Of a DNA stretch of 64,000 nucleotides, positions 1-64,000 are shown piece after piece. Within the stretch, counting starts at the first letter, position 1, and the number at the start of each line of letters is the position of its first letter. Source of the stretch: Acidimicrobiia bacterium (GTDB taxonomy: Bacteria > Actinomycetota > Acidimicrobiia > IMCC26256 > JACDBD01); assembly GCA_035316025.1 (NCBI GenBank), contig DATFXL010000070.1, positions 7,547 to 71,546 on the forward strand, in the 5' to 3' direction. Under the pieces are notes generated by a model that was not told the origin of the DNA, ran no database searches, and saw only the letters and a program-made list of their open reading frames with translations. The position numbers and the translations under genes were made by a program.

Positions 1-602
1 ACGATCGAGTTGACCTGCTGACGGGTGAACGTGCCCGGCCCGAACACCGGCATGTTCCCGGGACCGGTGCGGATCGCTTCGGCCACCTCCACCGGCGTCG
101 ATCCGTGGAGCGTCGGCGCATCCCGGCCGACGCTGAGCGCGCCCCCGTCGCCGGCCGCGCTGTGGCAGGCGGCGCAGTTGTCGAGAAACAGCTGGTTCCC
201 CTCTTGCAGATCACCGGGCGGGTCGTGCACGTCGGGGATCAGCGGACCGGGCCCGAGCGACGCAACGAACGCGACGAGGTCGTCGATCTCCCCACGTGTG
301 TACGGCGAGCGCTTCGTTACCGACTGCCGGTCGGGCGCCGTGCTCGGCATGCGCCCGGTCGAGAGTTGGAAGTCGGCGGAGGCGGCGCCGACGCCCTTCA
401 GGTCGGGTCCTTGAGCGGTGCCCTCGCCGTTCTGGCCGTGGCAGGACGCGCAACCGGTGAGGAACAGCCTCCGACCGCGTTCGGCGTTGCCCTCATCCGA
501 GACGCGCGCCGGTGCCGTCGCGCCAGCTGTGTGCAGGCCGACGGCGAGCAAACCCGCCGCGAGCACGCCGCCGAGCAGTGCGAGCGCGACCCGGCGAGAC
601 AT
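1..602 (-). CDS. qcrC: Dihaem cytochrome c subunit of the bc1 (menaquinol-cytochrome c reductase) complex; N-terminal part, runs off the window edge
   Basis: Absent from the ORF track because there is no stop codon inside the window. Reverse-strand reading from the ATG at 602..600 gives MSRRVALALLGGVLAAGLLAV (signal/TM-like). Two in-frame CxxCH haem motifs follow: CASCH (452..438) and CAACH (176..162). It lies directly downstream of ctaE, as in the actinobacterial ctaE-qcrCAB arrangement. Confidence 0.8.
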   Translation of the reverse strand, partial: MSRRVALALLGGVLAAGLLAVGLHTAGATAPARVSDEGNAERGRRLFLTGCASCHGQNGEGTAQGPDLKGVGAASADFQLSTGRMPSTAPDRQSVTKRSPYTRGEIDDLVAFVASLGPGPLIPDVHDPPGDLQEGNQLFLDNCAACHSAAGDGGALSVGRDAPTLHGSTPVEVAEAIRTGPGNMPVFGPGTFTRQQVNSI

Positions 603-617
603 CCGCGTGGCTCCTGG

Positions 618-1199
618 TCACCGGATGATGAAGATCGTGGTGAACAAGCCGATCCACACGACGTCGACAAAGTGCCAGTAGTACCCGATCGAGTCGACCG
701 TGGGGCTACGGCGCGCGACCGGTCCGGGACCGGTCGCGATCGCCAACGCGACGAACATGAGGAGCAACCCTGCGGCGACGTGGAGCGCGTGGAAGCCGGT
801 CATGAGGTAGTAGATGGATCCGTACGAGTTCGACGAGATCTGGAAGTCGAGTGTCAGGAACTCCCGGATCTGGTTGGCGAGGAACAGCGAGCCCAGCCCG
901 AACGTGACGAGGATCCAGCGGATCATCCCCGCGCGGTCACCCCGCTCGAGGGACCGCACGGCGAGGATCATCGTGCCGCTCGACGCGATCAGGAACACGG
1001 TGAAGATCGCTGAAAGCAGCGTCTCGAGCTCCACGCCCGGCGGCGGCCACTGGCGGGCCTCGGCCTTGAGGGTGAAGTACGCGGCGAACAGTCCGCCGAA
1101 GAACATGAGCTCGGAAGCCAGCCAGACGACCGTGCCAACGGCCAGCATGGAGGGCTGTTGCCGGGGCTGCGTCTCCGTCGCCAGACCCTCCGCCGCCAC
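618..1199 (-). CDS. ctaE: Cytochrome c oxidase (aa3) subunit III
   Basis: 193-aa polytopic membrane protein with subunit III hallmarks (FFGGLFAAYF, GFHALHVAAGLLLM, YWHFVDVVWIGLF). Confidence 0.9.
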   Translation of the reverse strand: MAAEGLATETQPRQQPSMLAVGTVVWLASELMFFGGLFAAYFTLKAEARQWPPPGVELETLLSAIFTVFLIASSGTMILAVRSLERGDRAGMIRWILVTFGLGSLFLANQIREFLTLDFQISSNSYGSIYYLMTGFHALHVAAGLLLMFVALAIATGPGPVARRSPTVDSIGYYWHFVDVVWIGLFTTIFIIR

Positions 1200-1325
1200 G
1201 GGCGACAGGTTGGCACAAGTTTGATGGCCGCCGTCGACAAGATCCGCCTCTGCGGCCCGGTCGGCAACGTCGTCGTCGCCGCGCGAGACCGCGGGTGAAG
1301 ATTCCCCCGGTTACGGTGATCGACC

Positions 1326-2213
1326 GTGATCGCGCCCCCGGCGCCGTCGTGGAGCTCGCTCGTCACCGACTGGTCGCTCGACGTGAGCTTCCCGGTGGTG
1401 ATCGCGGCCGCGGCGCTGTACGTGGTCGGCGAACGGCGCCTGCACGCACGGGGCCGGACTTGGCCCGGGGGCCGGACTGCCGCCTTCCTCTCCGGCTTGG
1501 CGGTGATCCTCGTCGCCACCGAGTCGGAGGTCGCCGCTTACGACCGCGTCCTCTTCAGCCTCCACATCGTGCAACACATCTTGCTCGGTATGGTCGCGCC
1601 GCTGCTCCTTGTCCTCGGTGCGCCGGTGACGCTCGCGCTCCAGGCGAGCCCCCGGACGCAGCAGCGCCGCATCCTCCGTGTCCTGCGCAGCGCGCCCGTG
1701 CGCGCGCTCACGCACCCGTTGACCGCGTGGTTGCTGTTCGGCACGAGCATCGTGACGCTGTACTTCACCTCGCTCTACGAGCTGTCCCTGCGCAACGGGT
1801 GGTTCCACGTCGCGACGCACGCGTACTTCGTGCTGGCCGGGTGCCTGTTCCTGGCGCACGTCGTCGGGCTCGACCCGATTCCGCACGCGATGGGGTACGG
1901 CGCCCGCCTCCTCTATGTCGTCGTGTTGCTCCCGTTCCACACGTTCGTCGGAGTCGCACTGCTGACGATGAACACCGTGATCGCATCGGGCTGGTACTCG
2001 CGGGTCGAGCGCCGGTGGGGCGCCAGCCCGCTCGCAGACCAGCGCACGGGTGCCGGTCTGCTCTGGATCTCGGGCGAGCTGTTCGGGCTGCTCTGCATCG
2101 GGATCGTCGTGTACCAGTGGATGAGCGCGGAGGAGCGGGCGGCGGCTCGCCACGACCGCCATCTCGACGCGATCGAGGCCGTCGAGGCATCCGTGCCGCG
2201 GGGTGATGGGTAG
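1326..2213 (+). CDS. ctaG: Cytochrome c oxidase assembly protein (Caa3_CtaG family membrane protein)
   Basis: 295-aa multi-TM protein with HIVQHILLGMVAPLLLVLG and FHTFVG motifs typical of the actinobacterial/Bacillus CtaG family. Divergent from ctaE. The start codon is uncertain. Confidence 0.7.
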   Translation: MIAPPAPSWSSLVTDWSLDVSFPVVIAAAALYVVGERRLHARGRTWPGGRTAAFLSGLAVILVATESEVAAYDRVLFSLHIVQHILLGMVAPLLLVLGAPVTLALQASPRTQQRRILRVLRSAPVRALTHPLTAWLLFGTSIVTLYFTSLYELSLRNGWFHVATHAYFVLAGCLFLAHVVGLDPIPHAMGYGARLLYVVVLLPFHTFVGVALLTMNTVIASGWYSRVERRWGASPLADQRTGAGLLWISGELFGLLCIGIVVYQWMSAEERAAARHDRHLDAIEAVEASVPRGDG

Positions 2214-2252
2214 GCTCGGATCCGGGCCCACGACCGCGAAGGGATCGTCTCT

Positions 2253-2483
2253 ATGGAAGTCCGCATCGGTGTCGTGCACACGCCGAAGGAGCTGACTCTC
2301 GACCTCGCCGGCGACGTCGACGACGCGTTCAAGGCGATCGACAAGGCGATCAAGGGCGGGGACACGTTGGTCTGGCTGACCGACACGAAGGGTCGGCGCG
2401 TCGGTGTCGCCCTCGACAAGCTGGCCTACGTCGAGGTCGACTCGGAAGAGGGATCGAAGCGGGTCGGCTTCGGAAGCATCTGA
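2253..2483 (+). CDS. DUF3107-family small protein
   Basis: 76 aa beginning MEVRIGVVHTPKELTLDL, with VWLTDTKGRRVGV and YVEV. This matches my recollection of the conserved actinobacterial DUF3107 family. Good ATG start with an upstream GAAGGGA. Confidence 0.65.
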   Translation: MEVRIGVVHTPKELTLDLAGDVDDAFKAIDKAIKGGDTLVWLTDTKGRRVGVALDKLAYVEVDSEEGSKRVGFGSI

Positions 2484-2485
2484 CC

Positions 2486-3451
2486 GTGCGACCCGCGCCC
2501 GACCTCCTGGGGCGGCGCCTGCTGTTCTTCACCGGCAAGGGCGGGGTCGGCAAGAGCACGGTCACCGCAGCCACGGCGCTCCTTGCCGCCGACCGCGGTC
2601 AGCGCGTGCTCGTCGTCGAGGCCGACGCCAAAGGCGCGATTCCCGGTCACTTCGAGCAGCCGACCGTCGGCTTCCAGCCGCGCGAGGTGTACCCGGGTGT
2701 CTGCGCGATGGCGATGCGCACCGAGGATTCCCTGAAGGAGTACCTTCGGCTCAACCTGCGCGTCCCCGTCCTCGGCCGCCTCGGTCCGCTGGCACGGGTG
2801 CTCGACTTCGTCGCCACGGCCGCGCCCGGCGTGAAGGAGATCCTCACTGTCGGCAAGGTGTGCTGGGAGGTGCGCGAGTCGATCGAGGGGCGGGCGGACT
2901 GGGACCTCGTCGTCGTCGACGCCGCCGCCACCGGCCACATCATCGGGCAGCTCGACGCACCGCGCGCCATCCAGGAGCTCGTTTCGGTGGGCATGGTGCG
3001 GGAGCAGACGGACTGGATGGTCGAGCTGCTCTCGGACGCGTCGATCACGGGCCTGAACGTTGTCGCCACACCCGAGGAGATGCCGGTCAACGAGACGATC
3101 GAGCTCGTGGAGCGTGCCCGCGCCGAGTTGTCAGTGCCCCTCGGCGCCGTCGTCGTCAACCGGGTCCTCCCCGAGCTGTTCACGCACGCCGATGAGGAGG
3201 CCTTCGAGGCCTTGCGCAGCGACGAAGCGGGCGGGGTGCTGACGGCGCGGATCGGATCGGGATCGACCGCAGTCCTCGACGCCGCCCGCCTCGCGGTGTC
3301 GTTGCGACGGACCCGGGCGACTCACCTGGCCGAGCTGCGACAGGCGGTCGACCTCCCGATGCTGTATCTGCCCTACCTGTTCGTCCGCGACCAGGGCCTG
3401 CGCGTCACGAAGATGGTCGCCGACTCCCTCGCGCAGGAGCTGGGGCTGTGA
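2486..3451 (+). CDS. ArsA/Get3-like P-loop ATPase (first of a pair)
   Basis: N-terminal deviant Walker A FFTGKGGVGKST and ArsA-type architecture. Its end overlaps the start of the next ArsA-like gene by 4 nt (3448..3451). Confidence 0.8.
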   Translation: MRPAPDLLGRRLLFFTGKGGVGKSTVTAATALLAADRGQRVLVVEADAKGAIPGHFEQPTVGFQPREVYPGVCAMAMRTEDSLKEYLRLNLRVPVLGRLGPLARVLDFVATAAPGVKEILTVGKVCWEVRESIEGRADWDLVVVDAAATGHIIGQLDAPRAIQELVSVGMVREQTDWMVELLSDASITGLNVVATPEEMPVNETIELVERARAELSVPLGAVVVNRVLPELFTHADEEAFEALRSDEAGGVLTARIGSGSTAVLDAARLAVSLRRTRATHLAELRQAVDLPMLYLPYLFVRDQGLRVTKMVADSLAQELGL

Positions 3452-4650
3452 CCGACGCTCAGCACCGCATGGCGAGCATCGAGTCGCTGCTCGCCACGAA
3501 GGAGATCGTGATCTTCTGCGGGTCGGGCGGCGTCGGGAAGACCTCGGTCGCGGCCGCCGCCGGCGTAGCGGCCGCGACACGGCTGGGCGGCAAGGTGCTG
3601 GTGCTCACGATCGACCCCGCCCGCCGGCTCGCCAGCGCGCTCGGCCTCGAGGGCTTCGGCAACGTCGAGAAAGAGGTGCCGGTGGAGGCGTTCAAGGCGG
3701 CGGGGCTCGAGCCGCGAGGCCAGCTGTTCGCGGCGCAGCTCGACACGAAGCGGTCGTGGGACGAGCTCGTCCTGCGTCACGCGCCCGATGACGAGACTGC
3801 GTACCGCGTCCTCGAGAACCGCCTGTACACGAACATCACGGGCCGCTTCGTCCAGAGCCACGACTACATCGCGATGGAGCGGCTCTTCGATGTCCACGCG
3901 ACGGGGCGCTACGACCTCATCGTCATCGACACGCCGCCGACCCGGAACGCCATCGACTTCCTCGAGGCACCGAGCCGCATGGCCGACTTCTTCGGCGGAC
4001 GCCTGCTGCGGTGGCTGACGATGCCGTACCGGATGGGCGGGCGGCGCGGCGCGCGCGTCCTCAACGTCGCCAGCCGGCCGTTCTATCAACTCGCAGATCG
4101 GATCCTCGGGAGCCAGTTCCTGCAGGACATCGCCGAATTCTTCCTCAGCTTCCAGTCGATGTACGAAGGCTTCGCGCAACGGGCGGCGGCGGTCGAGCGG
4201 CTCCTGCACGACCGGCGCACGACGTTCGCAGTGGTGACCACGCTCGAGGGCGCACCTCTGCGAGAAGCGCAGTTCTTCTGCGAGCAGCTCACGAAGCACG
4301 ACTTCAACCTGGGCGCTCTCGTTCTCAACAAGACGTTGCCCGACTATCTGTTGTCCGCTGACGGCCTGCACGCGGCGGACGTCCTGTCCGCCGACGCGGG
4401 ACCGATCGCCGAGGAGCTCTCCGCCACCGGCGTCCCCGATCTTGCCGATGCGCTGCGCACCGCGCGCGTGCTCCGCACGATCGGCGAGTCGTTCAAGAAC
4501 TTCGCCGTCGTCGCCACGAGGGAAGCGGAGCTCAAGACGGAGCTCGGGCGGGTGCCTGAGGTCGTGGCCAACGTGCCGAACTTCGAGGTTGACATCTACG
4601 ACGTCACCGGCCTCGCGCGCATCGGAGACGCGCTCTTCGGCCTCACCTGA
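3448..4650 (+). CDS. ArsA/Get3-like P-loop ATPase (second of a pair)
   Basis: Walker A FCGSGGVGKTS and DLIVIDTPPT (Walker B/switch). The paired arrangement resembles the mycobacterial Rv3679/Rv3680 pair. Confidence 0.8.
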   Translation: MTDAQHRMASIESLLATKEIVIFCGSGGVGKTSVAAAAGVAAATRLGGKVLVLTIDPARRLASALGLEGFGNVEKEVPVEAFKAAGLEPRGQLFAAQLDTKRSWDELVLRHAPDDETAYRVLENRLYTNITGRFVQSHDYIAMERLFDVHATGRYDLIVIDTPPTRNAIDFLEAPSRMADFFGGRLLRWLTMPYRMGGRRGARVLNVASRPFYQLADRILGSQFLQDIAEFFLSFQSMYEGFAQRAAAVERLLHDRRTTFAVVTTLEGAPLREAQFFCEQLTKHDFNLGALVLNKTLPDYLLSADGLHAADVLSADAGPIAEELSATGVPDLADALRTARVLRTIGESFKNFAVVATREAELKTELGRVPEVVANVPNFEVDIYDVTGLARIGDALFGLT

Positions 4651-4739
4651 CGGCCGTTGTCACACGTGCGCGGTCCATGGGCGCGTTTCTGTGACAACGT
4701 AGACGGGGCGGTGCCCCACTTCGCCGGTACCATCACCGC

Positions 4740-6224
4740 ATGGCGCTCGGGTTCGAGTTGGCGCGCACGAACACCGCAATCGGCGGCGCCGCGCTCGCCC
4801 ACGCCCGGCGGCTCATGGCGTCGTGGCAGGTGCTGGCGGACCTGTGCTTCGCAGACCTCCTGTTCCTCGCTCCCGTGCACGGGGAGGAAGGTCACCGCTT
4901 CGTAGTGCTCGGCCAGGTCCGTCCCACCACCGACCAGACCCTGTACACGAACGACATGGTCGGCACGGTGGTCGGGGAGATCGAGCGGCCCCTCGTCAGC
5001 CGGGCCTGGCGCGACGGGGCGATCGTCGAGGGGGAGACCAAGGCCCTGGCGTCGACCGAGCGGGCCCGGATCAAGTGCGTCCCCGTCCGCTGCGAGGGCG
5101 AGCTCATCGGACTCGTCACCCGGGAGACGCCGCTGACGTTCGGCCGGCGTCCCGGGTCACTCGAACGGCAGTACTCCGAGGTGTTCGAGCGCTTCGCCCG
5201 GATGCTCACCGAAGGAAGCTTCCCGTTCCCGCGCGATGAGGTCGAGTTCGAGGACGCCCCCCGCGTCGCCGACGGCGTCATCATCCTCGACGGCGACGCG
5301 CAGATCCGCTTCGCGAGCCCGAACGCGATCAGCTCGTTGCACCGGATGGGCATCCATGCCTACGCGTCGGGGCAGCGGTTGGCCGAGATCGGGTTCGACC
5401 AGGACGCGGTCGATACCGCGCTGCGGGCCCGCCTGCCCGTTACCGAGGAGGTCGAGCGCGGCGACGTGTCCATCCTGATCCACGCCATCCCGCTGCTCGC
5501 GTCGGGGGACGCGCTCGGTGTGTTGCTGCTCATGCGCGACGTGACCGACCTCCGGCGACGCGACCGCATGCTGCTCTCGAAGGACGCGACCATCCGCGAA
5601 ATCCACCACCGCGTGAAGAACAACCTCCAGACGATCGCGGCGTTGCTTCGCCTCCAGGGGCGCCGTCTCGCCTCCGAGGAGGCGCAGGAGGCGATCGAGG
5701 AGTCGGAGCGGCGGATCCGGTCGATCGCGATCGTGCACGAGACGCTGTCACGGGAGGCCGGTGACGTCGTCCCGTTCCGCGACGTCGTGAAGCCGCTCGT
5801 GCGGTCGGTGGAGGAGACCGTCTCGACGCCCGACGTGAAGCTCCGCTTCGAGGTCGAGGGCGACGCCGGCAACCTCCGCGGCGACGTCGCCACCGCGCTC
5901 GCCGTGGTGCTCAACGAGCTGATGCAGAACGCGGTCGATCATGCGTTCCCGCGCGACGGCGCCGGCCCGAGCGAGGGGAGCGTGTTCGTGCGGGTGGCGC
6001 GCCTCGACCACGAGCTGATCGTCGAGGTGATCGACGACGGCGTCGGCCTCCCGTCGGGGTTCACGATGGAATCGTCGAGGGGGCTCGGCCTGTCGATCGT
6101 GCAGGCGCTCGTCCACGGCGAGCTCGGCGGCTCGATGGAGCTGGGCCCGTCGACGCGCGGGCCGGGCGGGACGTACGTCCGCTTGCGAGTCCCGCTGGCG
6201 CAGAGCGCGCCAGTCGAACTGTGA
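4740..6224 (+). CDS. pdtaS: Soluble GAF/PAS sensor histidine kinase, PdtaS-like (HisKA_2 type)
   Basis: H-box EIHHRVKNNLQTIAALLRLQ; HATPase motifs NELMQNAVDHAF, DDGVGLP and GLGLSIV; no TM segments. Adjacent to a whiB1-like gene, as in M. tuberculosis (Rv3220c/Rv3219). Confidence 0.8.
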   Translation: MALGFELARTNTAIGGAALAHARRLMASWQVLADLCFADLLFLAPVHGEEGHRFVVLGQVRPTTDQTLYTNDMVGTVVGEIERPLVSRAWRDGAIVEGETKALASTERARIKCVPVRCEGELIGLVTRETPLTFGRRPGSLERQYSEVFERFARMLTEGSFPFPRDEVEFEDAPRVADGVIILDGDAQIRFASPNAISSLHRMGIHAYASGQRLAEIGFDQDAVDTALRARLPVTEEVERGDVSILIHAIPLLASGDALGVLLLMRDVTDLRRRDRMLLSKDATIREIHHRVKNNLQTIAALLRLQGRRLASEEAQEAIEESERRIRSIAIVHETLSREAGDVVPFRDVVKPLVRSVEETVSTPDVKLRFEVEGDAGNLRGDVATALAVVLNELMQNAVDHAFPRDGAGPSEGSVFVRVARLDHELIVEVIDDGVGLPSGFTMESSRGLGLSIVQALVHGELGGSMELGPSTRGPGGTYVRLRVPLAQSAPVEL

Positions 6225-6250
6225 GCAGCGGGGTGCCGGCCGGGGCGGAG

Positions 6251-6571
6251 CTAGCTGGCGGCGCGCCGCTGCTTCGCGAGCCAGGCCTTCCGCAGCTTGC
6301 GGCGTTCTTCTTCGGTCGTCCCGCCCCAGACGCCCGCCTCCTGGTTGGTGGCGAGGGCGAACTCGAGGCATTCGTCGTTCACGTCGCAGGCGGTGCAGAT
6401 CCGCCTGGCGGTCTCGATCTGCTCGAGCGCGGGGCCGGTGCTGCCGATCGGGAAGAAGATGTCGGGGTCGGAATCGCGGCACGCAGAGCGATCGCGCCAC
6501 GCGTCCACGTCCCAGTCGTGGGTTCTGATCCAAGTGAGCGCCACGAAGCCTCCGGTACTCGTGGTCTTCAT
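6251..6571 (-). CDS. whiB: WhiB-family Fe-S transcription factor (WhiB1-like)
   Basis: This is the C-terminal 106 codons of the 6251..7261 ORF, starting at the internal ATG (6571..6569). It carries the four-Cys pattern C-x27-C-x2-C-x5-C (SACRD...RICTACDVNDEC), the GVWGG turn and a basic tail. The upstream part of the ORF is antisense to glpQ. Confidence 0.85.
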   Translation of the reverse strand: MKTTSTGGFVALTWIRTHDWDVDAWRDRSACRDSDPDIFFPIGSTGPALEQIETARRICTACDVNDECLEFALATNQEAGVWGGTTEEERRKLRKAWLAKQRRAAS

Positions 6572-6730
6572 GCGTCGTCGTACGACTGCAGAACCTGCGC
6601 TCGTGCGCACGTTCACAAGCATCCTCGGCCTGCCCCGCTCGAGGTGACACCGCAGAGTATTGACCGCAGAACGGGCGCGCAAGGGGCAATTTTCGTCTGT
6701 CGGGCGGCCTGACCTGCGGTTCTGCGACGA

Positions 6731-7447
6731 ATGACCACTGCCGTCCCACGCGTTCTGGCGCACCGGGGCGCCACCGCGGTGGCGCCGGGGAACACGCTCG
6801 AGGCGTTCGTGGCCGCGAGCGCGCTCGGGGCCGACGGCGTCGAGCTCGACGTGCACCGGACGGCCGACGGCGGGCTTGTCGTCCACCACGACGCCAGCGC
6901 GCCCGGGCTGGGGGTGCTCGCGGAGCGCACTCGAGCCGAGATCCGGGCCGCCCGGCCCGAGATCCCCACCCTCGACGAGGCGCTCGAGGCGTGCGCAGGG
7001 ATGCTCGTGAACATCGAGGTGAAGAACCTGCCCGGCGACGCCGACTACGACCCGGACGAGGCCGTGGCGGCCGGCGTGGTCGAGCTGCTCACGCGGCGAG
7101 GCCTCCGGGACGACGTGCTGGTCTCGTCGTTCAACCTCGAGTCCGTCGATCGCGTGCGCGAGCTCGACACCTCGCTCCCGACCGGGTTCCTCGTGCTCGT
7201 CGGCATGGACCCGGTCGACGGGGTCGACCTGGCGCACTCCCACGGGCACGGCGCCGCGCATCCCGATGTGCGCGCGCTCGCACGCGGAGCCGCCGCCGCA
7301 ACGATCTCACGCGCCCACGACCTCGGGATGACGGTGAACGTGTGGACCGTGAACGACGAGGAGGAGATGCGGCGGCTCGCCGCCGCCGGCGCGGACGCCC
7401 TCATCACCGACGTCCCCGACGTTGCCCGCCGCGTGCTGGGCGCGTAA
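6731..7447 (+). CDS. Glycerophosphodiester phosphodiesterase family protein
   Basis: LAHRGA..PGNTLEAF..GADGVELDVHRTADGGLVVHHD catalytic His/Glu/Asp pattern of the GDPD family. Confidence 0.8.
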   Translation: MTTAVPRVLAHRGATAVAPGNTLEAFVAASALGADGVELDVHRTADGGLVVHHDASAPGLGVLAERTRAEIRAARPEIPTLDEALEACAGMLVNIEVKNLPGDADYDPDEAVAAGVVELLTRRGLRDDVLVSSFNLESVDRVRELDTSLPTGFLVLVGMDPVDGVDLAHSHGHGAAHPDVRALARGAAAATISRAHDLGMTVNVWTVNDEEEMRRLAAAGADALITDVPDVARRVLGA

Positions 7448-7451
7448 CGCA

Positions 7452-8369
7452 TCATGGGGGCATGACGATCGTGAGCGCGTCGGGCATCCACGAGATCGTG
7501 AGGTGCTCGGTGTCGCCGAGGTAGTCGCCGTCGATCTGCCAGGGAAACGGTCCGTCTCCGACGACCGTGAGCGACCGCACATCGCGGCGCTGGAGAACCT
7601 TCGGGTGTTGCATCAGTCGCTGCCCGCCGTTGAGCGCGGCGGCCGCCCCGCCGAGGACCGTCGCCAGGCCGATCGAACGGAACAGCGTCACGGTGAGCGG
7701 CACGTCGAGGCCGGCGTGCGGAGCGAGCATCAGCGGCCGCTTCCCGAGGTATGCCCAGGGTCGTTGGTTCGAGACGATCGTGAAAGCGGAATCGCCGAGC
7801 GACTCGCCGTCCCCGAGCTCCACCCGGAACCGGGGCCGGCGGCGGTCGTACCGGCGCAACCACGTGTCGATCGTGGCGGCGACGAACAGTGGGTGGGTCC
7901 CGTACCGCTTCAGGAAGGATCGCCGCTCGACCCGGGCGATGACGGCCGCGTCGAAACCGAGGCCGGCATGGAAGAGGAAGCGCCGACCCTCGGCGACGCC
8001 GAGGCCGACGCGCTCGAACCTGCGTCGGTCGAGCGACTGCGCGAGTCGCTCGGCGGCCTGCACGGGGTCGTAGGCGACGCCGATGCTGCGCGCGAAGACG
8101 TTGGTCGATCCGCCCGGCAGAGGCGCCAGGGCGGTGGTGCTTCCGGCCAGGCCGTCGGCGGCTTCGCTGAGCGTCCCGTCACCGCCGAGCACGACGACCA
8201 CGTCGACGCCCTCGAGGGCGGCGCCCCGCGCGATGCGGGCGGCGTGCCCGCGCCGCGACGTTTCCTCGACCTCGAGCTTGTGATCGGCACCCAGGACACG
8301 TTGTACGAGCACGCGCCGCCGCGCCGTGACCGCCGTCGCCGTCTCGTTCACGATCAGGAGAAGACGCAT
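7452..8369 (-). CDS. Diacylglycerol/lipid kinase family protein (YegS/DagK type)
   Basis: Starts at the internal ATG 8369..8367 (MRLLLIVNE). Has the GGDGT motif (VVLGGDGTLSEA) and PLPGGSTNVFAR. Confidence 0.8.
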   Translation of the reverse strand: MRLLLIVNETATAVTARRRVLVQRVLGADHKLEVEETSRRGHAARIARGAALEGVDVVVVLGGDGTLSEAADGLAGSTTALAPLPGGSTNVFARSIGVAYDPVQAAERLAQSLDRRRFERVGLGVAEGRRFLFHAGLGFDAAVIARVERRSFLKRYGTHPLFVAATIDTWLRRYDRRRPRFRVELGDGESLGDSAFTIVSNQRPWAYLGKRPLMLAPHAGLDVPLTVTLFRSIGLATVLGGAAAALNGGQRLMQHPKVLQRRDVRSLTVVGDGPFPWQIDGDYLGDTEHLTISWMPDALTIVMPP

Positions 8370-8470
8370 CTTGTTCCTTTGACGGCCTCGCAGGATCCGG
8401 CTCTGCGACGACGGCCGACCAAGCCGCCAACGCCGCGGCTCGGCACCGTACCCGCGCGTACGATCCGGAC

Positions 8471-9184
8471 GTGGTACGAGCCGCGCCTCGACAGTCCGGC
8501 GCACTGGCCGAGCTCACCGAAGAGATCGTCGAGTGCCGCGCGTGCCCGCGCCTCGTCGAATGGCGTGAGGCGGTGGCTCGTGAGAAGCGTGCCGCGTTTC
8601 GAGACGAGGCGTACTGGGGGCGACCCGTCCCCGGCTTCGGCGACCCCCGCGCCCGGCTCCTTGTCACCGGACTCGCGCCGGCCGCCCACGGCGGCAACCG
8701 CACGGGCCGCATCTTCACCGGCGACCGCTCGGGCGATTGGTTGTTCGGTGCGCTGTACCGGAACGGCTACGCCAATCAGCCGACCTCCCTCAGCGCCGAC
8801 GACGGGCTCGAGCTACGCGACGCGTACGTCGCCGCCGCCGTCCGGTGCGCGCCGCCGGCAAACAAGCCGACGCCGGCCGAGCGCGACCGGTGCCTGTCGT
8901 ACCTCGTGCGCGAGCTGGAGCTGCTCGACCGGGTGCGGGTCATCGTCGTGCTCGGACAGTTCGCCTACGACGCCACCGCCCGCGTCCTCGCCGCCGGTGG
9001 GTCGTCACTCCCGTCCCCCCGTCCCCGGTTCGGCCACGGCGTCGAGGTCGAGTCGGACCGGGCCGTCGTCCTCTGCTGCTATCACCCGAGCCAGCAGAAC
9101 ACGTTCACCGGCAAGCTGACGGAGTCGATGCTCGACGCCGTGTTCGCGCGGGCGCGCTCACTTTCGACGCGCTCCCGACGCTAG
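8471..9184 (+). CDS. Uracil-DNA glycosylase superfamily protein, Fe-S family 4/5 (UdgB-like)
   Basis: ECRACPRL cysteine cluster, GLAPAAHGGNRTGRIFTGD active-site loop (the GLAPAxHG form is typical of family 5), and C-terminal HPS..N motif (CCYHPSQQN). Confidence 0.75.
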   Translation: MVRAAPRQSGALAELTEEIVECRACPRLVEWREAVAREKRAAFRDEAYWGRPVPGFGDPRARLLVTGLAPAAHGGNRTGRIFTGDRSGDWLFGALYRNGYANQPTSLSADDGLELRDAYVAAAVRCAPPANKPTPAERDRCLSYLVRELELLDRVRVIVVLGQFAYDATARVLAAGGSSLPSPRPRFGHGVEVESDRAVVLCCYHPSQQNTFTGKLTESMLDAVFARARSLSTRSRR

Positions 9185-10062
9185 ACCACCAGCGCCACGA
9201 TCTCCCCGACGCCGTACACGATCGCGATCGAGCCGAGCCCGATCGCGACCGTCAAGCGCAGGCCTCGCTCACTGGAGCGGATCGCGAGGTGCGCGCCCAG
9301 CTGCGCACCCGGGATCACCGCGATCGCGAGCGGGATCGCGAACGCCCAGTCGATGTTGCCGAGCACTGCGTGGGTGATCATCCCGGGGATGGCCAACGCG
9401 CCGACGCACAGCAGCGACGTCGCCACCGACTCCTTCACGGTGAGCCGCACCCAGCTCGCGAACGCCGGCACCAGCAGCACGCCGCCTCCGATGCCGAGCA
9501 GGCCGCTGACGCCCCCGGCGGCCAGCCCGATCAGCCCGAGGCGCCAGACCTCGTCCCGGCGGGCCGCCGGCGACGACCGGTCCGGCTCCGGGTCGTGGGC
9601 GCGGGCGATGTCGACGGGCGGGGTGGCCAGGTCGCCGACCGGATCCTCGAAGTCGATGGCGGCGGGCGCGGGCTCCCGTGCCGGCGCCGAGCGGGGGGCC
9701 GCGCCCAGCCGGTACGCCGTGAACGCGAGCAGGGCGGCGGTGATGAGCATGAGGAGATGGCCGCCGCCGGGCACCGTACCCGCGAGCAGCGCCCCGCCGA
9801 CGGTCGCCGCCAGCCCCGCCGCCAGCGTCCAGCGTGCGACGCGGCCGACGATCAGCCCCTCACGCCGGTACCGCAGCGATCCACTCACCGCCGACGGGAC
9901 GATCGACGGGAGGGTCGATCCGACCGCCTCGAGCGGCGTCGCACCGAGGGCGCGGATCGCCGGCGTCGAGACCACGGCGCCGCCGACGCCGAACATGCCC
10001 GAGAGCACGCCCGTCGCCACGCCCGCGACCAGTGTCAGGATCGTGCTCCAGGGTTCCGACAT
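9181..10062 (-). CDS. TauE/SafE-family sulfite/anion exporter membrane protein
   Basis: 293 aa. Two Gly-rich 4-TM halves (GMFGVGGAVV, GLLGIGGGVLLVP) are joined by a Pro/Asp-rich loop. Confidence 0.75.
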   Translation of the reverse strand: MSEPWSTILTLVAGVATGVLSGMFGVGGAVVSTPAIRALGATPLEAVGSTLPSIVPSAVSGSLRYRREGLIVGRVARWTLAAGLAATVGGALLAGTVPGGGHLLMLITAALLAFTAYRLGAAPRSAPAREPAPAAIDFEDPVGDLATPPVDIARAHDPEPDRSSPAARRDEVWRLGLIGLAAGGVSGLLGIGGGVLLVPAFASWVRLTVKESVATSLLCVGALAIPGMITHAVLGNIDWAFAIPLAIAVIPGAQLGAHLAIRSSERGLRLTVAIGLGSIAIVYGVGEIVALVV

Positions 10063-10133
10063 CTGGTTTTGGAGGGTACCGGAGCGTCTTTCGACATCTC
10101 CGAAGAGAACGCGGCGGGGTAGCCTTCGACGCG

Positions 10134-11036
10134 ATGGCGACCGACGCGAACCTCCGCGGCGTCTACGTGCCGATTATCACGCCGTTCGCCGAGGACGGAT
10201 CAGTCGCAAGAGAAGCGCTCGAGCGCCTCTGCCGCGAGTACATCGACGCCGGCGCGGCAGGGATCGTCGCTCTGGGGACGACGGGCGAGTCGACCGCTCT
10301 TGACGCCGACGAGAAGCACGCGGTCATCGACACCTGTGCACGGGTCTGTTCGGAGCGGTCGGCCCAGCTGATCGTCGGCGCCGGCACCAACAACACGCGG
10401 ACCACGCGCCAGGCCGTGAAGGAGCTCCAAGGGACACCGGCGCTCGTCGCGACGTTGATCGTCGTCCCGTACTACGTGCGCCCGTCCGAGGGCGGCATCG
10501 TCGCCCACTTCCGGTCCGTTGCCGAGGTCAGCCCGGTGCCGCTCGTCGTCTACAACATCTCGGCCCGTACCGGGCGTCATCTCAGCGCGCAGAACATGCA
10601 CGAGCTCGCGCTCACACCGAACTTCGCCGGGGTGAAGCACGCGCCGACGTCGCTCGACGACGACACGCTGGAGCTCCTGCGGCGCACGAACGACGTCGAC
10701 GGCTTCGCCGTGCTCGGCGGCACCGACACGTTCCTGTTTCCGCTCGTCCTCATGGGCGGCGCCGGCACGATCTGCGCCAGCGCGCACGTCTGCACGGAGC
10801 GGTTCGTCGCCATGATCGAGTGCGGGCTCGCGGGCAAGGTCGACGAGGGGCGTGCCCACGCCGAGGCGCTGTTGCCCGTCACGCAGGCACTGTTCGCCGA
10901 GCCCAACCCGGCCGTGTTCAAGGGCGTGCTGCAGGCGCAGGGCCGGATCCCCACCGCGGACGTCCGCCTGCCGCTCCTCAACGCGACCCCCGACGCCGTC
11001 GAGCGTGCCCTCGGCGCGATCGCCGCCACGTCGTGA
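10134..11036 (+). CDS. Dihydrodipicolinate synthase/N-acetylneuraminate lyase family protein
   Basis: Starts at the internal ATG 10134 (MATDANLRGVYVPIITPF). Has GTTGES, VVYNISARTG and the Schiff-base Lys context FAGVKHA. The N-terminal 100 codons of the 9834 ORF are antisense to tauE and are rejected. Confidence 0.8.
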   Translation: MATDANLRGVYVPIITPFAEDGSVAREALERLCREYIDAGAAGIVALGTTGESTALDADEKHAVIDTCARVCSERSAQLIVGAGTNNTRTTRQAVKELQGTPALVATLIVVPYYVRPSEGGIVAHFRSVAEVSPVPLVVYNISARTGRHLSAQNMHELALTPNFAGVKHAPTSLDDDTLELLRRTNDVDGFAVLGGTDTFLFPLVLMGGAGTICASAHVCTERFVAMIECGLAGKVDEGRAHAEALLPVTQALFAEPNPAVFKGVLQAQGRIPTADVRLPLLNATPDAVERALGAIAATS

Positions 11037-11236
11037 CCCGCCGCGTCTCGATCCTCCTGCTCGCCGCCGGCGGGTGGACGCTGTTCGTCTGGGTCACCCG
11101 GCTCTTCAACATGGCGGGCGAGGATCGTTCCGTCGGCTTCTTCGTCGTCCATGGGTTGCTGGCGGTGATCTCGATCGCCTTCGGCCTCGCCCTCGGGGTC
11201 GTCGGATGGAAGGGCCTGCGGGCCCGCTCTGGCTGA
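11033..11236 (+). CDS. Small two-TM membrane protein (SCO4848-like)
   Basis: GTG at 11033 overlaps the dapA-like stop (GTGA). It encodes 67 aa with two hydrophobic helices (ILLLAAGGWTLFVWV, LLAVISIAFGLALGVVGW). Function unknown. Confidence 0.45.
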   Translation: MTRRVSILLLAAGGWTLFVWVTRLFNMAGEDRSVGFFVVHGLLAVISIAFGLALGVVGWKGLRARSG

Positions 11237-11252
11237 GACCTTCGTCACATTC

Positions 11253-11282
11253 GATACGAGACGGATGCGTTTCGTATCCGTC
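11253..11282. promoter_or_regulatory. Two interleaved inverted repeats upstream of the MFS pump (candidate TetR operator or hairpin)
   Basis: GATACGA (11253..11259) pairs with TCGTATC (11272..11278). GACGGAT (11260..11266) pairs with ATCCGTC (11276..11282). Locally AT-rich, about 50 nt upstream of the MFS start, and followed by TTGGTACCC (-10-like). Confidence 0.4.
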
Positions 11283-11331
11283 CGCGTTGGTACCCGGAGG
11301 AGCCACCCTCCTCGTCTCGAAAGGCCGGTCC

Positions 11332-12999
11332 ATGGGCGACAAGGTGCACCACCGGCGGTGGTGGATCCTCGGGGTCCTCTGTCTCAGCCTCCTCATCATC
11401 GTCGTCGACAACTCGATCCTGAATGTGGCCCTGCCCACGCTGGCCCGGCCCGAGAGCCAGGGCGGGCTCGACGCCACGACGAGCCAGCTGCAGTGGATGG
11501 TCGACGCGTACACGCTCGTGTTCGCGGGCCTGCTGTTGACTGCCGGGAGCCTCGGCGACCGCTTCGGACGGCGGGGCGCACTGCAGGTGGGCCTGAGCGT
11601 GTTCGGCCTCGGATCATTGCTGTCGGCGATGTCCTCCTCGCCGGGTCAGCTGATCGCCTCCCGTGCGGTCATGGGCATCGGCGGCGCGTTCATCATGCCG
11701 GGCACCCTGTCGCTGATCACGAGCGTCTTCGAGGGGAAGGAGCGCGGCCGCGCCATCGCCATCTGGGCCGGCGTGGCCGGGCTGGCCGTCGCGATCGGTC
11801 CCGTGACCGGCGGCTTCTTGCTCGAGCACTTCTACTGGGGATCGGTCTTCCTCGTGAACCTGCCGATCGTCGCCATCGCGCTCGCCGCCGGCGTGCTCAT
11901 CATGCCGACATCGAAGGACCCGACCGCGCCGAGGCTCGATCTCGTGGGCGCGGGGCTGTCGATCGCCGGTCTGGTCTCGCTCGTGTACGCGTTCATCGAG
12001 GCGCCGACCGAGGGTTGGGGCGACACGAAGATCCTCGGCGCACTCGGGATCGCGGCCGTGCTGCTTGTCTTGTTCTTCTCCTGGGAGCGTCGCAGCACCC
12101 ACCCCATGCTGGACCTGAACTTCTTCAGGAACCCCCGGTTCACGAGCGCGAGCGCCAGCATCTCGATCCTGTTCTTCGCGATGTTCGGCGCGATCTTCCT
12201 GCTGACGCAGTACTTCCAGTTCGTGCTGGCCTACTCGCCGCTGAAAGCGGGGGTCAGTCTTCTTCCGCTCGCGCTGACGATGATGGTGGTGGCGCCGCTC
12301 AGCGCGCGGATCGTCGAACGGATCGGGACCAAAGTGGTCGTGGGAACAGGGATGTTCCTCGCCGGGCTCGGAGTGCTGTCGTTCGTGCAACTCGACGCCT
12401 CGACCGGCTACGGGAACATCTTCTGGCGTCTCATGCTCATGGCCGTCGGGATGGGTCTGACGATGGCGCCGGCCACCGAGTCGATCATGGGGTCGCTGCC
12501 ACTCGCGAAGGCCGGCGTCGGCTCGGCCGTGAACGACACGACGCGCCAGGTCGGTGGCGCGCTGGGTGTCGCGATCATCGGCAGCGTGCTGGCGTCGACG
12601 TACGGGTCCAAGGTCGGTGACGCCGTCGCCGGGCAGCGGCTCCCGGGCGGCGTCGCCAACGAGGCCAAGAACTCGCTCGGGTTCGCGCTCGAGACCGCCG
12701 GCCGCCTGGGCGGACCGGCCGGTCAGGCCCTTGCCGACACCGCCCGCACGGCGTTCGTCGACGGGATGCACCAGGGCTACCTCGTCGGCGCGGCGGCACT
12801 GTTCGTCGGGGCCATCGCCGCGCTCATCTGGCTCCCGGCCCGGGCTCGCCGGCCCGTCGAGGCACTCGAGGCCGAGTACGAGGCCGAGCACCCGAGCCCG
12901 CCCGAAGGGGCACGGGACGAGACGCCCGTGCCGGTCGACGGGCGCGGCGGTGCCGTGAAGCCCGCCTACGTGCCGGTCGACGGACCGGAGCGGAGATGA
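11332..12999 (+). CDS. MFS transporter, DHA2 (EmrB/QacA, 14-TMS) drug-efflux type
   Basis: Starts at ATG 11332 (MGDKVHHRRWWILGVL). Has motif A GSLGDRFGRRGA, many TM segments, and a hydrophilic C-terminal tail. Its end overlaps the downstream TetR start by 4 nt. Confidence 0.85.
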   Translation: MGDKVHHRRWWILGVLCLSLLIIVVDNSILNVALPTLARPESQGGLDATTSQLQWMVDAYTLVFAGLLLTAGSLGDRFGRRGALQVGLSVFGLGSLLSAMSSSPGQLIASRAVMGIGGAFIMPGTLSLITSVFEGKERGRAIAIWAGVAGLAVAIGPVTGGFLLEHFYWGSVFLVNLPIVAIALAAGVLIMPTSKDPTAPRLDLVGAGLSIAGLVSLVYAFIEAPTEGWGDTKILGALGIAAVLLVLFFSWERRSTHPMLDLNFFRNPRFTSASASISILFFAMFGAIFLLTQYFQFVLAYSPLKAGVSLLPLALTMMVVAPLSARIVERIGTKVVVGTGMFLAGLGVLSFVQLDASTGYGNIFWRLMLMAVGMGLTMAPATESIMGSLPLAKAGVGSAVNDTTRQVGGALGVAIIGSVLASTYGSKVGDAVAGQRLPGGVANEAKNSLGFALETAGRLGGPAGQALADTARTAFVDGMHQGYLVGAAALFVGAIAALIWLPARARRPVEALEAEYEAEHPSPPEGARDETPVPVDGRGGAVKPAYVPVDGPERR

Positions 13000-13607
13000 G
13001 CGACGCCGTCGTCGAGGAGGCGGCGCCCGAGCGCCCGCGGGGTCGCCCCCGTTCGGCGATCGCAGACCAGGCCATCCGGGACGCGGCCGTCGACCTGTTC
13101 GCCGAACGAGGGTTCGATGGGTTCAGCGTCGAGGACGTCGCCGAGCACGCTGGCGTGAGCAAGGCGACGGTGTACCGGCGGTATCCCTCGAAGGTCGACC
13201 TCGTGGTCGAGGCCGGCAGTTGCATGGCCACGGAAGCGGTCAGCTTCCCCGACACGGGGAACCTGCGCGACGACGTACGCGGTCTCGCCCGCTCATTGGT
13301 CGGGAAGTTCCGGAACAGCCCGGCCGGGCGGGTGATGCCGGCGATGACGTTCGAGCGCCGCCGCAACCCCGAGCTCGACGACCGCTTCCGGAGTTTCCTC
13401 GCCGACCGCAAGGCGCGGACGCGCGAGGTGCTGCAGCGAGGCATCGAACGGGGCGAGCTGCCGCCCGATACGGACGTCGCCCTGATGGGCAGCATGATCG
13501 TCGGGCCGATCTTCCACCGGCTCATGATCACGCAAGAGCCCCTGAGCGACGCCTTCGTCGACGCGCTCGTCGACGCATTGCTGCGGGGGTTCGGCGCACA
13601 GACCTAG
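12996..13607 (+). CDS. TetR/AcrR-family transcriptional regulator
   Basis: N-terminal [35 protein letters not shown]. Translationally coupled to the MFS pump. Confidence 0.85.
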   Translation: MSDAVVEEAAPERPRGRPRSAIADQAIRDAAVDLFAERGFDGFSVEDVAEHAGVSKATVYRRYPSKVDLVVEAGSCMATEAVSFPDTGNLRDDVRGLARSLVGKFRNSPAGRVMPAMTFERRRNPELDDRFRSFLADRKARTREVLQRGIERGELPPDTDVALMGSMIVGPIFHRLMITQEPLSDAFVDALVDALLRGFGAQT

Positions 13608-13639
13608 CTGGCGGTCTCGGCCTCCTCGTCGGGCACCGC

Positions 13640-13657
13640 GGCAACGGCGGCGTTGCC
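13640..13657. terminator. GC hairpin between convergent genes (possible bidirectional terminator)
   Basis: GGCAACG-GCGG-CGTTGCC (7-bp stem, 4-nt loop) lies in the 88-nt gap between the TetR stop (13607) and the kgd stop (13696). There is no U-tract. Confidence 0.3.
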
Positions 13658-13695
13658 GGCGTGCCGCAGGAGCCGGAGCTGGCGACGGCGACCCG

Positions 13696-16600
13696 CTAGT
13701 CGACGAGTCCCTCGAAGGCGGCGGCGAGCAGCTGCTCCTGCTCTCGCTCGTGGATCGTCTGGCTGCCCGTTGCGGGACTCGCGCTGGCCGCGCGTGCGAC
13801 GTGCCGCAGCTCGGCCCGATCGCGCAGCGAGCGCGCGAGTCGGGCGTGCGCGAAGTTCCAGGCGCCCATGTTGGCCGGCTCCTCCTGCACCCACCAGACC
13901 TCTCGTGTCTTCGGGTACCCGGCGACCGCGGCGAGGATCTCCTCATCCGGCCACGGGTACAGCTGCTCGACTCGGACGACGGCGGCGGGCGCGCCGAGCT
14001 CGTCGCGCTTGTCCATGAGCTCGTGCCCGATCTTTCCCGTGCACAGCAAGACGCGACGCACGGCGTCACGGTCGAGCTCGGCGCGGTCGTCGAGGGCGAG
14101 CCGGAAGCTCCCGGACGTGAAGTCCGCCACACGCGAACGCGACTGCGGCATGCGCAGATACCGCTTCGGCGTGAAACAGATCAGCGGCACGCGGCGAGTA
14201 GACAGCGCCTGGCGTCGCAGCACGTGGAAGTACTGCGCGGCCGTGGACGGGTACACGACGCGCTGGTTGTCCTCCGCGCTCATGTCGAGGAACCGCTCCA
14301 TGCGCGCGCTCGAGTGCTCAGGTCCCTGGCCTTCGAAGGCGTGGGGGAGGAGCAGACCGACACTGCTCGACTGGCCCCACTTGTCCTCGGCCGCGGAGAT
14401 GAACTGGTCGATGACGATCTGAGCGCCGTTGACGAAGTCGCCGAACTGCGCCTCCCACAGGACCAGGGCGTCCGCGTACTCGACCGAGTAGCCGTACTCG
14501 AAGCCGAGAGCGGCGAACTCGGACAGCACCGAGTCGTACAACATGAACGGCGCCTGGTCCTCGGAGAGGTGCGCCAGCGGGACGTACTCGGCCTCGGTGC
14601 GCTGGTCGATGAGGACGCCGTGCCGCTGGCTGAACGTGCCTCGCCGCGTGTCCTGGCCGGCGAGGCGCACCGGCGTGCCCTCCAGGACCAGCGACCCGAA
14701 CGCGAACGTCTCGGCGAGCGACCAGTCGACCTCGTCCTTCTCGAAAGCGACGCGGTGGGCCTGCAGGATTCGGTCGAGCTTCGGGTGCACGTTGAAGCCC
14801 TCGGGACGCGAGGTGAGGCCGTCGACGACGCGATCGAGCACCGAGCGGTCGACGGCGGTCGCCACGCGGGCCGAGGGGTCGGCTTGTGGCGTGGCGAGGC
14901 GGGGCTCGCTCGGCGCGTCGGGCGTTGCGGCTCGGCTCGGGTCGGGCGGCGCGCTCTTGTGCGTCTCGCTGAACGCGGCGTCGAGGCGGGACTTGAAGTC
15001 CTCGCTCACCGCGGCGGCCTCGTCGGCTGTCATGTCGCCTTCCCGCACCAGGGTGTCCACGTAACGAGTGCGCGGCGACGGGTGGCTCTGGATGAGCTCG
15101 TACATGCGCGGCTGCGTGAACGCGGGCTCGTCGGCCTCGTTGTGGCCGTAGCGCCGGTAGCAGATCATGTCGACGACGACGTCCTTGCGGAACGTCTGCC
15201 GGAACGCGAACGCCAGGCGCATCACTCGGACACACGCCTCGGGGTCGTCGCCGTTCACGTGGAAGATCGGCGCCTGCACCATCTTGGCGACGTCGGTCGC
15301 GTACACCGCCGAGCGGCCGATCTCCGGCGCCGTCGTGAACCCGAGCTGGTTGTTCACGACCAGGTGCACAGTGCCGCCGACGTCGTAGCCCGGCACCTCC
15401 GAGAGGTTGAGCGTCTCCGCAACGACGCCCTGGCCCGCGAAGGCGGCGTCGCCGTGGAGCAGCACCGGGAGCACCTTGCGGCGCTCCTCGTCGCCCTTCT
15501 GGTCCTCGTCGGCGCGGGCCATCCCTTCGACGACGGGGTCGACGGCCTCGAGGTGGCTCGGGTTCGACGCCAGGGTCACCACGATCTCGTTGCCGGCGGG
15601 CGACGCATGCTTTCCCGTCGCGCCCAGGTGGTACTTGACGTCACCCGATCCCTGCGCCGACATCGGGTCGAGCTCGCCCTCGAACTCCCGAAAGATCTGC
15701 GAGTACGACTTGCCGACGACGTTCGTCAGCACGTTGAGGCGGCCGCGGTGCGGCATGCCGAGGATCGCGGCCTCGACGCCGTCGTCCGCCGCCGCCGACA
15801 GCAGGGCGTCGAGCATCGGGATCGTGCTCTCGGCGCCCTCGAGGCTGTAGCGCTTGTGACCGAGGTACTTCGTGTGCAGGAAGCGCTCGAAGGCCTCGGC
15901 GGCCACCAGACGCTCGAGGATCCGACCCTTCTCGTCGCGGCTCGGATCCCACACGACGCCTTCCACGTGCTCCTGGATCCACGCCTTCTGGTCGGGCTCC
16001 TGGATGTGCATGTACTCGACACCGATCGTCCGGGCGTACGCGTCGCGGAGCACGCCGAGGATGTCGCGCAGCGTCATCGTGGACTCGCCGGCGAGGCCAC
16101 CGGTCGGGAACTCGCGGTCGAGGTCCCAGATCGTCAGGTCGTAGTGGTTGATGTCGAGCTCGGGGTGGGTCTGCGGCTCCTTGGTGCCGAGCGGATCGAG
16201 ATTGGCGATGAGGTGGCCGCGCACCCGGTACATGTTGATGAGCTGCTGGACGCCGACCGCCTTGTCGGTCGACGCCAGCGCCTCTGGCTCGGTCGTGCCC
16301 ACCGGGCTGACGTCCACACTCCAACGCGCCGGCTCGTACGGCACCTCGTAGCTCTGGAAGATGTGGTCGTAGAACTCGTCGTTGCCCAGGAGGAGGTCGT
16401 GCACGACGGCGAGGAACCGCCCGCTCTCGGCGCCCTGGATGACGCGGTGGTCGTAGGTGCTCGTCAAGGTGATCGTCTTGCTGACGCCGAGCTGCGCGAT
16501 CGTCCGCGGGTCGGCGCCCTCGTACTCGGCCGGGAACGCGATCGCCCCGACCCCGACGATGAACCCCTGGCCGGGCATCAGCCGAGGCACCGAGTGCATC

Positions 16601-17337
16601 GTGCCGATCGTGCCCGGGTTCGTGATCGTGCCCGTCGTGCCGGCGAAGTCCTCGACGGAGAGCTTGCCCGAGCGGACCTTGCCGATCGCCTCTTCGTAGG
16701 CGTCGTGGAACGCCTTGAAGTCGAGCACGTCGGCGCCCTTCACGTTGGGCACGAGCAAGGTGCGTGAACCGTCGCTCCGCTCGACGTCGACGGCGAGGCC
16801 GAGGTTCACGTGCTCGTGACGCACGACGCTCGGCTGCCCGTCGACGGCCTCGAACGACGAGTTCATGACGGGAACCTGCTCCAGCGCCTTCAGCACGGCG
16901 TAGGAGATGAGGTGGGTGAAGCTCACCTTGGCCCCGCCGGTGCGGGCGAGGTGGTTGTTGAGGATCTGCCGGTTGATCTCGAGCAACTTGGCGGGGACGG
17001 TGCGGACCGACGTCGCCGTCGGGACGCCGAGGGACCTCTCCATGTTCTCGACGATCCGGGCGGTGGCCCCCCGAAGCGGGACGGGGCGGTCGCCGTCGGT
17101 CGCCGCCGGCGCCGGCTCGGGGACGGGCGCCTGTGGGGCCTGCGGCCGGTACTCCGTGGCGGGTGCCGGGCGGGGCGGAGCGGACTGGGTGGTGGGGGCG
17201 GGCGCGCCGTCCTCCCGGTGGTCGAAGAACTCGCGCCACTCGTCGGACACCGAGTCCGGATTCTCGACGTACTGGCCGTACATCTCCTCCGCCAACCCGG
17301 AGTTGGGGCCCAGGTCCTCGAACTCGTTCTCTGCCAT
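13696..17337 (-). CDS. kgd: Multifunctional 2-oxoglutarate decarboxylase/dehydrogenase E1 with fused E2-like acyltransferase domain
   Basis: 1213 aa. The N-terminal third carries the E2 catalytic motif (TSTYDHRVIQGAESGRF). The remainder is an E1o ThDP enzyme (GMPHRGRLNVL, LHGDAAFAGQG, YRRYGHNEADEP). Confidence 0.92.
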   Translation of the reverse strand: MAENEFEDLGPNSGLAEEMYGQYVENPDSVSDEWREFFDHREDGAPAPTTQSAPPRPAPATEYRPQAPQAPVPEPAPAATDGDRPVPLRGATARIVENMERSLGVPTATSVRTVPAKLLEINRQILNNHLARTGGAKVSFTHLISYAVLKALEQVPVMNSSFEAVDGQPSVVRHEHVNLGLAVDVERSDGSRTLLVPNVKGADVLDFKAFHDAYEEAIGKVRSGKLSVEDFAGTTGTITNPGTIGTMHSVPRLMPGQGFIVGVGAIAFPAEYEGADPRTIAQLGVSKTITLTSTYDHRVIQGAESGRFLAVVHDLLLGNDEFYDHIFQSYEVPYEPARWSVDVSPVGTTEPEALASTDKAVGVQQLINMYRVRGHLIANLDPLGTKEPQTHPELDINHYDLTIWDLDREFPTGGLAGESTMTLRDILGVLRDAYARTIGVEYMHIQEPDQKAWIQEHVEGVVWDPSRDEKGRILERLVAAEAFERFLHTKYLGHKRYSLEGAESTIPMLDALLSAAADDGVEAAILGMPHRGRLNVLTNVVGKSYSQIFREFEGELDPMSAQGSGDVKYHLGATGKHASPAGNEIVVTLASNPSHLEAVDPVVEGMARADEDQKGDEERRKVLPVLLHGDAAFAGQGVVAETLNLSEVPGYDVGGTVHLVVNNQLGFTTAPEIGRSAVYATDVAKMVQAPIFHVNGDDPEACVRVMRLAFAFRQTFRKDVVVDMICYRRYGHNEADEPAFTQPRMYELIQSHPSPRTRYVDTLVREGDMTADEAAAVSEDFKSRLDAAFSETHKSAPPDPSRAATPDAPSEPRLATPQADPSARVATAVDRSVLDRVVDGLTSRPEGFNVHPKLDRILQAHRVAFEKDEVDWSLAETFAFGSLVLEGTPVRLAGQDTRRGTFSQRHGVLIDQRTEAEYVPLAHLSEDQAPFMLYDSVLSEFAALGFEYGYSVEYADALVLWEAQFGDFVNGAQIVIDQFISAAEDKWGQSSSVGLLLPHAFEGQGPEHSSARMERFLDMSAEDNQRVVYPSTAAQYFHVLRRQALSTRRVPLICFTPKRYLRMPQSRSRVADFTSGSFRLALDDRAELDRDAVRRVLLCTGKIGHELMDKRDELGAPAAVVRVEQLYPWPDEEILAAVAGYPKTREVWWVQEEPANMGAWNFAHARLARSLRDRAELRHVARAASASPATGSQTIHEREQEQLLAAAFEGLVD

Positions 17338-17387
17338 CGCTCCTCCCGAAGGGGCGCCTCCCTGGCGTCCCCGCCGCCCCTTGTGGC

Positions 17388-18770
17388 TCAGCGGCGCACC
17401 AGCTCGGCGACCTGGAAGGCCAGGTCGAGCGACTGGCGGGCGTTCAACCGCGGGTCACACATCGTCTCGTAGCGGTGCTCGAGGTGGTCACCGAGGACCT
17501 CCTCGGTGCCGCCGAGGCACTCGGTGACGTTCTCGCCGGTGAGCTCGACGTGGACGCCCCCGGGCCACACGCCAGCGGCGTCGCAAGCGGCGAAGAAGCC
17601 GCGCAGCTCGTGCATGACGTCCTCGAAGCGCCGAGTCTTATAACCGCTGTCGTGCACGAACGTGTTCCCGTGCATCGGATCGCACGCCCACACGACGGGA
17701 TGGCCGGACATGCGCACCGCCCGCAGGAGGGGCGGGAGCCGCTCCTCGACCCCCTCGGCGCCCATCCGGCTGTACAGGACGAGGCGTCCCGGCGTGCGGG
17801 CAGGGTCCAGGCGCTCGCAGAGGGTCAGCACGTCCTGGGGTGACGCCTCGGGCCCGAGCTTGACCCCTACGGGGTTCTCGACGCCGGAGAGGAACTCGAC
17901 GTGGGCGGCGCCGGGCTGGCGGGTGCGCTCGCCCGCCCACAGCAAGTGCGCCGAGCAGTCGTACCAGCGTCCGGTCAGGCTGTCCCGCCGGGTCAGCTCC
18001 TCCTCGTACTCGAGGAGGAGGGCCTCGTGAGCGGTGAAGAAGTCGACCTGATGGAGCTGGACCTCGGCGTCGAGGTCGATCCCGCACGCGGCCATGAAGC
18101 GCAACGCCCGGTCGATCTCCTTGGCGAGCGCCTCGTACCGCCGGCCCTCCCGGCTGGTCGCGACGTACTCGAGGTTCCACTGATGCACGCGGCCGAGGTC
18201 GGCGTAACCGCCCTTCGTGAACGCCCGGAGGAGGTTCAAGGTCGCGGCCGACTGGTGGTAGCTGCGCACCATTCTTCGCGGGTCGGGCGTGCGAGCGACC
18301 GGGTCGAACGCGAAGTCGTTGACGATGTCGCCTCGGAAGGACGGCAGCTCGATGCCGTCGCGGGTCTCGGTAGGCGCGGTGCGGGGTTTGGCGAACTGAC
18401 CGGCGATGCGGCCGACCTTCACGGTCGGGACGCCCGTGCTGTAGGTGAGCACGACCGCCATCTGCAGAATGATCTTGAGCTTGTCGCGGATGGTGTCGGC
18501 CGAGAAGGCGTCGAAGGATTCGGCACAGTCACCCGCCTGCAGGAGGAACGCCTTGCCCTCGGCCACGTCCGCGAGCGACTCGCGTAGCTGGCGCGCCTCG
18601 CCGGCGAACACGAGCGGGGGCTGGCGACGGAGGTCCTCCCGCGCCGCGTCGAGCGCGGTGGCGTCGGGCCAGGCGAACCGCTGGTCGGCGGGTCGGGCGC
18701 GCCAGCCGTCCGGCGTCCACGACGAGCCGAACATCCGCGGTGGCTCGGACGCGGCGAGCGGATCCTGCAT
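17388..18770 (-). CDS. aroG: 3-deoxy-7-phosphoheptulonate (DAHP) synthase, class II
   Basis: 460 aa with class II (plant/actinobacterial type) signatures: LLQAGDCAESF, RIAGQFAKPR, WACDPMHGNT. Confidence 0.9.
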   Translation of the reverse strand: MQDPLAASEPPRMFGSSWTPDGWRARPADQRFAWPDATALDAAREDLRRQPPLVFAGEARQLRESLADVAEGKAFLLQAGDCAESFDAFSADTIRDKLKIILQMAVVLTYSTGVPTVKVGRIAGQFAKPRTAPTETRDGIELPSFRGDIVNDFAFDPVARTPDPRRMVRSYHQSAATLNLLRAFTKGGYADLGRVHQWNLEYVATSREGRRYEALAKEIDRALRFMAACGIDLDAEVQLHQVDFFTAHEALLLEYEEELTRRDSLTGRWYDCSAHLLWAGERTRQPGAAHVEFLSGVENPVGVKLGPEASPQDVLTLCERLDPARTPGRLVLYSRMGAEGVEERLPPLLRAVRMSGHPVVWACDPMHGNTFVHDSGYKTRRFEDVMHELRGFFAACDAAGVWPGGVHVELTGENVTECLGGTEEVLGDHLEHRYETMCDPRLNARQSLDLAFQVAELVRR

Positions 18771-19267
18771 CAGAGGTATCCGCTGCCCGGTGGGGCCTGC
18801 GGCGGTGGCTGGCCGGTCTCGAGCGCGCGCCGCCGCATCTCCTCCATCTGCCCCTGCGCTGACATCTGCTGCGTGAACAGCGTCGCCTGGATTCCGTGGA
18901 ACAGGCCTTCCAGCCAGCCGACGAGCTGGGCCTGCGCGAGGCGCAGCTCGGACTCACTTGGAGCGTCGCCGGTGAACGGCAGGACGACCTCGCACAGCTC
19001 GGCCTTGAGGTCGGGCGACAGCACGTCCTCGAGCTCGTGGATCGATCGCTCGTGGATCTCGCGCAACGCGCGGCGCCCGGCGTCGTCGATCGGGGCCCGC
19101 CGGACTTCGTCGAGCATGTTGCGCACCATCGACGCGATCCGGATGAGTTTCGTCGGCCGGCTCACCTGCTCTTGCGGCGAGCTGCCGTCGCCGCCGCCAC
19201 CGGCGGCGGGCTGCTGCACGACTTCTGGTTGGACGCGCTCGGATGTCGCGTCGGGTTCCTGTTCCAC
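18770..19267 (-). CDS. bpa: Bacterial proteasome activator (Bpa/PafE, DUF2587) -like protein
   Basis: 165 aa with a disordered N-terminus, a helical core (IASMVRNMLDEVR, LRLAQAQLVGWLEGLFHG) and a C-terminus ending GSGYL. This resembles the GQYL proteasome-docking tail of mycobacterial Bpa. Confidence 0.65.
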   Translation of the reverse strand: MEQEPDATSERVQPEVVQQPAAGGGGDGSSPQEQVSRPTKLIRIASMVRNMLDEVRRAPIDDAGRRALREIHERSIHELEDVLSPDLKAELCEVVLPFTGDAPSESELRLAQAQLVGWLEGLFHGIQATLFTQQMSAQGQMEEMRRRALETGQPPPQAPPGSGYL

Positions 19268-19346
19268 GTGTCCTCTCCCTCCCGTGCCCTCGGGAGCCTT
19301 CCCAGGATAGAAGGTGCCCCGAGCCGCTCCCGAAGGGTTCAGCCGA

Positions 19347-20150
19347 TCAGCGGCTTTCGAGTGTGCCCCCGCGGACTCCGGGCGGGACCCGGCCCCGCGC
19401 GTCCCGGGTGCGCGGTCCGGGCACGTCGTGGAAGCGGTAGGGCTCAGGCTCCCGCCCCGGCTGGCACACCCAGCACTCGCCCGTCCGGCCCGTCTGGATG
19501 ATGCGCAGCACCGCCTCCGCGATCTGGGTTGGCGGCATCAACGGAAAGTCCGCCTCCCGCAGCAGGCGGCGCTCGTTCTCACCGACGATGTTGGTGTCGG
19601 TCATGCCGGGGTTCACGGTGTTCGCAGTGATGCTCGTAGCGAGAAGCGATGGCGCGACGCTGCGGATGAACCCGACGACCGCGTGCTTGCTCAGGTCGTA
19701 GACGGGATCGGGCGCGAACGGGATGATCCCCGCGAGCGAGGACGTGGCGACGATCGCGCCCCCGCCGCGACGCTTCATCGCGCGCACCGCCGCGCGCGTG
19801 CCGTACACGACCCCGTCGACGTTGACCCGCATGATGAGCCGGTACAGGTCGTCCGGCAGGGTGTCGATGTCGGGATGGCCGATCGCAATCCCGGCGTTGA
19901 GGAAGGCGATGTCGAGCCCTCCGAGCTCCCGCTCGACCGCCGCGAACGCGGCGTCGACCTCGGCGGCCTCGCCGACGTCGGCGCGATGGAACACCCCGCC
20001 GACGGCGTCGGCGACGGCTCGGCCGGCGTCCTCGGTGAGATCCACGACGCCGATTCGGGCGCCTTCCGTCGCGAGCAGCTCGGCCGTCGCCTTGCCGATG
20101 CCCGACGCCGCTCCCGTGATCAGCGCGGCCTTGCCGTCGAGTGCCGCCAC
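19347..20150 (-). CDS. SDR-family oxidoreductase
   Basis: TGAASGIGKA cofactor motif, NAG, and the S...YxxxK triad context (YDLSKHAV). Confidence 0.85.
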   Translation of the reverse strand: MAALDGKAALITGAASGIGKATAELLATEGARIGVVDLTEDAGRAVADAVGGVFHRADVGEAAEVDAAFAAVERELGGLDIAFLNAGIAIGHPDIDTLPDDLYRLIMRVNVDGVVYGTRAAVRAMKRRGGGAIVATSSLAGIIPFAPDPVYDLSKHAVVGFIRSVAPSLLATSITANTVNPGMTDTNIVGENERRLLREADFPLMPPTQIAEAVLRIIQTGRTGECWVCQPGREPEPYRFHDVPGPRTRDARGRVPPGVRGGTLESR

Positions 20151-20159
20151 GACCGCAGG

Positions 20160-21035
20160 CTACGGGCTCGACTTGGTGTGGCGCTCGAGCCAGTCGACGA
20201 GGTCGGCCGTCACCTCGTCCCGGTTGATCTCGTTGAAGATCTCGTGGCGCGCGTCCTCGTAGCCGATGACCGTGACGTCACGGACGCCCGCATCGCGGTA
20301 GCGCCGCGCCACCAGCTCCACGAGGGCCATCGCCCCGCTCAGGGGATCGGCGCTCCCCGACATCAGGAGGATCGGGAGGTCGGAACGGATGCTCCCGAGC
20401 GCATCGGCGTCGACGGGCCGCTTGGCGGCGGCCGCCATGTCGGCCAGTGCGTCAGCATCGGCGCTGAAGCCGCAGGCGGGATCCGCGATGTAGAGATCGA
20501 CCTCGGCGGCGTCGCGGCTCAACCAGTCGAAGTCCGTGCGCCCCTCGAAGGCCTCGTTGCCCGGCATGCGATCGAGTGAGGTGTCTGCGTCGAGCGCACC
20601 GAAGATGATGTCGACGGCGGACGTTCCCGTCAGCACCGCGGCCGCGATCTCGTCGCTGTGGTCGAGCAGGTACTGCTGCGCGACGAAGGAGCCCAGGGAG
20701 TGCCCGAGGAGCACTCGGGGAGTGCCACCGGTGCGGGCATCGATCGCCTCGCCCACGGTCACGAGGTCGTCGACCAGCGCGTTCCACCCGTCCGGCCCGA
20801 AGTGCCCGAACTCGCTCGCGCTGCGCACGCTCTGTCCATGGCCCCGATGATCGTGCGAGTAGACCGCGAAGCCGGCCGCGCCGAGCGCGACGGCGAGCCG
20901 GCCGTACCGCGCCGAGTGCTCGCCGAGGCCGTGTGAGACCTGCACGGCGGCACGGGCGGCGCCGGTCGCCGGCCAGTGCCGCACGAACAACTCGACGCCG
21001 CCGCGGCCGGGAACGATGAAGGTCGATTCCGCCAC
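20160..21035 (-). CDS. Alpha/beta hydrolase (lysophospholipase/monoacylglycerol lipase-like)
   Basis: HGLGEHSARY, nucleophile elbow GHSLGS, and a C-terminal D...H (ARHEIFNE). Confidence 0.8.
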   Translation of the reverse strand: MAESTFIVPGRGGVELFVRHWPATGAARAAVQVSHGLGEHSARYGRLAVALGAAGFAVYSHDHRGHGQSVRSASEFGHFGPDGWNALVDDLVTVGEAIDARTGGTPRVLLGHSLGSFVAQQYLLDHSDEIAAAVLTGTSAVDIIFGALDADTSLDRMPGNEAFEGRTDFDWLSRDAAEVDLYIADPACGFSADADALADMAAAAKRPVDADALGSIRSDLPILLMSGSADPLSGAMALVELVARRYRDAGVRDVTVIGYEDARHEIFNEINRDEVTADLVDWLERHTKSSP

Positions 21036-21067
21036 GTTCCCAGCCTCGCGCGGCGTCGATCATCCGC

Positions 21068-21889
21068 TCACTTCGCCGCGCTCCCGCTGCGCGCCGCCGC
21101 CCGGTCGGGCTTCTCGGCGTCACCCGTCTCGAGCAGCGTCTTGAGGCCCGACACCACGCGCGGCCAGCCGCCGCTGATCATCTCGACGACCTTGCTGCCG
21201 GGCTCGAACCCGTCGTGCACGACCGTGAGGCGGACGACCTCACCGTCGGGCTCGATGTCGAAGGTGACCTTCGAGCGGGGCTCGGCTGCGATCCGGGCGC
21301 GGAGGTCCTCGTCGATGCCGACGATCTCGGCCCATTCGGGGGTGAAGGTGTGCCATGTGTACGAGAGTCGGCGGTACGGATCCGACTCGAGCACGACCTG
21401 CTCCGGATCGGCGACGCTCACGCCCCGCTGATGCAGGGTCATCGTGGATCCGGGCTGCCAGTCCGACTCGAACGACATGCCCCAGTAACGCTCGGTGAAC
21501 GCGGGGTCGGTGAGCGCCTGCCACAGCCGCTCCGGCGTCGTGCGGATATAGGTGGTGTATACGAACTCGGGCTTCTCCATCGGTGTGTCCTCCAGTGCTC
21601 GCTTCAGGTCGGCCAGGGCCTCGACCCGTCCTCGGTCGTAGTGATCGATCCATCGCTCGGCGATGTCGTTGATGGGCGCCGCGTTCAGGTAGTGCAACTT
21701 CTCTCGGCCCTGCCGCACCGTCGTGACGACGCCGGCCGCCTCGAGCAGCGCGAGGTGCTTGCTGACCGACTGCCGCGCCATCGCGAGGCCGCCGCAGAGC
21801 TCGTGCAGCGTCTGCCCGTTGCGGGCGTTCAGGCTGTCGAGCAGGCGACGGCGACTCGGATCGGCCAGCGCCCGGAACACTGCATCCAT
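21068..21889 (-). CDS. ArsR-family HTH regulator fused to an SRPBCC (Aha1/activator-of-Hsp90-like) domain
   Basis: Starts at the internal ATG 21889 (MDAVFRALADPSRRRLLDSL...SVSKHLALLEAAGVV). The C-terminal half has SRPBCC features (FVYTTYIRTTPERLWQALTDP, W..G..W). GGGAGA lies 7 nt upstream of this ATG. Confidence 0.8.
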   Translation of the reverse strand: MDAVFRALADPSRRRLLDSLNARNGQTLHELCGGLAMARQSVSKHLALLEAAGVVTTVRQGREKLHYLNAAPINDIAERWIDHYDRGRVEALADLKRALEDTPMEKPEFVYTTYIRTTPERLWQALTDPAFTERYWGMSFESDWQPGSTMTLHQRGVSVADPEQVVLESDPYRRLSYTWHTFTPEWAEIVGIDEDLRARIAAEPRSKVTFDIEPDGEVVRLTVVHDGFEPGSKVVEMISGGWPRVVSGLKTLLETGDAEKPDRAAARSGSAAK

Positions 21890-21906
21890 CAGGTCATCTC
21901 CCACAT

Positions 21907-21957
21907 GCAGCCGTTTGGCTGCCTTTTCACATAAGCAGCCGATCGGCTGCATGTCAA
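21907..21957 (-). promoter_or_regulatory. Near-consensus promoter with two ArsR-type palindromic operators
   Basis: The minus strand reads TTGACA (21957..21952), a 17-nt spacer, then TTATGT (21934..21929). The spacer is the perfect 16-bp palindrome GCAGCCGATCGGCTGC (21935..21950). A second inverted repeat GCAGCC-GTTT-GGCTGC (21907..21922) lies just downstream of the -10. Confidence 0.65.
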
Positions 21958-22215
21958 GAGGGTGGTCGGCTTCAGGTCGACGTCTTCGGGAGGCCGCTTC
22001 CTGACCAAAAGGCGCCTGATGCTGCGGGCGCGTGAGTTCGACTCCCTCGAGCCGAGTCACCGAGCGGAGAGCGTCAGCCCCGACTTCCGTCCTTCAACAA
22101 GCCGAGCGGGGCGGTCACTTCGCGGCGCGGGAAGGGCCCGACCTCTTCAGCGACGAGATGCGTACGGCGTACCGTGCGCCGCATATCGGTGCGGGTGTGC
22201 AACTTGAAGCCGCTG

Positions 22216-22287
22216 CGCCCTCGGCAGGATTCGAACCTGCGCACATGGCTCCGGAGGCCACTGCTCTATCCCCTGAGCTACGAGGGC
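22216..22287 (-). tRNA. tRNA-Arg (anticodon CCG)
   Basis: Reverse complement folds by eye into a cloverleaf. Acceptor GCCCTCG/CGAGGGC; D-arm GCTC-AGGGGATA-GAGC; anticodon arm GTGGC-CTCCGGA-GCCAT (CCG); T-arm GCAGG-TTCGAAT-CCTGC. CCA is not encoded. Confidence 0.9.
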
Positions 22288-22450
22288 TCGGCGAGCGAGG
22301 GTACCAACGGCTCGCGTCCATTGGTCGCCCTCGCCAGCTCGGGCTCCTGCGTCGGCGGTCGGCAGAGCCGCCGCCGACGCGCCCCTGAGCTACGAGGGCT
22401 CGGCGAGCGCCCCTGAGCTCCGAGGGCTCGGCGAGCGAGGGTGCCAACGG
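22270..22450. repeat. Three direct copies of the tRNA-Arg 5' end plus its upstream flank
   Basis: Copy A is 22270..22310 (tRNA nt 1-18 plus 23 nt of flank). Copy B is 22382..22409 and matches the first 28 nt of A exactly (28/28). Copy C is 22410..22450 and matches A at 39/41 (differences at 22420 and 22443). B and C are contiguous, and 71 nt separate them from A. Confidence 0.85.
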
Positions 22451-22537
22451 GTGTTCACCAACTCTCGCGGTCGATGAGAGGCACCGAAGTACGATGCGGC
22501 AACAGGTGGCGCACTGCGTGTCGCCCGTCTTCGCTTC

Positions 22538-24193
22538 GTGATCCGTGACGAGCTTCGTAACAGCCTGCGTGACGCGCTGAACGCGGCCGGGCTCCCCGAG
22601 CCGCCGAACGGTGTCGCGCTCGAGCCGAGCGACCCGGACCTCGGGCGGGGAGACTGGGCGAGCCCGGTCGCTCTGCAGACGGCCAAGGCGGCGAAGCTTC
22701 CGCCGCGCGTGATCGCCGATCGCGTGAAATCCGCCTTGGAAACCATGCCACCCCGGCACCTCGATCACATCGAGATCGCCGACCCGGGGTTTCTCAATCT
22801 CTTCCTGTCGCCGTCGTGGCTCCACGATGTGTTGCGGGAAGTGGTGGCGGCCGGCGACACCTACGGGCGGGACGACACGCTGCGCGGCCGCCGGATCAAC
22901 CTCGAGTTCGTCTCGCTCAATCCGACCGGGCCCATCCACGCCGGGGGTGCCCGATGGGTGGCGGTCGGCGACGCCATCGCGAACCTGCTCGCGGCGCAGG
23001 GTGCGGTCGTCCATCGCGAGTACTACTTGAACGACGCGGGCGGACAGCTCGACGCCTTCGGCGCCTCGTTGTACGCGCGATACCAGGGCGAGGAGCCGCC
23101 CGAGGACGGCTACCGCGGCGACTACCTGGTCGAGATGGCGGCGCGCATGCGTGAGGAGCTCGGCGACGACGTGACGCCGGACCAGGCGCGTGAATGGGGT
23201 TACCACGACGCCGTGCGCTCGGTGCAACGAGACCTCGAGCGGATCGGCGTGCACTTCGACACCTGGTTCTCTGAACGCACGTTGCACGACCGCGGCGAAG
23301 TGGCCGACGTGCTCCGGCTGCTGGGCGAACGTGGCCAGATCTACGAGCAGGACGGCGCGATCTGGCTGCGGACGTCGGCACTCGGCGACCAGCGCGACCG
23401 CGTGCTCGTCAAGAGCGACGGGACGCCGACGTACCTTCTTCCGGACCTCGCCTACCACCGGGACAAGTTCGCCCGCGGCTGGGAGCACCTCATCGACATC
23501 TGGGGCTCGGATCACCACGGCCAGGTGAAATCGCTCCAGGCCGGTCTCGAGCTGTTGGGGTTCCCGCCGGGCGAGCCGGAGATCATCCTGGGCCAGCTCG
23601 TGCGGATCGAACGGGGCGGCGAGCTCGTCCGCCTCTCCCGCCGCGCCGGTCAGATCATCACGCTCGCAGACATCCTCGACGAGGTCGACCCCGACGTCGC
23701 GCGGCTGACCTTCCTGCTCCAGGGCGTCGACACGCCGCAGACATTCGATCTGGACGTCGTCACGTCGCAGTCGATGGAGAACCCCGTCTACTACGTGCAG
23801 TACGCGCACGCTCGCATCGCCTCGATCGAGCGGAAGGCGAGCGAGCGCGGCGTGACACGCCTCCGGCTCGATCAGGTCGATCTCTCCATGCTCGTGCACG
23901 AACGCGAGGCGGATCTTCTTCGCTCGCTCGCGCTGTATCCGGAAGCGGTACGGGAGGCGGCCGAGCTGCGCGCCCCGCATCGAGTGACGACGTGGGTGCG
24001 CGACTTCGCCAAGCACTTCCACGGCTTCTACCGGGACTGCCGCGTCATCAGCGAGGACGACGCGCTCACGCAGGCCCGCCTATGGCTGTCCGAGGCGTGC
24101 CGGATCGGACTTGCCGACGCGCTGGGCCTGCTGGGTGTCTCGGCTCCCGACGAGATGGCACGCCTCGACGACGAAACCGAGCAGCAGCAATGA
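22538..24193 (+). CDS. argS: Arginine--tRNA ligase
   Basis: 551 aa. Class I HIGH-type motif (PTGPIHAGGARW), the ArgRS add-1 N-terminal domain, and a DALR anticodon-binding C-terminus. Confidence 0.95.
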   Translation: MIRDELRNSLRDALNAAGLPEPPNGVALEPSDPDLGRGDWASPVALQTAKAAKLPPRVIADRVKSALETMPPRHLDHIEIADPGFLNLFLSPSWLHDVLREVVAAGDTYGRDDTLRGRRINLEFVSLNPTGPIHAGGARWVAVGDAIANLLAAQGAVVHREYYLNDAGGQLDAFGASLYARYQGEEPPEDGYRGDYLVEMAARMREELGDDVTPDQAREWGYHDAVRSVQRDLERIGVHFDTWFSERTLHDRGEVADVLRLLGERGQIYEQDGAIWLRTSALGDQRDRVLVKSDGTPTYLLPDLAYHRDKFARGWEHLIDIWGSDHHGQVKSLQAGLELLGFPPGEPEIILGQLVRIERGGELVRLSRRAGQIITLADILDEVDPDVARLTFLLQGVDTPQTFDLDVVTSQSMENPVYYVQYAHARIASIERKASERGVTRLRLDQVDLSMLVHEREADLLRSLALYPEAVREAAELRAPHRVTTWVRDFAKHFHGFYRDCRVISEDDALTQARLWLSEACRIGLADALGLLGVSAPDEMARLDDETEQQQ

Positions 24194-25476
24194 CGGCGCC
24201 GGTCGAACCCGAGCTGATTCCGCCTGCGCTCCGCGACGCGGGCCTGCTCGAGCAACTCGCCGCCGAGCACGGCACACCGCTCTTCGTCTACGACGAGGGG
24301 GATCTCCGGCGCCGGTGTCGCGAGTACACCGCCGCCTTCGGCGAGGGTTGCGTCGCGTACGCCGGCAAGGCGTTCCTGTGCACGGCGATGGCCCGACTCG
24401 TCGCCGAGGAGGGGCTCCATCTCGACGTCGCCACGGGCGGCGAGCTGTCGGTGGCCCTCCACGCCCGGTTCCCGGCCCGTCGGGTCGTCTTCCACGGCAA
24501 CAACAAGTCGACGGACGAGATCGCGCAGGCTCTCGACGCCGGCGTCGGACGCATCGTCGCCGACTCGTTCGACGAGCTCGACCGTCTCGAGCACCTCGCC
24601 ACCGGTCGCGCCAATCGCCCCACGGTCCTCGTGCGCGTCACGCCGGGGGTCGAGGCCCACACGCACGACTTCATCGAGACGGGCACCCTCGATTCGAAGT
24701 TCGGCTTCGCGGTGCACGACGGCGTCGCCCTCGAGGCGGCCCGCCGCGTCGTCGAGAGCCCGACGCTCCACTTCGGCGGATTGCACTCCCACATCGGCTC
24801 GATGATCGAGCGGCTCGACGCCTACGCCCGTGCTACTGCGATTGTCGTCGATCTCTGCGCCGCCATCGAGCAGTCGACCGGGACGCGCGTCGACGAGGTG
24901 AACTTGGGCGGTGGTCTCGCCACGCGGTACCTCGCGACCGACCCCGTCATGTCATTGGCCGACTATGAGACCACCCTGCGAACGACGTTGAAGGATTGTG
25001 TCGCGAGCGCCGGAATCGAGGAAGTGCCCCGGCTCATGGTGGAGCCCGGCCGCTCCATCTCGGCGGCGGCGGCGATCACGCTGTATCGAGTGGGCACCGT
25101 GAAGACCATCCCCGACGGCCGGACGTACGTCGCCGTCGACGGGGGCATGAGCGACAACCCGCGCCCTGTGCTCTACGGCGCCGGGTACGAGGCATATCTT
25201 CCCGCCCGCGCCGACGATTCCCGGCCGCTCGTATGCTCGATCGCGGGCAAGCACTGCGAGCAGGGCGACCTCGTCGTCGCCGACGCCCGCCTTCCCGACG
25301 GTGTGCGGGTCGATGATCTGCTCGCCGTCCCCGTCACCGGCGCGTACGGCTACTCGATGGCGTCGAATTACAACAAGGTGCCGCGCCCGGCCGTGGTGTT
25401 CGTGCGCGACGGTCGCGCCCGGGTCGTCGTGCGGCGCGAGTCGCCGGTTGATCTCATCCGCCTCGACGAGTTCTAG
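24190..25476 (+). CDS. lysA: Diaminopimelate decarboxylase
   Basis: The ATG at 24190 overlaps the argS stop (ATGA). Has the PLP-Lys context (YAGKAFLC), HSHIGS, EPGRS and GAYGYSMASNYN. Confidence 0.9.
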   Translation: MTAPVEPELIPPALRDAGLLEQLAAEHGTPLFVYDEGDLRRRCREYTAAFGEGCVAYAGKAFLCTAMARLVAEEGLHLDVATGGELSVALHARFPARRVVFHGNNKSTDEIAQALDAGVGRIVADSFDELDRLEHLATGRANRPTVLVRVTPGVEAHTHDFIETGTLDSKFGFAVHDGVALEAARRVVESPTLHFGGLHSHIGSMIERLDAYARATAIVVDLCAAIEQSTGTRVDEVNLGGGLATRYLATDPVMSLADYETTLRTTLKDCVASAGIEEVPRLMVEPGRSISAAAAITLYRVGTVKTIPDGRTYVAVDGGMSDNPRPVLYGAGYEAYLPARADDSRPLVCSIAGKHCEQGDLVVADARLPDGVRVDDLLAVPVTGAYGYSMASNYNKVPRPAVVFVRDGRARVVVRRESPVDLIRLDEF

Positions 25477-25493
25477 AGCGCGAGACTGACGCG

Positions 25494-26798
25494 ATGGCCT
25501 ACCCGCTGCGCGACGAGACCGTGCGGGTCGGCCTGCTCGGGTGTGGGCACGTCGGCTCGGCGCTGGTGCGACTCATCGATGAGCACGCCGACGTGATCGA
25601 GAGCCGCGCCGGCGTACGCATCGAGGTGGCCAGCGTCGCGGTGAGGAACCTCGCTCGCGAGCGGGACGTTCCGCTGCCGGCGGGGCGGTTCACTCGTGAC
25701 GCCGAGGAAGTCGTTACCGATCCCGACATCGACGTCGTCGTCGAGGTGATCGGCGGGATCGAACCGGCCCGCTCGCTGATCACCGAGGCGCTCAAGCGCG
25801 GTAAGCCTGTCGTCACCGCGAACAAGGAGCTCCTCGCCAACGTCGGCAAGGAGTTGTTCGAGACGGCGGAGGGATCGGGTGTCGACCTGCTGTTCGAGGC
25901 GTCCGTAGCGGGTGGCATTCCCCTCATCCGACCGCTGCGTGAGTCGCTCGCCGGTGACCGCATCCGACGGGTGATCGGAATCGTGAACGGGACGACCAAC
26001 TACATCCTCACGTGCATGACGGAGGACGGGTCGTCGTTCCACGACGCGCTCGCCGAAGCGCAGATGCTCGGCTACGCAGAGCGAGACCCGACGGCCGACA
26101 TCGAGGGGTACGACGCTGCCGCGAAGGCCACGATCATCGCGTCGATCGCGTTCGGCGCCCGCGTGGTCGCCGGCGACGTCTACCGCGAGGGCATCGCCGA
26201 GATCAGCGACCACGACATCAGCTCGGCGCACGACCTCGGGTACGTCGTGAAGCTGTTGGCCGTCGCCGAGGAGGTCGACGGCGACCTCGCCGTGCGCGTG
26301 CACCCGTCGATGATCCCGGTGCACCATCCGCTGGCGTCCGTACGGGAGTCCTTCAACGCGCTGTTCATCGAAGCCGACGCCGTCGGTGAGCTGATGCTGT
26401 ACGGGCGGGGTGCGGGCGGGAGCCCGACCGCCTCGGCGGTGCTCGGCGACCTCATCGATGCGGCCAAGAACCTCACGTCGGGCGGACGGGGGGCGACGAT
26501 CGGCGCGCTGAGCCACCGCCGGGTCCGGCCCATCGACGAGGTCGAGTCGCAGTTCTACTTGCTGATGGAAGTCGCCGATCAGCCCGGCGTGCTCGCGAAG
26601 ATCGCCGACCAGTTCGGCCGCCACAGAGTGTCGATCAAGTCGATGCAGCAGCGCGGGATCGGCGACGACGCCCGCCTGATCTTCGTGACGCACCGGGCGC
26701 GCGAAGCTGATCTCAGGGCGACCGTCCACGCGTTGCGCGACGTCGACGTCGTGCACCGGGTCGGGTCGGTGCTCCGTGTTCTGGGCGACGAAGACTGA
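25494..26798 (+). CDS. hom: Homoserine dehydrogenase
   Basis: NAD-binding [11 protein letters not shown], catalytic domain ([24 protein letters not shown]-like [10 protein letters not shown]), and a C-terminal ACT domain. Confidence 0.9.
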
Positions 26799-27859
26799 TG
26801 GCGCAGGGGCGGCCGTGGCCGGGCGTGATCGCCGCGTACCGCGATTACCTGCCGGTAAGCGGCGCGACCCCAGTCGTGACGCTGCTCGAAGGGGGCACAC
26901 CACTCGTCGAAGCGCCGCACCTGTCCGAGCGGACCGGCGCGAGGGTGCTGCTGAAGCTCGAGGGTCTCAACCCAACCGGCTCGTTCAAGGACCGCGGGAT
27001 GACCCTGGCGATGTCGAAGGCCGTGGAGGACGGAGCCAAAGCGGTCATCTGCGCGTCCACCGGCAACACTTCGGCCTCGGCCGCGGCGTACGCGGCGCGC
27101 GCCGGCTTGATCTGCGCCGTGGTCATTCCCGAAGGCTTCGTCGCGACCGGGAAGCTCGCCCAGGCGCTGATCCACGGTGCGCGCGTCGTTCCGGTGCGTG
27201 GCAACTTCGACGCTGCCCTCGGCGTCGTGCGAGAGCTCGCCGAGCGGCGCAAGGTCACGATCGTCAATTCGATCAACCCGTTCCGCATCCAAGGTCAGAA
27301 GACAGCTTCGTTCGAGATCATCGACGCGCTCGGCGACGCGCCCGACGTGCACTGCATCCCGGTCGGGAACGCGCTCAACATCGGCGCGTACTGGAAGGGT
27401 TACCTCGAGTACGAGGTGCATGGGCGCCCGAGCCGGCGACCTCGCATGCTGGGATGGCAGGCGCTGGGGGCGGCCCCGCTCGTGCACGGCGAGCCGGTTC
27501 CGTATCCCGAGACGGTGGCCACTGCGATCCGCATCGGGAACCCGGCGAACTGGGAGGGCGCGATCGCAGCACGCGACGAGTCGGGCGGCCACATCGGCGC
27601 GGTGAGCGACACCGAGATCATGGACGCGTACCAGCTCCTGGCGTCGGCCGAGGGTTGCTTCGTCGAGCCGGCGTCGGCGGCGGCGGTGGCGGGGCTCCTC
27701 AAAGCTTCGCACGACGCGCTCATCGGGAGCGACGAGACCGTGGTGTGCACGCTCACGGGTCACGGCCTCAAGGATCCCGAGCGGGCCATGGACGAGGTCG
27801 CGGTCGGGCATCCGGTCGACGCCACGCCCGACGCGGTGGCCGCCGAGCTCGGGCTCTGA
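26798..27859 (+). CDS. thrC: Threonine synthase
   Basis: PLP-Lys motif [10 protein letters not shown] and the [11 protein letters not shown] loop. 353 aa. Overlaps the hom stop. Confidence 0.9.
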
Positions 27860-27860
27860 G

Positions 27861-28664
27861 ATGGGAGGTGACGGCATGAGCACCGCGAAGTCGACCGCGC
27901 TGGTGACGGGCGCATCGTCGGGAATCGGCGAAGAGTTCGCGCGCGCCCTCGCCGCCCGCGGCGACGACCTGGTGGTCGTCGCACGCGACGTGGCCCGGTG
28001 CGACGGGCTCGCCGAGCGGCTCGAGATGCAGCACGGCGTGGGCGTCGAGGTCCTGCCGGCCGACCTGACGACGAAGAAGGGAAGAGCGGCCGTCGAGGCG
28101 AGGCTCGAGTCCACCGAGCCGGCAATCGATCTCTTGGTGAACAACGCCGGAATGGGCACCTACGGCAGGTTCGCAGAGTTGCCCCGCGACTCAGAGGAGC
28201 GGGAGATTCGCCTGAACGTCCTGGCGGTCGTGCAGCTGTCGCACGCTGCGCTGGCCGGGATGATCGAGCGCGGGAGCGGCGGCATCATCAACGTGTCGTC
28301 GCTCGCCGGCTACCAACCGACGCCGCTGAATGCCACGTACGGCGGCACGAAAGCGTTCGTCACCAGCTTCAGCCAGGCGCTCCACGAAGAGCTGCGTGGG
28401 ACGGGCGTGAAGGTGATGGTGCTGTGCCCCGGGTTCACACGCACTGAGTTCCAGGACCGCGCCGGGTTCGACTCAGGTGTCGTGCCCAGCTTCCTGTGGC
28501 AGACGCCGCAGCCGGTGGTCGCGGCGGCGCTGCACGCGTACGAGCAGGGACGCGCGGTGTGCATTCCCGGCGCGCTCAACCAGGCCGGCGCCGTCTTCTC
28601 GCGCGCTTTGCCCGCGGGCATCACCCGGCGGATCGCCGGCGCGGTCCTCCCACGCGTGGAGTGA
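27861..28664 (+). CDS. SDR-family oxidoreductase
   Basis: TGASSGIGEEFA, NNAG, YGGTKAF (YxxxK). The start may instead be the ATG at 27876 (MSTAKST). Confidence 0.8.
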   Translation: MGGDGMSTAKSTALVTGASSGIGEEFARALAARGDDLVVVARDVARCDGLAERLEMQHGVGVEVLPADLTTKKGRAAVEARLESTEPAIDLLVNNAGMGTYGRFAELPRDSEEREIRLNVLAVVQLSHAALAGMIERGSGGIINVSSLAGYQPTPLNATYGGTKAFVTSFSQALHEELRGTGVKVMVLCPGFTRTEFQDRAGFDSGVVPSFLWQTPQPVVAAALHAYEQGRAVCIPGALNQAGAVFSRALPAGITRRIAGAVLPRVE

Positions 28665-28669
28665 ACGTT

Positions 28670-28684
28670 CCCGCGCTACGCGGG
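28670..28684 (+). terminator. Short GC hairpin just after the SDR stop
   Basis: CCCGCG-CTA-CGCGGG, 6 nt after the stop at 28664. No U-tract. Weak call. Confidence 0.25.
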
Positions 28685-28790
28685 ATCGATGCGCTGGAGA
28701 CCGTCTCACAGCAGCGAACGTGGGGGACTGCCGCGCGCTGGTCATCGTGGCGGGGACGCTATCCGGACAGGATGCGAAGAGGGCCGCGCC

Positions 28791-28796
28791 TACCCT
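28791..28796 (+). promoter_or_regulatory. -10 box TACCCT placed 7 nt before the ATG of the thrB-like gene (predicts a leaderless mRNA)
   Basis: TACCCT (TANNNT class), then tggccgc (7 nt), then ATG at 28804. No Shine-Dalgarno lies between them. The same box and spacing occur at prfA. Confidence 0.45.
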
Positions 28797-28803
28797 TGGC
28801 CGC

Positions 28804-29976
28804 ATGAAGTACGTCGTGCTCGTTCCCGACGGTTGCGCGGACGAGCCTCTCGCCGAGCTCGGCGGGCGAACCCCGCTCGAGGCGGCAGCGATGCCGGCGC
28901 TCGGACGTCTTGCCGCGCGCAGCGAAGTCGGGCGAGCAGCCGTGATTCCCGAGGGTCTCCCGCCGGGAAGCGACGTGGGGAACATGGCGATCCTCGGCTA
29001 CGACCCGGCGCGCTTCCACACCGGACGCGCGCCGATCGAGGCGGCCGCGATGGGCGTCGAGCTCGGGCCCGACGACGTCGCGTTCCGCTGCAACCTCGTC
29101 ACCCTCGACGACGCCACTCCGGCGACCATGATCGACTTCGCCGCCGGTCATCCGACGAGTGACCAGAGCGCGCCGATCATCGCGGCGCTGGACGCGACGT
29201 TGGGTTCGGGGCGTGACGGCGTCCGGTTCTATCCGGGTGTCGAATACCGACACCTGTGCGTCGTTCCACGTGAGCTGGGCGACGCCACCTGTGTTCCACC
29301 GCACGACCTCACCGGGAAGCCCGCCGTGTTCCCGGTCGGCGCAGCCGCGGAGAAGCTCATGGCGCTCATGGACGCGTCCAAGCCCATCGTCGCCGAGCAG
29401 GCTGCGAAGGTCGGCTCGGTCGCGACGCAGATCTGGTTGTGGGGTCAGGGTGTGCGACCCGAGCTGCCGGCGTTCGCACCCCGCTACGGGGTGGAGGGAA
29501 GGTTGTCATCGGCCGTGGATCTCGTGCGCGGCCTCGGCGCGCTCACCGAGCTCGAGGTCCTCGACGTGCCGGGTGCCACTGCGGGATTCGACAACGACTA
29601 CGGCGCGCAACGCGACGCGGCACTGCGGTCGCTCGGGGACCGCGACCTCTTCCTCCTCCACGTCGAGGCGACCGACGAAGCCGCACACCAGGGCGACGTA
29701 GGTGAGAAGGTCCTGGCGCTCGAGCGATGGGACCGCGACGTGATCGGACCGCTGGTCCGGGCGCTCGACGAGTCGGGGACCGAGTACCGGCTCCTCGTGA
29801 TGCCGGACCATGCGACGCCGTGCGCGATCAAGACCCACACTTCCGACCCGGTCCCGTACCTGCTGTTCGACTCGACCCGGGACGCCCCCGGCGGGGAGTA
29901 CACCGAACGCGCCGTCGCCGGCGCAGACCCGGTCGTCGCGCATACGCTCATGCGCCGCTTGCTGGCCACGGACTGA
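28804..29976 (+). CDS. Cofactor-independent phosphoglycerate mutase (ApgM)-like metalloenzyme; proposed non-orthologous homoserine kinase
   Basis: Starts at the internal ATG 28804 (MKYVVLVPDGCADEP). It has the alkaline-phosphatase-superfamily metal ligands (PDG.AD, DV.NM, EATDEAAHQGD, MPDHATP). It sits in the thr cluster where thrB is expected. Confidence 0.75.
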   Translation: MKYVVLVPDGCADEPLAELGGRTPLEAAAMPALGRLAARSEVGRAAVIPEGLPPGSDVGNMAILGYDPARFHTGRAPIEAAAMGVELGPDDVAFRCNLVTLDDATPATMIDFAAGHPTSDQSAPIIAALDATLGSGRDGVRFYPGVEYRHLCVVPRELGDATCVPPHDLTGKPAVFPVGAAAEKLMALMDASKPIVAEQAAKVGSVATQIWLWGQGVRPELPAFAPRYGVEGRLSSAVDLVRGLGALTELEVLDVPGATAGFDNDYGAQRDAALRSLGDRDLFLLHVEATDEAAHQGDVGEKVLALERWDRDVIGPLVRALDESGTEYRLLVMPDHATPCAIKTHTSDPVPYLLFDSTRDAPGGEYTERAVAGADPVVAHTLMRRLLATD

Positions 29977-30273
29977 CCCGCCGGAATACACGCTGATACT
30001 TGCGGGTTGACAACGGGGACGCTAAGTTCTTCGTACCGGTTCGGTGATCCCCGGAGACGTTTCGGTCCCGAATCCCGTCCCGGCATCCGTCGCACCCCAC
30101 CCGGGGCCTGTTCCCGCGTGAGGCGGCACCGGTTCGTCCCGTTGTGATCAGCGGGCCGGCATTGTCACTGGTTTCTTCCGATGGACCAGAGCCCTGAGGA
30201 GTTCTGAGTCGAGTGCGAACCCCGCGCGCAATGCCAGGACGACTGCTACCACCAGCACGAGGAGTTTCCCCCC

Positions 30274-31998
30274 ATGAGTGACCAAGGGCTCGACCGATCG
30301 GTCCTCGACGGAAAGGACCGCGAGGAGCTCCATCAGATCGCGGGCGCGATGGGCGTCCAGGCGCCGACACGCATGAAGAAGGCCGACCTCATCGACGCCA
30401 TCCTCGGCGCTTCCGGCGACGGCAACGCCCCCGCCGGTGACATTTCCGCCGCCTCCGGCGGTTCCGACGGAGGCGACCGTCCGAAGCGGGTCCGGTCCCG
30501 CCGCACGTCAGAGAGCGACGACCCGATGGACGCGCTCGCCGCCGAAGAGGAGGCGATCGCGGCGGCGGGGGACGGTGCCGACATCCCTGCCGAGCCGCGC
30601 CCGGTCTCGCGACCCGAAGGAAGGGCGAACGCATCCGGAAGGGCCGCACGGACCGCCCGCGGCTCGGACACTTCCGCGAGTGCGACGACCACGACAGAGG
30701 CGCGAGCCGAGCCCCAGGGAGGCGACGGCGACGGCAGCGGTACTCGCACGGCCCCGCGCATCGAGGCCGAGGACGAGCGCCAGTCGTACGGCGAGGGCAA
30801 TCGCCGTCGCCGCCGGCGCCGCGGTCGCGATCGCCAGCAGGACGGTGAGCCGCGCGAGTTCCAGGGCGAGCCGGTCGAGACGCAGGGTCTGCTCGACCTG
30901 CGGGACGAGGGCTACGGGTTCCTTCGGGCGACGAGCTACCTCCCCGGGCCCAAGGACGTCTACGTGTCGGCGTCGCAGGTCCGCCGCTTTGCCCTCCGCA
31001 AGGGCGACTACCTCAACGGCTACGCGCGACCGCAGGCGAGCAACGAGAAGTACCCGGCGCTGTTGCGCGTCGACGAGGTCAACGGCCTCCCGACCGAAGC
31101 CGCACGCGATCGATCGAAGTTCGAGGACCTCACCCCGCTGTTCCCCGACTCGAAGCTCCGCCTCGAAATGGGGGACGACCCCTCCAACATCACCGGGCGG
31201 ATCGTCGATCTCATCTCGCCGATCGGAAAGGGTCAGCGCGGCCTGATCGTCTCGCCGCCCAAGGCGGGGAAGACCACGATCCTGAAGCAAATCGTGTACT
31301 CGGTCGAACGCAACAACCCCGAGGTGCACCTCATGGTGCTGCTCGTCGACGAGCGCCCCGAAGAGGTCACCGACATGCGCCGGCACGTCAAGAACGGCGA
31401 GGTCGTCGCGAGCACCTTCGACCGGCCGTCCGACGAGCACACACAGGTCGCCGAGCTCACGATCGAGCGAGCCAAGCGGCTGGTCGAGATGGGCAAGGAC
31501 GTCGTGATCATCCTCGACGGGATCACGCGCCTCGCCCGCGCCTACAACCTCTCGGCGCCGGCGTCGGGCCGCATCCTGTCGGGTGGCGTGGACTCCACGG
31601 CGCTCTACCCGCCGAAGCGGTTCTTCGGCGCGGCCCGCAACATCGAGGAGGGTGGCTCGCTCACGATCGTGGCGACGGCGCTCATCGAGACGGGCAGCCG
31701 CATGGACGAGGTGATCTTCGAGGAGTTCAAGGGCACTGGGAACATGGAGCTACGGCTCGACCGGCGGCTGTCCGAGCGGCGGATCTACCCGTCGATCGAC
31801 GTCGAGGCGTCGAGCACCCGCCACGAGGAGCTTCTCTTCGACCGCAACCAGCTTCAGCAGGTGTGGAAGCTGCGCCGGGTTCTGAACGCCCTCGAGGAGG
31901 GGAAGGGTCTGGAGCTGCTGATCGACAAGATCCGCACGACCAAGAGCAACGACGAGTTCCTCGCCGAGATCGCCAAGGCGCCCACGCCCGGCTCATAG
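30274..31998 (+). CDS. rho: Transcription termination factor Rho, with a long Arg/Asp/Gly-rich N-terminal insertion
   Basis: N-terminal Rho_N ([23 protein letters not shown]), an insertion of about 150 aa of low complexity, a CSD-like RNA-binding domain (GYGFLR), Walker A (SPPKAGKTT), and Q/R loops. Confidence 0.95.
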
Positions 31999-32163
31999 GC
32001 ATGCGCACGGGGTGCGGCTCGCGCTCAGCGTGACGCCCGAGAAATCGTCTCCTCTTTCGCTGGGCAGAGGCGTCGTCGACAACCCCTCGGGGCCGCCCCT
32101 CGAACCCAGCGATCCCACTGGCCGGCGCCATTCGGGTCGGCACGCAACTAGATTGGGAGCATC

Positions 32164-32382
32164 ATGAAGACTGATATCCACCCCGATTACGTCGAGTGCT
32201 CGGTGCGTTGCTCGTGCGGCAACACGTTCACGACGCGTTCGACCGTCCCTGAGCTCCGGGTCGAGCTGTGCTCGGAGTGTCATCCCTTCTACACGGGCAA
32301 GCAGAAGCTCGTGGATACCGGCGGCCGCGTCGAGCGGTTCCAGCGCCGGTACGCGAAGCAGGGCGGCAAGGCCAAGGCTTGA
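32164..32382 (+). CDS. rpmE: 50S ribosomal protein L31, zinc-binding (C+) form
   Basis: MKTDIHPDY..., with CxC (CSCG) and CxxC (CSEC) zinc ligands, and FYTGKQ. Confidence 0.95.
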
Positions 32383-33320
32383 TGGCCCGACGGCCCGAGC
32401 CCCGCTACATGGGCGGCCAGGCCGTCATGGAAGGCGTGATGATGCGCGGCGCCAACAGCTGGGCCGTCGCCGTGCGAACGCCGGAAGGTGACATCGAGCT
32501 CGAGACGCAGGACGTGCCGCGCTGGTCGGAGCGTTACTCGCGCATCCCGTTGGTGCGAGGCGTCATGGCGCTCGCCGAGTCCCTCACGCTCGGGTTCAAG
32601 GCGCTGGCGTGGTCGGCGAACCGGCAGGTCCCCGAGGAGGAGCGCCTCTCGAAAGGCGCGATCGGCGGCACGATCGCCATCGCACTGGCGGTCTTCACCG
32701 GTCTGTTCATCCTGCTGCCCGCCTTCGGCGCCCGCGGCCTCGATCGTTGGGTTCCCCTCGAGGGCTTCTGGCTCCACGCGGCCGAGGGCGCGCTCCGGCT
32801 CGGGCTGTTCATCGGCTACCTGCTGCTCATCGGGCGCTTACGCGACGTGAAGCGCGTGTTCCAGTACCACGGCGCCGAGCACAAGGCGATCGCGGCATAC
32901 GAGAACGGCGTGGAGGTTTCGCCGGAGTCGGCGCAGCGGTTCACGACCGAGCACGTCCGCTGCGGGACGAACTTCCTGCTGACAGTGTTCGTGATCACGA
33001 TCGTCGTCTACGCGTTCGTGGGCCGTCCCGACTGGCCGTTGCTCATCGCGTCGCGGGTGTTGTTGATCCCCTTGATCGCCGGGATCGCCTACGAGGTGAT
33101 CCGCTTCGCGGCCCGGCACATGGACTCACGCGTCGTCCGGATCCTGATGCGTCCCGGTCTCGCTCTCCAGCAGCTGACGACACGCGAGCCCACCCTCGAC
33201 CAGCTCGAGGTGGCGATTGCCTCGCTCCGGGCTGTGATGACCGCCGAGCAGCTCGCCGAGGTCCAGGCCCGGCCGCCCGCTCCGGCGGCGGCGCCCCGTC
33301 CCGCGCTCGGCACTGCCTGA
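32382..33320 (+). CDS. DUF1385-family membrane protein
   Basis: The ATG at 32382 overlaps the rpmE stop. Has GGQAVMEGVMMRG and YHGAEHKAIAAYE motifs and several TM segments. It sits in the conserved rpmE/prfA neighbourhood. Confidence 0.8.
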   Translation: MARRPEPRYMGGQAVMEGVMMRGANSWAVAVRTPEGDIELETQDVPRWSERYSRIPLVRGVMALAESLTLGFKALAWSANRQVPEEERLSKGAIGGTIAIALAVFTGLFILLPAFGARGLDRWVPLEGFWLHAAEGALRLGLFIGYLLLIGRLRDVKRVFQYHGAEHKAIAAYENGVEVSPESAQRFTTEHVRCGTNFLLTVFVITIVVYAFVGRPDWPLLIASRVLLIPLIAGIAYEVIRFAARHMDSRVVRILMRPGLALQQLTTREPTLDQLEVAIASLRAVMTAEQLAEVQARPPAPAAAPRPALGTA

Positions 33321-33366
33321 CCGGCCCCCGCCGGACCAGTCACGGAGTGCGCGAAGAGGGATCTCG

Positions 33367-33969
33367 TCATCCCTTCACCCAGGCGCGAGTGCCGGCGCGC
33401 GCCGCCGCCGTCGCCAGGCCGACGAACTCCTCGTCACGCGCGGGGTCGCCGAACTCGAGCCAGTTCAGGACCGCGACGACGAGCTCGTCGACGAGCGTGT
33501 GGGCGGCCCATTCGTACAGGTCGGGCTGGACCTGTCCAGCGAGGAGGGCGCGGGACGCATCGACGGACCGTTCCCGGAGCTCTCGTGCGTAGTCGGCGAA
33601 CTGCGGCTCGCGCGCCGCGTGACGCCACAGGAGCTGGAACCCGTCGGGATCCTCACGTGCGACCGTGAGCAACGAGCGCGCGCCGACACCGCCTTCGCCC
33701 TTCGAGTAGCCGACCACGAACTCCTCGGCGAGACGATCGAACACCTGCTGGAGCACGGCCCGGTACAGCTCTTCCTTCCCGGCGAAGTGCCGGTAGACGA
33801 TGAGCTTGGTGATGCCCGACGCGGCGGCGATGTCCTCCATGGACGTCGCCGCGTACCCGGCCCGGGCGAAGGCGCGGCCGGCGCCCCGGAGGATCGTCTC
33901 CTGGCGGGCGGCGCGGGGCAGAGGGCCGGTGCGGGCGGGGTCGACGACGGTGGGGTCGGCACTTGCCAT
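33367..33969 (-). CDS. TetR-family transcriptional regulator
   Basis: HTH: FARAGYAATSMEDIAAASGITKLIVYRHFAGKEELY. I place the start at ATG 33969 (MASADP). The alternative ATG at 33981 lies inside the operator palindrome. The rest of the 567-aa ORF is antisense to the next gene and is rejected. Confidence 0.8.
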   Translation of the reverse strand: MASADPTVVDPARTGPLPRAARQETILRGAGRAFARAGYAATSMEDIAAASGITKLIVYRHFAGKEELYRAVLQQVFDRLAEEFVVGYSKGEGGVGARSLLTVAREDPDGFQLLWRHAAREPQFADYARELRERSVDASRALLAGQVQPDLYEWAAHTLVDELVVAVLNWLEFGDPARDEEFVGLATAAARAGTRAWVKG

Positions 33970-33970
33970 A

Positions 33971-33990
33971 GGTATACTCATGAGTATACC
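33971..33990. promoter_or_regulatory. Perfect 20-bp AT-rich palindrome (probable TetR operator carrying face-to-face TATACT -10 boxes)
   Basis: GGTATACTCATGAGTATACC equals its own reverse complement. TATACT reads on the + strand at 33973..33978 and on the - strand at 33988..33983. It lies in the divergent gap between the TetR gene and the 34024 gene. Confidence 0.65.
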
Positions 33991-34023
33991 CTTGCGTGTG
34001 TACCGGTCAACGGAGGGTGACGC

Positions 34024-35124
34024 ATGAACCTCCAGCTGGAATGGACGGAGGACGAGCTCCTCGCCACGGACGACGTCGCCGAGCCGCTCGTGGTCGGCGG
34101 CGTCCGCTGTCACGGCGGATTCGACGACGGCGGCGCGTACCACTCGCCTCGCACGCGGCACCGCGTGCCGGCCATCGACGAGTGGCAGGAGCACCATGCG
34201 GCGACCTTCGGCACCGACCTGATCGACGTGCCGGTGTCGACGTGGCCCGAGACGTACCCGAACGTCGAGCAGGCGAAGTTCCTGATCCGTGAGGGAGTAC
34301 CGGGCCCCATCATCACGACGCTGACGCGCATCGGCACGGTCGAGGGCTTCGGGGCGATGATCCGCCATGCCAACGTCGGAGATCCGCAGCGCCACTTCGA
34401 CGAGAGCGTCGCCGGGACAGCGACGTCGCACCTCCACCGGGGGCTCTTCGAGGCGCATGCGCGCGACGAGGCCGGGTTCGACGAAGAAGCCGGCCACAAG
34501 CAGATGTGGTTCGCGGCCCGCGACGTCGCCTTCGACAACCCCGTCACCGAGGACGAGACAGCGCGGATGCTCGAGCGCATGGGCATCGGCGGTGGTGGGA
34601 GCGCGGCTCCCGATCCGCAGCGCATCCGCCGACAGATGGAGGAGGCGCGCGTCTTCGCCGACCTGGACCTCGACTTCGAGATGCTCGTCCAGCGGATGAT
34701 CAACATCCTCCTGATCGAGATCTCCGCGTTCCATACCTTCGCGTGGGCCGAGTCCGTGCTGTCCGACACGGATCTGGTCGACGGCGACGGCGACGCCGCC
34801 CGCTTGGTGTCGTACATCCGTCAAGACGAGACTCCACACGTCGAGTACCTGAAGACGGCACTCACCGAGATGCGAGACCGGTCCTTCGTCGGCGACTCGG
34901 GGCGGAAGTACCCCGGCACCGAGGTCGTCGGCAGCCTCTGGGAACGGGGCCTGGCCGACTCCCTCGGTCCCCGCCGCGAGCAGAACCTGGCCCTGACCCT
35001 GCGCGAGGTCGAGCACGCGCTCGATCGGAACCCGCGGCGTGCCGTCCTTCTCGAGGAATTCCACGCCCACGGCACCATCCGTCCGGCCGACGACGGCGCG
35101 TTCGTCGCCGCGAACACCTACTGA
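34024..35124 (+). CDS. Hypothetical protein with ferritin-like di-iron carboxylate-type motifs
   Basis: 366 aa with a good RBS (GGAGGG) before the ATG. No family is recognised by eye. It contains two ExxH motifs about 100 residues apart (DEEAGH and DETPH) plus candidate partner Glu residues (LFEAH, LLIEISAFH). Confidence 0.6.
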   Translation: MNLQLEWTEDELLATDDVAEPLVVGGVRCHGGFDDGGAYHSPRTRHRVPAIDEWQEHHAATFGTDLIDVPVSTWPETYPNVEQAKFLIREGVPGPIITTLTRIGTVEGFGAMIRHANVGDPQRHFDESVAGTATSHLHRGLFEAHARDEAGFDEEAGHKQMWFAARDVAFDNPVTEDETARMLERMGIGGGGSAAPDPQRIRRQMEEARVFADLDLDFEMLVQRMINILLIEISAFHTFAWAESVLSDTDLVDGDGDAARLVSYIRQDETPHVEYLKTALTEMRDRSFVGDSGRKYPGTEVVGSLWERGLADSLGPRREQNLALTLREVEHALDRNPRRAVLLEEFHAHGTIRPADDGAFVAANTY

Positions 35125-35132
35125 GGATCACC

Positions 35133-36500
35133 ATGAAGTTCGGGCTGTTCTACGAGCACCAGCTTCCCCGCCCCTGGGAAGAGAACTCCGAGTACACGCT
35201 GCTGCAGAACGCGCTCGAGCAGTGCGAGCTCGCCGACAAGCTCGGCATCCACACCTGCTGGGAGGTCGAGCACCACTTCCTCGAGGAATACAGCCACTCG
35301 AGCGCGCCCGAGGTCTTCCTCGCCGCCGTGTCGCAGCGCACCGAGCACATGCGGCTCGGGCACGGCATCGTGCAGAGTCCGCCGCCGTTCAACCACCCCG
35401 CCCGCGTCGCCGAGCGCATCTCGACGCTCGACCTCGTCTCGGGCGGGCGCGTCGACTTCGGCACGGGAGAGTCGTCGTCCGAAGCCGAGCTCGGCGGCTT
35501 CCTCATCGACCCGATCGAGAAGCGCGAGATGTGGGAGGAGGGCCTGCGCGTCGCGACGCGGTGTATGACCGAGGAGCCATTCACCGGTCACCACGGCAAG
35601 TACGTCACGATGCCGCCGCGCAACGTCGTCCCCAAGCCCCGGCAGAAGCCCCATCCGCCGGTCTGGGTCGCGTGCAGCCGGCGCGACACGATCCACCTCG
35701 CGGCGCAGAAGGGGATCGGCGCCCTGACGTTCGCGTTCATCGACCCTGAGGACGCCCGCCACTGGGTCGGCGACTACTACGGAACGCTCGAGCGCGACGG
35801 CGTGCCGATCGGCGACGCCGTCAATCCGAACCTGGCCTGCGTGACGACGTTCATGTGCCATCCCGACGAGGACGAGGCCATGCAGCGCGGCCTGGAGGGC
35901 GCCAACTTCTTCGGCTACTCGCTCGCGCACTACTACGTCTTCGGCCGCCACCAACCCGGCGTCAGCGACGTGTGGGCCGAGTACCAGCGGCAACGGGGGG
36001 AGCAGGGCTTCGATCCCAGCGCCGTCCAAGCGGCGGCCGCGAACTCCGACCGGCTCGGTGCCAAGGTCGTGGAAGGCGGGCTGGGCGGCCTGCGGGGCGC
36101 CGTCGGCACTCCCGACCAGATCCGCGAGTTCCTCCTCCGCTACGAGGAGTGCGGCGTCGACCAGGTCATCTTCGTGAGCCAGTCGGGCAAGAACCGCCAC
36201 GAGCACATCATGGAGAGCCTGGAGCTGTTCGGGCGGGAGGTGCTCCCCGAATTCCTCGTGCGAGACGAACGAGCGGTGAAGGACAAGCAGAAGCGCCTGG
36301 AGCCCGTCATCGACCAGGTCATGGCGCGCAAACCGGCCGAGGACCACCCGCCGCTGCCGACCGACGACTACGCCTTTCCGGCCATCCCCCGTGCCATCGC
36401 CGACCGGTCCGGCTCCGACGACTTCCACAAGTTCCTCGACCAGGTCGCCGAGGACACCGCGCAGGGCGACAACTCCGTCATCGAGAACGCGCTGCGCTGA
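35133..36500 (+). CDS. LLM-class (luciferase-like) flavin/F420-dependent oxidoreductase
   Basis: Starts at ATG 35133 (MKFGLFYEHQLPRPW). Typical LLM TIM-barrel features (WEVEHHF, LDLVSGGRVDFGTG, GTPDQIREFL). 8 nt downstream of the preceding gene. Confidence 0.85.
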   Translation: MKFGLFYEHQLPRPWEENSEYTLLQNALEQCELADKLGIHTCWEVEHHFLEEYSHSSAPEVFLAAVSQRTEHMRLGHGIVQSPPPFNHPARVAERISTLDLVSGGRVDFGTGESSSEAELGGFLIDPIEKREMWEEGLRVATRCMTEEPFTGHHGKYVTMPPRNVVPKPRQKPHPPVWVACSRRDTIHLAAQKGIGALTFAFIDPEDARHWVGDYYGTLERDGVPIGDAVNPNLACVTTFMCHPDEDEAMQRGLEGANFFGYSLAHYYVFGRHQPGVSDVWAEYQRQRGEQGFDPSAVQAAAANSDRLGAKVVEGGLGGLRGAVGTPDQIREFLLRYEECGVDQVIFVSQSGKNRHEHIMESLELFGREVLPEFLVRDERAVKDKQKRLEPVIDQVMARKPAEDHPPLPTDDYAFPAIPRAIADRSGSDDFHKFLDQVAEDTAQGDNSVIENALR

Positions 36501-36530
36501 CGCAGCACCACGGCGTGACGACGTCACGCC
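36491..36530 (+). terminator. Two consecutive GC hairpins at the end of the LLM gene
   Basis: GCTGCG-CTGA-CGCAGC (36491..36506) spans the stop codon. GGCGTGACG-A-CGTCACGCC (36512..36530) is a 19-nt palindrome. They could be a terminator and/or a protein-binding site in front of prfA. Confidence 0.4.
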
Positions 36531-36532
36531 GG

Positions 36533-36538
36533 TACCCT
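36533..36538 (+). promoter_or_regulatory. -10 box TACCCT placed 7 nt before the GTG of prfA (predicts a leaderless mRNA)
   Basis: GGTACCCT, then gaacgaa (7 nt), then GTG at 36546. No Shine-Dalgarno. The geometry is identical to 28791..28806. Confidence 0.45.
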
Positions 36539-36545
36539 GAACGAA

Positions 36546-37616
36546 GTGTTCGAGCACCTGGCTGACCTGGAGACCGAGCTCGAGAAGCTCGAGTCGCAGC
36601 TCCCCGAGCTCTACGCGAGCGGGGACCAGGCTGCCGCGCGCGACGCTGGACGCCGCCACGCCGAACTGAAGCCCGTCGTCGACGCCTACCGCGAATACCG
36701 CCGGACCGAAGCGGACGTCGCGGACGCGCGCGAGCTGCTCGAGGGCGAGCAGGACGCCGAGATGCGCGAGTACCTCCAGGGCGAGCTGGCTGAGCGGGAA
36801 GCTCGCGTCGCCGAGCTCGAGGCGGCGCTCAGAGAGCTGCTCGTCCCGCGCGATCCCAACGACGGCAAGAACGTCATCGTGGAGATCCGGGGTGCCGAAG
36901 GCGGCGACGAGGCGAACCTCTGGGCGGGAGATCTCTTCGAGATGTACCGCCGCTACGCCGAGCTGCGCGGGTGGGATTTCGAAGTGCTCTCGAGCCAGCC
37001 GGCCGAGATGGGTGGCTACCGCGACGTCACCTTCGTCGTGAAGGGCACGGACGCCTGGGCTCGACTCAAGCACGAAGCCGGACCGCACCGGGTGCAGCGC
37101 GTACCGGTCACCGAGAGCCAGGGTCGGGTGCACACGAGCGCGGCGACGGTCGCGGTCCTCCCCGAGGCGGACGCCGTGGACATCGAGATCGATCCCAACG
37201 AGCTCGAGGTCGACGTGTACCGGTCGAGCGGGCCCGGCGGTCAGTCCGTGAACACGACCGACTCGGCGGTGCGGATCACGCATTTGCCGACCGGCCTCGT
37301 GGTCACCTGTCAGGACGAGAAGAGCCAACTCCAGAACAAGGAGAAGGCGCTGCGGATCCTGCGTTCACGCCTCCTTCAGACCGAGCGGGAGCGGCAGGCG
37401 GAGGAGGTGTCGTCGGCCCGGCGCGACCAAGTGAAGGGCGGCGGCCGTTCGGAGAAGATCCGCACCTACAACTTCAAGGAAAAGCGGGTGACCGACCACC
37501 GCATCGGTCTCACACTTCACGCGCTCGACCAGGTTCTCGCGGGCCAGCTCGACCCGATCGTCGACGAGCTGATCGCGGCGGAGCGCGCCGAGCAACTCGC
37601 GTCCGCGTCCGCCTGA
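36546..37616 (+). CDS. prfA: Peptide chain release factor 1
   Basis: GGQ motif (SSGPGGQSVNTTDSAVR), the PxT tripeptide context (RVPVTESQGRVHTS), and 356 aa. Confidence 0.95.
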   Translation: MFEHLADLETELEKLESQLPELYASGDQAAARDAGRRHAELKPVVDAYREYRRTEADVADARELLEGEQDAEMREYLQGELAEREARVAELEAALRELLVPRDPNDGKNVIVEIRGAEGGDEANLWAGDLFEMYRRYAELRGWDFEVLSSQPAEMGGYRDVTFVVKGTDAWARLKHEAGPHRVQRVPVTESQGRVHTSAATVAVLPEADAVDIEIDPNELEVDVYRSSGPGGQSVNTTDSAVRITHLPTGLVVTCQDEKSQLQNKEKALRILRSRLLQTERERQAEEVSSARRDQVKGGGRSEKIRTYNFKEKRVTDHRIGLTLHALDQVLAGQLDPIVDELIAAERAEQLASASA

Positions 37617-37619
37617 TCC

Positions 37620-38522
37620 GTGCCGACCTGGCGGGACCTGCGCGTCGAAGCCGAGGGGACGCTCGCCGGCGCCGGCATCGAGAACGCGCCGAGCGAGGCG
37701 CGCTGGATGGTCGAGCACGTCTCCGGCTTCGACGCCGCCGAGCTCGTCACCGCCGAGGACGAGACGGCCACGACGCGCGCCGCCGCCCAGCTCGACGAGC
37801 TCCTCGGGCGGCGCACCGGCGGCGAGCCGCTGCAGTACGTGCTCGGTTGCTGGCTGTTCCTCGGCCTCGAGCTCATGGTCGACCCGCGGGTGCTGATCCC
37901 CCGACCCGAGACAGAGGTGACGGCCCAGGTCGCCATCGACGAAGCCGTACGTCTCGGCGCCCGGCGCGGCCGTCCCGATCCGTGGGCGGGCGCGGCGACG
38001 ACGTACGCGATCGCCGACCTCGGGACCGGTGCGGGGGCCCTCGCACTGGCTCTGGCCGGCGAGCTTCCCGACGCCGAGGTGTGGGGAACGGATATCAGCG
38101 AAGACGCGCTCGCGGTCGGTCGCGCCAATCTGGCCGGTACGGGCCTGCCCTCGACGCGCGTCCGGCTCGCCGCCGGTTCGTGGTTCGACGCGCTGCCACG
38201 CAGCTTGCGGGGCCGCTTGCGTCTCGTCGTGTCGAACCCGCCGTACGTCGCCGAGTCGGAGGCGGCGGACCTGCCGGTCGAGTTGCAGCACGAACCGCGG
38301 CCGGCGCTGGTCAGTGGCCCGACGGGGATGGAAGCGATCGAGGAGCTCGCGCACGAAGCACCTGGGTGGCTCGATGTCGCCGGCACGTTCGTGTGCGAGA
38401 TCGCGCCGCAGCGAGCGGAGGCGGCGGTCAAGGTCGCGACGGCGGCCGGCTTCGAGGAGGTGCTCCTCCGTCCCGACCTCGCGGGACGTGATCGAGTTCT
38501 GGTCGCGCGGATGCTTGGGTAG
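37620..38522 (+). CDS. prmC: Release-factor glutamine N5-methyltransferase
   Basis: SAM motif DLGTGAGAL and the NPPY catalytic motif (VVSNPPYV). Immediately downstream of prfA. Confidence 0.9.
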   Translation: MPTWRDLRVEAEGTLAGAGIENAPSEARWMVEHVSGFDAAELVTAEDETATTRAAAQLDELLGRRTGGEPLQYVLGCWLFLGLELMVDPRVLIPRPETEVTAQVAIDEAVRLGARRGRPDPWAGAATTYAIADLGTGAGALALALAGELPDAEVWGTDISEDALAVGRANLAGTGLPSTRVRLAAGSWFDALPRSLRGRLRLVVSNPPYVAESEAADLPVELQHEPRPALVSGPTGMEAIEELAHEAPGWLDVAGTFVCEIAPQRAEAAVKVATAAGFEEVLLRPDLAGRDRVLVARMLG

Positions 38523-38532
38523 GGTGGCTCCG

Positions 38533-38766
38533 ATGGCCGATCGGGGGGACGACCTCGACGTAAACGCGATGCTCCAGCGCTTCCGCGACCGGGCCGACGC
38601 CGTAAGAGAGCGCCAACTGCCGCCGGTGGCGGGCGCCGAACGTCAGCGTTTCATCGAACAGGCGGAGGTCGACTACATGGATTTCGCAATCGTTGCCGAC
38701 GCCTCGTGGACCTTCGACGACGGTGTGTTGACCCTACGGGTGGACCTGCGCCCGCAGGAGTCGTGA
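38533..38766 (+). CDS. Small hypothetical protein (77 aa)
   Basis: ATG at 38533 (MADRGDDLDVNAMLQRF...). The stop overlaps the GTG of the next gene. No recognisable motif. Coding status is inferred from position and translational coupling only. Confidence 0.45.
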   Translation: MADRGDDLDVNAMLQRFRDRADAVRERQLPPVAGAERQRFIEQAEVDYMDFAIVADASWTFDDGVLTLRVDLRPQES

Positions 38767-39395
38767 GCTCCGAGCTTGACCTTCCGATCGTCGACCACCT
38801 GCTGTCGACGACGCGCGCGGTGCGAAAGCGGCTCGACCTCGACCGTCCCGTTCCGCCCGAAGTGGTGGAGAACTGCCTCCGACTCGCGATCCAGGCGCCG
38901 ACCGGTTCGAACCGCCAGGGCTGGCACTGGGTCGTCGTCACCGACGCCCACAAGCGCGCCGCCCTCGCCGACATGTACCGGGACGGCTTCGGGCCCTACA
39001 TGGACCGAGCGCGCAGCGGCTCGGAGAGCTTGACCCGCGTCGGCGAGAGCGCGTTGTGGCTGGCCGAGCGATTGGAGCGCGTTCCGATACACGTCATCCC
39101 GTGTATCGAGGACTACACGCGGGGGCGCGCCCACGGCGGGGTGTGGGCATCCATCTATCCGGCGGTGTGGAGCTTCCAGCTCGCGTTGCGCAGCCGCGGG
39201 CTCGGTTCGGTGCTCACGACGCTGCACCTCCCGCGTGCCGCCGACGCTGCCGCGCTGCTCGGGATTCCCGACGGCGTGCTGCAGGCCGGCCTCGTCCCGG
39301 TCGCGTACTACACCGGCGGCGACTTCAAGCCCGCGCAGCGCCGCCCCGTCGAGGAGGTCACATCCTGGAACGAGTGGGGTAAGCCCCGCGCGTGA
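38763..39395 (+). CDS. Nitroreductase-family protein
   Basis: GTG at 38763. Typical motifs: TTRAVRKRLDLDRPV, AIQAPTGSNRQGWHWVVV. Confidence 0.8.
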   Translation: MSSELDLPIVDHLLSTTRAVRKRLDLDRPVPPEVVENCLRLAIQAPTGSNRQGWHWVVVTDAHKRAALADMYRDGFGPYMDRARSGSESLTRVGESALWLAERLERVPIHVIPCIEDYTRGRAHGGVWASIYPAVWSFQLALRSRGLGSVLTTLHLPRAADAAALLGIPDGVLQAGLVPVAYYTGGDFKPAQRRPVEEVTSWNEWGKPRA

Positions 39396-39434
39396 TGCGT
39401 GCGCAGGGTGACATATCGGCTCCCAGCGCACGCA

Positions 39435-40949
39435 TCATGTGTCGAGCCTGTTGACCGTGCCGTCGGTGTGGAGGGTGACGCGCCGCCCTTCCCATGCCTT
39501 CTCGGTCATGTCCTGCATTGCCGACGGCTCGCGCGTGTTGGCGAGGGCGCGACGGCCGTCGGGCGTCAATGTCGACACGATCGCGACGGCCGGCGCGCCT
39601 TCCCGCTCGAACACGACCGCGGTGGCCTCGACCGTCGCCGGCCCCGAATAGGGCCCGGCGGTCGCTCGGCCCGGAAGCGCGTCAACGGCCGCCTGGGTGC
39701 GCGCGCCGTCGGCCATGACGAAGCCGCGCTCCGGCGGCGTGGTCGAGTAGAGGCCGATCGAGTGCTTGGTGACATACCACCCGAGCGCGGTCACCATGCC
39801 GACCGACCCCGGGTCGCGACGGCAGGCATCCACCATGCCGGCGATCGCGTGGGTGGGGTAGTTGTTCGCGGGACCGCCGGCGAAGCCGAGGCCGCCCGTC
39901 ACAGTGAGCGGGCGGGTGTCGCCACCGAGCGGCCCGCGCAGCTCGAGCGCGCTGAGCGCGATCTCGACCGCCGACGGAAAGCACGAGTACAGGTCGAAGC
40001 GCACGACGTCGTCGATGCCGACGCGGGCCGAGTCGAGGGCAGCGCGGCCGGCGGTCGCGATCGCCGGCGAGGTGTGCAGGGTCTCGCGCTCGCTGAAGAA
40101 GAAGTGGTCGTGCGCGTCGGCGCCCGCGAGCGGGAACACGAGACGGTCGTCGGGCACGCCGAGATCGCGGGCGAGCTCGTACGAGCACAAGAGCAGGGCG
40201 GCCGCCTGGTCGACGTCGATGTTGGCGCACATGCGCTTGAGGTACGGGAACGTGACAATCCGGTTGTCGGGTGTCGGTGTGCGGATCTCCTCGGGCGAGT
40301 ATGGGACCCGCGACCACGCGTACGGATTGTCGGCTGCGGTCGCCGCGAACATCGCCCACAGCTCGCTCACGTCGCGCTGGTGCTCCTCGACCGGGCGGCC
40401 GGCGTCGGCGCGCAAGGCGGTTTCGAACAGCGGATAGATCTGCGTCGGCGCGACGGCGGTGTGGGCCATCTCGTAGTCGTTCGTGCCCGCCCGCGGGTCG
40501 CCGACGATGTTGGCGCACGGCGGGTCGTCGGCCTGGGTCCAATCCAACCACACCTTCGGCTCGCGCCGGGCGCGCCACCGCGTGTAGACGCACTCCGCGC
40601 CGCCGATGAGCGCGGCACGCACGTCGCCGCCGGCGATGGTACCGGCGAGCTCGTTCACGAGGAGCTGAGGAGAGTTGCCCCCGACGGTGGTCGTCATCGT
40701 CGTGCGCGGCTCGACGCCGAGGCGACGGCCGAGGAGCGCACCGGGGTCCGGGTACTTCCACGACACGATGTCGACGACTGCGATCGTGTCGATCCTGGCC
40801 AGTACCGACCGGGCCGTGCCCGCGTCGGCGTCGGCGGCACGGGCGGCGTCGGCGAGCAGGTCGATGGGCTCGCGCGCCCGCGTCGGCTCCTGCGGGCGCT
40901 GAATCGCCTGTCCCACGCCGACGAGCACGGCTGCTCGGGGATCAATCAC
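39435..40949 (-). CDS. Thiolase-like protein lacking the nucleophilic Cys, with an extra C-terminal domain (TLP1-like)
   Basis: Thiolase-fold signatures (VLVGVGQ, GGAECV, TVTGGLGFAGGPANNY). TVGGNSPQ stands where thiolases carry the active-site Cys. There is a C-terminal extension of about 100 aa. I prefer the GTG at 40949; the ATG at 41012 would overlap the upstream gene by 52 nt. Confidence 0.7.
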   Translation of the reverse strand: MIDPRAAVLVGVGQAIQRPQEPTRAREPIDLLADAARAADADAGTARSVLARIDTIAVVDIVSWKYPDPGALLGRRLGVEPRTTMTTTVGGNSPQLLVNELAGTIAGGDVRAALIGGAECVYTRWRARREPKVWLDWTQADDPPCANIVGDPRAGTNDYEMAHTAVAPTQIYPLFETALRADAGRPVEEHQRDVSELWAMFAATAADNPYAWSRVPYSPEEIRTPTPDNRIVTFPYLKRMCANIDVDQAAALLLCSYELARDLGVPDDRLVFPLAGADAHDHFFFSERETLHTSPAIATAGRAALDSARVGIDDVVRFDLYSCFPSAVEIALSALELRGPLGGDTRPLTVTGGLGFAGGPANNYPTHAIAGMVDACRRDPGSVGMVTALGWYVTKHSIGLYSTTPPERGFVMADGARTQAAVDALPGRATAGPYSGPATVEATAVVFEREGAPAVAIVSTLTPDGRRALANTREPSAMQDMTEKAWEGRRVTLHTDGTVNRLDT

Positions 40950-40960
40950 GGGCGCCGACG

Positions 40961-41752
40961 CTATCGGGACGCAGCCAGCCCGTCGGCGAGGTTCTCCTCC
41001 AGGACGGGCCACACCGGCCGGGCGGGTGCCGCGCTGTCGGGGCAGATCGACCGGTACCGGCAGCTCGCGCAGACGGCCGTATCGGCGACGCCGGCGAACT
41101 CCCGCTCGCGCCAGATCGCCTCGGCCACGAGACGCAGCTCCTCTTCGATCTGGTCGAGCTCGTCCCGGTCGGGCTCGAAAGGCTGAGGATCATCGACCGC
41201 TTCGGCCGCAAGACACTCGTAGCTCAAACGCAATCGCAAGCGGCGCCGCGCGGCCACCGGCGCGAGCAACCAGGCCTGGAGGCGAGCCCGGGGGTCGTCG
41301 GCGACGCGGTCGCTCTCGTAGCGGCCGGTCTTGTAATCCCGCGCGTCGAGCAGCCCGTCCCGGATCCAGACGGCGTCGATCCGGCCCGTCGCCATGAACA
41401 TCGGCGCCGGTTGCCGGTGGAACCTCGCCCGCTCGAGCTCGTGACGCGAGTCTTCCGCTTCGGAAGGGCACCGCCGCGCGTGTCGGTCGATGTACCCGCG
41501 CATGACGTCCGACGTGGCGACACCGTGTGCCACGAGCACGTCGTCGACGTGGCCCGCGTCGAGACATGACCCCTGTCGGTGCAGGTGCCGCAGCAGGTCG
41601 TGGACGAAGAGCCCCTGGTCCGGAGAGGGCCCCTCGTCGCTGGCGGGGATCCCGAGCAGCTGGCTGCTCCGGAACTCGCGCCGGCAGCGATGCCAGGTGT
41701 CGACCGTCGACGGCGACAGCGTCAGGATCTCGGGCCGCAGGTCGTCAGCCAT
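40961..41752 (-). CDS. PD-(D/E)XK nuclease-fold protein with a Cas4/AddB-type Fe-S cysteine cluster
   Basis: 263 aa. Core GRIDAVW...LLDARDYKTG (D...D-x-K), one N-terminal Cys (HARRCPSE), and C-terminal CASCRYRSIC (CxxCx5C). Confidence 0.7.
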   Translation of the reverse strand: MADDLRPEILTLSPSTVDTWHRCRREFRSSQLLGIPASDEGPSPDQGLFVHDLLRHLHRQGSCLDAGHVDDVLVAHGVATSDVMRGYIDRHARRCPSEAEDSRHELERARFHRQPAPMFMATGRIDAVWIRDGLLDARDYKTGRYESDRVADDPRARLQAWLLAPVAARRRLRLRLSYECLAAEAVDDPQPFEPDRDELDQIEEELRLVAEAIWREREFAGVADTAVCASCRYRSICPDSAAPARPVWPVLEENLADGLAASR

Positions 41753-42473
41753 GCGCCTTGCACCCGGCGACGAACCGGCATCGTCCGCACTCGAGCCCGG
41801 GGCGGGGAAGAGGGTCGGCGATCCGACGCCGGACCGCTTCGAGTCGCCTGCCCACCCACAGCCTCAGCTCGGCCCGGACCGAATCGGCGTGTACCTCGAG
41901 GTCGACCATGCCCCCGTAGAGGAGGTCGGCGTGCACGAGCCGCACCGACCGTCCCGTCAGCCAGTCACCCGCGCGCAACAGCGCGAACCGCGCGTCGGGC
42001 GACGACAGCGGATCGCTCCCGTCGGGTGCGGGACCGCCGATGCGGAGGAGTCGCAGCTCCGGGCGGCCGTTCTCGTCCTCGACGGCGAGGCCGGCCCGCC
42101 CGACCAGCCGGATGCCCTCATCGGAGAGCCGCGTCTCCCATTCGTCGACATCGGTGCCGTCGACGCTGCGGACGGCGCGCCCTCCGAACAACTGCAGGTA
42201 CCAGCGGGCGGCGGCGCCGTAGACCTCGCGCTCCTCGGGCAGCAGGTCGGGCAGCGGGGTGAACGCCTCGGCCGTCGGTGGGCCGAGCTCGAGGTGGGAG
42301 AGGCGGGCGTGCTCCGTGATCTGGTTCGCGACTCGCCACCGCGCCGGTCCGACGCGGTTCCCGCGCCGGTTGTGGTATTCGAAGGCGACGCGCCGGGGGC
42401 ACAGCTCCTCGACGCGGCGCAAGAAGGCCAAGGTGACCTTCGGAAGCTCGTCCGGCTGCTCGTCACCCGCCAC
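41745..42473 (-). CDS. Second Cas4-like Fe-S nuclease-fold protein (catalytic motif apparently degenerate)
   Basis: GTG at 42473 ([18 protein letters not shown]). Has an N-terminal Cys (EELCPRR) and C-terminal [10 protein letters not shown] (CxxCx5C). Its end overlaps the start of the next gene by 8 nt. The upstream part of the 443-aa ORF is antisense to rpiB and is rejected. Confidence 0.55.
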
Positions 42474-42632
42474 GGGGCGAGGGTAGGCGTCTCGTGTGCC
42501 ATGTCCGCGGAACCCGCACGACCCGGCCCGGCCGCGTCGTGCAGCCTGAGTGCGAGGGGCCCGCCGGTAGGCTGGCCGCGCTGCCGGCCCGTGGCGTCGG
42601 CCTGCCCCGGCGCCGGCATCGGGAGGGTGCCC

Positions 42633-43079
42633 GTGCACATCGCCATCGGCTCCGATCACGCGGGCTACCGGCTGAAGGAGCACTTCAAGGAGGTGCTGAA
42701 GGCGGACGGGCACACCGTCGACGACTTCGGCACGCACTCGGAGGAGCCCGTCGACTACCCGCCGATCTGCGCCGCCGTCGCCAGGGCCGTGGCCGGTGGC
42801 GCGGCCGAGCGGGGCATCGTCCTCGGCGGCAGCGGGCAGGGCGAGCAGATCACGGCCAACAAAGTCCGCGGGATCCGCGCCGCCCTCTGCAACGATCTGT
42901 TCACGGCCCGGGTCTCCCGGGCCCACAACGACGCCAACGTGCTCGCTATGGGCGGGCGGATCGTCGCCGACGGCCTCGCCGACGAGATCCTGCGCCTCTG
43001 GCTCTCGACCGTCTTCGAGGGTGGCCGGCACGAGCGGCGCGTGCACCAAATCGCCGAGATCGAACAGGGGGAGCAATGA
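42633..43079 (+). CDS. rpiB: Ribose-5-phosphate isomerase B
   Basis: GTG at 42633, preceded by [30 protein letters not shown], and an RpiB/LacAB fold of about 148 aa. Confidence 0.9.
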
Positions 43080-44338
43080 CCGACCCGTTCGCCGCCCTGG
43101 CGGCCACCGATCCCGAGATGGCCGAGATCGTCCGGCGAGAGGTCGAGCGACAGAACACGACCATCCAGCTCATCGCGTCGGAGAACTTCACGTCCCTCGC
43201 CGTCCTGGCGGCGCAGGGCTCCGTCCTCACGAACAAATACTCCGAGGGCTACCCGGGCAAGCGATACTACGGCGGCAACTACGTCGTCGACGACGCCGAG
43301 GAGCTCGCCCGCGACCGCGCGTGCAAGCTGTTCGGCGTCGAGCACGCCAACGTGCAGCCGCATTCGGGCGCGAGCGCCAACATGGCCGCGTACATGGCCG
43401 TGCTCGACCCGGGCGACAAGGTGATGGGTATGCGCCTCGACCAGGGCGGGCACCTGACACACGGCTCGCCCGTCAACTTCAGCGGTCGCCTCTACGACTT
43501 CGTCGCATACGGCGTCGACGACGAGACGGAGACGCTCGACTACGACCGGATCCGTGACCTCGCCCGTCGCGAGCGCCCCAAGATGATCGTGGCCGGCGCC
43601 ACCGCGTATTCGCGCATCATCGACTTCGCTGCCTTCCGCGAGATTGCCGACGAGGTCGGTGCCCTGTTCCTCGTGGACGCGGCCCACATCGCCGGGCTCA
43701 TTGTCGGCGGCGCGCACCCGTCGCCAGCGCCGTACGCCGACATCATCACGCTCACGACGCACAAGACCCTGCGCGGCCCCCGCGCCGGGTGCATCCTGTG
43801 TCGCGAGGAGTACGCCGCCGCGATCGACAAGGCGGTGTTCCCGGGCCTCCAGGGTGGTCCGCTCATGCACGTGATCGCGGCGAAGGCGGTCGCGTTCCAC
43901 GAGGCGGGCCAGCCTGGCTTCCGCGACTACGCCGCCGGGATCGTGCGCAACGCGCGGGCACTCGCGTCGGGTCTCGACGGCGAGGGGTTCCGCATCGTCT
44001 CGGGAGGCACGGACAACCACCTCATGCTCGTCGACCTCCGGCCGTTTGGTGTGACCGGCAAGTTGGCCCAGGAAGCGCTCGACGACGCCGGTATCACGGT
44101 CAACAAGAACGCGATCCCGAACGACCCGGAGAAGCCGTTCGTGACGAGCGGGCTCCGACTCGGCACCGCCGCCGTCACGACGGCCGGCATGAGGGAACCC
44201 GAGATGGGGGAGATCGCGAGCCTGATCGCCACCGTGCTGCGCAAGGCGGGCGACGAGACCGTAGCGGGGGAGGTCCGGGACGCCGCCGCCCGCCTCTGCT
44301 CGAAGTACACGCCGTACCCGGAGCTGGCCGGGACGTGA
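43076..44338 (+). CDS. glyA: Serine hydroxymethyltransferase
   Basis: The ATG at 43076 overlaps the rpiB stop. Has IASENF, the PLP-Lys context [10 protein letters not shown], and GGTDNHL. Confidence 0.95.
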
Positions 44339-44355
44339 GCCGGCGGGCCTGACTC

Positions 44356-45570
44356 GTGGCGGGCTACTCGATCGTCCTGACGGTCGCGGCCGTCACCACG
44401 TTCCTGTTGACGTTCGTCGTGCGGCGGGTCGCCATCCGCATCGGCGCCGTCTCCATCCCCCAGGGCCGCAGCGTCCATGAACGGGCCACCCCGACGCTCG
44501 GCGGCGCCGCCATGTTCGGCGGGTTCCTCGTGGCGATGGCGGTGGCGTCCCAGATCCCTCAGTTCTCGGAGATGTTCAACGGCGCCACCGAGCCGCTCGG
44601 CCTCATGTTGGCGGCGGCGGTGATGTTCGTCGTCGGGTCGGTCGACGACCTCTGGGAGCGGAAGGGCGGCGTCTCGCCGCCGGCGAAGGTTGCCGGAATG
44701 GTGCTGTCGGGCAGCATCCTGTCGCTGCTCGGGGTGACGATGCTCTACTTCCGCGTCCCCTTCGCCCGGTACGACTACGTCGTCCTCTCGCCCGACCTCG
44801 CCCCCCTCGTCACTGTGCTGACGGTCGTGGTGCTGGCAAACGCCATCAACCTCATCGATGGCCTCGACGGCCTCGCTGCCGGCATCGTCGCCATCGCCGG
44901 CAGCGCCTTCTTCTTGTACGCCGACCGTCTGTTCAAAGCCGGACTGCTCGAAGGGTCGAACATCGCCCCGCTCGTGGCCATCATCGCCGTCGGCGTCTGC
45001 GTCGGATTCCTCCCGCACAACATCAACCCGGCCAAGATCATCATGGGCGATGCCGGGTCGCTGTTCCTCGGCTTGCTCATGGCGACAACGACGATCACCG
45101 TCGGGGGCCGTACGGCCGACCAGTTCAGCGGTCAGACCTACTTCTTCTTCGCTCCGCTCTTCATCCCGATCGTCATCCTCGGGATCCCGATCGTCGACAC
45201 GGTGTTCTCGTTCTTCCGCCGCGTGTACCGGCGCACCGCCTTCCACGTTGCCGACAAGGACCATCTCCACCACCGGCTCATGCGCCTCGGGCACACCACC
45301 CGCCGGACGGTGGTGATCCTGTGGCTGTGGACGGCGCTGTTGTCCGCCGTCGTTCTGCTCCCCACGTACACGAACCGGGGCAACGCCATCGTCCCGCTCG
45401 GCGTGGCCGCGCTCGGTCTCCTTCTCTATGTCGTGTTCCATCCCGGAGTCCGGTCGGCCCGGGATCTGAAGGAGGTCGAAGCCGCCGAGACGGCCGGAGC
45501 CGGCGACGAGGTCGTCGACCTGGTCGCCCGCCGCGAGCAACAGCGGCAGGAAGAAGGCTCGGGCACCTGA
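44356..45570 (+). CDS. wecA: MraY/WecA-family polyprenyl-phosphate N-acetylhexosamine-1-phosphate transferase
   Basis: 404-aa polytopic protein with NAINLIDGLDGLA and MGDAGS motifs. It occupies the position of mycobacterial rfe/wecA, just upstream of the atp operon. Confidence 0.85.
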   Translation: MAGYSIVLTVAAVTTFLLTFVVRRVAIRIGAVSIPQGRSVHERATPTLGGAAMFGGFLVAMAVASQIPQFSEMFNGATEPLGLMLAAAVMFVVGSVDDLWERKGGVSPPAKVAGMVLSGSILSLLGVTMLYFRVPFARYDYVVLSPDLAPLVTVLTVVVLANAINLIDGLDGLAAGIVAIAGSAFFLYADRLFKAGLLEGSNIAPLVAIIAVGVCVGFLPHNINPAKIIMGDAGSLFLGLLMATTTITVGGRTADQFSGQTYFFFAPLFIPIVILGIPIVDTVFSFFRRVYRRTAFHVADKDHLHHRLMRLGHTTRRTVVILWLWTALLSAVVLLPTYTNRGNAIVPLGVAALGLLLYVVFHPGVRSARDLKEVEAAETAGAGDEVVDLVARREQQRQEEGSGT

Positions 45571-45615
45571 CGAGCCCGCTGGCCTCGCCGGCGGCCTTCG
45601 GGCGAGACTCCAGAT

Positions 45616-45645
45616 TTGACGCCCTCCTCGGGCGCCAAGTACATT
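45616..45645 (+). promoter_or_regulatory. Candidate atp operon promoter (-35 TTGACG, 18-nt spacer, -10 TACATT)
   Basis: TTGACG at 45616..45621 and TACATT at 45640..45645, within a conspicuous AT-rich island. A second TACATT lies at 45651..45656. Confidence 0.5.
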
Positions 45646-45747
45646 GTGATTACATTCACAAGCTCACCGCGAGCGGAGCGAGTGGTCGTGACGGCACAAC
45701 CGGGGGCTGAGGGGCGTCGCAGGGTGCCCTGGGCCGAGCGACAGGCC

Positions 45748-45981
45748 ATGAACCGTGGGTTCGGCGAGGCGCTGGCGCAGGCGTTCGAGTTCGCGGCGAT
45801 CCCGACCCTGTTCGCGGCCTTCGGCTGGTGGCTCGACGACCGACTGGGCACCTCCCCGGCGTTCCTCGTGGCGCTGGCTGTGTTCGGGTTCGTGGGCGTG
45901 TGCCTCCGCACGATGTTCTTCTATTTGGCCAAGACGCAGAAGGAAGAGGAGGGCAAGCCGTGGACCCGGCGCCCCCGGTAG
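45748..45981 (+). CDS. AtpZ/AtpI-family small membrane protein
   Basis: MNRGFGEALAQAFEFAAIPTLFAAFGWWLD, with two TM helices. It is the first gene of the atp cluster. Alternative GTG starts exist at 45682 and 45688. Confidence 0.6.
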   Translation: MNRGFGEALAQAFEFAAIPTLFAAFGWWLDDRLGTSPAFLVALAVFGFVGVCLRTMFFYLAKTQKEEEGKPWTRRPR

Positions 45982-46405
45982 AGCGACGGATCGCGACCGA
46001 CCTCGTCCGTCGCGGGCTGATGGTCGCTCCCGCGATCGTTCTCGTCGCCGGTCTGGCTCGGGGAGTGGACGGAGCGGCCAGCGCCGCCCTCGGTCTCGGT
46101 GTCCTCGTCCTGAACTTCTTCGCCTCCGCGGCCATGCTCGAGTGGGGAGCGCGCCGCGGGGGCAACACGCTCTTTGCCGTCGCGCTCGGCGGCTTCCTCC
46201 TCCGGATGGTGTCGATCCTCGTCGTGATCCTCGCCGCCCGGGCGCTGTTCGGATGGGTCGACGTCGTCGTCCTGGCCTTGACACTGTTCGTCACCCATCT
46301 CGGGCTCCTGTTCTGGGAGCTACGCTCCGTCAGCTTCTCGCTCGCCTCTCCCGGGCTGCAGCGTGATCGTCCCACCCCCGTGAGCGCACGAAAGGAAGCC
46401 GCGCC

Positions 46406-46409
<4 letters not shown>
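45960..46409 (+). CDS. atpI: ATP synthase protein I-like membrane protein
   Basis: GTG at 45960. About 149 aa with four hydrophobic helices. Its end overlaps the atpB start. The start codon is uncertain. Confidence 0.55.
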
Positions 46410-47450
<1,041 letters not shown>

Positions 47451-47458
47451 GAGTCACC

Positions 47459-48142
47459 ATGCGGATCCGAGTCTTTTTCGCCGCCGCCGCGATCGCCCTC
47501 GCGGGCGTCGTCGTCACGCCCGCGATCGCTCAGGCCAAGGTCCAGGCCAAGCCGGCGGGCTCCGCGGAGGAGGACTGCATCAAGCTCCTCGAGGAAGGCA
47601 AGAAGATCGACGACTGCCAGAAGGCGCCGAGCCTGATCCTCCCGGAGACGAACGAGATCGTCTGGGGTGGGCTCGCGTTCGTGGTGCTCCTCGTGCTCAT
47701 GTGGAAGTTCGCGCTTCCTCCGGTCCGGAACATGATGAAGCAGCGCGAGGACCGCATCCGCGACGACCTCGAGCGGGCGGAGCACGCGCGCACCGAGGCC
47801 GAGGAGGAGCTCGCCAACTACCGCCGGCAGGTCGCCGACGCCCGCAGCGATGCGTCGCGCATCCTCGAGGAGGCGCGCGAGTCCGCCGACGAGGTGAAGC
47901 GCCAGATCCAGGCGCAGGCCGAGGCGGAAGCGGCCGAGATCCGCAGCCGGGCCCAGGAGGACATCCGGTTCGCGGCCGACCGCGCCCAGGCCGACCTCCA
48001 GCACCGGGTCGCGGAGCTGTCGATCGAGCTCGCCGAGAAGATCGTCGAGCGCAACCTCGATCGCGACACGCAGCTCGCGCTCGTCGAGAGCTATATCGGC
48101 CAGGTCGCCAGCGGCAACGGAAGCGGAAACGGGAGCCGGTAA
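47459..48142 (+). CDS. atpF: F0F1 ATP synthase subunit b (long form with an extended N-terminus)
   Basis: N-terminal hydrophobic segments followed by a long charged coiled coil (REDRIRDDLERAEHARTEAEEEL...). Confidence 0.85.
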   Translation: MRIRVFFAAAAIALAGVVVTPAIAQAKVQAKPAGSAEEDCIKLLEEGKKIDDCQKAPSLILPETNEIVWGGLAFVVLLVLMWKFALPPVRNMMKQREDRIRDDLERAEHARTEAEEELANYRRQVADARSDASRILEEARESADEVKRQIQAQAEAEAAEIRSRAQEDIRFAADRAQADLQHRVAELSIELAEKIVERNLDRDTQLALVESYIGQVASGNGSGNGSR

Positions 48143-48147
48143 CAGGC

Positions 48148-48678
48148 ATGGCCGAGTCCGAACGCGTCGAGGCGTACGCGCAGGCGTTCTACCGGATCGC
48201 CCGGGCCGAACAGCAGGGGACCGCGGTCGAGGACGACCTCTTCCGCTTCGCGCGCGCTCTCGAAGCCAACGACGAGCTGCGAGGCGTGCTCGGCGACCCG
48301 TCCCTCCCCGCCGAACGACGGATCGCCGTCGTCGAGGAGCTCATGGGCGGGGTCGCGATGCCCGTGAGCGTGGGGCTGGTGTCGATGGTCGTCGGCTCCG
48401 AGCGGGCGGGCGAGCTGCCGGCCGTCGTCGACCGGTTCCTCGACCTGTCGGCCGCAGAACGCCGCCACGACGTGGCGGAGGTCCGGGCCGCCATGCCGCT
48501 CGACGACCGGCTTCGCCAGCGTCTGGCGAAGGCGCTCAGCGACGCCACCGGCAAGGAAGTCGAGGTGAAGGTGGTCGTCGATCCCAGCGTGCTCGGCGGG
48601 ATCGTCGCCCGGATCGGCGACACCGTCATCGACGGGACCGTGCGCCACCGGTTGGAGCAACTCAAGGAACGAATCTGA
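48148..48678 (+). CDS. atpH: F0F1 ATP synthase subunit delta
   Basis: ATG at 48148. OSCP-family C-terminus (VDPSVLGGIVARIGDTVIDGTVRHRLEQL). Confidence 0.9.
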   Translation: MAESERVEAYAQAFYRIARAEQQGTAVEDDLFRFARALEANDELRGVLGDPSLPAERRIAVVEELMGGVAMPVSVGLVSMVVGSERAGELPAVVDRFLDLSAAERRHDVAEVRAAMPLDDRLRQRLAKALSDATGKEVEVKVVVDPSVLGGIVARIGDTVIDGTVRHRLEQLKERI

Positions 48679-48704
48679 CGGGATGAACGGAAAGTACGCA
48701 TCGC

Positions 48705-50300
48705 ATGGCTGAGCTGTCCATCAACGCCGACCAGATCGCAGAGGCGCTGCGCAAGCACGTCGGCGGCTTCCAGGCCGAGGTCGAGAAGGCGCGCGTCGGG
48801 CGAGTCCTCGAAGTCGGTGACGGAATCGCCCGCGTCTCGGGCCTGCCCGACACGGCCGTCAACGAGCTGCTCGAGTTCGAGGGCGGCACGCTCGGGCTGG
48901 CGCTGAACCTCGACGAGGACTCGATCGGCGCCGTCGTTCTCGGTGAGGCGGACGAGGTCGAAGAGGGCGACACCGTGCAGGAGACGGGCCGGATCCTGTC
49001 CGTCCCCGTCGGCGACGTGATGCTCGGCCGCGTCGTGAACTCGCTCGGCCAGCCGATCGACGGCAAGGGCCCGATCAGCACCGACGCGTACCGGCGGCTC
49101 GAGATCCAGGCCCCGGGCATCGTCGCCCGCCGTCCGGTCCACGAGCCGTTGCAGAGCGGCATCAAGGCCATCGACGCGATGACGCCCGTCGGCCGGGGTC
49201 AGCGCGAGCTGATCATCGGTGACCGCAAGACGGGGAAGACCACGGTGGCGGTCGACACGATCCTGAACCAGCGCGGCCAGGGCGTGAAGTGCATCTACGT
49301 CGCCGTGGGCCAGAAGGGCTCCACGGTCGCCCAGACCGTGGCGACCCTCGAGTCGCACGGGGCGATGGAGTACACGGTCGTGGTCAACGCACCCGCCGCC
49401 GACCCGTCGGTGTTCAAGTACCTGGCGCCGTACGCGGGCTGTGCCATGGGCCAGCACTGGATGGATAACGGCGAGGCGGCGCTCGTCGTGTACGACGACC
49501 TGTCGAAGCAGGCTGAGGCGTACCGCCAGCTGTCACTGCTGCTGCGCCGCCCGCCCGGTCGCGAGGCGTATCCGGGCGACGTCTTCTACCTCCACTCCCG
49601 TCTGCTCGAGCGCGCGGCCAAGCTCGACGACCAGCGCGGCGGCGGCTCCCTCACGGCGTTGCCGATCATCGAGACGAAAGCCGGTGACATCTCGGCGTAC
49701 ATCCCGACGAACGTGATCTCGATCACCGACGGCCAGATCTATCTGATCGACGACCTCTTCAAGGCGGGAGTCCGGCCGGCTGTCGACGTCGGCATCTCGG
49801 TGTCACGGGTCGGCGGCGACGCCCAGATCAAGGCGATGAAGTCCGTCGCCGGGACGTTGAAGATCGACCTGGCCCAGTTCCGCGACTTGGAGGCCTTCGC
49901 CACCTTCGGCTCGGAGCTCGACCGCGTTTCGCAGGCGCAGCTCGACCGGGGCCACCGCCTGACCGAGTTGTTGAAGCAGCCCCTGCACTCGCCGTTGCCG
50001 GTCGAGCTCCAGGTGGTGTCGATCTTCGTCGGGACGCAGGGGTACCTCGACGACCTGCCGGTCGAAGACGTCCGGCGCTTCGAGAGCGAGCTCCACGACT
50101 ACGTCCGGACGCGCCACTCCGACCTGCTGGCCGAGATCCGCGACACGGGGCAGATGCCCGAGGAGGCGCGGCTCAAGGAGGCGGTGGAGGAGTTCAAGTC
50201 GATGTTCCAGCCGTCCGACGCGTCCGAGGCGACGATGGAAGCGCTCGAGGGGGAACCGGTCCCGGATCCCGAATCCGAGAAGACGCTGGCGACGGAGTGA
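48705..50300 (+). CDS. atpA: F0F1 ATP synthase subunit alpha
   Basis: Walker A GDRKTGKT, plus [41 protein letters not shown]. Confidence 0.97.
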
Positions 50301-50320
50301 ACGAAGGGCCGAGGTAGCGG

Positions 50321-51292
50321 ATGGCGGGCGGTCAGGAGCGAACCCTCCGGCGGCGCATTCGAAGCGTCCAGTCCACCAAGAAGATCACGCGGGCGATGGA
50401 GCTCATCTCCGCCAGCCGCATCGTACGCGCGCAGGCGCGGGTCGAGGCGGCGGTCCCGTACAGCGAGCAGATCACCGAGGTTGTCCACGACATCGCCGAC
50501 GCCGGCGGCGCTGTCGAGAGCCCGCTCCTCGTTCCCCGGCCCGAGACGCGACGTGTGGCGCACATCGTGGTCGCCGCCGACCGGGGCCTGTGCGGTGCGT
50601 ACAACTCGTCGATCCTGCGCGCCGCCGAGGGGGAGATCCAGGAGCACCGAGAGCTGGGGCGCGAGTCCGTCCTGTACGTGGTGGGCCGCAAGGGCGAGAG
50701 CTACTTCCGGTTCCGCAACCACCCGACGGCGGCGACGTTCACCGGGTTCAGCGACCAGCCCTCGTACGAGGACGCGCGCGTCATCGCCGGGGCCGTCGCT
50801 GGTCCCTTCCTGGCCGGCGAGATCGACCTGGTGCAGGTCATCTACACCCGGTTCGTCACGGTGGGCTTCCAGGAGGTCGTCGTGCGGCCGTTGATGCCCC
50901 TCGACGTCGAGACCCTGAGCGGCGAGGAGGAGGAGCGCCGGGTCGACCAGGACGGCCCAGGCGCGCGTGCCGCATACGAGTTCGAGCCCGGTCCGGAGGC
51001 GATCCTCGAGCGCCTCCTCCCGCGCTACGTCGAAGCGCGCGTGTTCGCCGCACTGCTGAACGCCGCCGCGTCCGAGCACGCCGCCCGTCAGCGGGCGATG
51101 AAGGCGGCGACCGACAATGCCGACGAGCTCATCGTCGGTCTCACACGCGTGATGAACCGGGCCCGCCAGGACGCCATCACCACCGAGATCACGGAGATCG
51201 TGGGCGGCGCCGAGGCGCTCCGTCAGCTCGGCGGGCAGGGAGGCGAGGAGCCCTTCGGCGAGGACCTGCGGGTCCGCGCCTACGCAGAATGA
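50321..51292 (+). CDS. atpG: F0F1 ATP synthase subunit gamma
   Basis: IRSVQSTKKITRAMELISASR N-terminal helix and TEITEIVGGAEAL C-terminal helix. Confidence 0.95.
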   Translation: MAGGQERTLRRRIRSVQSTKKITRAMELISASRIVRAQARVEAAVPYSEQITEVVHDIADAGGAVESPLLVPRPETRRVAHIVVAADRGLCGAYNSSILRAAEGEIQEHRELGRESVLYVVGRKGESYFRFRNHPTAATFTGFSDQPSYEDARVIAGAVAGPFLAGEIDLVQVIYTRFVTVGFQEVVVRPLMPLDVETLSGEEEERRVDQDGPGARAAYEFEPGPEAILERLLPRYVEARVFAALLNAAASEHAARQRAMKAATDNADELIVGLTRVMNRARQDAITTEITEIVGGAEALRQLGGQGGEEPFGEDLRVRAYAE

Positions 51293-52780
<1,488 letters not shown>

Positions 52781-52784
52781 ACGG

Positions 52785-53186
52785 GTGCCGCTCACCGTCG
52801 ACGTCGTCTCGCCCGAGCGGGTCCTCTACACCGGCGAAGCCGACATGGTCGTGTGCCGCACCTCGGAGGGCGAGATCGCGTTTCTCCCCGGTCACGCGCC
52901 ATTCCTCGGCGCGCTGGGGATCGGCGTGGTGCGAAGCCTGCTTCCGCGTGAGGGCGAGCAGGCCGTCGCCGTGCACGGTGGCTTCGTCGAGGTGTCGAAC
53001 GACCATGTGATCGTCCTCTCCGACGTGGCCGAGCTCGCCGAGAGCATCGATGTCGATCGTGCCCGCCGCGCAAAGCAGCGGGCGGAAGACCGACTGAACG
53101 CCGATCCCGACGCCGAGGACGCCCAAGCGGCGTTGCTGCGCGCGAACACCCGTCTCGAAGTGGCGGGGGCGGCCGAGCACGCCTAG
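52785..53186 (+). CDS. atpC: F0F1 ATP synthase subunit epsilon
   Basis: 133 aa. N-terminal beta-sandwich (VDVVSPERVLYTGEADMVV) and a C-terminal helical hairpin. Confidence 0.9.
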   Translation: MPLTVDVVSPERVLYTGEADMVVCRTSEGEIAFLPGHAPFLGALGIGVVRSLLPREGEQAVAVHGGFVEVSNDHVIVLSDVAELAESIDVDRARRAKQRAEDRLNADPDAEDAQAALLRANTRLEVAGAAEHA

Positions 53187-53226
53187 CCGCCTCTCCGGCG
53201 ATCGTCGCGCCGCGTACCGTTTCGCC

Positions 53227-54132
53227 GTGCGCCGGCTCCCTCCGCTGATGGTCGCGATCACGCTCGTCGTCGCGTTGTGGGGCGGCGACGCGTTCGCCGC
53301 CGATCGGCGCGACCTCAGCGCCTACCGCGGGCTCGGGACGTGGGTGGACGTCTTCGACTACGTGCCCGCGTTCCAGAGAGCGGGAGACACGCCGGCGGTC
53401 ACGACGGCGAGTTTCGACGACATGGCCCGTCTCGGCGTGAAGACCGTCTACCTACAGGCCGCGCAGGACGACGAACGTTCACCGGGCGACACGATCGACC
53501 CGAAGCTGTTGGGCCGCATGCTGCAAGCCGCGCACAAGGCCGACCTGCGCGTCGTCGCGTGGTACCTGCCCCACTTCTCCGACGTGAACGCGGACCTGCG
53601 GCGTCTGCGCGCCCTGATGTCGTTCAAGTCCAACGGCCAACAGTTCGACGGCGTCGCCGTCGACATCGAGTACAACCGCGACGTCACCGACACCAACGAT
53701 CGCAACACCGCGCTCATCGATCTCTCGAGACGCCTGCGCCGCGCCGCCGACGACCGTCCCGTGGGCGCGATCGTGCTCGAGCCGGTGTTCCTCGAGGTCG
53801 TCAGTCCCGACTATTGGCCCCAGTTCCCATGGCGGAGGTTGTCCTCGCTGTACGACGTGTGGCTGCCGACGTCGTACTGGACGAACCGCAGCGCCGACTC
53901 GGGCTACAAGGAAGGCTTCAAGTACACGGACGAGAACATCCGCGGGCTCCGCGAGAACCTCGGGGACAAGAACGCCCCTGTTCACGCCGTGGGCGGGATC
54001 GCGGACTCCGCGCTCCCCAAGGACGAGGCGGGATTCCTGCGCGCCGCCAAGAAGGACCGCGCTATCGGTTGGTCGATGTACGACTACAACACCACGGTCA
54101 GCTCGGCCTGGCCCACCCTCCGGAAGGGCTAA
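53227..54132 (+). CDS. Secreted protein with a glycoside-hydrolase-like TIM-barrel pattern (function unknown)
   Basis: Signal peptide ([25 protein letters not shown]). Alternating beta-strand motifs ([36 protein letters not shown]). The family assignment is only my recollection of GHL/DUF4015-type proteins. Confidence 0.5.
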
Positions 54133-55118
54133 TCGAACTTGACCGACGAATAGCGCATGAGCTTGTGCCACCGGTGGCGGGAGTCGATGGTGCGGATCGT
54201 GCCCGACTTCGACCGCATCACCAACGAGTGCGTCCGGGCGCCGTCACCGAAGTACCGGACGCCGCGGAGCAACTCACCGTCGGTCACGCCGGTGGCAGAG
54301 AAGAACACGTCATCGCCCGAGACGAGGTCGTCGGTGGTGAGCACCCGGGTGAGGTCGTAACCGGCCTCGGTCGCGGCGCGGCGCTCGTGGTCGTTGCGCG
54401 GCCAGAGCCGGCCCTGGATGGCGCCGCCCAGGCACTTCAACGCGCACGCGGCGATGACCCCCTCGGGGGTGCCGCCGATGCCGAAGAGGATGTTGGCGCC
54501 GCTCTCGGACCAGGCGGTCGAGATCGCGCCGGCGACGTCCCCGTCGGGGATGAGCCGGATGCGGGCGCCGGCCTCGCGGCACTCCTTGATGATGTCGGCA
54601 TGCCGGTCCCGGTCGAGGATCACCGCGGTGACGTCATCGACGTCCTCACCCAGTGCCTTGGCGACGGCCTGCAGGTTGTGTGTGACAGAGGCGTCGAGGT
54701 CGATCGCCTCGGCCGCCTCCGGCCCGACGGCGATCTTTTCCATGTAGACGCACGGCCCGGGATCGAACATGGTCCCCCGCTCCGACAACGCGATCACCGC
54801 GATCGCGTTCGGACGGCCGAGGGCGGTGAGGGTGGTGCCGTCGATCGGATCGACGGCGATGTCGCACCCGGGTCCGCCCGCCCCGATCTGCTCGCCGTTG
54901 TAGAGCATCGGCGCCTCGTCCTTTTCGCCCTCGCCGATGACGACGATGCCGTCCATCGAGACGTTGTTCACGACGAGCCGCATGGCGTCGACGGCGGCCT
55001 GGTCGGCGGCTTCCTTGTCGCCCCGGCCCATCCACCGCCCGGCGGCGAGTGCCGCCGCCTCCGTGACTCGAGCCAGCTCCATGGCCAGGTTGCGATCAGG
55101 GGCCTGCGCCTGCTCCAT
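54129..55118 (-). CDS. glpX: Class II fructose-1,6-bisphosphatase
   Basis: [37 protein letters not shown]. 329 aa. The + strand ORF across this interval is an antisense artefact. Confidence 0.92.
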
Positions 55119-55211
55119 CTGGGGACTGTACCCGGGAACGTGTTCCAGAAGGGACGGTGTCCGAGTACCGCACCCGCGATCCCACCAACCGCGGGCGGTA
55201 CCGTGGGCGCG

Positions 55212-56843
55212 GTGACCACGTCACGCGACCGCTGGCGGGCAGCGTTCGAGCGCAGCAACCGGCGCGAAGCCGACTTCGACACCATGTCGGGGCTGCCCCT
55301 CGCGCCGGTCTACGGGCCCGACGACGGGGAGTTCCCCGGCGAGTGGCCGTACACGCGCGGTCCGTACGCGTCGATGTACCGATCGAAGCTGTGGACGATG
55401 CGGATGTTCGCCGGCTTCGGCACCGCGCCCGACACCAACCGCCGGTTCCGGGAGCTCCTCGCCGCCGGCGGCGACGGGCTCTCGACCGCCTTTGACCTGC
55501 CCACCCTCATGGGGCGCGATTCGGACGATCCCCAATCGCTCGGCGAGGTCGGCAAGTGCGGCGTCGCGATCGACACGCTCGCCGACATGGAAGACCTCTA
55601 CCGCGACATCGACCTCTCGAAGGTCACGACGTCGATGACGATCAACTCGCCGGCCGCGATCCTGCTCGCGATGTACGTGACCGTCGGCGAGCGCGGCGGC
55701 GCGTTCCGGCGCGACCTCGGTGGCACGCTCCAGAACGACATCCTCAAGGAGTACCAAGCGCAGAAAGAGTTCATCTTCCCGCCCCGCCCGTCGATGCGGA
55801 TCGTCGCCGACACGATGCGCTTCTGCACCGCAGAGATGCCGCGGTGGCACCCGATCTCGGTTTCCGGCTACCACATCCGTGAAGCCGGGAGCACCGCGGC
55901 TCAGGAGCTTGCCTTCACGCTGGCAAACGGGTTCGCGTACGTCGAGGCGGGGACGGCGGCGGGGCTGGCCGTCGACGACTTCGCGCCCCGTTTGTCGTTC
56001 TTCTTCAACGCGCACATCGACTTCTTCGAAGAGATCGCCAAATACAGAGCTGCGCGACACATCTGGGCCCGGTGGATGCGGGACCGCTACGGCGCCCGGG
56101 CCGAGCGTTCGCTCCAACTCCGCTTCCACGCCCAGACCGCGGGCGTGTCGCTCACCGCGCAGCAACCCGAGGTAAACGTCGTCCGGACGGCGATCGAAGC
56201 GCTCGCCGGCGTGCTCGGCGGCACGCAGAGCCTCCACACGAACTCGATGGACGAGGTGCTCGCGCTCCCGACGGAGAACGCGGCGCGGCTCGCGCTGCGA
56301 ACTCAGCAGGTCGTCGCGTACGAGACCCGCGTCGCGAACGTCGCCGACCCGCTGGGCGGGTCGTGGTTCGTCGAGGAGCTGACGGACGAGATGGAGCGGC
56401 AAGCGGAGGTGGTCTTCGCGCACCTGGACCGCCTGGGCGACGGCTCGCTCCTCGAGGGCGTCTTCCGCGCGATCGAATCGGGGTGGTTCCAGAGCGAGAT
56501 CGCCGAGTCGGCCTACGAGCTCGAGCGCAAGGTGAACGACGGCCGCCACCTCGTCGTGGGCGTCAACGTGGCGACGCAGGGCGGCGACGAGGTGCCGGAG
56601 ATCCTGCGCATCGGTCCTGAGGTCGAGGAGACACAGCTGAAACGGCTGGCCCGCGTGAAGGCCGACCGCGACGATGCCGCAGTCGATCTCGCGCTGGCGC
56701 GCGTGCGGAGCGTCGCCGCCGAGCCCGACCTCAACCTCGTGCCGAGCTTCCTCGAGGCGGTATCGACGCAGGCGACGGTGGGTGAGATCGTCGGCGCACT
56801 GGCCGATGTGTTCGGCCGCCATCGCGAACATCCCGTCATCTGA
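55212..56843 (+). CDS. Acyl-CoA (methylmalonyl/isobutyryl-type) mutase large catalytic subunit, no B12-binding domain
   Basis: GTG at 55212 (alternative 55203). Has [36 protein letters not shown] and [10 protein letters not shown]. It ends at about 543 aa, without the C-terminal cobalamin-binding domain. Confidence 0.85.
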
Positions 56844-56845
56844 GG

Positions 56846-57463
56846 ATGGACGTCCGTCTCCTGGAGGTCGCGCGGACGGCCAAGGGCTTCATGCCCGACG
56901 ACGAGGGGCTCGCCCTCCACGGCGTGGGGCTCGCGGCTGCGTCCGTCGGTCCGCTGCTCGAGATCGGCAGCTACTGCGGCAAGTCGGCGGTGTACCTGGG
57001 TGCAGCGGCGCAAACGGGCGACACGGTGCTCTTCAGCGTCGACCACCACCGAGGCTCCGAGGAGAACCAGGCCGGGTGGGAGCACCACGACACCGACCTC
57101 GTCGACCCCGACACCGGGCGCATGGACACGTTTCCGTTCTTCCGGCGCACGATCGAGCGCGCCGGACTGGAAGACGCGGTCATCGCCGTCGTCGGAGACT
57201 CGTCCACGGTCGCCGCGCACTGGCGGACGCCGCTCGGCCTCGTCTTCGTCGACGGCGGCCACGCCTTCGACGTCGCACTCGCCGATTACGAGTCGTGGTC
57301 GCCCCACCTCGCACCGGGCGGCGTGCTCGTCTTCCACGACGTGTTCGAGGACCCTCGCGACGGCGGGCAGGCGCCGTTCGAGGTCTGGAAGCGCGCCGTC
57401 GCGTCTGGCGAGTTCACCTCCGTCTCGGCGACGGGCAGCCTGCGCGTGCTGCGACGGAAGTGA
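56846..57463 (+). CDS. Class I SAM-dependent methyltransferase (O-methyltransferase/Methyltransf_24-like)
   Basis: LEIGSYCGKSAVYL SAM-binding motif, and VFVDGGH with VLVFHD typical of cation-dependent OMT-like enzymes. It starts 3 nt after the mutase stop. Confidence 0.75.
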   Translation: MDVRLLEVARTAKGFMPDDEGLALHGVGLAAASVGPLLEIGSYCGKSAVYLGAAAQTGDTVLFSVDHHRGSEENQAGWEHHDTDLVDPDTGRMDTFPFFRRTIERAGLEDAVIAVVGDSSTVAAHWRTPLGLVFVDGGHAFDVALADYESWSPHLAPGGVLVFHDVFEDPRDGGQAPFEVWKRAVASGEFTSVSATGSLRVLRRK

Positions 57464-57472
57464 CGCTTCGAG

Positions 57473-58573
57473 CTAATCGCGCTTGCGCGCCATCTCCTCT
57501 TCGATCGCGGCGCCGGCTGCGAGCAGTTCGGCCGGCGTGAGGCCGAGGGGGAGACCCTCGCCGCGGAAGAACCCCGCCGTCGGGCCGTCGCCGGCCAGCG
57601 CGTTGGCGGCGAGCACGACCGCGGCCGAGTTCCACGTCGGCTGCTCGACCGGGAAGAGCTCGCCGCCGCGGTCGAAGTCGTCGCGGTCGAAGTTGGCACC
57701 GGTCCAGTAGCCACCGCCGTCGGCGCGCAGGAACTGGACCCAGCCGAGGAGCTCGCGCGCCTCGTCGTGGGCACCGATCGCGTCGAGCGCCATGACGAGC
57801 TCGCACGTCTCGGCGGCGGTCACCCACGGCCGGTCGGAGACGCAACGCGCGCCGCGGCCCTCGACGACGAACGTGGTCCAGCCGGCCGCGATCCGCGCGT
57901 GCGCGGCGTGGCCGCGCAGGACGCCGCCGAGGACGGGGTAGTACCAGTCCATCGCCCAGCGGCCCTTGTCGAGGAAGACGTCGGGCCGGTGCGCGACGGC
58001 GATGGCGAGAGACCCGAGCGAGAGCTCCCAGTCCGGGCGCTCGTGACCGAGGTGCTCGGCGACCGCGATGGCGCATCGCAGGCTGGCATGGAGGCTCGAC
58101 GAGCCGGTGAGGAGGGCGCCGTCGTCCGGGTCGTCGCCCCGCCAGGCGATCTCGCCCGTCTCCGTCTGGTAGTCGAGCGTGTAGTCGATGGCGCGCTCGA
58201 CGACGGGCCAGAAGTCGTCGAGGAAGGCGCGGTCGCGCGTCGTCAGGTAGTGGTGCCAAGCGCCGTTCGCGATGTAGCACGTGACGTTGGTGTCGAGCGT
58301 CCGGTCCTTGACGGCGTCGCCGACGTAGTACGCGTGCCAGGCTCCGTCCCGGCGCTGCCGGATGCGGAGCCACTCGTACGCCCGCTCGGCCTCGGCGTGG
58401 CGGCCGCCCACGTCGAGCGCCATCGCCGCTTCCACCAGGTTCCAGGGGTCCGTGTGGTGGCCGGGGATCCACGGGATGTTGCCGTCTGGTAGCTGGACGG
58501 CGGCGATCGCGTCGACCGTCGCCGCCAACTCGTCGGCGGTCACGATTCCTTCGACGGTGGACAGCGTGTTCAT
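57473..58573 (-). CDS. Prenyltransferase/squalene-oxidase-repeat (terpene-cyclase alpha/alpha-barrel fold) protein
   Basis: Starts at the internal ATG 58573..58571 (MNTLSTVEG). Has several QW-like repeats (QLPDGNIPW, RQRRDGAW, QTETGEIAW, RADGGGYW) and a DDPDDGA stretch resembling the class II DxDD(T/G)A motif. Its start overlaps the stop of the upstream methyltransferase. Confidence 0.7.
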   Translation of the reverse strand: MNTLSTVEGIVTADELAATVDAIAAVQLPDGNIPWIPGHHTDPWNLVEAAMALDVGGRHAEAERAYEWLRIRQRRDGAWHAYYVGDAVKDRTLDTNVTCYIANGAWHHYLTTRDRAFLDDFWPVVERAIDYTLDYQTETGEIAWRGDDPDDGALLTGSSSLHASLRCAIAVAEHLGHERPDWELSLGSLAIAVAHRPDVFLDKGRWAMDWYYPVLGGVLRGHAAHARIAAGWTTFVVEGRGARCVSDRPWVTAAETCELVMALDAIGAHDEARELLGWVQFLRADGGGYWTGANFDRDDFDRGGELFPVEQPTWNSAAVVLAANALAGDGPTAGFFRGEGLPLGLTPAELLAAGAAIEEEMARKRD

Positions 58574-59283
58574 GGGAGCTTCTCCGTATAGACGACGAGG
58601 CTCTTCCCGAGCACCGGGTTCAGCGTCCGGTCGAGCACCCGGGCCCAGCGCGGGCGGTTGGTCAACTCCCATACGAGGAAGTCGTGGTACTTGCGCACCG
58701 GCAATGCGTCGGCGTTGTCGACCCCGACCGCGCACTTGAGCATCCAGTACGGCGAGTGCAGGGCGTGCGCGTGGTGCGAGCCGCGCAACACCAACCCGGC
58801 CCGCAGGACCTTGGCCTCGAGCTCGGGCTGGTGGTAGATCCGGACGTGCCCCCCGGGGGTGTCGTGGTACCGGTGGTCGAGTGCCCAACAGACGCGCTCC
58901 GGCCACCGGGTCGGAACGGTGACGGCCATGCGCCCGCCGGGCCGCAGCACGCGCACGAGCTCTCCCAGCGCGCGCTCGTCGTCGGGGATGTGTTCGAGCA
59001 CCTCGGCCGCGATCACGCGATCGAAAGACTCGTCGGGGAAGGGCAACGTGAGCGCGTCGCCGTTGACCATGCCGCCCGCAGGCCCGTGCGGCAGCTCACC
59101 GGCGTCGACCATGCCCCCGGCGACGGCGGACGCGTCCTTGAGCTCGGCGGCGTCGGCGTCGAGGGCGACGACGACGGCGCCCCGCCGCATGGCCTCGAAC
59201 GCGTGCCGTCCGCCGCCGCATCCGAGGTCGAGGAGGGTTTGCCGGTCGCGCAGATCGAGACGATCGAAGTCGACGGTCAGCAT
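58570..59283 (-). CDS. Class I SAM-dependent methyltransferase (Methyltransf_11-like)
   Basis: Starts at the internal ATG 59283 (MLTVDFDRLD). SAM motif LLDLGCGGGRH, with acidic loop VVALD and LRPGGRM. It is coupled to both neighbours by overlapping stop/start codons. Confidence 0.8.
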   Translation of the reverse strand: MLTVDFDRLDLRDRQTLLDLGCGGGRHAFEAMRRGAVVVALDADAAELKDASAVAGGMVDAGELPHGPAGGMVNGDALTLPFPDESFDRVIAAEVLEHIPDDERALGELVRVLRPGGRMAVTVPTRWPERVCWALDHRYHDTPGGHVRIYHQPELEAKVLRAGLVLRGSHHAHALHSPYWMLKCAVGVDNADALPVRKYHDFLVWELTNRPRWARVLDRTLNPVLGKSLVVYTEKLP

Positions 59284-60554
59284 CAGGTCGCCGCCGTCTC
59301 GTGCGCGTCGAGGAGAGCGCGGTAGTGGTCCACGGTGCCCTCGGCGGTCTTGCGCCAGGTGAACCGCTCGAGCACCCGCTGGCGTCCGGCGGCTCCGATC
59401 CGCGACCGCAGTTCGGCGTCGTCGAGCAGGTGCCCGAGGGCGCCGGCGAGCGCGGACGGGTCTGCCGGCGGAACGAGCAGAGCGGTCTCGCCGTCGCGCC
59501 CGACCACCTCCGGCAGCGCGCCACCAGTCGTGGCAACGATGGGCACGCCGCAGGCCATCGCCTCGACGGCTGGAAGCGAGAACCCCTCGTACAACGAGGG
59601 CACGGCGGCGACGTCCGCCTGCGCGTACAGCTCGACGATGCGCTCCGTCGTCACGCCGTGCACGAACTCGACCGCGCCGTCCAGCCCGAGGCGATCGATG
59701 AGCGCCGGGATCCTGCTTCGTCCCTTGGGCTTGCCGATGACGACGAGGCGGGCGTCGTCGCGCTCGGTGCGGAGCTTGGCGACCGCTTCGAGCAACGGGG
59801 CGAGGCCCTTCATCGGGACGTCGGCGCTGGCCGTCGTCATGATGCGGCCGGGCACACGGCGGACCTCGGGGCGGGGCCGGAAGACCGCCGGGTTGGCTCC
59901 CACCGGGACGACATGGAGGCGGCCCGGGTCGACGTGCATCTCCCGGACGATGTCGCGTCGGGAAGAGTCGGAAACCGTGAGCAGCCGCGGGATCTGCCGG
60001 GCGACGCGCGTTTGCATGTCGATGAAGCCGTACCAGCGGCGCAGTGTGACGCGCTTCCACGCGCGCGTGGCGTACTCGAGATCGAGGTCGCGATCGACGG
60101 TCACCGGGTGGTGCAGGGTCGCCAGCATCGGCCAACCGTCTTCGACGAGCTTGGCCAGGCCGGTGCCGAGCGACTGGTTGTCGTGCACGACATCGAAGTC
60201 GGCGCGCCGGCTCCGGAGGAGCCGCCGTACTCGGAGGCTGAACGTGTACGGCTCGGGAAATCCGGCGGCGCACATGATGCCGAACTCGGTGACGTCGATT
60301 CGGGTCTTGAACTCCCAGGGCCACGGAACGCGGAACGGGTTCTCGGGGCGGTACAGGTCGAGGCTCGGCACCCGTGTCAGCTGCGACGGATCGACCAGCT
60401 CCGGGTAGGGCTGTCCCGAGAACACCTCGACGGTGTGACCGAGCTCGGTGAGCTCGCGTGCGAGCTCCCGCGTGTACACACCTTGTCCACCGCAGTGCGG
60501 GTTGCCGCGGTACACCAGGTAGGCGACACGAAGGGGCTGATCCGGGCGCGGCAC
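59283..60554 (-). CDS. GT4-family (GT-B, retaining) glycosyltransferase
   Basis: GTG at 60554 (VPRPDQPLRVAYLVY). Has GGQGVYTRELARELTELGH and the EX7E region (PSLYEGFSLPAVEAMACGVPIVAT). Confidence 0.8.
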   Translation of the reverse strand: MPRPDQPLRVAYLVYRGNPHCGGQGVYTRELARELTELGHTVEVFSGQPYPELVDPSQLTRVPSLDLYRPENPFRVPWPWEFKTRIDVTEFGIMCAAGFPEPYTFSLRVRRLLRSRRADFDVVHDNQSLGTGLAKLVEDGWPMLATLHHPVTVDRDLDLEYATRAWKRVTLRRWYGFIDMQTRVARQIPRLLTVSDSSRRDIVREMHVDPGRLHVVPVGANPAVFRPRPEVRRVPGRIMTTASADVPMKGLAPLLEAVAKLRTERDDARLVVIGKPKGRSRIPALIDRLGLDGAVEFVHGVTTERIVELYAQADVAAVPSLYEGFSLPAVEAMACGVPIVATTGGALPEVVGRDGETALLVPPADPSALAGALGHLLDDAELRSRIGAAGRQRVLERFTWRKTAEGTVDHYRALLDAHETAAT

Positions 60555-60629
60555 GAAGGAGCAGCCTAGTGGCGGGGGAGGGCCGGGTAGCCTCCGGGCA
60601 ATGCCTCTGCTCGGCGAGCCCGACGCTCG

Positions 60630-61271
60630 GTGAACACGATCTACGCCGGCCCGAAGCGCGGGGCGGACCGGGCGGTGCTCTTGGCGCACGGCGCCGGATC
60701 CGACATGCACGCGGCGACGCTGGAGCACGTCGCCGACGCGCTCGCGGCCGTGAAGGTCCCTTCGCTCCGTTTCAACTACCCGTACCGCGACGCGGGCAGG
60801 AAATCACCCGACCGCGCCGCGGTGCTCGACGCCGCCACTCGGGAGGCCGCCGCCGAGCTCGCGCGCGTCACGAAGCTGTCACCTGAGCGGCTCGTGCTCG
60901 GCGGTCGGTCGATGGGCGGCCGGCACTGCTCGCTCGTCGTCGGCGACGACCAAGACCCGGTGCCGGCCCTCGGGCTTCTCCTGCTTGGATATCCGCTTCA
61001 CGCCGCCGGGAAGCCCGACCAGCCGCGTATCGAGCACTTCCCGCGCCTGCGGGTCCCGTGCCTGTTCGTGAGCGGGACGCGTGACTCGCTCGCGTCGCAT
61101 GACGCGCTGACGACCGCGGTGAAGGCGATCAAGGGACCGGTGACCATGCACTGGCTCGAGTCGGCCGACCACGGCTACCGGCCGAAGAAGTCTTCAGGAC
61201 GGACGGCCGACGAGGTAGCCGCCGAGGTTTCGGACGTCTCGGTGCGGTGGGTGCAGTCGCTCCCCGGGTGA
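60630..61271 (+). CDS. Alpha/beta hydrolase (KANL3/Tex30 / dienelactone-hydrolase-like)
   Basis: LLAHGAGSDM, nucleophile elbow GGRSMGG, and C-terminal ADHGY. Confidence 0.7.
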   Translation: MNTIYAGPKRGADRAVLLAHGAGSDMHAATLEHVADALAAVKVPSLRFNYPYRDAGRKSPDRAAVLDAATREAAAELARVTKLSPERLVLGGRSMGGRHCSLVVGDDQDPVPALGLLLLGYPLHAAGKPDQPRIEHFPRLRVPCLFVSGTRDSLASHDALTTAVKAIKGPVTMHWLESADHGYRPKKSSGRTADEVAAEVSDVSVRWVQSLPG

Positions 61272-61300
61272 CGACTGCCCGCTCGTCGCCCTTCGCGGCG

Positions 61301-61837
61301 CTAGTCCCCGGTCTGGCCGTCGATCTGTTCGCGCATCAGGTCGAGATGGCCCGCGTGGCGCGCCGTCTCTTCGAGCACGTGGACGAGGATCCACCGCAGC
61401 GACACGTGTCCATAGAAGGGCGAGACACCCACGCTGATGTCGTCCAGGGACGGCGTCGTGGCGACGATGCGCCGCGAGTGATCAGTCGACTCGCGATAGA
61501 ACGCCACGATCCCGCCGACGGTGTCATCGGGTTCGATGCGGAAGAAGCCGAGCGGATCCTCGTCGCGCGACGCGGTGTCGATCTCCTCGCCGGCGAAGCG
61601 CTCGCGGAACCAGCTTTGTTCGACGTCGCCGAGGTGCTTCACGATCCCGAGCAGGCTGAGGCCTGTGGGCGTCATGATCCGGCTGGCGTCCTCCAGTGAC
61701 AGCGCCGACACCTTGTTCTCGACGACGCCCCGGTACCAGTCGAGGTAGCCGGAGAGCAGGGCCCGCTCGTTCGCTTGACCTCCGAGGTCGGGCGAGTCGG
61801 CCACGGCCGGAGCGTAATCCGACAGGACATGCGTCAC
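61301..61837 (-). CDS. DinB/DUF664-family (mycothiol-dependent-transferase-like) protein
   Basis: 178-aa four-helix-bundle pattern with a His triad context (GIVKHLGDVE, VLEETARHAGHLDLMRE). Confidence 0.7.
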   Translation of the reverse strand: MTHVLSDYAPAVADSPDLGGQANERALLSGYLDWYRGVVENKVSALSLEDASRIMTPTGLSLLGIVKHLGDVEQSWFRERFAGEEIDTASRDEDPLGFFRIEPDDTVGGIVAFYRESTDHSRRIVATTPSLDDISVGVSPFYGHVSLRWILVHVLEETARHAGHLDLMREQIDGQTGD

Positions 61838-61940
61838 ATCCGAGAAGGCCTGCTCCGCGCCTCGCGAACAGCGCGCGAAGGGTCTGTGAACCGGCTCCTA
61901 TTGTTCGGGTCGGCGCACCGGCACCTGCGAGACTGTTCGC

Positions 61941-62465
61941 ATGCGAGTTCGTCGCTACTTCGCATTCGTCGATCTGTGCGGCTTCACGCGGTTCACGGAG
62001 GTCCACGGCGACGTGGAGTCCGTGGCCGTGCTGACCGGCTTCCGAACCCTCGTGCGGGACATCGCGTCGGAGCACGGGGTCCGGGTGGCGAAGTGGCTCG
62101 GCGACGGCGCCATGTTCGTCAGCACGGACGGTCCCGCGTTGGCGGCGGCGCTCCTCGAGCTCGACCACCGAGCCTCGGACGCAGTGGACCTGCCACTGCG
62201 TGCCGGGTTCTCCGGCGGCGACGTGATCCTGTTCGAGGGAGACGACTACATCGGCGGGCCGGTGAACCTCGCGTCCCGGCTCAGCGACGTAGCGTCGCCG
62301 GGCGAGATCGTCGCCAGCTCCGACATGGCTGAGTTCGTTCCCGACGGCGGTGAGGTACGGCCGGTCGAGCCGCGGGTGGTGCCCGGGTTCATGCAACCCG
62401 TCCCGATCGTGGCCGTGGGCGTCGCCGACCCGATCACGGAGACGCACGAGATCATCGCCAGCTGA
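61941..62465 (+). CDS. Stand-alone class III adenylate/guanylate cyclase catalytic domain
   Basis: Metal-binding FVDLCGFT and KWLGDGAMF, plus the transition-state GGPVNLASRL. Only 174 aa, with no sensor or TM domain. Confidence 0.75.
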   Translation: MRVRRYFAFVDLCGFTRFTEVHGDVESVAVLTGFRTLVRDIASEHGVRVAKWLGDGAMFVSTDGPALAAALLELDHRASDAVDLPLRAGFSGGDVILFEGDDYIGGPVNLASRLSDVASPGEIVASSDMAEFVPDGGEVRPVEPRVVPGFMQPVPIVAVGVADPITETHEIIAS

Positions 62466-62507
62466 CCTCCCTCGTCCCGAGGGAGCCGAGCGCTAGCCTG
62501 CGACGTC

Positions 62508-63329
62508 ATGGCGTACGCAACGATCGGCTTCGAACGCGACGGGCCCGTCGGGTGGCTCCGACTCACCCGTCCCGACCGATTGAACGCGTTCACGCCTGAG
62601 ATGTGGCGCGAGCTGCGCGAGCTCGGCGAGGAGTTGCGCGACGACCTCGAGTTGCGCGCGCTGGTCGTCATCGGTGAGGGGCGGGCGTTCTCGAGCGGCA
62701 TCGACACGTCGGTGTTCGCAGGTGAAACCGCGGGCTCGCTCGAGACCGACGACAGCAAGCCGCGCCGTCACGAGGATCCCGCCGTCGATGCGATCATGCA
62801 GACGCAGGATTCCTACACGTGGCTCGAAGAGGCGCCGTACGCGACGATCGCCGCTGTACGCGGGTACGCCCTCGGAGCCGGGCTCCAGCTCGCGCTGGCA
62901 TGCGACCTGCGCGTCTTCGCCGAAGGCACGAAAACGGGTCTACTCGAGTTCAAGTACGGGATCCTGCCCGATCTCGGCGGCACGCAGCGGCTGCCGCGTC
63001 TGGTCGGCCCCGGCAAGGCCAAGGAGCTCGTCTTCACGGCCGCACAGATCGACGCCAACGAGGCCTTTCGTATCGGGCTCGTCGAGCGGCTCGTACCCGA
63101 GGCCGAGCTCGAATCGACGGTGAGCGAGCTCGCGGCCACGATCGCGGCGCAGCCGCCGCTGGCACTGGAAGGCGCCAAGCGCGCCATCGACGCCGCCGGT
63201 GCCGTCCCGACCCGCGACGGGTTGCGGATCGAGGCCGAGCGGCAGGCCGTGTGCCTGCGGTCGGACGACATGAAGGAAGCGATCGCCGCCTTCGTCGAGC
63301 GGCGGCCGCCGAGCTACCAGCGTCGATAG
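62508..63329 (+). CDS. Enoyl-CoA hydratase/isomerase (crotonase) family protein
   Basis: LNAFT, GEGRAFSSGID oxyanion motif, and AAVRGYALGAGLQLALACDLRV. Confidence 0.85.
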   Translation: MAYATIGFERDGPVGWLRLTRPDRLNAFTPEMWRELRELGEELRDDLELRALVVIGEGRAFSSGIDTSVFAGETAGSLETDDSKPRRHEDPAVDAIMQTQDSYTWLEEAPYATIAAVRGYALGAGLQLALACDLRVFAEGTKTGLLEFKYGILPDLGGTQRLPRLVGPGKAKELVFTAAQIDANEAFRIGLVERLVPEAELESTVSELAATIAAQPPLALEGAKRAIDAAGAVPTRDGLRIEAERQAVCLRSDDMKEAIAAFVERRPPSYQRR

Positions 63330-63339
63330 CGGTCGGGAG

Positions 63340-64000
63340 ATGGACGCGTTCGTCGTCCGGGCCGACGGTCCGCTGTCGGGCACCGTGCGGGTGTCCGGCG
63401 CGACCAAGAACGCGGGACTGAAGCAGATGGCGGCGGCGCTGCTCGCCCCGGGCGTGACGGTCCTGCGCAACGTCCATCCCGTCCTCGACCTCGACGCGAT
63501 GCTGGACGTGATGCGCGCCATCGGTGCCGACACCCGCTGGACGGGCGAGAACGAGCTCACGATCGACGCAACGGGGCCACTCACACCCGAGGCGCCGTAC
63601 GAGCTCGTGACGCGCATGCGGGCGTCGATCAACGTGCTGGGCCCCCTGCTGGCGCGCTGCGGAGAAGCGCGTGTCGCCATGCCCGGCGGCGACAACATCG
63701 GCAGCCGCAAGCTCGACATGCACTTCCGCGGTCTGCAAGCAATGGGCGCGGAGCTCGAGATCGTGCACGGGCTGATCGAAGCGCGGTGCCAGGCGCTCTG
63801 TGGCGCCCGCATCGTGCTCGACTTCCCGAGCGTCGGCGCGACGGAGAACCTGCTCACGGCGGCCGTGCTCGCGAAGGGCGAGACCGTGTTGGACAACGCC
63901 GCCCGTGAGCCCGAGATCACGGATCTCGCCGCTTTCCTGAACCGCATGGGCGCGCGGATCGATGGCGCGGGGTCGTCGACCATCGAGATCGAAGGCGTCG
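63340..64000 (+). CDS. murA: UDP-N-acetylglucosamine 1-carboxyvinyltransferase, N-terminal part (runs off the window)
   Basis: Absent from the ORF track because there is no stop in the window. The ATG at 63340 follows GGGAGA. The translation is MDAFVVRADGPLSGTVRVSGATKNAGLKQMAAALLA...MPGGDNIGSRKLDMH. The opposite-strand ORF 62940..63983 is an artefact. Confidence 0.85.
   Translation, partial: MDAFVVRADGPLSGTVRVSGATKNAGLKQMAAALLAPGVTVLRNVHPVLDLDAMLDVMRAIGADTRWTGENELTIDATGPLTPEAPYELVTRMRASINVLGPLLARCGEARVAMPGGDNIGSRKLDMHFRGLQAMGAELEIVHGLIEARCQALCGARIVLDFPSVGATENLLTAAVLAKGETVLDNAAREPEITDLAAFLNRMGARIDGAGSSTIEIEGV

Follow-up and report, generated by a model that had tools for sequence, protein, structure and literature searches.

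A TetR-linked gene pair of Acidimicrobiia coding for a probably ferritin-like protein of an unannotated family and a luciferase-like monooxygenase

In the genome of an Acidimicrobiia bacterium a TetR-family regulator gene, a perfect palindrome and a divergently transcribed two-gene operon are set between rpmE and prfA (Table 1). The operon codes for a protein of an unannotated family, here termed X, and a luciferase-like monooxygenase (LLM). Based on the conservation of the palindrome, the pattern of invariant residues in X and the recurrence of the gene pair, we consider it reasonably probable that these genes constitute a ligand-gated oxidation module that is part of the core genome in one lineage of Acidimicrobiia. 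The lengths of X and LLM and the gap between the two are as a prior sequence-only reading had them. The window, i.e. the whole 64-kb stretch of DNA that was analyzed, has a GC content of 69.7%; the intergenic gap between tetR and X measures 54 bp, of which the palindrome takes up 20. A ribosome-binding site, GAGGA, overlaps the stop codon of X, directly ahead of LLM. Possibly marking the end of the operon, the hairpin downstream of LLM (MFE -19 kcal/mol, z=-1.85 versus shuffles) lacks a U tract; a search of the locus for a canonical terminator found none.

Table 1. Features of the locus, in coordinates of the window
Feature	Position	Strand	Remarks
rho	30274-31998		flanking gene
rpmE	32164-32382		flanking gene
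DUF1385	to 33320		flanking gene
TetR-family regulator gene	33367-33969	minus	200 aa; PF00440 TetR_N match; start codon 1 nt from palindrome
Operator, perfect 20-bp palindrome	33971-33990		GGTATACTCATGAGTATACC, arms GGTATACTCA and TGAGTATACC, 100% complementary; core GTATAC-N6-GTATAC
tetR promoter-like site	33983-34010	minus	-35 TTGACC 34010-34005, 16-nt spacer, -10 TATACT 33988-33983
Third GTATAC-like hexamer, GTGTAC	33998-34003		within conserved block GTGTACCGGTCAA, 8 nt past palindrome
Shine-Dalgarno-like GGAGGG	34012-34017	plus	6 nt ahead of X ATG; read from sequence
X	34024-35124	plus	366 aa; unannotated family, probably divergent ferritin-like di-metal carboxylate protein
LLM (luciferase-like monooxygenase)	35133-36500	plus	455 aa; PF00296, full length; 8 nt past X stop
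GC-rich hairpin	36511-36531	plus	9-bp stem, 3-nt loop; between LLM stop and prfA start
prfA	36546-37616		flanking gene
prmC	37620-38522		flanking gene

Protein X and the ferritin-like di-metal proteins

X had been described from its sequence as resembling nothing recognizable, and searches bore this out, with no Pfam match above threshold, no NCBIfam match and no sequence relative in the PDB. Its homologs form more than 4034 clusters at 90% identity and 588 at 50%, and are found in at least 448 GTDB species, nearly all of them Acidimicrobiia. Across 48 sequences reaching down to 27% identity, E107, H158, E232 and H272 are invariant, while H145, D148, E149, D268, E269 and E282 are retained in at least 46 (E149 and E269 in 47). 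The sequence-only reading had singled out two ExxH motifs, DEEAGH (residues 153-158) and DETPH (268-272), about 100 residues apart and with upstream glutamates; their distance is 114 residues. Of these residues, H158, E269, H272 and the upstream E107 and E232 stay conserved over this range of identities, but E155 is present in 29 of the 48 sequences and the conserved carboxylate of the first motif is instead E149. In most members E149 and H158 are separated by a loop of 8-14 residues that probably arose by duplicating the motif, with the first ExxH being contiguous as a plain DExxH in two members only.

The candidate metal ligands read from this conservation are E107; H145, E149 and H158; E232; and E269 and H272, in keeping with the order seen in ferritin-like di-iron enzymes, E / (H)xxxExxH / E / ExxH. 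The AF2 model of X (pLDDT 93, pTM 0.90) is mainly helical; long predicted helices (94-115, 134-150, 158-169, 216-246 and 257-284, with a helix break at residue 269) carry the two conserved sets of E plus ExxH, the first ExxH mostly loop-split, along their length or at their ends. A probable helical bundle with carboxylates and histidines in the order E ... (D)ExxH ... E ... (D)ExxH would be shared with AurF/CmlI, MiaE, DUF455, R2 and bacterioferritin of the Pfam clan Ferritin. The additional conserved histidine four residues ahead of a ligand glutamate (H145-xxx-E149) resembles HxxxExxH, a ligand motif of AurF, although in X it is located in the first half-site rather than the second. AurF-like genes adjoin distant X homologs in two loci, and in L089 the gene adjoining the X homolog matches PF11583 (6e-19).

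Several remote similarities point the same way. HMMs of the X family place the segment IrqDEtpHVeyL on the bacterioferritin helix that carries ferroxidase ligands (ILaDEEtHIDYL; E=0.03 in an HMM search of the PDB), such that the helix bearing E127/H130 in the latter aligns with the second half-site of X. Single X members, at scores below gathering, match Ferritin_2 (1.3e-3), DUF455 (8e-3) and the RNR small chain (0.21) in Pfam. An hhalign comparison with an AurF-like di-iron family (P=4.7e-4, 46 columns) superimposes E232 and D268-E269-xx-H272 of X on E182 and D211-E212-xx-H215, and a relaxed alignment further places D148-E149 on D132-E133. The weak Foldseek matches are enriched in NrdF/R2, R2lox, MiaE, acyl-ACP desaturase, CADD and BesC. 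None of the similarities of X to known di-metal proteins is significant, the best E-values being 0.18 in Foldseek and 0.0013 in HMM searches and the hhalign probability 33%, and any confidence in the alignment to these families is limited to the second half-site; hence, the di-iron-like fold assignment of X is likely rather than demonstrated. X also differs from the ferritin-like di-iron oxygenases in reaching no family threshold (for AurF/CmlI PF11583, 0 of 27 X-family members match at E<=1), in its Foldseek scores despite the high pLDDT of the model, in the loop splitting the first ExxH, and in possessing an N-terminal beta-hairpin region with a conserved HGG..G.Y.PR...R..A...W motif and a C-terminal helical domain.

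Conserved histidine and acidic residues beyond those needed by a di-iron center (H30, H136, D148, D268 and E282) mean that another kind of site could be present in X. A reading that we deem unlikely holds X to be a di-metal enzyme of other architecture, namely a heme-oxygenase-like di-iron oxidase (HDO), an Mn/Fe protein or one with a hemerythrin-like HxxxE site: H145-xxx-E149 also fits the HxxxE motif, the Mn-using R2lox and NrdF are among the Foldseek matches, and the HDOs HamA, BesC, AetD and CADD (E=0.5-4.6, TM<=0.41) appear alongside R2 proteins at similarly weak scores. However, the best target-normalized TM-score (0.51) goes to the ferritin-like MiaE, the profile matches are uniformly to ferritin-like families, and the H-x3-D/E-x2-H motif of HDOs on one helix is absent, none of the helices in the C-terminal half of X carrying HxxxD/ExxH. 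A rather unlikely alternative is that X is no metalloenzyme but a helical protein that assists LLM as an accessory, as a scaffold or by delivering substrate, or else another binding protein; the conserved Glu, His and Asp would then have structural or ligand-binding roles. That X matches no metalloprotein significantly, whether in sequence or in fold, is in line with this; likewise, a ligand bearing phosphate could be bound by the conserved N-terminal Y39, R43 and R47, and PaaA/PaaC-type systems have a ferritin-like partner without metal. Against it stand the four invariant and three nearly invariant Glu/His residues, kept in the order E / ExxH / E / ExxH at 27-100% identity, and the convergence of all weak matches on di-metal proteins and their ligand helices. 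Moreover, X also occurs alone or with TetR only, and so can act without LLM.

The luciferase-like monooxygenase and its pairing with X

The identification of the second operon gene as an LLM enzyme was upheld by a match spanning the entire PF00296 profile (positions 1-314 of 314; E=1.9e-48, 165.9 bits versus a cut-off of 27.9). It shares this full-length match, a LuxA-like N-terminus (MKFG...) and an EHHF motif with LuxA, RslO1 (7bip) and MsnO8 (4us5), but differs from LuxA-type monooxygenases in its length of 455 aa, ~80 residues of which form a C-terminal extension. Its scores stay below every NCBIfam subfamily cut-off, with the FMN-type TIGR04027 (7e-26) and the F420-type TIGR03619 (3e-23) scoring alike. 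The best solved relatives, 7bip (E=3e-26), 8cbb and LuxA 1brl, are flavin-dependent, and FMN is the more likely cofactor than F420.

An LLM ortholog of 62-94% identity lies directly 3' of X in 54 of 81 assessable loci, and LLM adjoins X in several X clades. Even an X homolog of only 30% identity is followed by an LLM, 55% identical, and the two genes overlap by 4 nt at the stop of X. The X-LLM pair hence recurs widely, down to 30% X identity. Since X is without LLM in about a third of the loci and the LLM subfamily occurs without X elsewhere, a complex between the two is not required. Full-text literature searches found no LLM paired with a ferritin-like protein.

The TetR regulator and its probable operator, a conserved palindrome

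The palindrome noted in the sequence-only reading was recovered both by a repeat search, as two 10-nt arms (33971-33980 and 33981-33990) with no spacer, and by direct reading. The window holds just one other perfect 20-bp palindrome, at 6767-6786, which is GC-rich; of the GTATAC-N6-GTATAC core, when as many as 2 mismatches are tolerated, it has a single copy as against 0.09 expected from shuffles. The description of this spot as by far the most AT-rich of its surroundings was correct only in part: 20-mers around 33961-33975, with 12-14 A/T of 20, are the AT-richest locally, but between 32.0 and 36.5 kb patches of at least 12/20 also occur upstream of rpmE (32146-32162) and in one 20-mer at 34696. 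Similarly, TATACT is present in both directions by symmetry (plus 33973-33978, minus 33988-33983), but only the minus copy, which serves as the predicted -10 of tetR and falls within the right arm, has a good -35. This TTGACC-16-TATACT site matches the consensus at 10 of 12 positions and is the only such site in 33300-36700 (0.0 in shuffles). The candidate plus-strand promoter is weak by consensus, being either TTGCCA-16-TATACC or TATACT without a -35.

Alignment of the orthologous intergenic regions shows the operator arms GGTATACT/AGTATACC to be conserved around a central 4 nt that varies (CATG, CGTG, GACG, CACG, TGCG or GTTG); also conserved are a GGTCAA block, the complement of the tetR -35, in close orthologs, a G-rich run ahead of the start codon in X orthologs, and the GTGTAC hexamer. 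The hexamer could act as an additional half-site or belong to the promoter; in loci L014-L016 the best operator match is GTATAC-N8-GTGTAC. Of 82 assessable loci, 54 have a divergent TetR ortholog at most 400 bp from X. When no more than 2 mismatches are allowed, the operator motif is found upstream of X in 45 of the 54 loci with a divergent TetR versus 5 of 30 without (Fisher p=3e-9). The conservation of the arms, the co-occurrence of the motif with TetR and its overlap with the tetR -10 support the earlier suggestion that the divergent tetR has its operator in this palindrome.

The regulator has an N-terminal TetR_N domain (PF00440, residues 26-72, E=2.1e-14, 53.5 bits versus a cut-off of 24). 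Divergent cassettes of the TetR-tetA, QacR and AcrR type likewise combine such a helix-turn-helix domain with a palindromic operator that overlaps the promoters in a short divergent gap, and where a TetR gene and its target diverge, the system is usually one of repression. Among solved structures the closest is FasR of Mycobacterium tuberculosis (6o6p/6o6n; E=1e-12, residues 5-179; PMC7382501), with similarity over the full length; FasR senses long-chain acyl-CoA (PMC7382501) and activates fas, whereas the geometry at the X locus implies repression. Orthology to FasR is ruled out by the score against its NCBIfam model NF053731, at 61.6 bits far under the cut-off of 330. That TetR might activate the operon, or regulate only itself, instead of repressing is a reading that could draw on FasR, the nearest solved and curated relative, being an activator; given both this low score and the placement of a site overlapping the tetR -10 in the intergenic gap, 33 nt from the X start, a geometry typical of repression, we regard it as improbable.

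Age, proposed mechanism and wider meaning of the module

The order DUF1385-(TetR)-X-LLM-prfA is kept in about 40 species-level genomes, which constitute one monophyletic X clade, and the order including TetR is common to this clade down to ~57% X identity. The GC content of the module, 0.67-0.71, equals that of its flanks; no mobile-element genes or repeats were seen flanking it at the locus, and no plasmid homolog of X was found. The module is an old, inherited lineage feature rather than a recent insertion, and the earlier description of it as an accessory element interrupting the rpmE-prfA backbone is not supported, its position being inherited clade-wide. A horizontally acquired island at this site, to which the close linkage of rpmE, prfA and prmC in most bacteria and the paralogous X copies in other genomic contexts might be thought to point, is highly improbable in view of this shared order, matching GC and lack of mobile-element or plasmid associations.

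We infer that a TetR dimer would bind GGTATACTCATGAGTATACC, overlapping the -10 elements of both tetR and the divergent X-LLM promoter, such that one bound repressor could turn off both, and that a small molecule, probably hydrophobic or acyl-like, would release it. X and LLM would then be made as two translationally coupled proteins. Acting as oxidase or oxygenase, X, a divergent ferritin-like protein with most likely a two-metal and probably a di-iron center, would activate O2, and the LuxA-type LLM would oxidize the same substrate, or a compound of the same pathway, in an adjacent step, using reduced flavin from elsewhere; the module itself has no flavin reductase gene.

Contextual information offers a lead, and only a lead, toward lipid or acyl-CoA chemistry. 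Distant X homologs are situated in clusters with thiolase/ChsH2/acyl-CoA synthetase, CoA-transferase and KS/KASIII genes. LLMs of 47-55% identity are embedded in type I PKS and acyl-CoA contexts, and the nearest relative of TetR is itself an acyl-CoA sensor. A bolder proposal, to which we assign a small chance, is that X founds a new di-iron oxygenase branch, having a 3-His/4-carboxylate site and a first ExxH split by the duplicated loop, that it is obligately linked to a LuxA-type LLM in a new two-enzyme O2-activating system, and that this system carries out a lineage-wide modification of lipids or acyl-thioesters under an acyl-sensing TetR repressor.

For annotation, the locus cautions that a break in a "universal" gene neighborhood can be an old inherited trait and not an island. 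New chemistry continues to emerge from ferritin-like and related di-iron enzymes, with N-oxygenation, desaturation, decarboxylation and C-C cleavage among the examples. X presents a concrete target for enzyme discovery in this regard, being a large family without a Pfam or NCBIfam model or a structural relative, yet with a fold that is confidently predicted and a candidate metal site that stands out clearly. Its tight, ancient pairing with one LLM subfamily, together with the well-defined TetR operator, makes reporter assays and ligand screening feasible. Acidimicrobiia are abundant in soils and waters, and as nearly all genomes matching X are metagenome assemblies from this class, the operator provides a useful handle on the module.

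An unannotated protein family with a candidate metal site

X, the product of the first operon gene, has no Pfam match above threshold (its one weak match being DUF455, E=0.008), no NCBIfam match and no sequence relative in the PDB. Its family comprises over 4034 clusters at 90% identity and 588 at 50%, in which every named match among the 120 listed is "hypothetical", and relatives are present in at least 448 species genomes, nearly all of them Acidimicrobiia. Our comparisons used orthologues; the exact X sequence of the window is without a match in public contigs. We assembled 84 loci encoding X relatives, 80 of which are one-genome-per-species GTDB contigs with 55-89% identity to X, a range towards which the sample is biased by the use of the closer alignment (A1) as the query of the contig scan. 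Three typical Acidimicrobiia-type X loci (L056, L073 and L082) come from records titled as Bifidobacterium breve, Proteobacteria and Archangium sp. MAGs; mis-binning of the contigs or mislabelling of the records is the probable cause.

Across 48 aligned sequences, with identities down to 27%, the residues P42, A50, W54, P79, E107, H158, W162, R166, E232, H272 and G293 are invariant, and H30, Y39, R43, R47, H136, H145, D148, E149, D268, E269 and E282 are retained in at least 46 members. The resulting layout is E107 / H145-xx-D148-E149 ... H158 / E232 / D268-E269-xx-H272. The coordinates, lengths and motifs of the sequence-only reading all proved correct; in its first motif, D153-E-E155-A-G-H158, the histidine was rightly chosen, but E155 is conserved in only 29 of the 48 members and the conserved carboxylate is E149. 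The gap between E149 and the invariant histidine is two residues in two members, which thereby display a plain ExxH (DELGH, DEAGH), eight residues in thirty members and 10-14 in most others. Given this variable gap and the several members that read DEAGHxxxxGGH, the loop splitting the first motif looks like a motif duplication.

The mainly helical AF2 model, built on the deeper alignment, is confident (pLDDT 93.0, pTM 0.90), with E232 lying 14 residues ahead of the end of its helix and E269 12 residues past the start of the next, a placement that would fit an antiparallel helix pair sharing a site. Five independent lines of evidence, none significant alone, point the same way, namely to a ferritin-like X. 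A Foldseek search of X against the PDB returned nothing at E<0.001, and its weak matches are mostly di-metal carboxylate proteins, including NrdF (4dr0, E=0.18, probability 0.82), R2 (2xof), R2lox (4ac8), stearoyl-ACP desaturases, MiaE (2itb, TM 0.51 on the target) and the heme-oxygenase-like CADD, BesC, AetD and HamA. Searches of PDB sequences with the X family HMMs scored best with bacterioferritins (E=0.03), and a designed di-iron protein was also among the top matches; the X segment "IrqDEtpHVeyLkt" aligned to the bacterioferritin segment "ILaDEEtHIDYLET", the helix that carries the ferroxidase ligands E127 and H130. A Pfam scan of 27 members recovered single weak matches to Ferritin_2 (1.3e-3), DUF455 (8e-3) and the RNR small chain (0.21), all of the ferritin clan. 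A profile of the family of the AurF-like protein encoded next to the distant X homologue P0174 aligned to X (P=4.7e-4, probability 33%) with E232 on the invariant E182 and D268-E269-xx-H272 on D211-E212-xx-H215, and in a relaxed alignment D148-E149 fell on D132-E133(-xx-H136). Assignment of X as an HD-domain or hemerythrin protein was discarded, as the HD dyad is absent and a ferritin-like layout fits better. We propose that X is probably di-iron-like, as the sequence-only reading had it, with the ligand assignment corrected by substituting E149 for E155.

Features of the module and its flanks, and helix placement of conserved residues in the AF2 model of X
Feature	Position	Strand	Details
rho	30274-31998		
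rpmE	32164-32382		72 aa
DUF1385 gene	end at 33320		PF07136, E=2e-78
TetR gene	33367-33969	minus	200 aa, PF00440
X	34024-35124		366 aa
LLM	35133-36500		455 aa, PF00296, E=2e-48
prfA	36546-37616		
prmC	37620-38522		
X residue E107	helix 94-115		
X residues H145, E149	end of helix 134-150		
X residue H158	start of helix 158-169		
X residue E232	helix 216-246		
X residues E269, H272	break in helix 257-284		

The luciferase-like partner and the range of X contexts

The second gene codes for LLM, a luciferase-like monooxygenase that spans the full PF00296 domain. It carries an EHHF motif, and its N-terminus resembles that of LuxA. Among solved structures it is closest to the flavin-dependent monooxygenases 7bip (E=3e-26), 8cbb, MsnO8 (4us5) and LuxA; a paper on the biosynthesis of the polyketide rishirilide cites 7bip (PMC8093152). 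LLM reaches no NCBIfam subfamily cut-off; as its solved relatives are flavin-dependent but F420-type models score near the FMN-type ones, FMN is the likelier, though not the settled, cofactor. Two genes beyond prmC, a 229-aa ORF (38706-39395) lies at a position taken by a PF00881 nitroreductase-family gene in one fetched locus (L004), which is absent in another (L002). Nitroreductase-family proteins can reduce flavins, and this candidate could in principle serve as a flavin feeder of LLM.

The stop codon of X, overlapped by a GAGGA, lies 8 nt ahead of the LLM start. Of 81 loci that could be assessed, 54 have an orthologous LLM, 62-94% identical and consistently more conserved than X, as the gene directly 3' of X. 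The pairing extends to the X homologue P0239, at only 30% identity: the next gene, overlapping it by 4 nt, encodes an LLM that shares 55% identity with that of the window. A neighbour-joining tree of X spreads the X-LLM pairs over several clades; the arrangement in one clade is TetR-X alone, and in some others X stands by itself. Conversely, X is missing where members of the LLM subfamily (47-55% identity) lie in type I PKS clusters of Streptomyces or, on a haloarchaeal plasmid, beside acyl-CoA genes. Based on pairing in several clades and at 30% X identity, together with the separate occurrences, the pair is ancient and frequent but not obligatory. In loci without LLM the downstream genes are heterogeneous and mostly on the opposite strand, with no recurrent third partner among ORF calls that are noisy at this high GC. 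Full-text literature searches for a luciferase-like protein paired with a di-iron or ferritin-like one returned nothing relevant. The economical reading would be that X and LLM act in sequence on one substrate, and they may also form a physical complex.

The leads to a substrate all run towards hydrophobic acyl chemistry and none fixes it. They include the FasR-like regulator, the PKS and acyl-CoA surroundings of the LLM subfamily, and distant X homologues within a thiolase/ChsH2/acyl-CoA-synthetase/SDR cluster (L089), in a CoA-transferase/TauD/LLM island (L085) and beside a KS/KASIII/AurF-like cluster (L100). AurF-family di-iron proteins (PF11583) stand beside distant X homologues at two unrelated loci, L089 (6498-7583) and L100 (1699-2673). 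In L089 the AurF-family gene (PF11583, 6e-19) comes directly after that of the distant homologue P0174 (32-33% identity); the two run in one direction and code for 361 aa each, and their products possibly make up a two-subunit di-iron enzyme. At a further locus (L091, 5625-7005), P0256 (27-28% identity) comes directly after the gene for a 102-aa nitrile-hydratase-like leader/precursor peptide and adjoins YcaO and ThcOx/nitroreductase (dehydrogenase) genes in a thiazole/oxazole-type peptide cluster, suggesting that some family members may modify peptides. Another distant homologue (L093) lies between a transglutaminase-core gene and a P450, and the contexts of P0190, adjoining a GH2 glycosidase, and P0227, on a short contig, were uninformative. 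Judged by these neighborhoods, the X family, taken together, clearly serves several pathways.

The TetR regulator and its probable operator

The nearest solved relative of the TetR protein is Mycobacterium tuberculosis FasR (6o6p/6o6n, E=1e-12, residues 5-179), which senses long-chain acyl-CoA (PMC7382501). As TetR scores only 61.6 bits against the FasR equivalog model, far short of its cut-off of 330, an acyl-like effector is only hinted at.

A spacer-free palindrome with fully (100%) complementary arms (33971-33980 and 33981-33990) occupies 20 of the 54 bases between tetR and X, leaving 1 nt to the start codon of tetR and 33 nt to the X ATG. Within 32-36.5 kb the 20-mers richest in A/T overlap it, with a peak of 14 of 20 bases immediately upstream of it, at 33968. 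The window has only one other perfect 20-bp palindrome (GGCGCCACCGCGGTGGCGCC, 6767-6786), which is GC-rich, and mononucleotide shuffles yield about 0.4 such palindromes per window.

Of the 82 loci that could be assessed, 54 have a divergent TetR orthologue no more than 400 bp from X. We searched the 300 bp upstream of X for GTATAC-N4-8-GTATAC with up to two mismatches and observed this motif in 45 of the 54 loci with a nearby TetR versus 5 of 30 without one (Fisher p=3e-9); in two of these five exceptions (L030, L034) a TetR gene lies further upstream. An intergenic alignment, mainly of close orthologues, displays the conserved block CTTGCCAT-A-GGTATACT(C)-NNNN-(G)AGTATACC-CTTG-N5-GTGTACCGGTCAA, in which the central four bases of the operator vary freely (CATG, CGTG, GACG, CACG, TGCG, GTTG). 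Fixed arms around a free center look like the pattern of a site read by a symmetric dimer.

A promoter scan detected a single site in 3.4 kb (0.0 in shuffles), on the minus strand, with TTGACC (34010-34005), a 16-nt spacer and TATACT (33988-33983). It is the predicted tetR promoter: the right arm of the palindrome supplies its -10, and its -35 coincides with the conserved GGTCAA block. The plus-strand candidates are weaker, being TATACT (33973-33978) without a -35 or TTGCCA-16-TATACC, and both place their -10 inside the operator. From this geometry, a bound TetR dimer would block both promoters, and the regulatory part of the sequence-only reading, in which a single dimer on the palindrome could shut off both transcription units, is well supported by comparative evidence. 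A leaderless tetR start at the ATG in the middle of the palindrome, which is in frame (MSIPMASADP...), was rejected, as the -10 would then stop only 1 nt ahead of it.

Just past the palindrome, the conserved GTGTACCGGTCAA (33998-34010) combines a third GTATAC-like hexamer with the complement of the tetR -35. This hexamer, GTGTAC (33998-34003), is also conserved and may be an extra half-site, and the regulator may have another, overlapping site in this block. In L016 the intergenic region is 157 bp long, having grown between the operator and the X start (about 5835-5990) by tandem copies of two short units, GAGCACGAACT and GGCGCACGAAC; in this one genome, repeats have thus expanded locally in the 5' leader of X.

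Inheritance of the module

The DNA around the module has a GC content of 69.7%, and its nearest relatives are Acidimicrobiia metagenome-assembled genomes. The longest DUF1385 ORF starts at a GTG (32268) overlapping rpmE; orthologues are about 304 aa long and the Pfam domain begins at residue 93, and the true start is probably an ATG near 32382 (MARRPEPRY...). A GC-rich hairpin (36511-36531) with a 9-bp stem, a 3-nt loop and no U tract (-19 kcal/mol, z=-1.85) lies past the LLM stop codon and ahead of prfA, which starts with GTG; this hairpin could mark the end of the operon or modulate read-through into prfA. Rfam detected no RNA element within 31.5-38 kb.

All X sequences with DUF1385 or prfA in their locus, including that of the window, fall in one clade of the neighbour-joining tree, across which the order DUF1385-(TetR)-X-LLM-prfA is kept down to about 57% X identity. 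The GC content of the module (0.67-0.71) equals that of its flanks, we saw neither mobile-element genes nor repeats flanking it, and no X homologue was found in 72,556 plasmids; plasmid copies of the LLM subfamily are without X and offer only general polyketide or acyl-CoA context. The single-clade gene order, flank-like composition, and lack of visible mobile genes and of plasmid-borne X argue against the module being an accessory insertion, as had been suggested, and we infer that it interrupts the usual rpmE...prfA neighborhood as an old, vertically inherited trait of the lineage.

The TetR/operator part of the module is ordinary. The main interest here lies in X, a large unannotated family that is confidently folded and combines a candidate metal site with a conserved flavoenzyme partner.

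Follow-up and report, generated by a model that had tools for sequence, protein, structure and literature searches.

Four genes make up the locus described here, which lies within a 64,000-nucleotide stretch of DNA analysed as a whole and referred to as the window (Table 1). Three of them, manT, meT3 and mmpH, follow one another on the minus strand, and meT1 converges on them from the opposite side. Both the convergence and the chaining of the three minus-strand genes by overlapping stop and start codons were part of the original prediction and are borne out on reading the sequence. At the first junction, the TGA stop of manT (59285..59283) and the ATG of meT3 (59283..59281) have one base in common, the A. 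At the second, the ATG of mmpH (58573..58571) overlaps the TGA stop of meT3 (58572..58570) by 2 nt, and a GGAG Shine-Dalgarno sequence precedes this ATG by 8 nt. We infer that such overlaps would couple the translation of the three genes. No Shine-Dalgarno sequence is visible at the GTG start of manT at 60554, and this start is thus uncertain by a few codons. A terminator-like hairpin was sought in the spacer between the meT1 and mmpH stops and none was found. All genes of the cluster are real and not chance reading frames of a 70% GC genome, because strong homologues exist for each and dozens of genomes keep the arrangement.

Table 1. Positions in the window of the genes, junctions and motifs discussed in the text
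Feature	Position	Strand	Description
manT	59283..60554	(-)	GTG start, 423 aa, GT4 (GT-B fold)
meT3 (pMeT3 orthologue)	58570..59283	(-)	237 aa, class I SAM-dependent methyltransferase
mmpH	57473..58573	(-)	366 aa, (alpha/alpha)6 barrel
meT1	56846..57463	(+)	205 aa, convergent on the manT-meT3-mmpH operon
TGATG junction manT/meT3	59281..59285	(-)	read from sequence
ATGA junction meT3/mmpH	58570..58573	(-)	read from sequence
GGAG Shine-Dalgarno of mmpH	58582..58585	(-)	within meT3 3' end; read from sequence
Spacer between convergent meT1 and mmpH stops	57464..57472	(.)	9 nt
MmpH D42-P-W44-N45 codons	58439..58450	(-)	M. hassiacum Asp47-Pro-Trp49-Asp50 active-site loop (7QSJ alignment)
MmpH E255-T-C-E258 codons	57800..57811	(-)	equivalents of catalytic base Glu262 and Glu265 in M. 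hassiacum MmpH
MmpH DDPDDGA codons (aa 147-153)	58115..58135	(-)	variable acidic loop, not a catalytic motif

Identity of the four enzymes

The first gene of the operon encodes a GT4 glycosyltransferase (Pfam Glycos_transf_1, E=5e-37; Glyco_transf_4, E=2.5e-21), which over residues 8-412 matches the solved ManT of Mycobacterium hassiacum (PDB 7QSG) at E=1.2e-136 and with 56% identity (BLASTP). By homology it is ManT, the alpha-(1->4)-mannosyltransferase of methylmannose polysaccharide (MMP), a methylated mannose polymer. The equivalents of Gly15, His142, Lys240, Glu313 and Glu321 are all present (G22, H148, K249, E323 and E331) and their columns are kept in 74-76 of 77 loci; the M. hassiacum variants K240A and E321A are inactive (PMC9883506). 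One expected residue is absent, i.e. Asp293, whose equivalent in the window is Thr303. This column holds Asp in 66 and Glu in 5 of the 77 loci, and Thr is restricted to the window and the five loci most closely related to it (L001, L002, L004, L005 and L006). For Asp293, a contact with N2 of the guanine in GDP-mannose has been deduced from its PimA counterpart Asp253, and the residue was not mutated (PMC9883506). Since it is an inferred determinant and not a validated one, Thr303 does not bar membership in the family. The loss of a putative guanine-contacting Asp could mean, though, that the donor specificity of this lineage differs.

The convergent methyltransferase carries a Methyltransf_24 domain (PF13578, E=9e-26), matches PDB 6G7D/6G80/6H40 over residues 6-204 (E=1.7e-65) and is 53% identical to the M. 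hassiacum enzyme (BLASTP). We identify it on these alignments as MeT1, the MMP 1-O-methyltransferase. The middle gene encodes a Methyltransf_11 protein (E=1.4e-22); the sugar O-methyltransferase 6UV6 (E=2.5e-13) is among the solved proteins that match it best. In 78 of 80 loci a homologue is likewise flanked by manT and mmpH, with identities of 52% for Mycobacterium sp. L044 and 58% for Mycobacteriales L047. The gene is the syntenic orthologue of pMeT3, for which 3-O-methylation is itself considered putative in all family members (PMC9883506). A GT4 glycosyltransferase and a methyltransferase were both named in the original prediction.

The protein encoded by the last gene of the operon was predicted by AlphaFold2 (pLDDT 94.8) as a single (alpha/alpha)6 barrel, in agreement with the single-domain alpha/alpha barrel first read from its sequence. 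It matches M. hassiacum MmpH (PDB 7QSJ) over residues 5-359 at E=4.3e-103 (phmmer), with 49% identity (BLASTP). 7QSJ is also the top Foldseek match of the model (TM 0.90-0.96, rmsd 1.4 Å), and the next-best matches reach a TM of at most 0.69, glycosidases lying at 0.6-0.69. Some homologues in JGI are labelled 'MMP endo-(1,4)-3-O-methyl-alpha-D-mannosidase'. Profile and structure searches alike assign the protein to a family whose known function is not terpenoid; judged by homology and model it is MmpH, with a predicted activity of MMP endo-alpha-1,4-mannosidase.

The active site is largely retained. D42, the equivalent of Asp47, is invariant in alignment A1 and Asp in 54 of the 57 ungapped representatives of a 65-sequence family alignment, while E255 and E258 are likewise invariant in alignment A1 and Glu in 55 of 60 ungapped representatives. 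Comparison with the M. hassiacum subsite residues Trp49, Asn101, Phe102, Thr163, Met215, Tyr219 and Trp315 found six kept (W44, N96, T156, M208, Y212 and W314); the exception is Phe102, replaced by Val97, and the family itself is mixed at this position (F 22, V 18). In the M. hassiacum enzyme, D47A and D50A lose most activity and E262A is inactive, and the choice between Asp47 and Asp50 as the catalytic acid was left open (PMC9883506). The window protein has Asn (N45) in place of Asp50. As this column is mostly Asn (39, against 15 Asp, among 57 ungapped representatives), Asp50 is not family-defining, and an Asn as the family's majority state favours Asp47 as the catalytic acid.

More distantly, MmpH shows about 10% identity to members of clan GH-L (GH15 glucodextranase 1ULV; GH125 exo-alpha-1,6-mannosidases 3QT9 and 3QRY). 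Like them it folds as an (alpha/alpha)6 barrel, has a Glu as general base and holds a water network of the inverting type (PMC9883506). It differs from the clan in its endo action and an extra subsite, and its -1 subsite has no Arg/Asp pair. A match to the NCBIfam GH15-like 'oligosaccharide amylase' model (E=3.8e-15) lies far under the cut-off.

Gene order and comparison with known systems

Is this arrangement a common one? Among 80 genome loci recovered through MmpH (77 for the ManT counts), manT-meT3-mmpH is collinear in 74, and the linkage of the three genes is thus conserved well outside this genome. In 56 of the 80, mmpH is followed by a convergent meT1; all four genes are present in 52 of these (ManT+ MeT3+ MmpH+ MeT1-), and manT is missing from the other 4. 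The four-gene order is seen across Actinomycetota, in Acidimicrobiia, Streptomyces and Mycobacteriales (including Mycobacterium sp. L044 and Mycobacteriales L047), and agrees with the published locus-tag order MHAS_04402-04405. The tight packing is kept as well: the estimated distance from manT to meT3, about 2 nt at the median, is 0 or less in 38 of 77 loci, and that from meT3 to mmpH is at most 30 nt in 72 of 80.

The original prediction did not recognise the gene combination as a characterised pathway. It is one: the MMP cluster manT/pmeT3/mmpH/meT1, originally described from non-tuberculous mycobacteria, has been characterised (Maranha et al. 2023, PMC9883506, and work of 2019 cited there) and is represented by MHAS_04402-04405 in M. 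hassiacum (structures 7QSG, 7QSJ and 6G7D), MSMEG_6481-6484 in M. smegmatis and MAV_2755-2758 in M. avium. The earlier proposal that the operon and the convergent methyltransferase serve one sugar-transfer and methylation pathway is thereby supported. The window shares with the mycobacterial cluster all four genes, their order and orientation, 49-56% identity to the solved enzymes, the validated catalytic residues and the MmpH fold, and stop/start overlaps in Mycobacterium L044 are equally tight. It differs from the mycobacterial systems in its host, which probably belongs to another Actinomycetota class, the Acidimicrobiia, and from the M. hassiacum enzymes in the Asp50 to Asn and Asp293 to Thr replacements. 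The published cluster survey used a cut-off of 50% identity, and MmpH of the window falls just under it.

MMP has been detected in Mycobacterium only, and an acetylated form (AMMP) in Streptomyces griseus, where it was reported from a homologous cluster (PMC9883506). In Streptomyces, manT-meT3-mmpH is collinear and 49-59% identical to the window proteins, whereas 2.7-5.6 kb containing unrelated genes separate mmpH from the meT1 downstream of it, as against the 9 nt seen here. In Streptomyces L066, the intervening genes are an Amidase_3 gene and a DUF5336-like reading frame.

Mycobacteria make a further cytoplasmic polymethylated polysaccharide, methylglucose lipopolysaccharide (MGLP), with a GT4-type alpha-1,4-glycosyltransferase and SAM-dependent sugar O-methyltransferases (see also PMC9883506). 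Unlike MMP, MGLP is built of glucose, bears acyl groups and depends on different genes, and no window protein had a better match among the MGLP enzymes than among those of MMP. To our knowledge, no MmpH-like recycling hydrolase belongs to the MGLP system.

Discussion

Based on the homology to three solved enzymes, the conserved validated residues, the fold and the synteny across Actinomycetota classes, the locus is very probably an orthologue of the four-gene MMP cluster, by which mycobacteria build and recycle this cytoplasmic polymer. By extension, the organism, probably a member of the Acidimicrobiia, would make MMP or a close variant. ManT would draw on a nucleotide-mannose donor, which in mycobacteria is GDP-mannose, to lengthen alpha-1,4-linked oligomannoside primers, the added mannoses may be 3-O-methylated by the pMeT3 orthologue, and MeT1 would cap the chain by methylating the 1-OH of its reducing end. 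MmpH, as an inverting-type endo-alpha-1,4-mannosidase, would cleave mature MMP into defined oligomannosides, which ManT and MeT1 could reuse as primers, a self-recycling scheme termed 'partially conservative replication' (PMC9883506).

Could the 366-aa protein instead be a class II cyclase-like enzyme or an isoprenoid or lipid binder, and the product a methylated glycosyl-isoprenoid or a polyprenyl-linked glycan, as was first proposed? The features behind this proposal are present, i.e. the DDPDDGA stretch and four QW-like repeats (aa 27-35, 70-79, 136-144 and 280-290, matched by a loose regular expression). Homologues also carry the name 'prenyltransferase' at NCBI, and Foldseek returned the cyclases 7XR7 (drimenyl-diphosphate synthase) and 8PAK (a squalene-hopene cyclase, SHC) at E about 1e-6. 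The NCBI name is explained by a distant fold likeness to class II terpene cyclases and prenyltransferase beta-subunits (PF13243, PF13249, PF00432), namely an alpha/alpha barrel with QW-like repeats. However, SQHop_cyclase_N and SQHop_cyclase_C matched below the gathering thresholds (E about 1e-3; 18.5 and 17.2 bits, where 26.2 and 26.1 are required), and the GH95 and GH116 models matched equally weakly. Set against the close superposition on 7QSJ, the two cyclases reach only TM 0.52-0.53 with an rmsd of 8-9 Å, and the SHC structures 2SQC and 3SQC a TM of about 0.3; the protein is a single barrel, whereas the cyclase architecture has two domains. DDPDDGA aligns with 'SPSGLYEE' in M. hassiacum MmpH, and its columns are heterogeneous over 65 representatives, the top residue at the D/P/D/D positions occurring in at most 29 of them. 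The stretch is thus not conserved in the MmpH family, and its resemblance to the DxDD(T/G)A proton-donor motif is coincidental. Moreover, an MmpH orthologue has demonstrated hydrolase activity, and the catalytic residues are kept in the window protein. We rejected the class II terpene cyclase as a candidate and consider the whole isoprenoid scenario almost certainly wrong; no observation suggests that the product is an isoprenoid or is polyprenyl-linked. The further suggestion of a non-cyclase lipid or glycan binder was right about a non-cyclase barrel and a glycan, but the orthologue cleaves its glycan.

An (alpha/alpha)6-type glycoside hydrolase might also be a catabolic enzyme for exogenous mannans, with no tie to a self-recycling biosynthesis, and many related folds are indeed catabolic. 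Yet the N-terminus of MmpH (MNTLSTVEGIVTADELAA...) shows no signal peptide, the mmpH start overlaps the methyltransferase stop, with the translational coupling that this implies, and the position of mmpH in the cluster is fixed across 74 or more loci. In M. smegmatis, deletion of mmpH abolishes MMP (PMC9883506). We regard the catabolic role as highly improbable. Somewhat more room is left for the same enzymology making a different polymer, with a chain length, an extra decoration (as in AMMP) or a nucleotide-sugar donor other than in mycobacterial MMP. Such a variant is suggested by Thr303 of ManT, confined to the window and its closest relatives, by Val97 in the MmpH subsite and by the acetylated polymer of S. 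griseus. Against it, every catalytic residue validated by mutation is kept, as are most residues of the subsites, no acyltransferase or other extra tailoring gene was found in or beside the cluster of this window, and the nucleotide-reading role of Asp293 was itself drawn from PimA; we consider the variant unlikely.

In summary, the cluster belongs to a known system and is an ordinary example of it. What is modestly new is an MMP cluster in Acidimicrobiia-type genomes, Asn as the majority residue at MmpH position 50 and the lineage-specific Thr of ManT. The class Acidimicrobiia branches deeply within the Actinomycetota, is largely uncultured and is often met in environmental metagenomes. On balance we lean, if only slightly, toward a fuller picture, in which Acidimicrobiia would make a cytoplasmic, polymethylated polysaccharide of the MMP type by self-recycling, the ManT of this lineage would have an altered nucleotide recognition and possibly another donor, and Asp47 would be the general acid of MmpH, a point that the family-wide Asn at position 50 would settle. 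If this holds, the 'mycobacterial' MMP trait would be widespread across the phylum Actinomycetota.

Identity of the four gene products

An operon of a GT4 glycosyltransferase, a methyltransferase and a 366-aa barrel protein, with a second methyltransferase converging on it, had been taken in the original prediction for an uncharacterised pathway. This gene combination is in fact a cluster already described (Maranha et al. 2023, PMC9883506), whose product is a polymer of the cytoplasm, 3-O-methylmannose polysaccharide (MMP). In that cluster, meT1 encodes a 1-O-methyltransferase, manT an alpha-1,4-mannosyltransferase, mmpH the MMP endomannosidase (OrfA in earlier work, where it was an 'unknown protein') and pmeT3 a still putative 3-O-methyltransferase (PMC9883506).

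In PDB sequence searches, the third protein of the operon matched 7QSJ, 'Methylmannose polysaccharide hydrolase (MmpH)', over residues 5-359 (E=4.3e-103). The GT4 protein matched 7QSG (E=1.2e-136), whose molecule is labelled 'D-inositol 3-phosphate glycosyltransferase' in the PDB; we take this entry to be the ManT structure from the same paper as 7QSJ, the two entries being neighbours. The convergent methyltransferase matched 6G7D, 6G80 and 6H40 (E=1.7e-65), which carry only the title 'Methyltransferase domain protein' and are Mycobacterium hassiacum MeT1. BLASTP against the M. hassiacum sequences, transcribed from the PDB search alignments, gave identities of 49% for MmpH, 53% for MeT1 and 56% for ManT. 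Pfam returned only sub-threshold matches for the third protein, split between GH95/GH116 barrels and squalene-hopene cyclase domains and all under the gathering scores, and none of the four proteins has a dedicated model in NCBIfam (distant matches far under the cut-off, none for MeT1).

Locus layout

The MMP region lies in DNA of ~70% GC and is preceded by an ATP synthase operon, by glpX and by a gene of the methylmalonyl-CoA-mutase family. The stop/start overlaps that were proposed to chain the three minus-strand genes can be read directly in the sequence, as can the convergent second methyltransferase gene. A GGAG stands 8 nt 5' of the mmpH ATG.

Features of the MMP region and its surroundings in the window
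Feature	Coordinates	Strand	Remarks
ORF	53227..54132	+	301 aa; between atpC and glpX
meT1, Methyltransf_24 methyltransferase	56846..57463	+	convergent on the operon
Spacer	57464..57472		9 nt between the convergent mmpH and meT1 stops
mmpH, third protein	57473..58573	-	366 aa
Codon of MmpH Asn45	58439..58441	-	equivalent of Asp50
ATGA junction	58573..58570	-	mmpH ATG overlaps the meT3 stop
meT3, Methyltransf_11 methyltransferase	58570..59283	-	237 aa
TGATG junction	59285..59281	-	manT stop and meT3 ATG share one base
manT, GT4 glycosyltransferase	59283..60554	-	423 aa; GTG start
Codon of ManT Thr303	59646..59648	-	equivalent of Asp293
Intergenic region	60555..60629		75 nt
Abhydrolase_11 gene	60630..61271	+	divergent from manT
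DinB-fold protein	61301..61837	-	Pfam MST family, E=3e-41

Consensus scans of 56700..60800 found no terminator-like hairpin and, for promoters, no sigma-70 consensus or other match; both scans are uninformative in an actinobacterial genome of 70% GC. With no hairpin and gene ends only 9 nt apart, the mmpH and meT1 transcripts from opposite strands would overlap. The manT GTG start has no obvious Shine-Dalgarno sequence, and the region between it and the divergent Abhydrolase_11 gene may serve both genes as a divergent promoter region, or the manT transcript may be leaderless.

Two neighbouring genes were also inspected. The 301-aa ORF has a signal-peptide-like N-terminus and no Pfam match at E<=1e-4. 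By Pfam, the DinB-fold protein falls in the mycothiol-S-transferase family (MST), which suggests that mycothiol or a related thiol of low molecular weight is in use in this organism.

Structure of MmpH

Is the third protein related to terpene cyclases, as the original prediction proposed? An AlphaFold2 model built from A1, a 43-sequence alignment, is a single helical barrel (mean pLDDT 94.8, pTM 0.93). In a Foldseek ranking against the PDB, this model superposed on 7QSJ (MmpH) with a TM of 0.90-0.96 and an rmsd of 1.4 Å; rhamnosidases, other (alpha/alpha)6 glycosidases, phosphorylases and sugar isomerases reached TM 0.6-0.69 (rmsd 4-6 Å), and the class II terpene cyclases drimenyl-diphosphate synthase (7XR7) and SHC (8PAK) TM ~0.52 (rmsd 8-9 Å). 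The likeness to class II terpene cyclases is real, but it is confined to the barrel fold, and the match to MmpH is far closer. Profile and structure searches thus place the protein in the MmpH family, which has a known non-terpenoid function, an outcome that the original prediction itself had set as its refutation.

The four QW-like repeats (aa 27-35, 70-79, 136-144 and 280-290) and the DDPDDGA stretch (aa 147-153) are present as described. The latter had been likened to the DxDD motif. Its counterpart in M. hassiacum MmpH reads 'SPSGLYEE', and across the family its columns are heterogeneous; it is no DxDD motif but an acidic loop of variable sequence, immediately ahead of a helix whose start lies close to subsite residue T156.

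NCBI records call the MmpH family 'prenyltransferase' (homologues P0015, P0053, P0084, P0086, P0091, P0094), probably because of the barrel-level likeness to terpene cyclases, and JGI calls some members 'MMP endo-(1,4)-3-O-methyl-alpha-D-mannosidase' (P0005, P0060, P0072, P0096, P0113, P0119). The former name is a fold-level mis-annotation that would misdirect genome mining, and is better replaced by MMP hydrolase (endo-alpha-1,4-mannosidase).

Conservation of functional residues

We aligned the window MmpH with the M. hassiacum enzyme and with 65 representatives of nearly full length, drawn from a library at 50% identity. The catalytic base Glu262, whose replacement in E262A inactivates M. 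hassiacum MmpH (PMC9883506), corresponds to E255 and Glu265 to E258; the counterparts of Asp47, a candidate for the acid, and of Trp49 are D42 and W44, and all four are invariant in A1. Asn101, Thr163, Met215, Tyr219 and Trp315 are likewise kept (N96, T156, M208, Y212, W314). The second acid candidate, Asp50, is Asn45 in the window, which is the majority state of this column (Asn in 39 and Asp in 15 of 57 diverse representatives), while the Asp47 column is nearly invariant. Natural variation at these two positions therefore favours the Asp47 equivalent as the general acid of MmpH.

In ManT, Gly15, His142, Lys240, Glu313 and Glu321 are kept as G22, H148, K249, E323 and E331, and the equivalent of Asp293 is Thr303. 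Across 77 loci this column holds Asp in 66 and Glu in five; Thr is confined to the window and the five relatives nearest to it (loci L001, L002, L004, L005 and L006). The contact of Asp293 to the guanine N2 of GDP-mannose was itself inferred solely by analogy to PimA (PMC9883506). As a difference in sequence, Thr303 may hint at a lineage-specific shift in nucleotide-sugar recognition.

Synteny and distribution

Scanning one genome per GTDB species with MmpH gave at least 600 matching species genomes. At 50% identity, there are 365 clusters (E<=1e-30). The four window proteins were compared by tblastn with the best 80 loci of the scan, from Acidimicrobiia, Microthrixaceae and Iamiaceae MAGs, Streptomyces, Embleya and Mycobacterium/Mycobacteriales; as the loci were chosen through MmpH, the counts describe linkage given MmpH and not prevalence. 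The three-gene linkage is strongly conserved beyond this genome: manT, meT3 and mmpH are collinear in 74 of these 80. Of the remaining six, five have no full-length match to manT (in most of them the sequence available upstream of mmpH is too short for manT), and one (L009) shows mmpH alone. The genes are tightly packed throughout the set: manT and meT3 are a median of ~2 nt apart, and meT3 and mmpH are separated by <=30 nt in 72/80, estimates that are approximate because the starts were extrapolated from window numbering.

The complete set with a convergent downstream meT1 was found in 52 of the 80 loci, including Mycobacterium sp. (L044) and Mycobacteriales (L047). In the Streptomyces loci (L031, L043, L052, L061-L080), unrelated genes separate mmpH from meT1, which sits 2.7-5.6 kb further downstream. 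No recognisable acetyltransferase, sought as an explanation for acetylated MMP (AMMP), lies between mmpH and meT1 in Streptomyces L066; the interval there (7029..9804) is occupied by an Amidase_3 gene (8778..9767, -) and an ORF with a weak match to DUF5336.

The window MmpH has no identical copy on record. Among the matches listed, its closest relatives come from a MAG that carries the label Actinomycetota (L001, 88%) and from several with the label Acidimicrobiia (76-78%), and Acidimicrobiia MAGs account for many of the nearest matches; an Acidimicrobiia-related actinobacterium is therefore the probable source of the window. Judged from these homologous loci, the MMP cluster reaches far beyond the range that a literature centred on mycobacteria would suggest. 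Acidimicrobiia are unmentioned in PMC9883506, and beyond that paper the literature searched gave nothing later on MeT3, on MMP outside Actinomycetes or on a wider distribution.

Discussion

In the published model, mature MMP is cut by MmpH into defined oligomannosides, which ManT elongates and MeT1 caps, a scheme that its authors call 'partially conservative replication' (PMC9883506). Here, ManT would add alpha-1,4-mannose onto oligomannoside primers of >3 units, the middle methyltransferase would 3-O-methylate the added units, MeT1 would cap the 1-OH of the reducing end, and MmpH would endo-cleave mature chains to yield new primers; the stop/start overlaps would plausibly hold the three operon products at matched stoichiometry. 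We consider it very probable that this whole scheme holds here.

The analysis shows homology, conserved residues, predicted fold and synteny; that this organism produces the polymer is an inference. Thr303 in ManT lends some weight to a chemically variant MMP-like polymer, which we regard as unlikely. That the MmpH homologue would serve as a catabolic mannanase is far less probable still. A terpene or isoprenoid product is the most improbable of all: we rejected the terpene-cyclase reading on the sub-threshold Pfam matches, the variability of DDPDDGA and a TM of ~0.5 for the cyclases against 0.9 for MmpH.

In summary, a seemingly uncharacterised gene combination proves to be a pathway already in the literature, for which three structures have been solved, and so calls for no further discovery effort. 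The new points are small, namely the distribution in Acidimicrobiia, the majority state of Asn at the Asp50 position and the lineage-specific Thr in ManT. In M. smegmatis, mutation of mmpH abolishes MMP and slows growth at 15 °C (PMC9883506). If the organisms found here truly make MMP, the roles proposed for it, among them the buffering of fatty acids and adaptation to cold, must reach well beyond mycobacteria.
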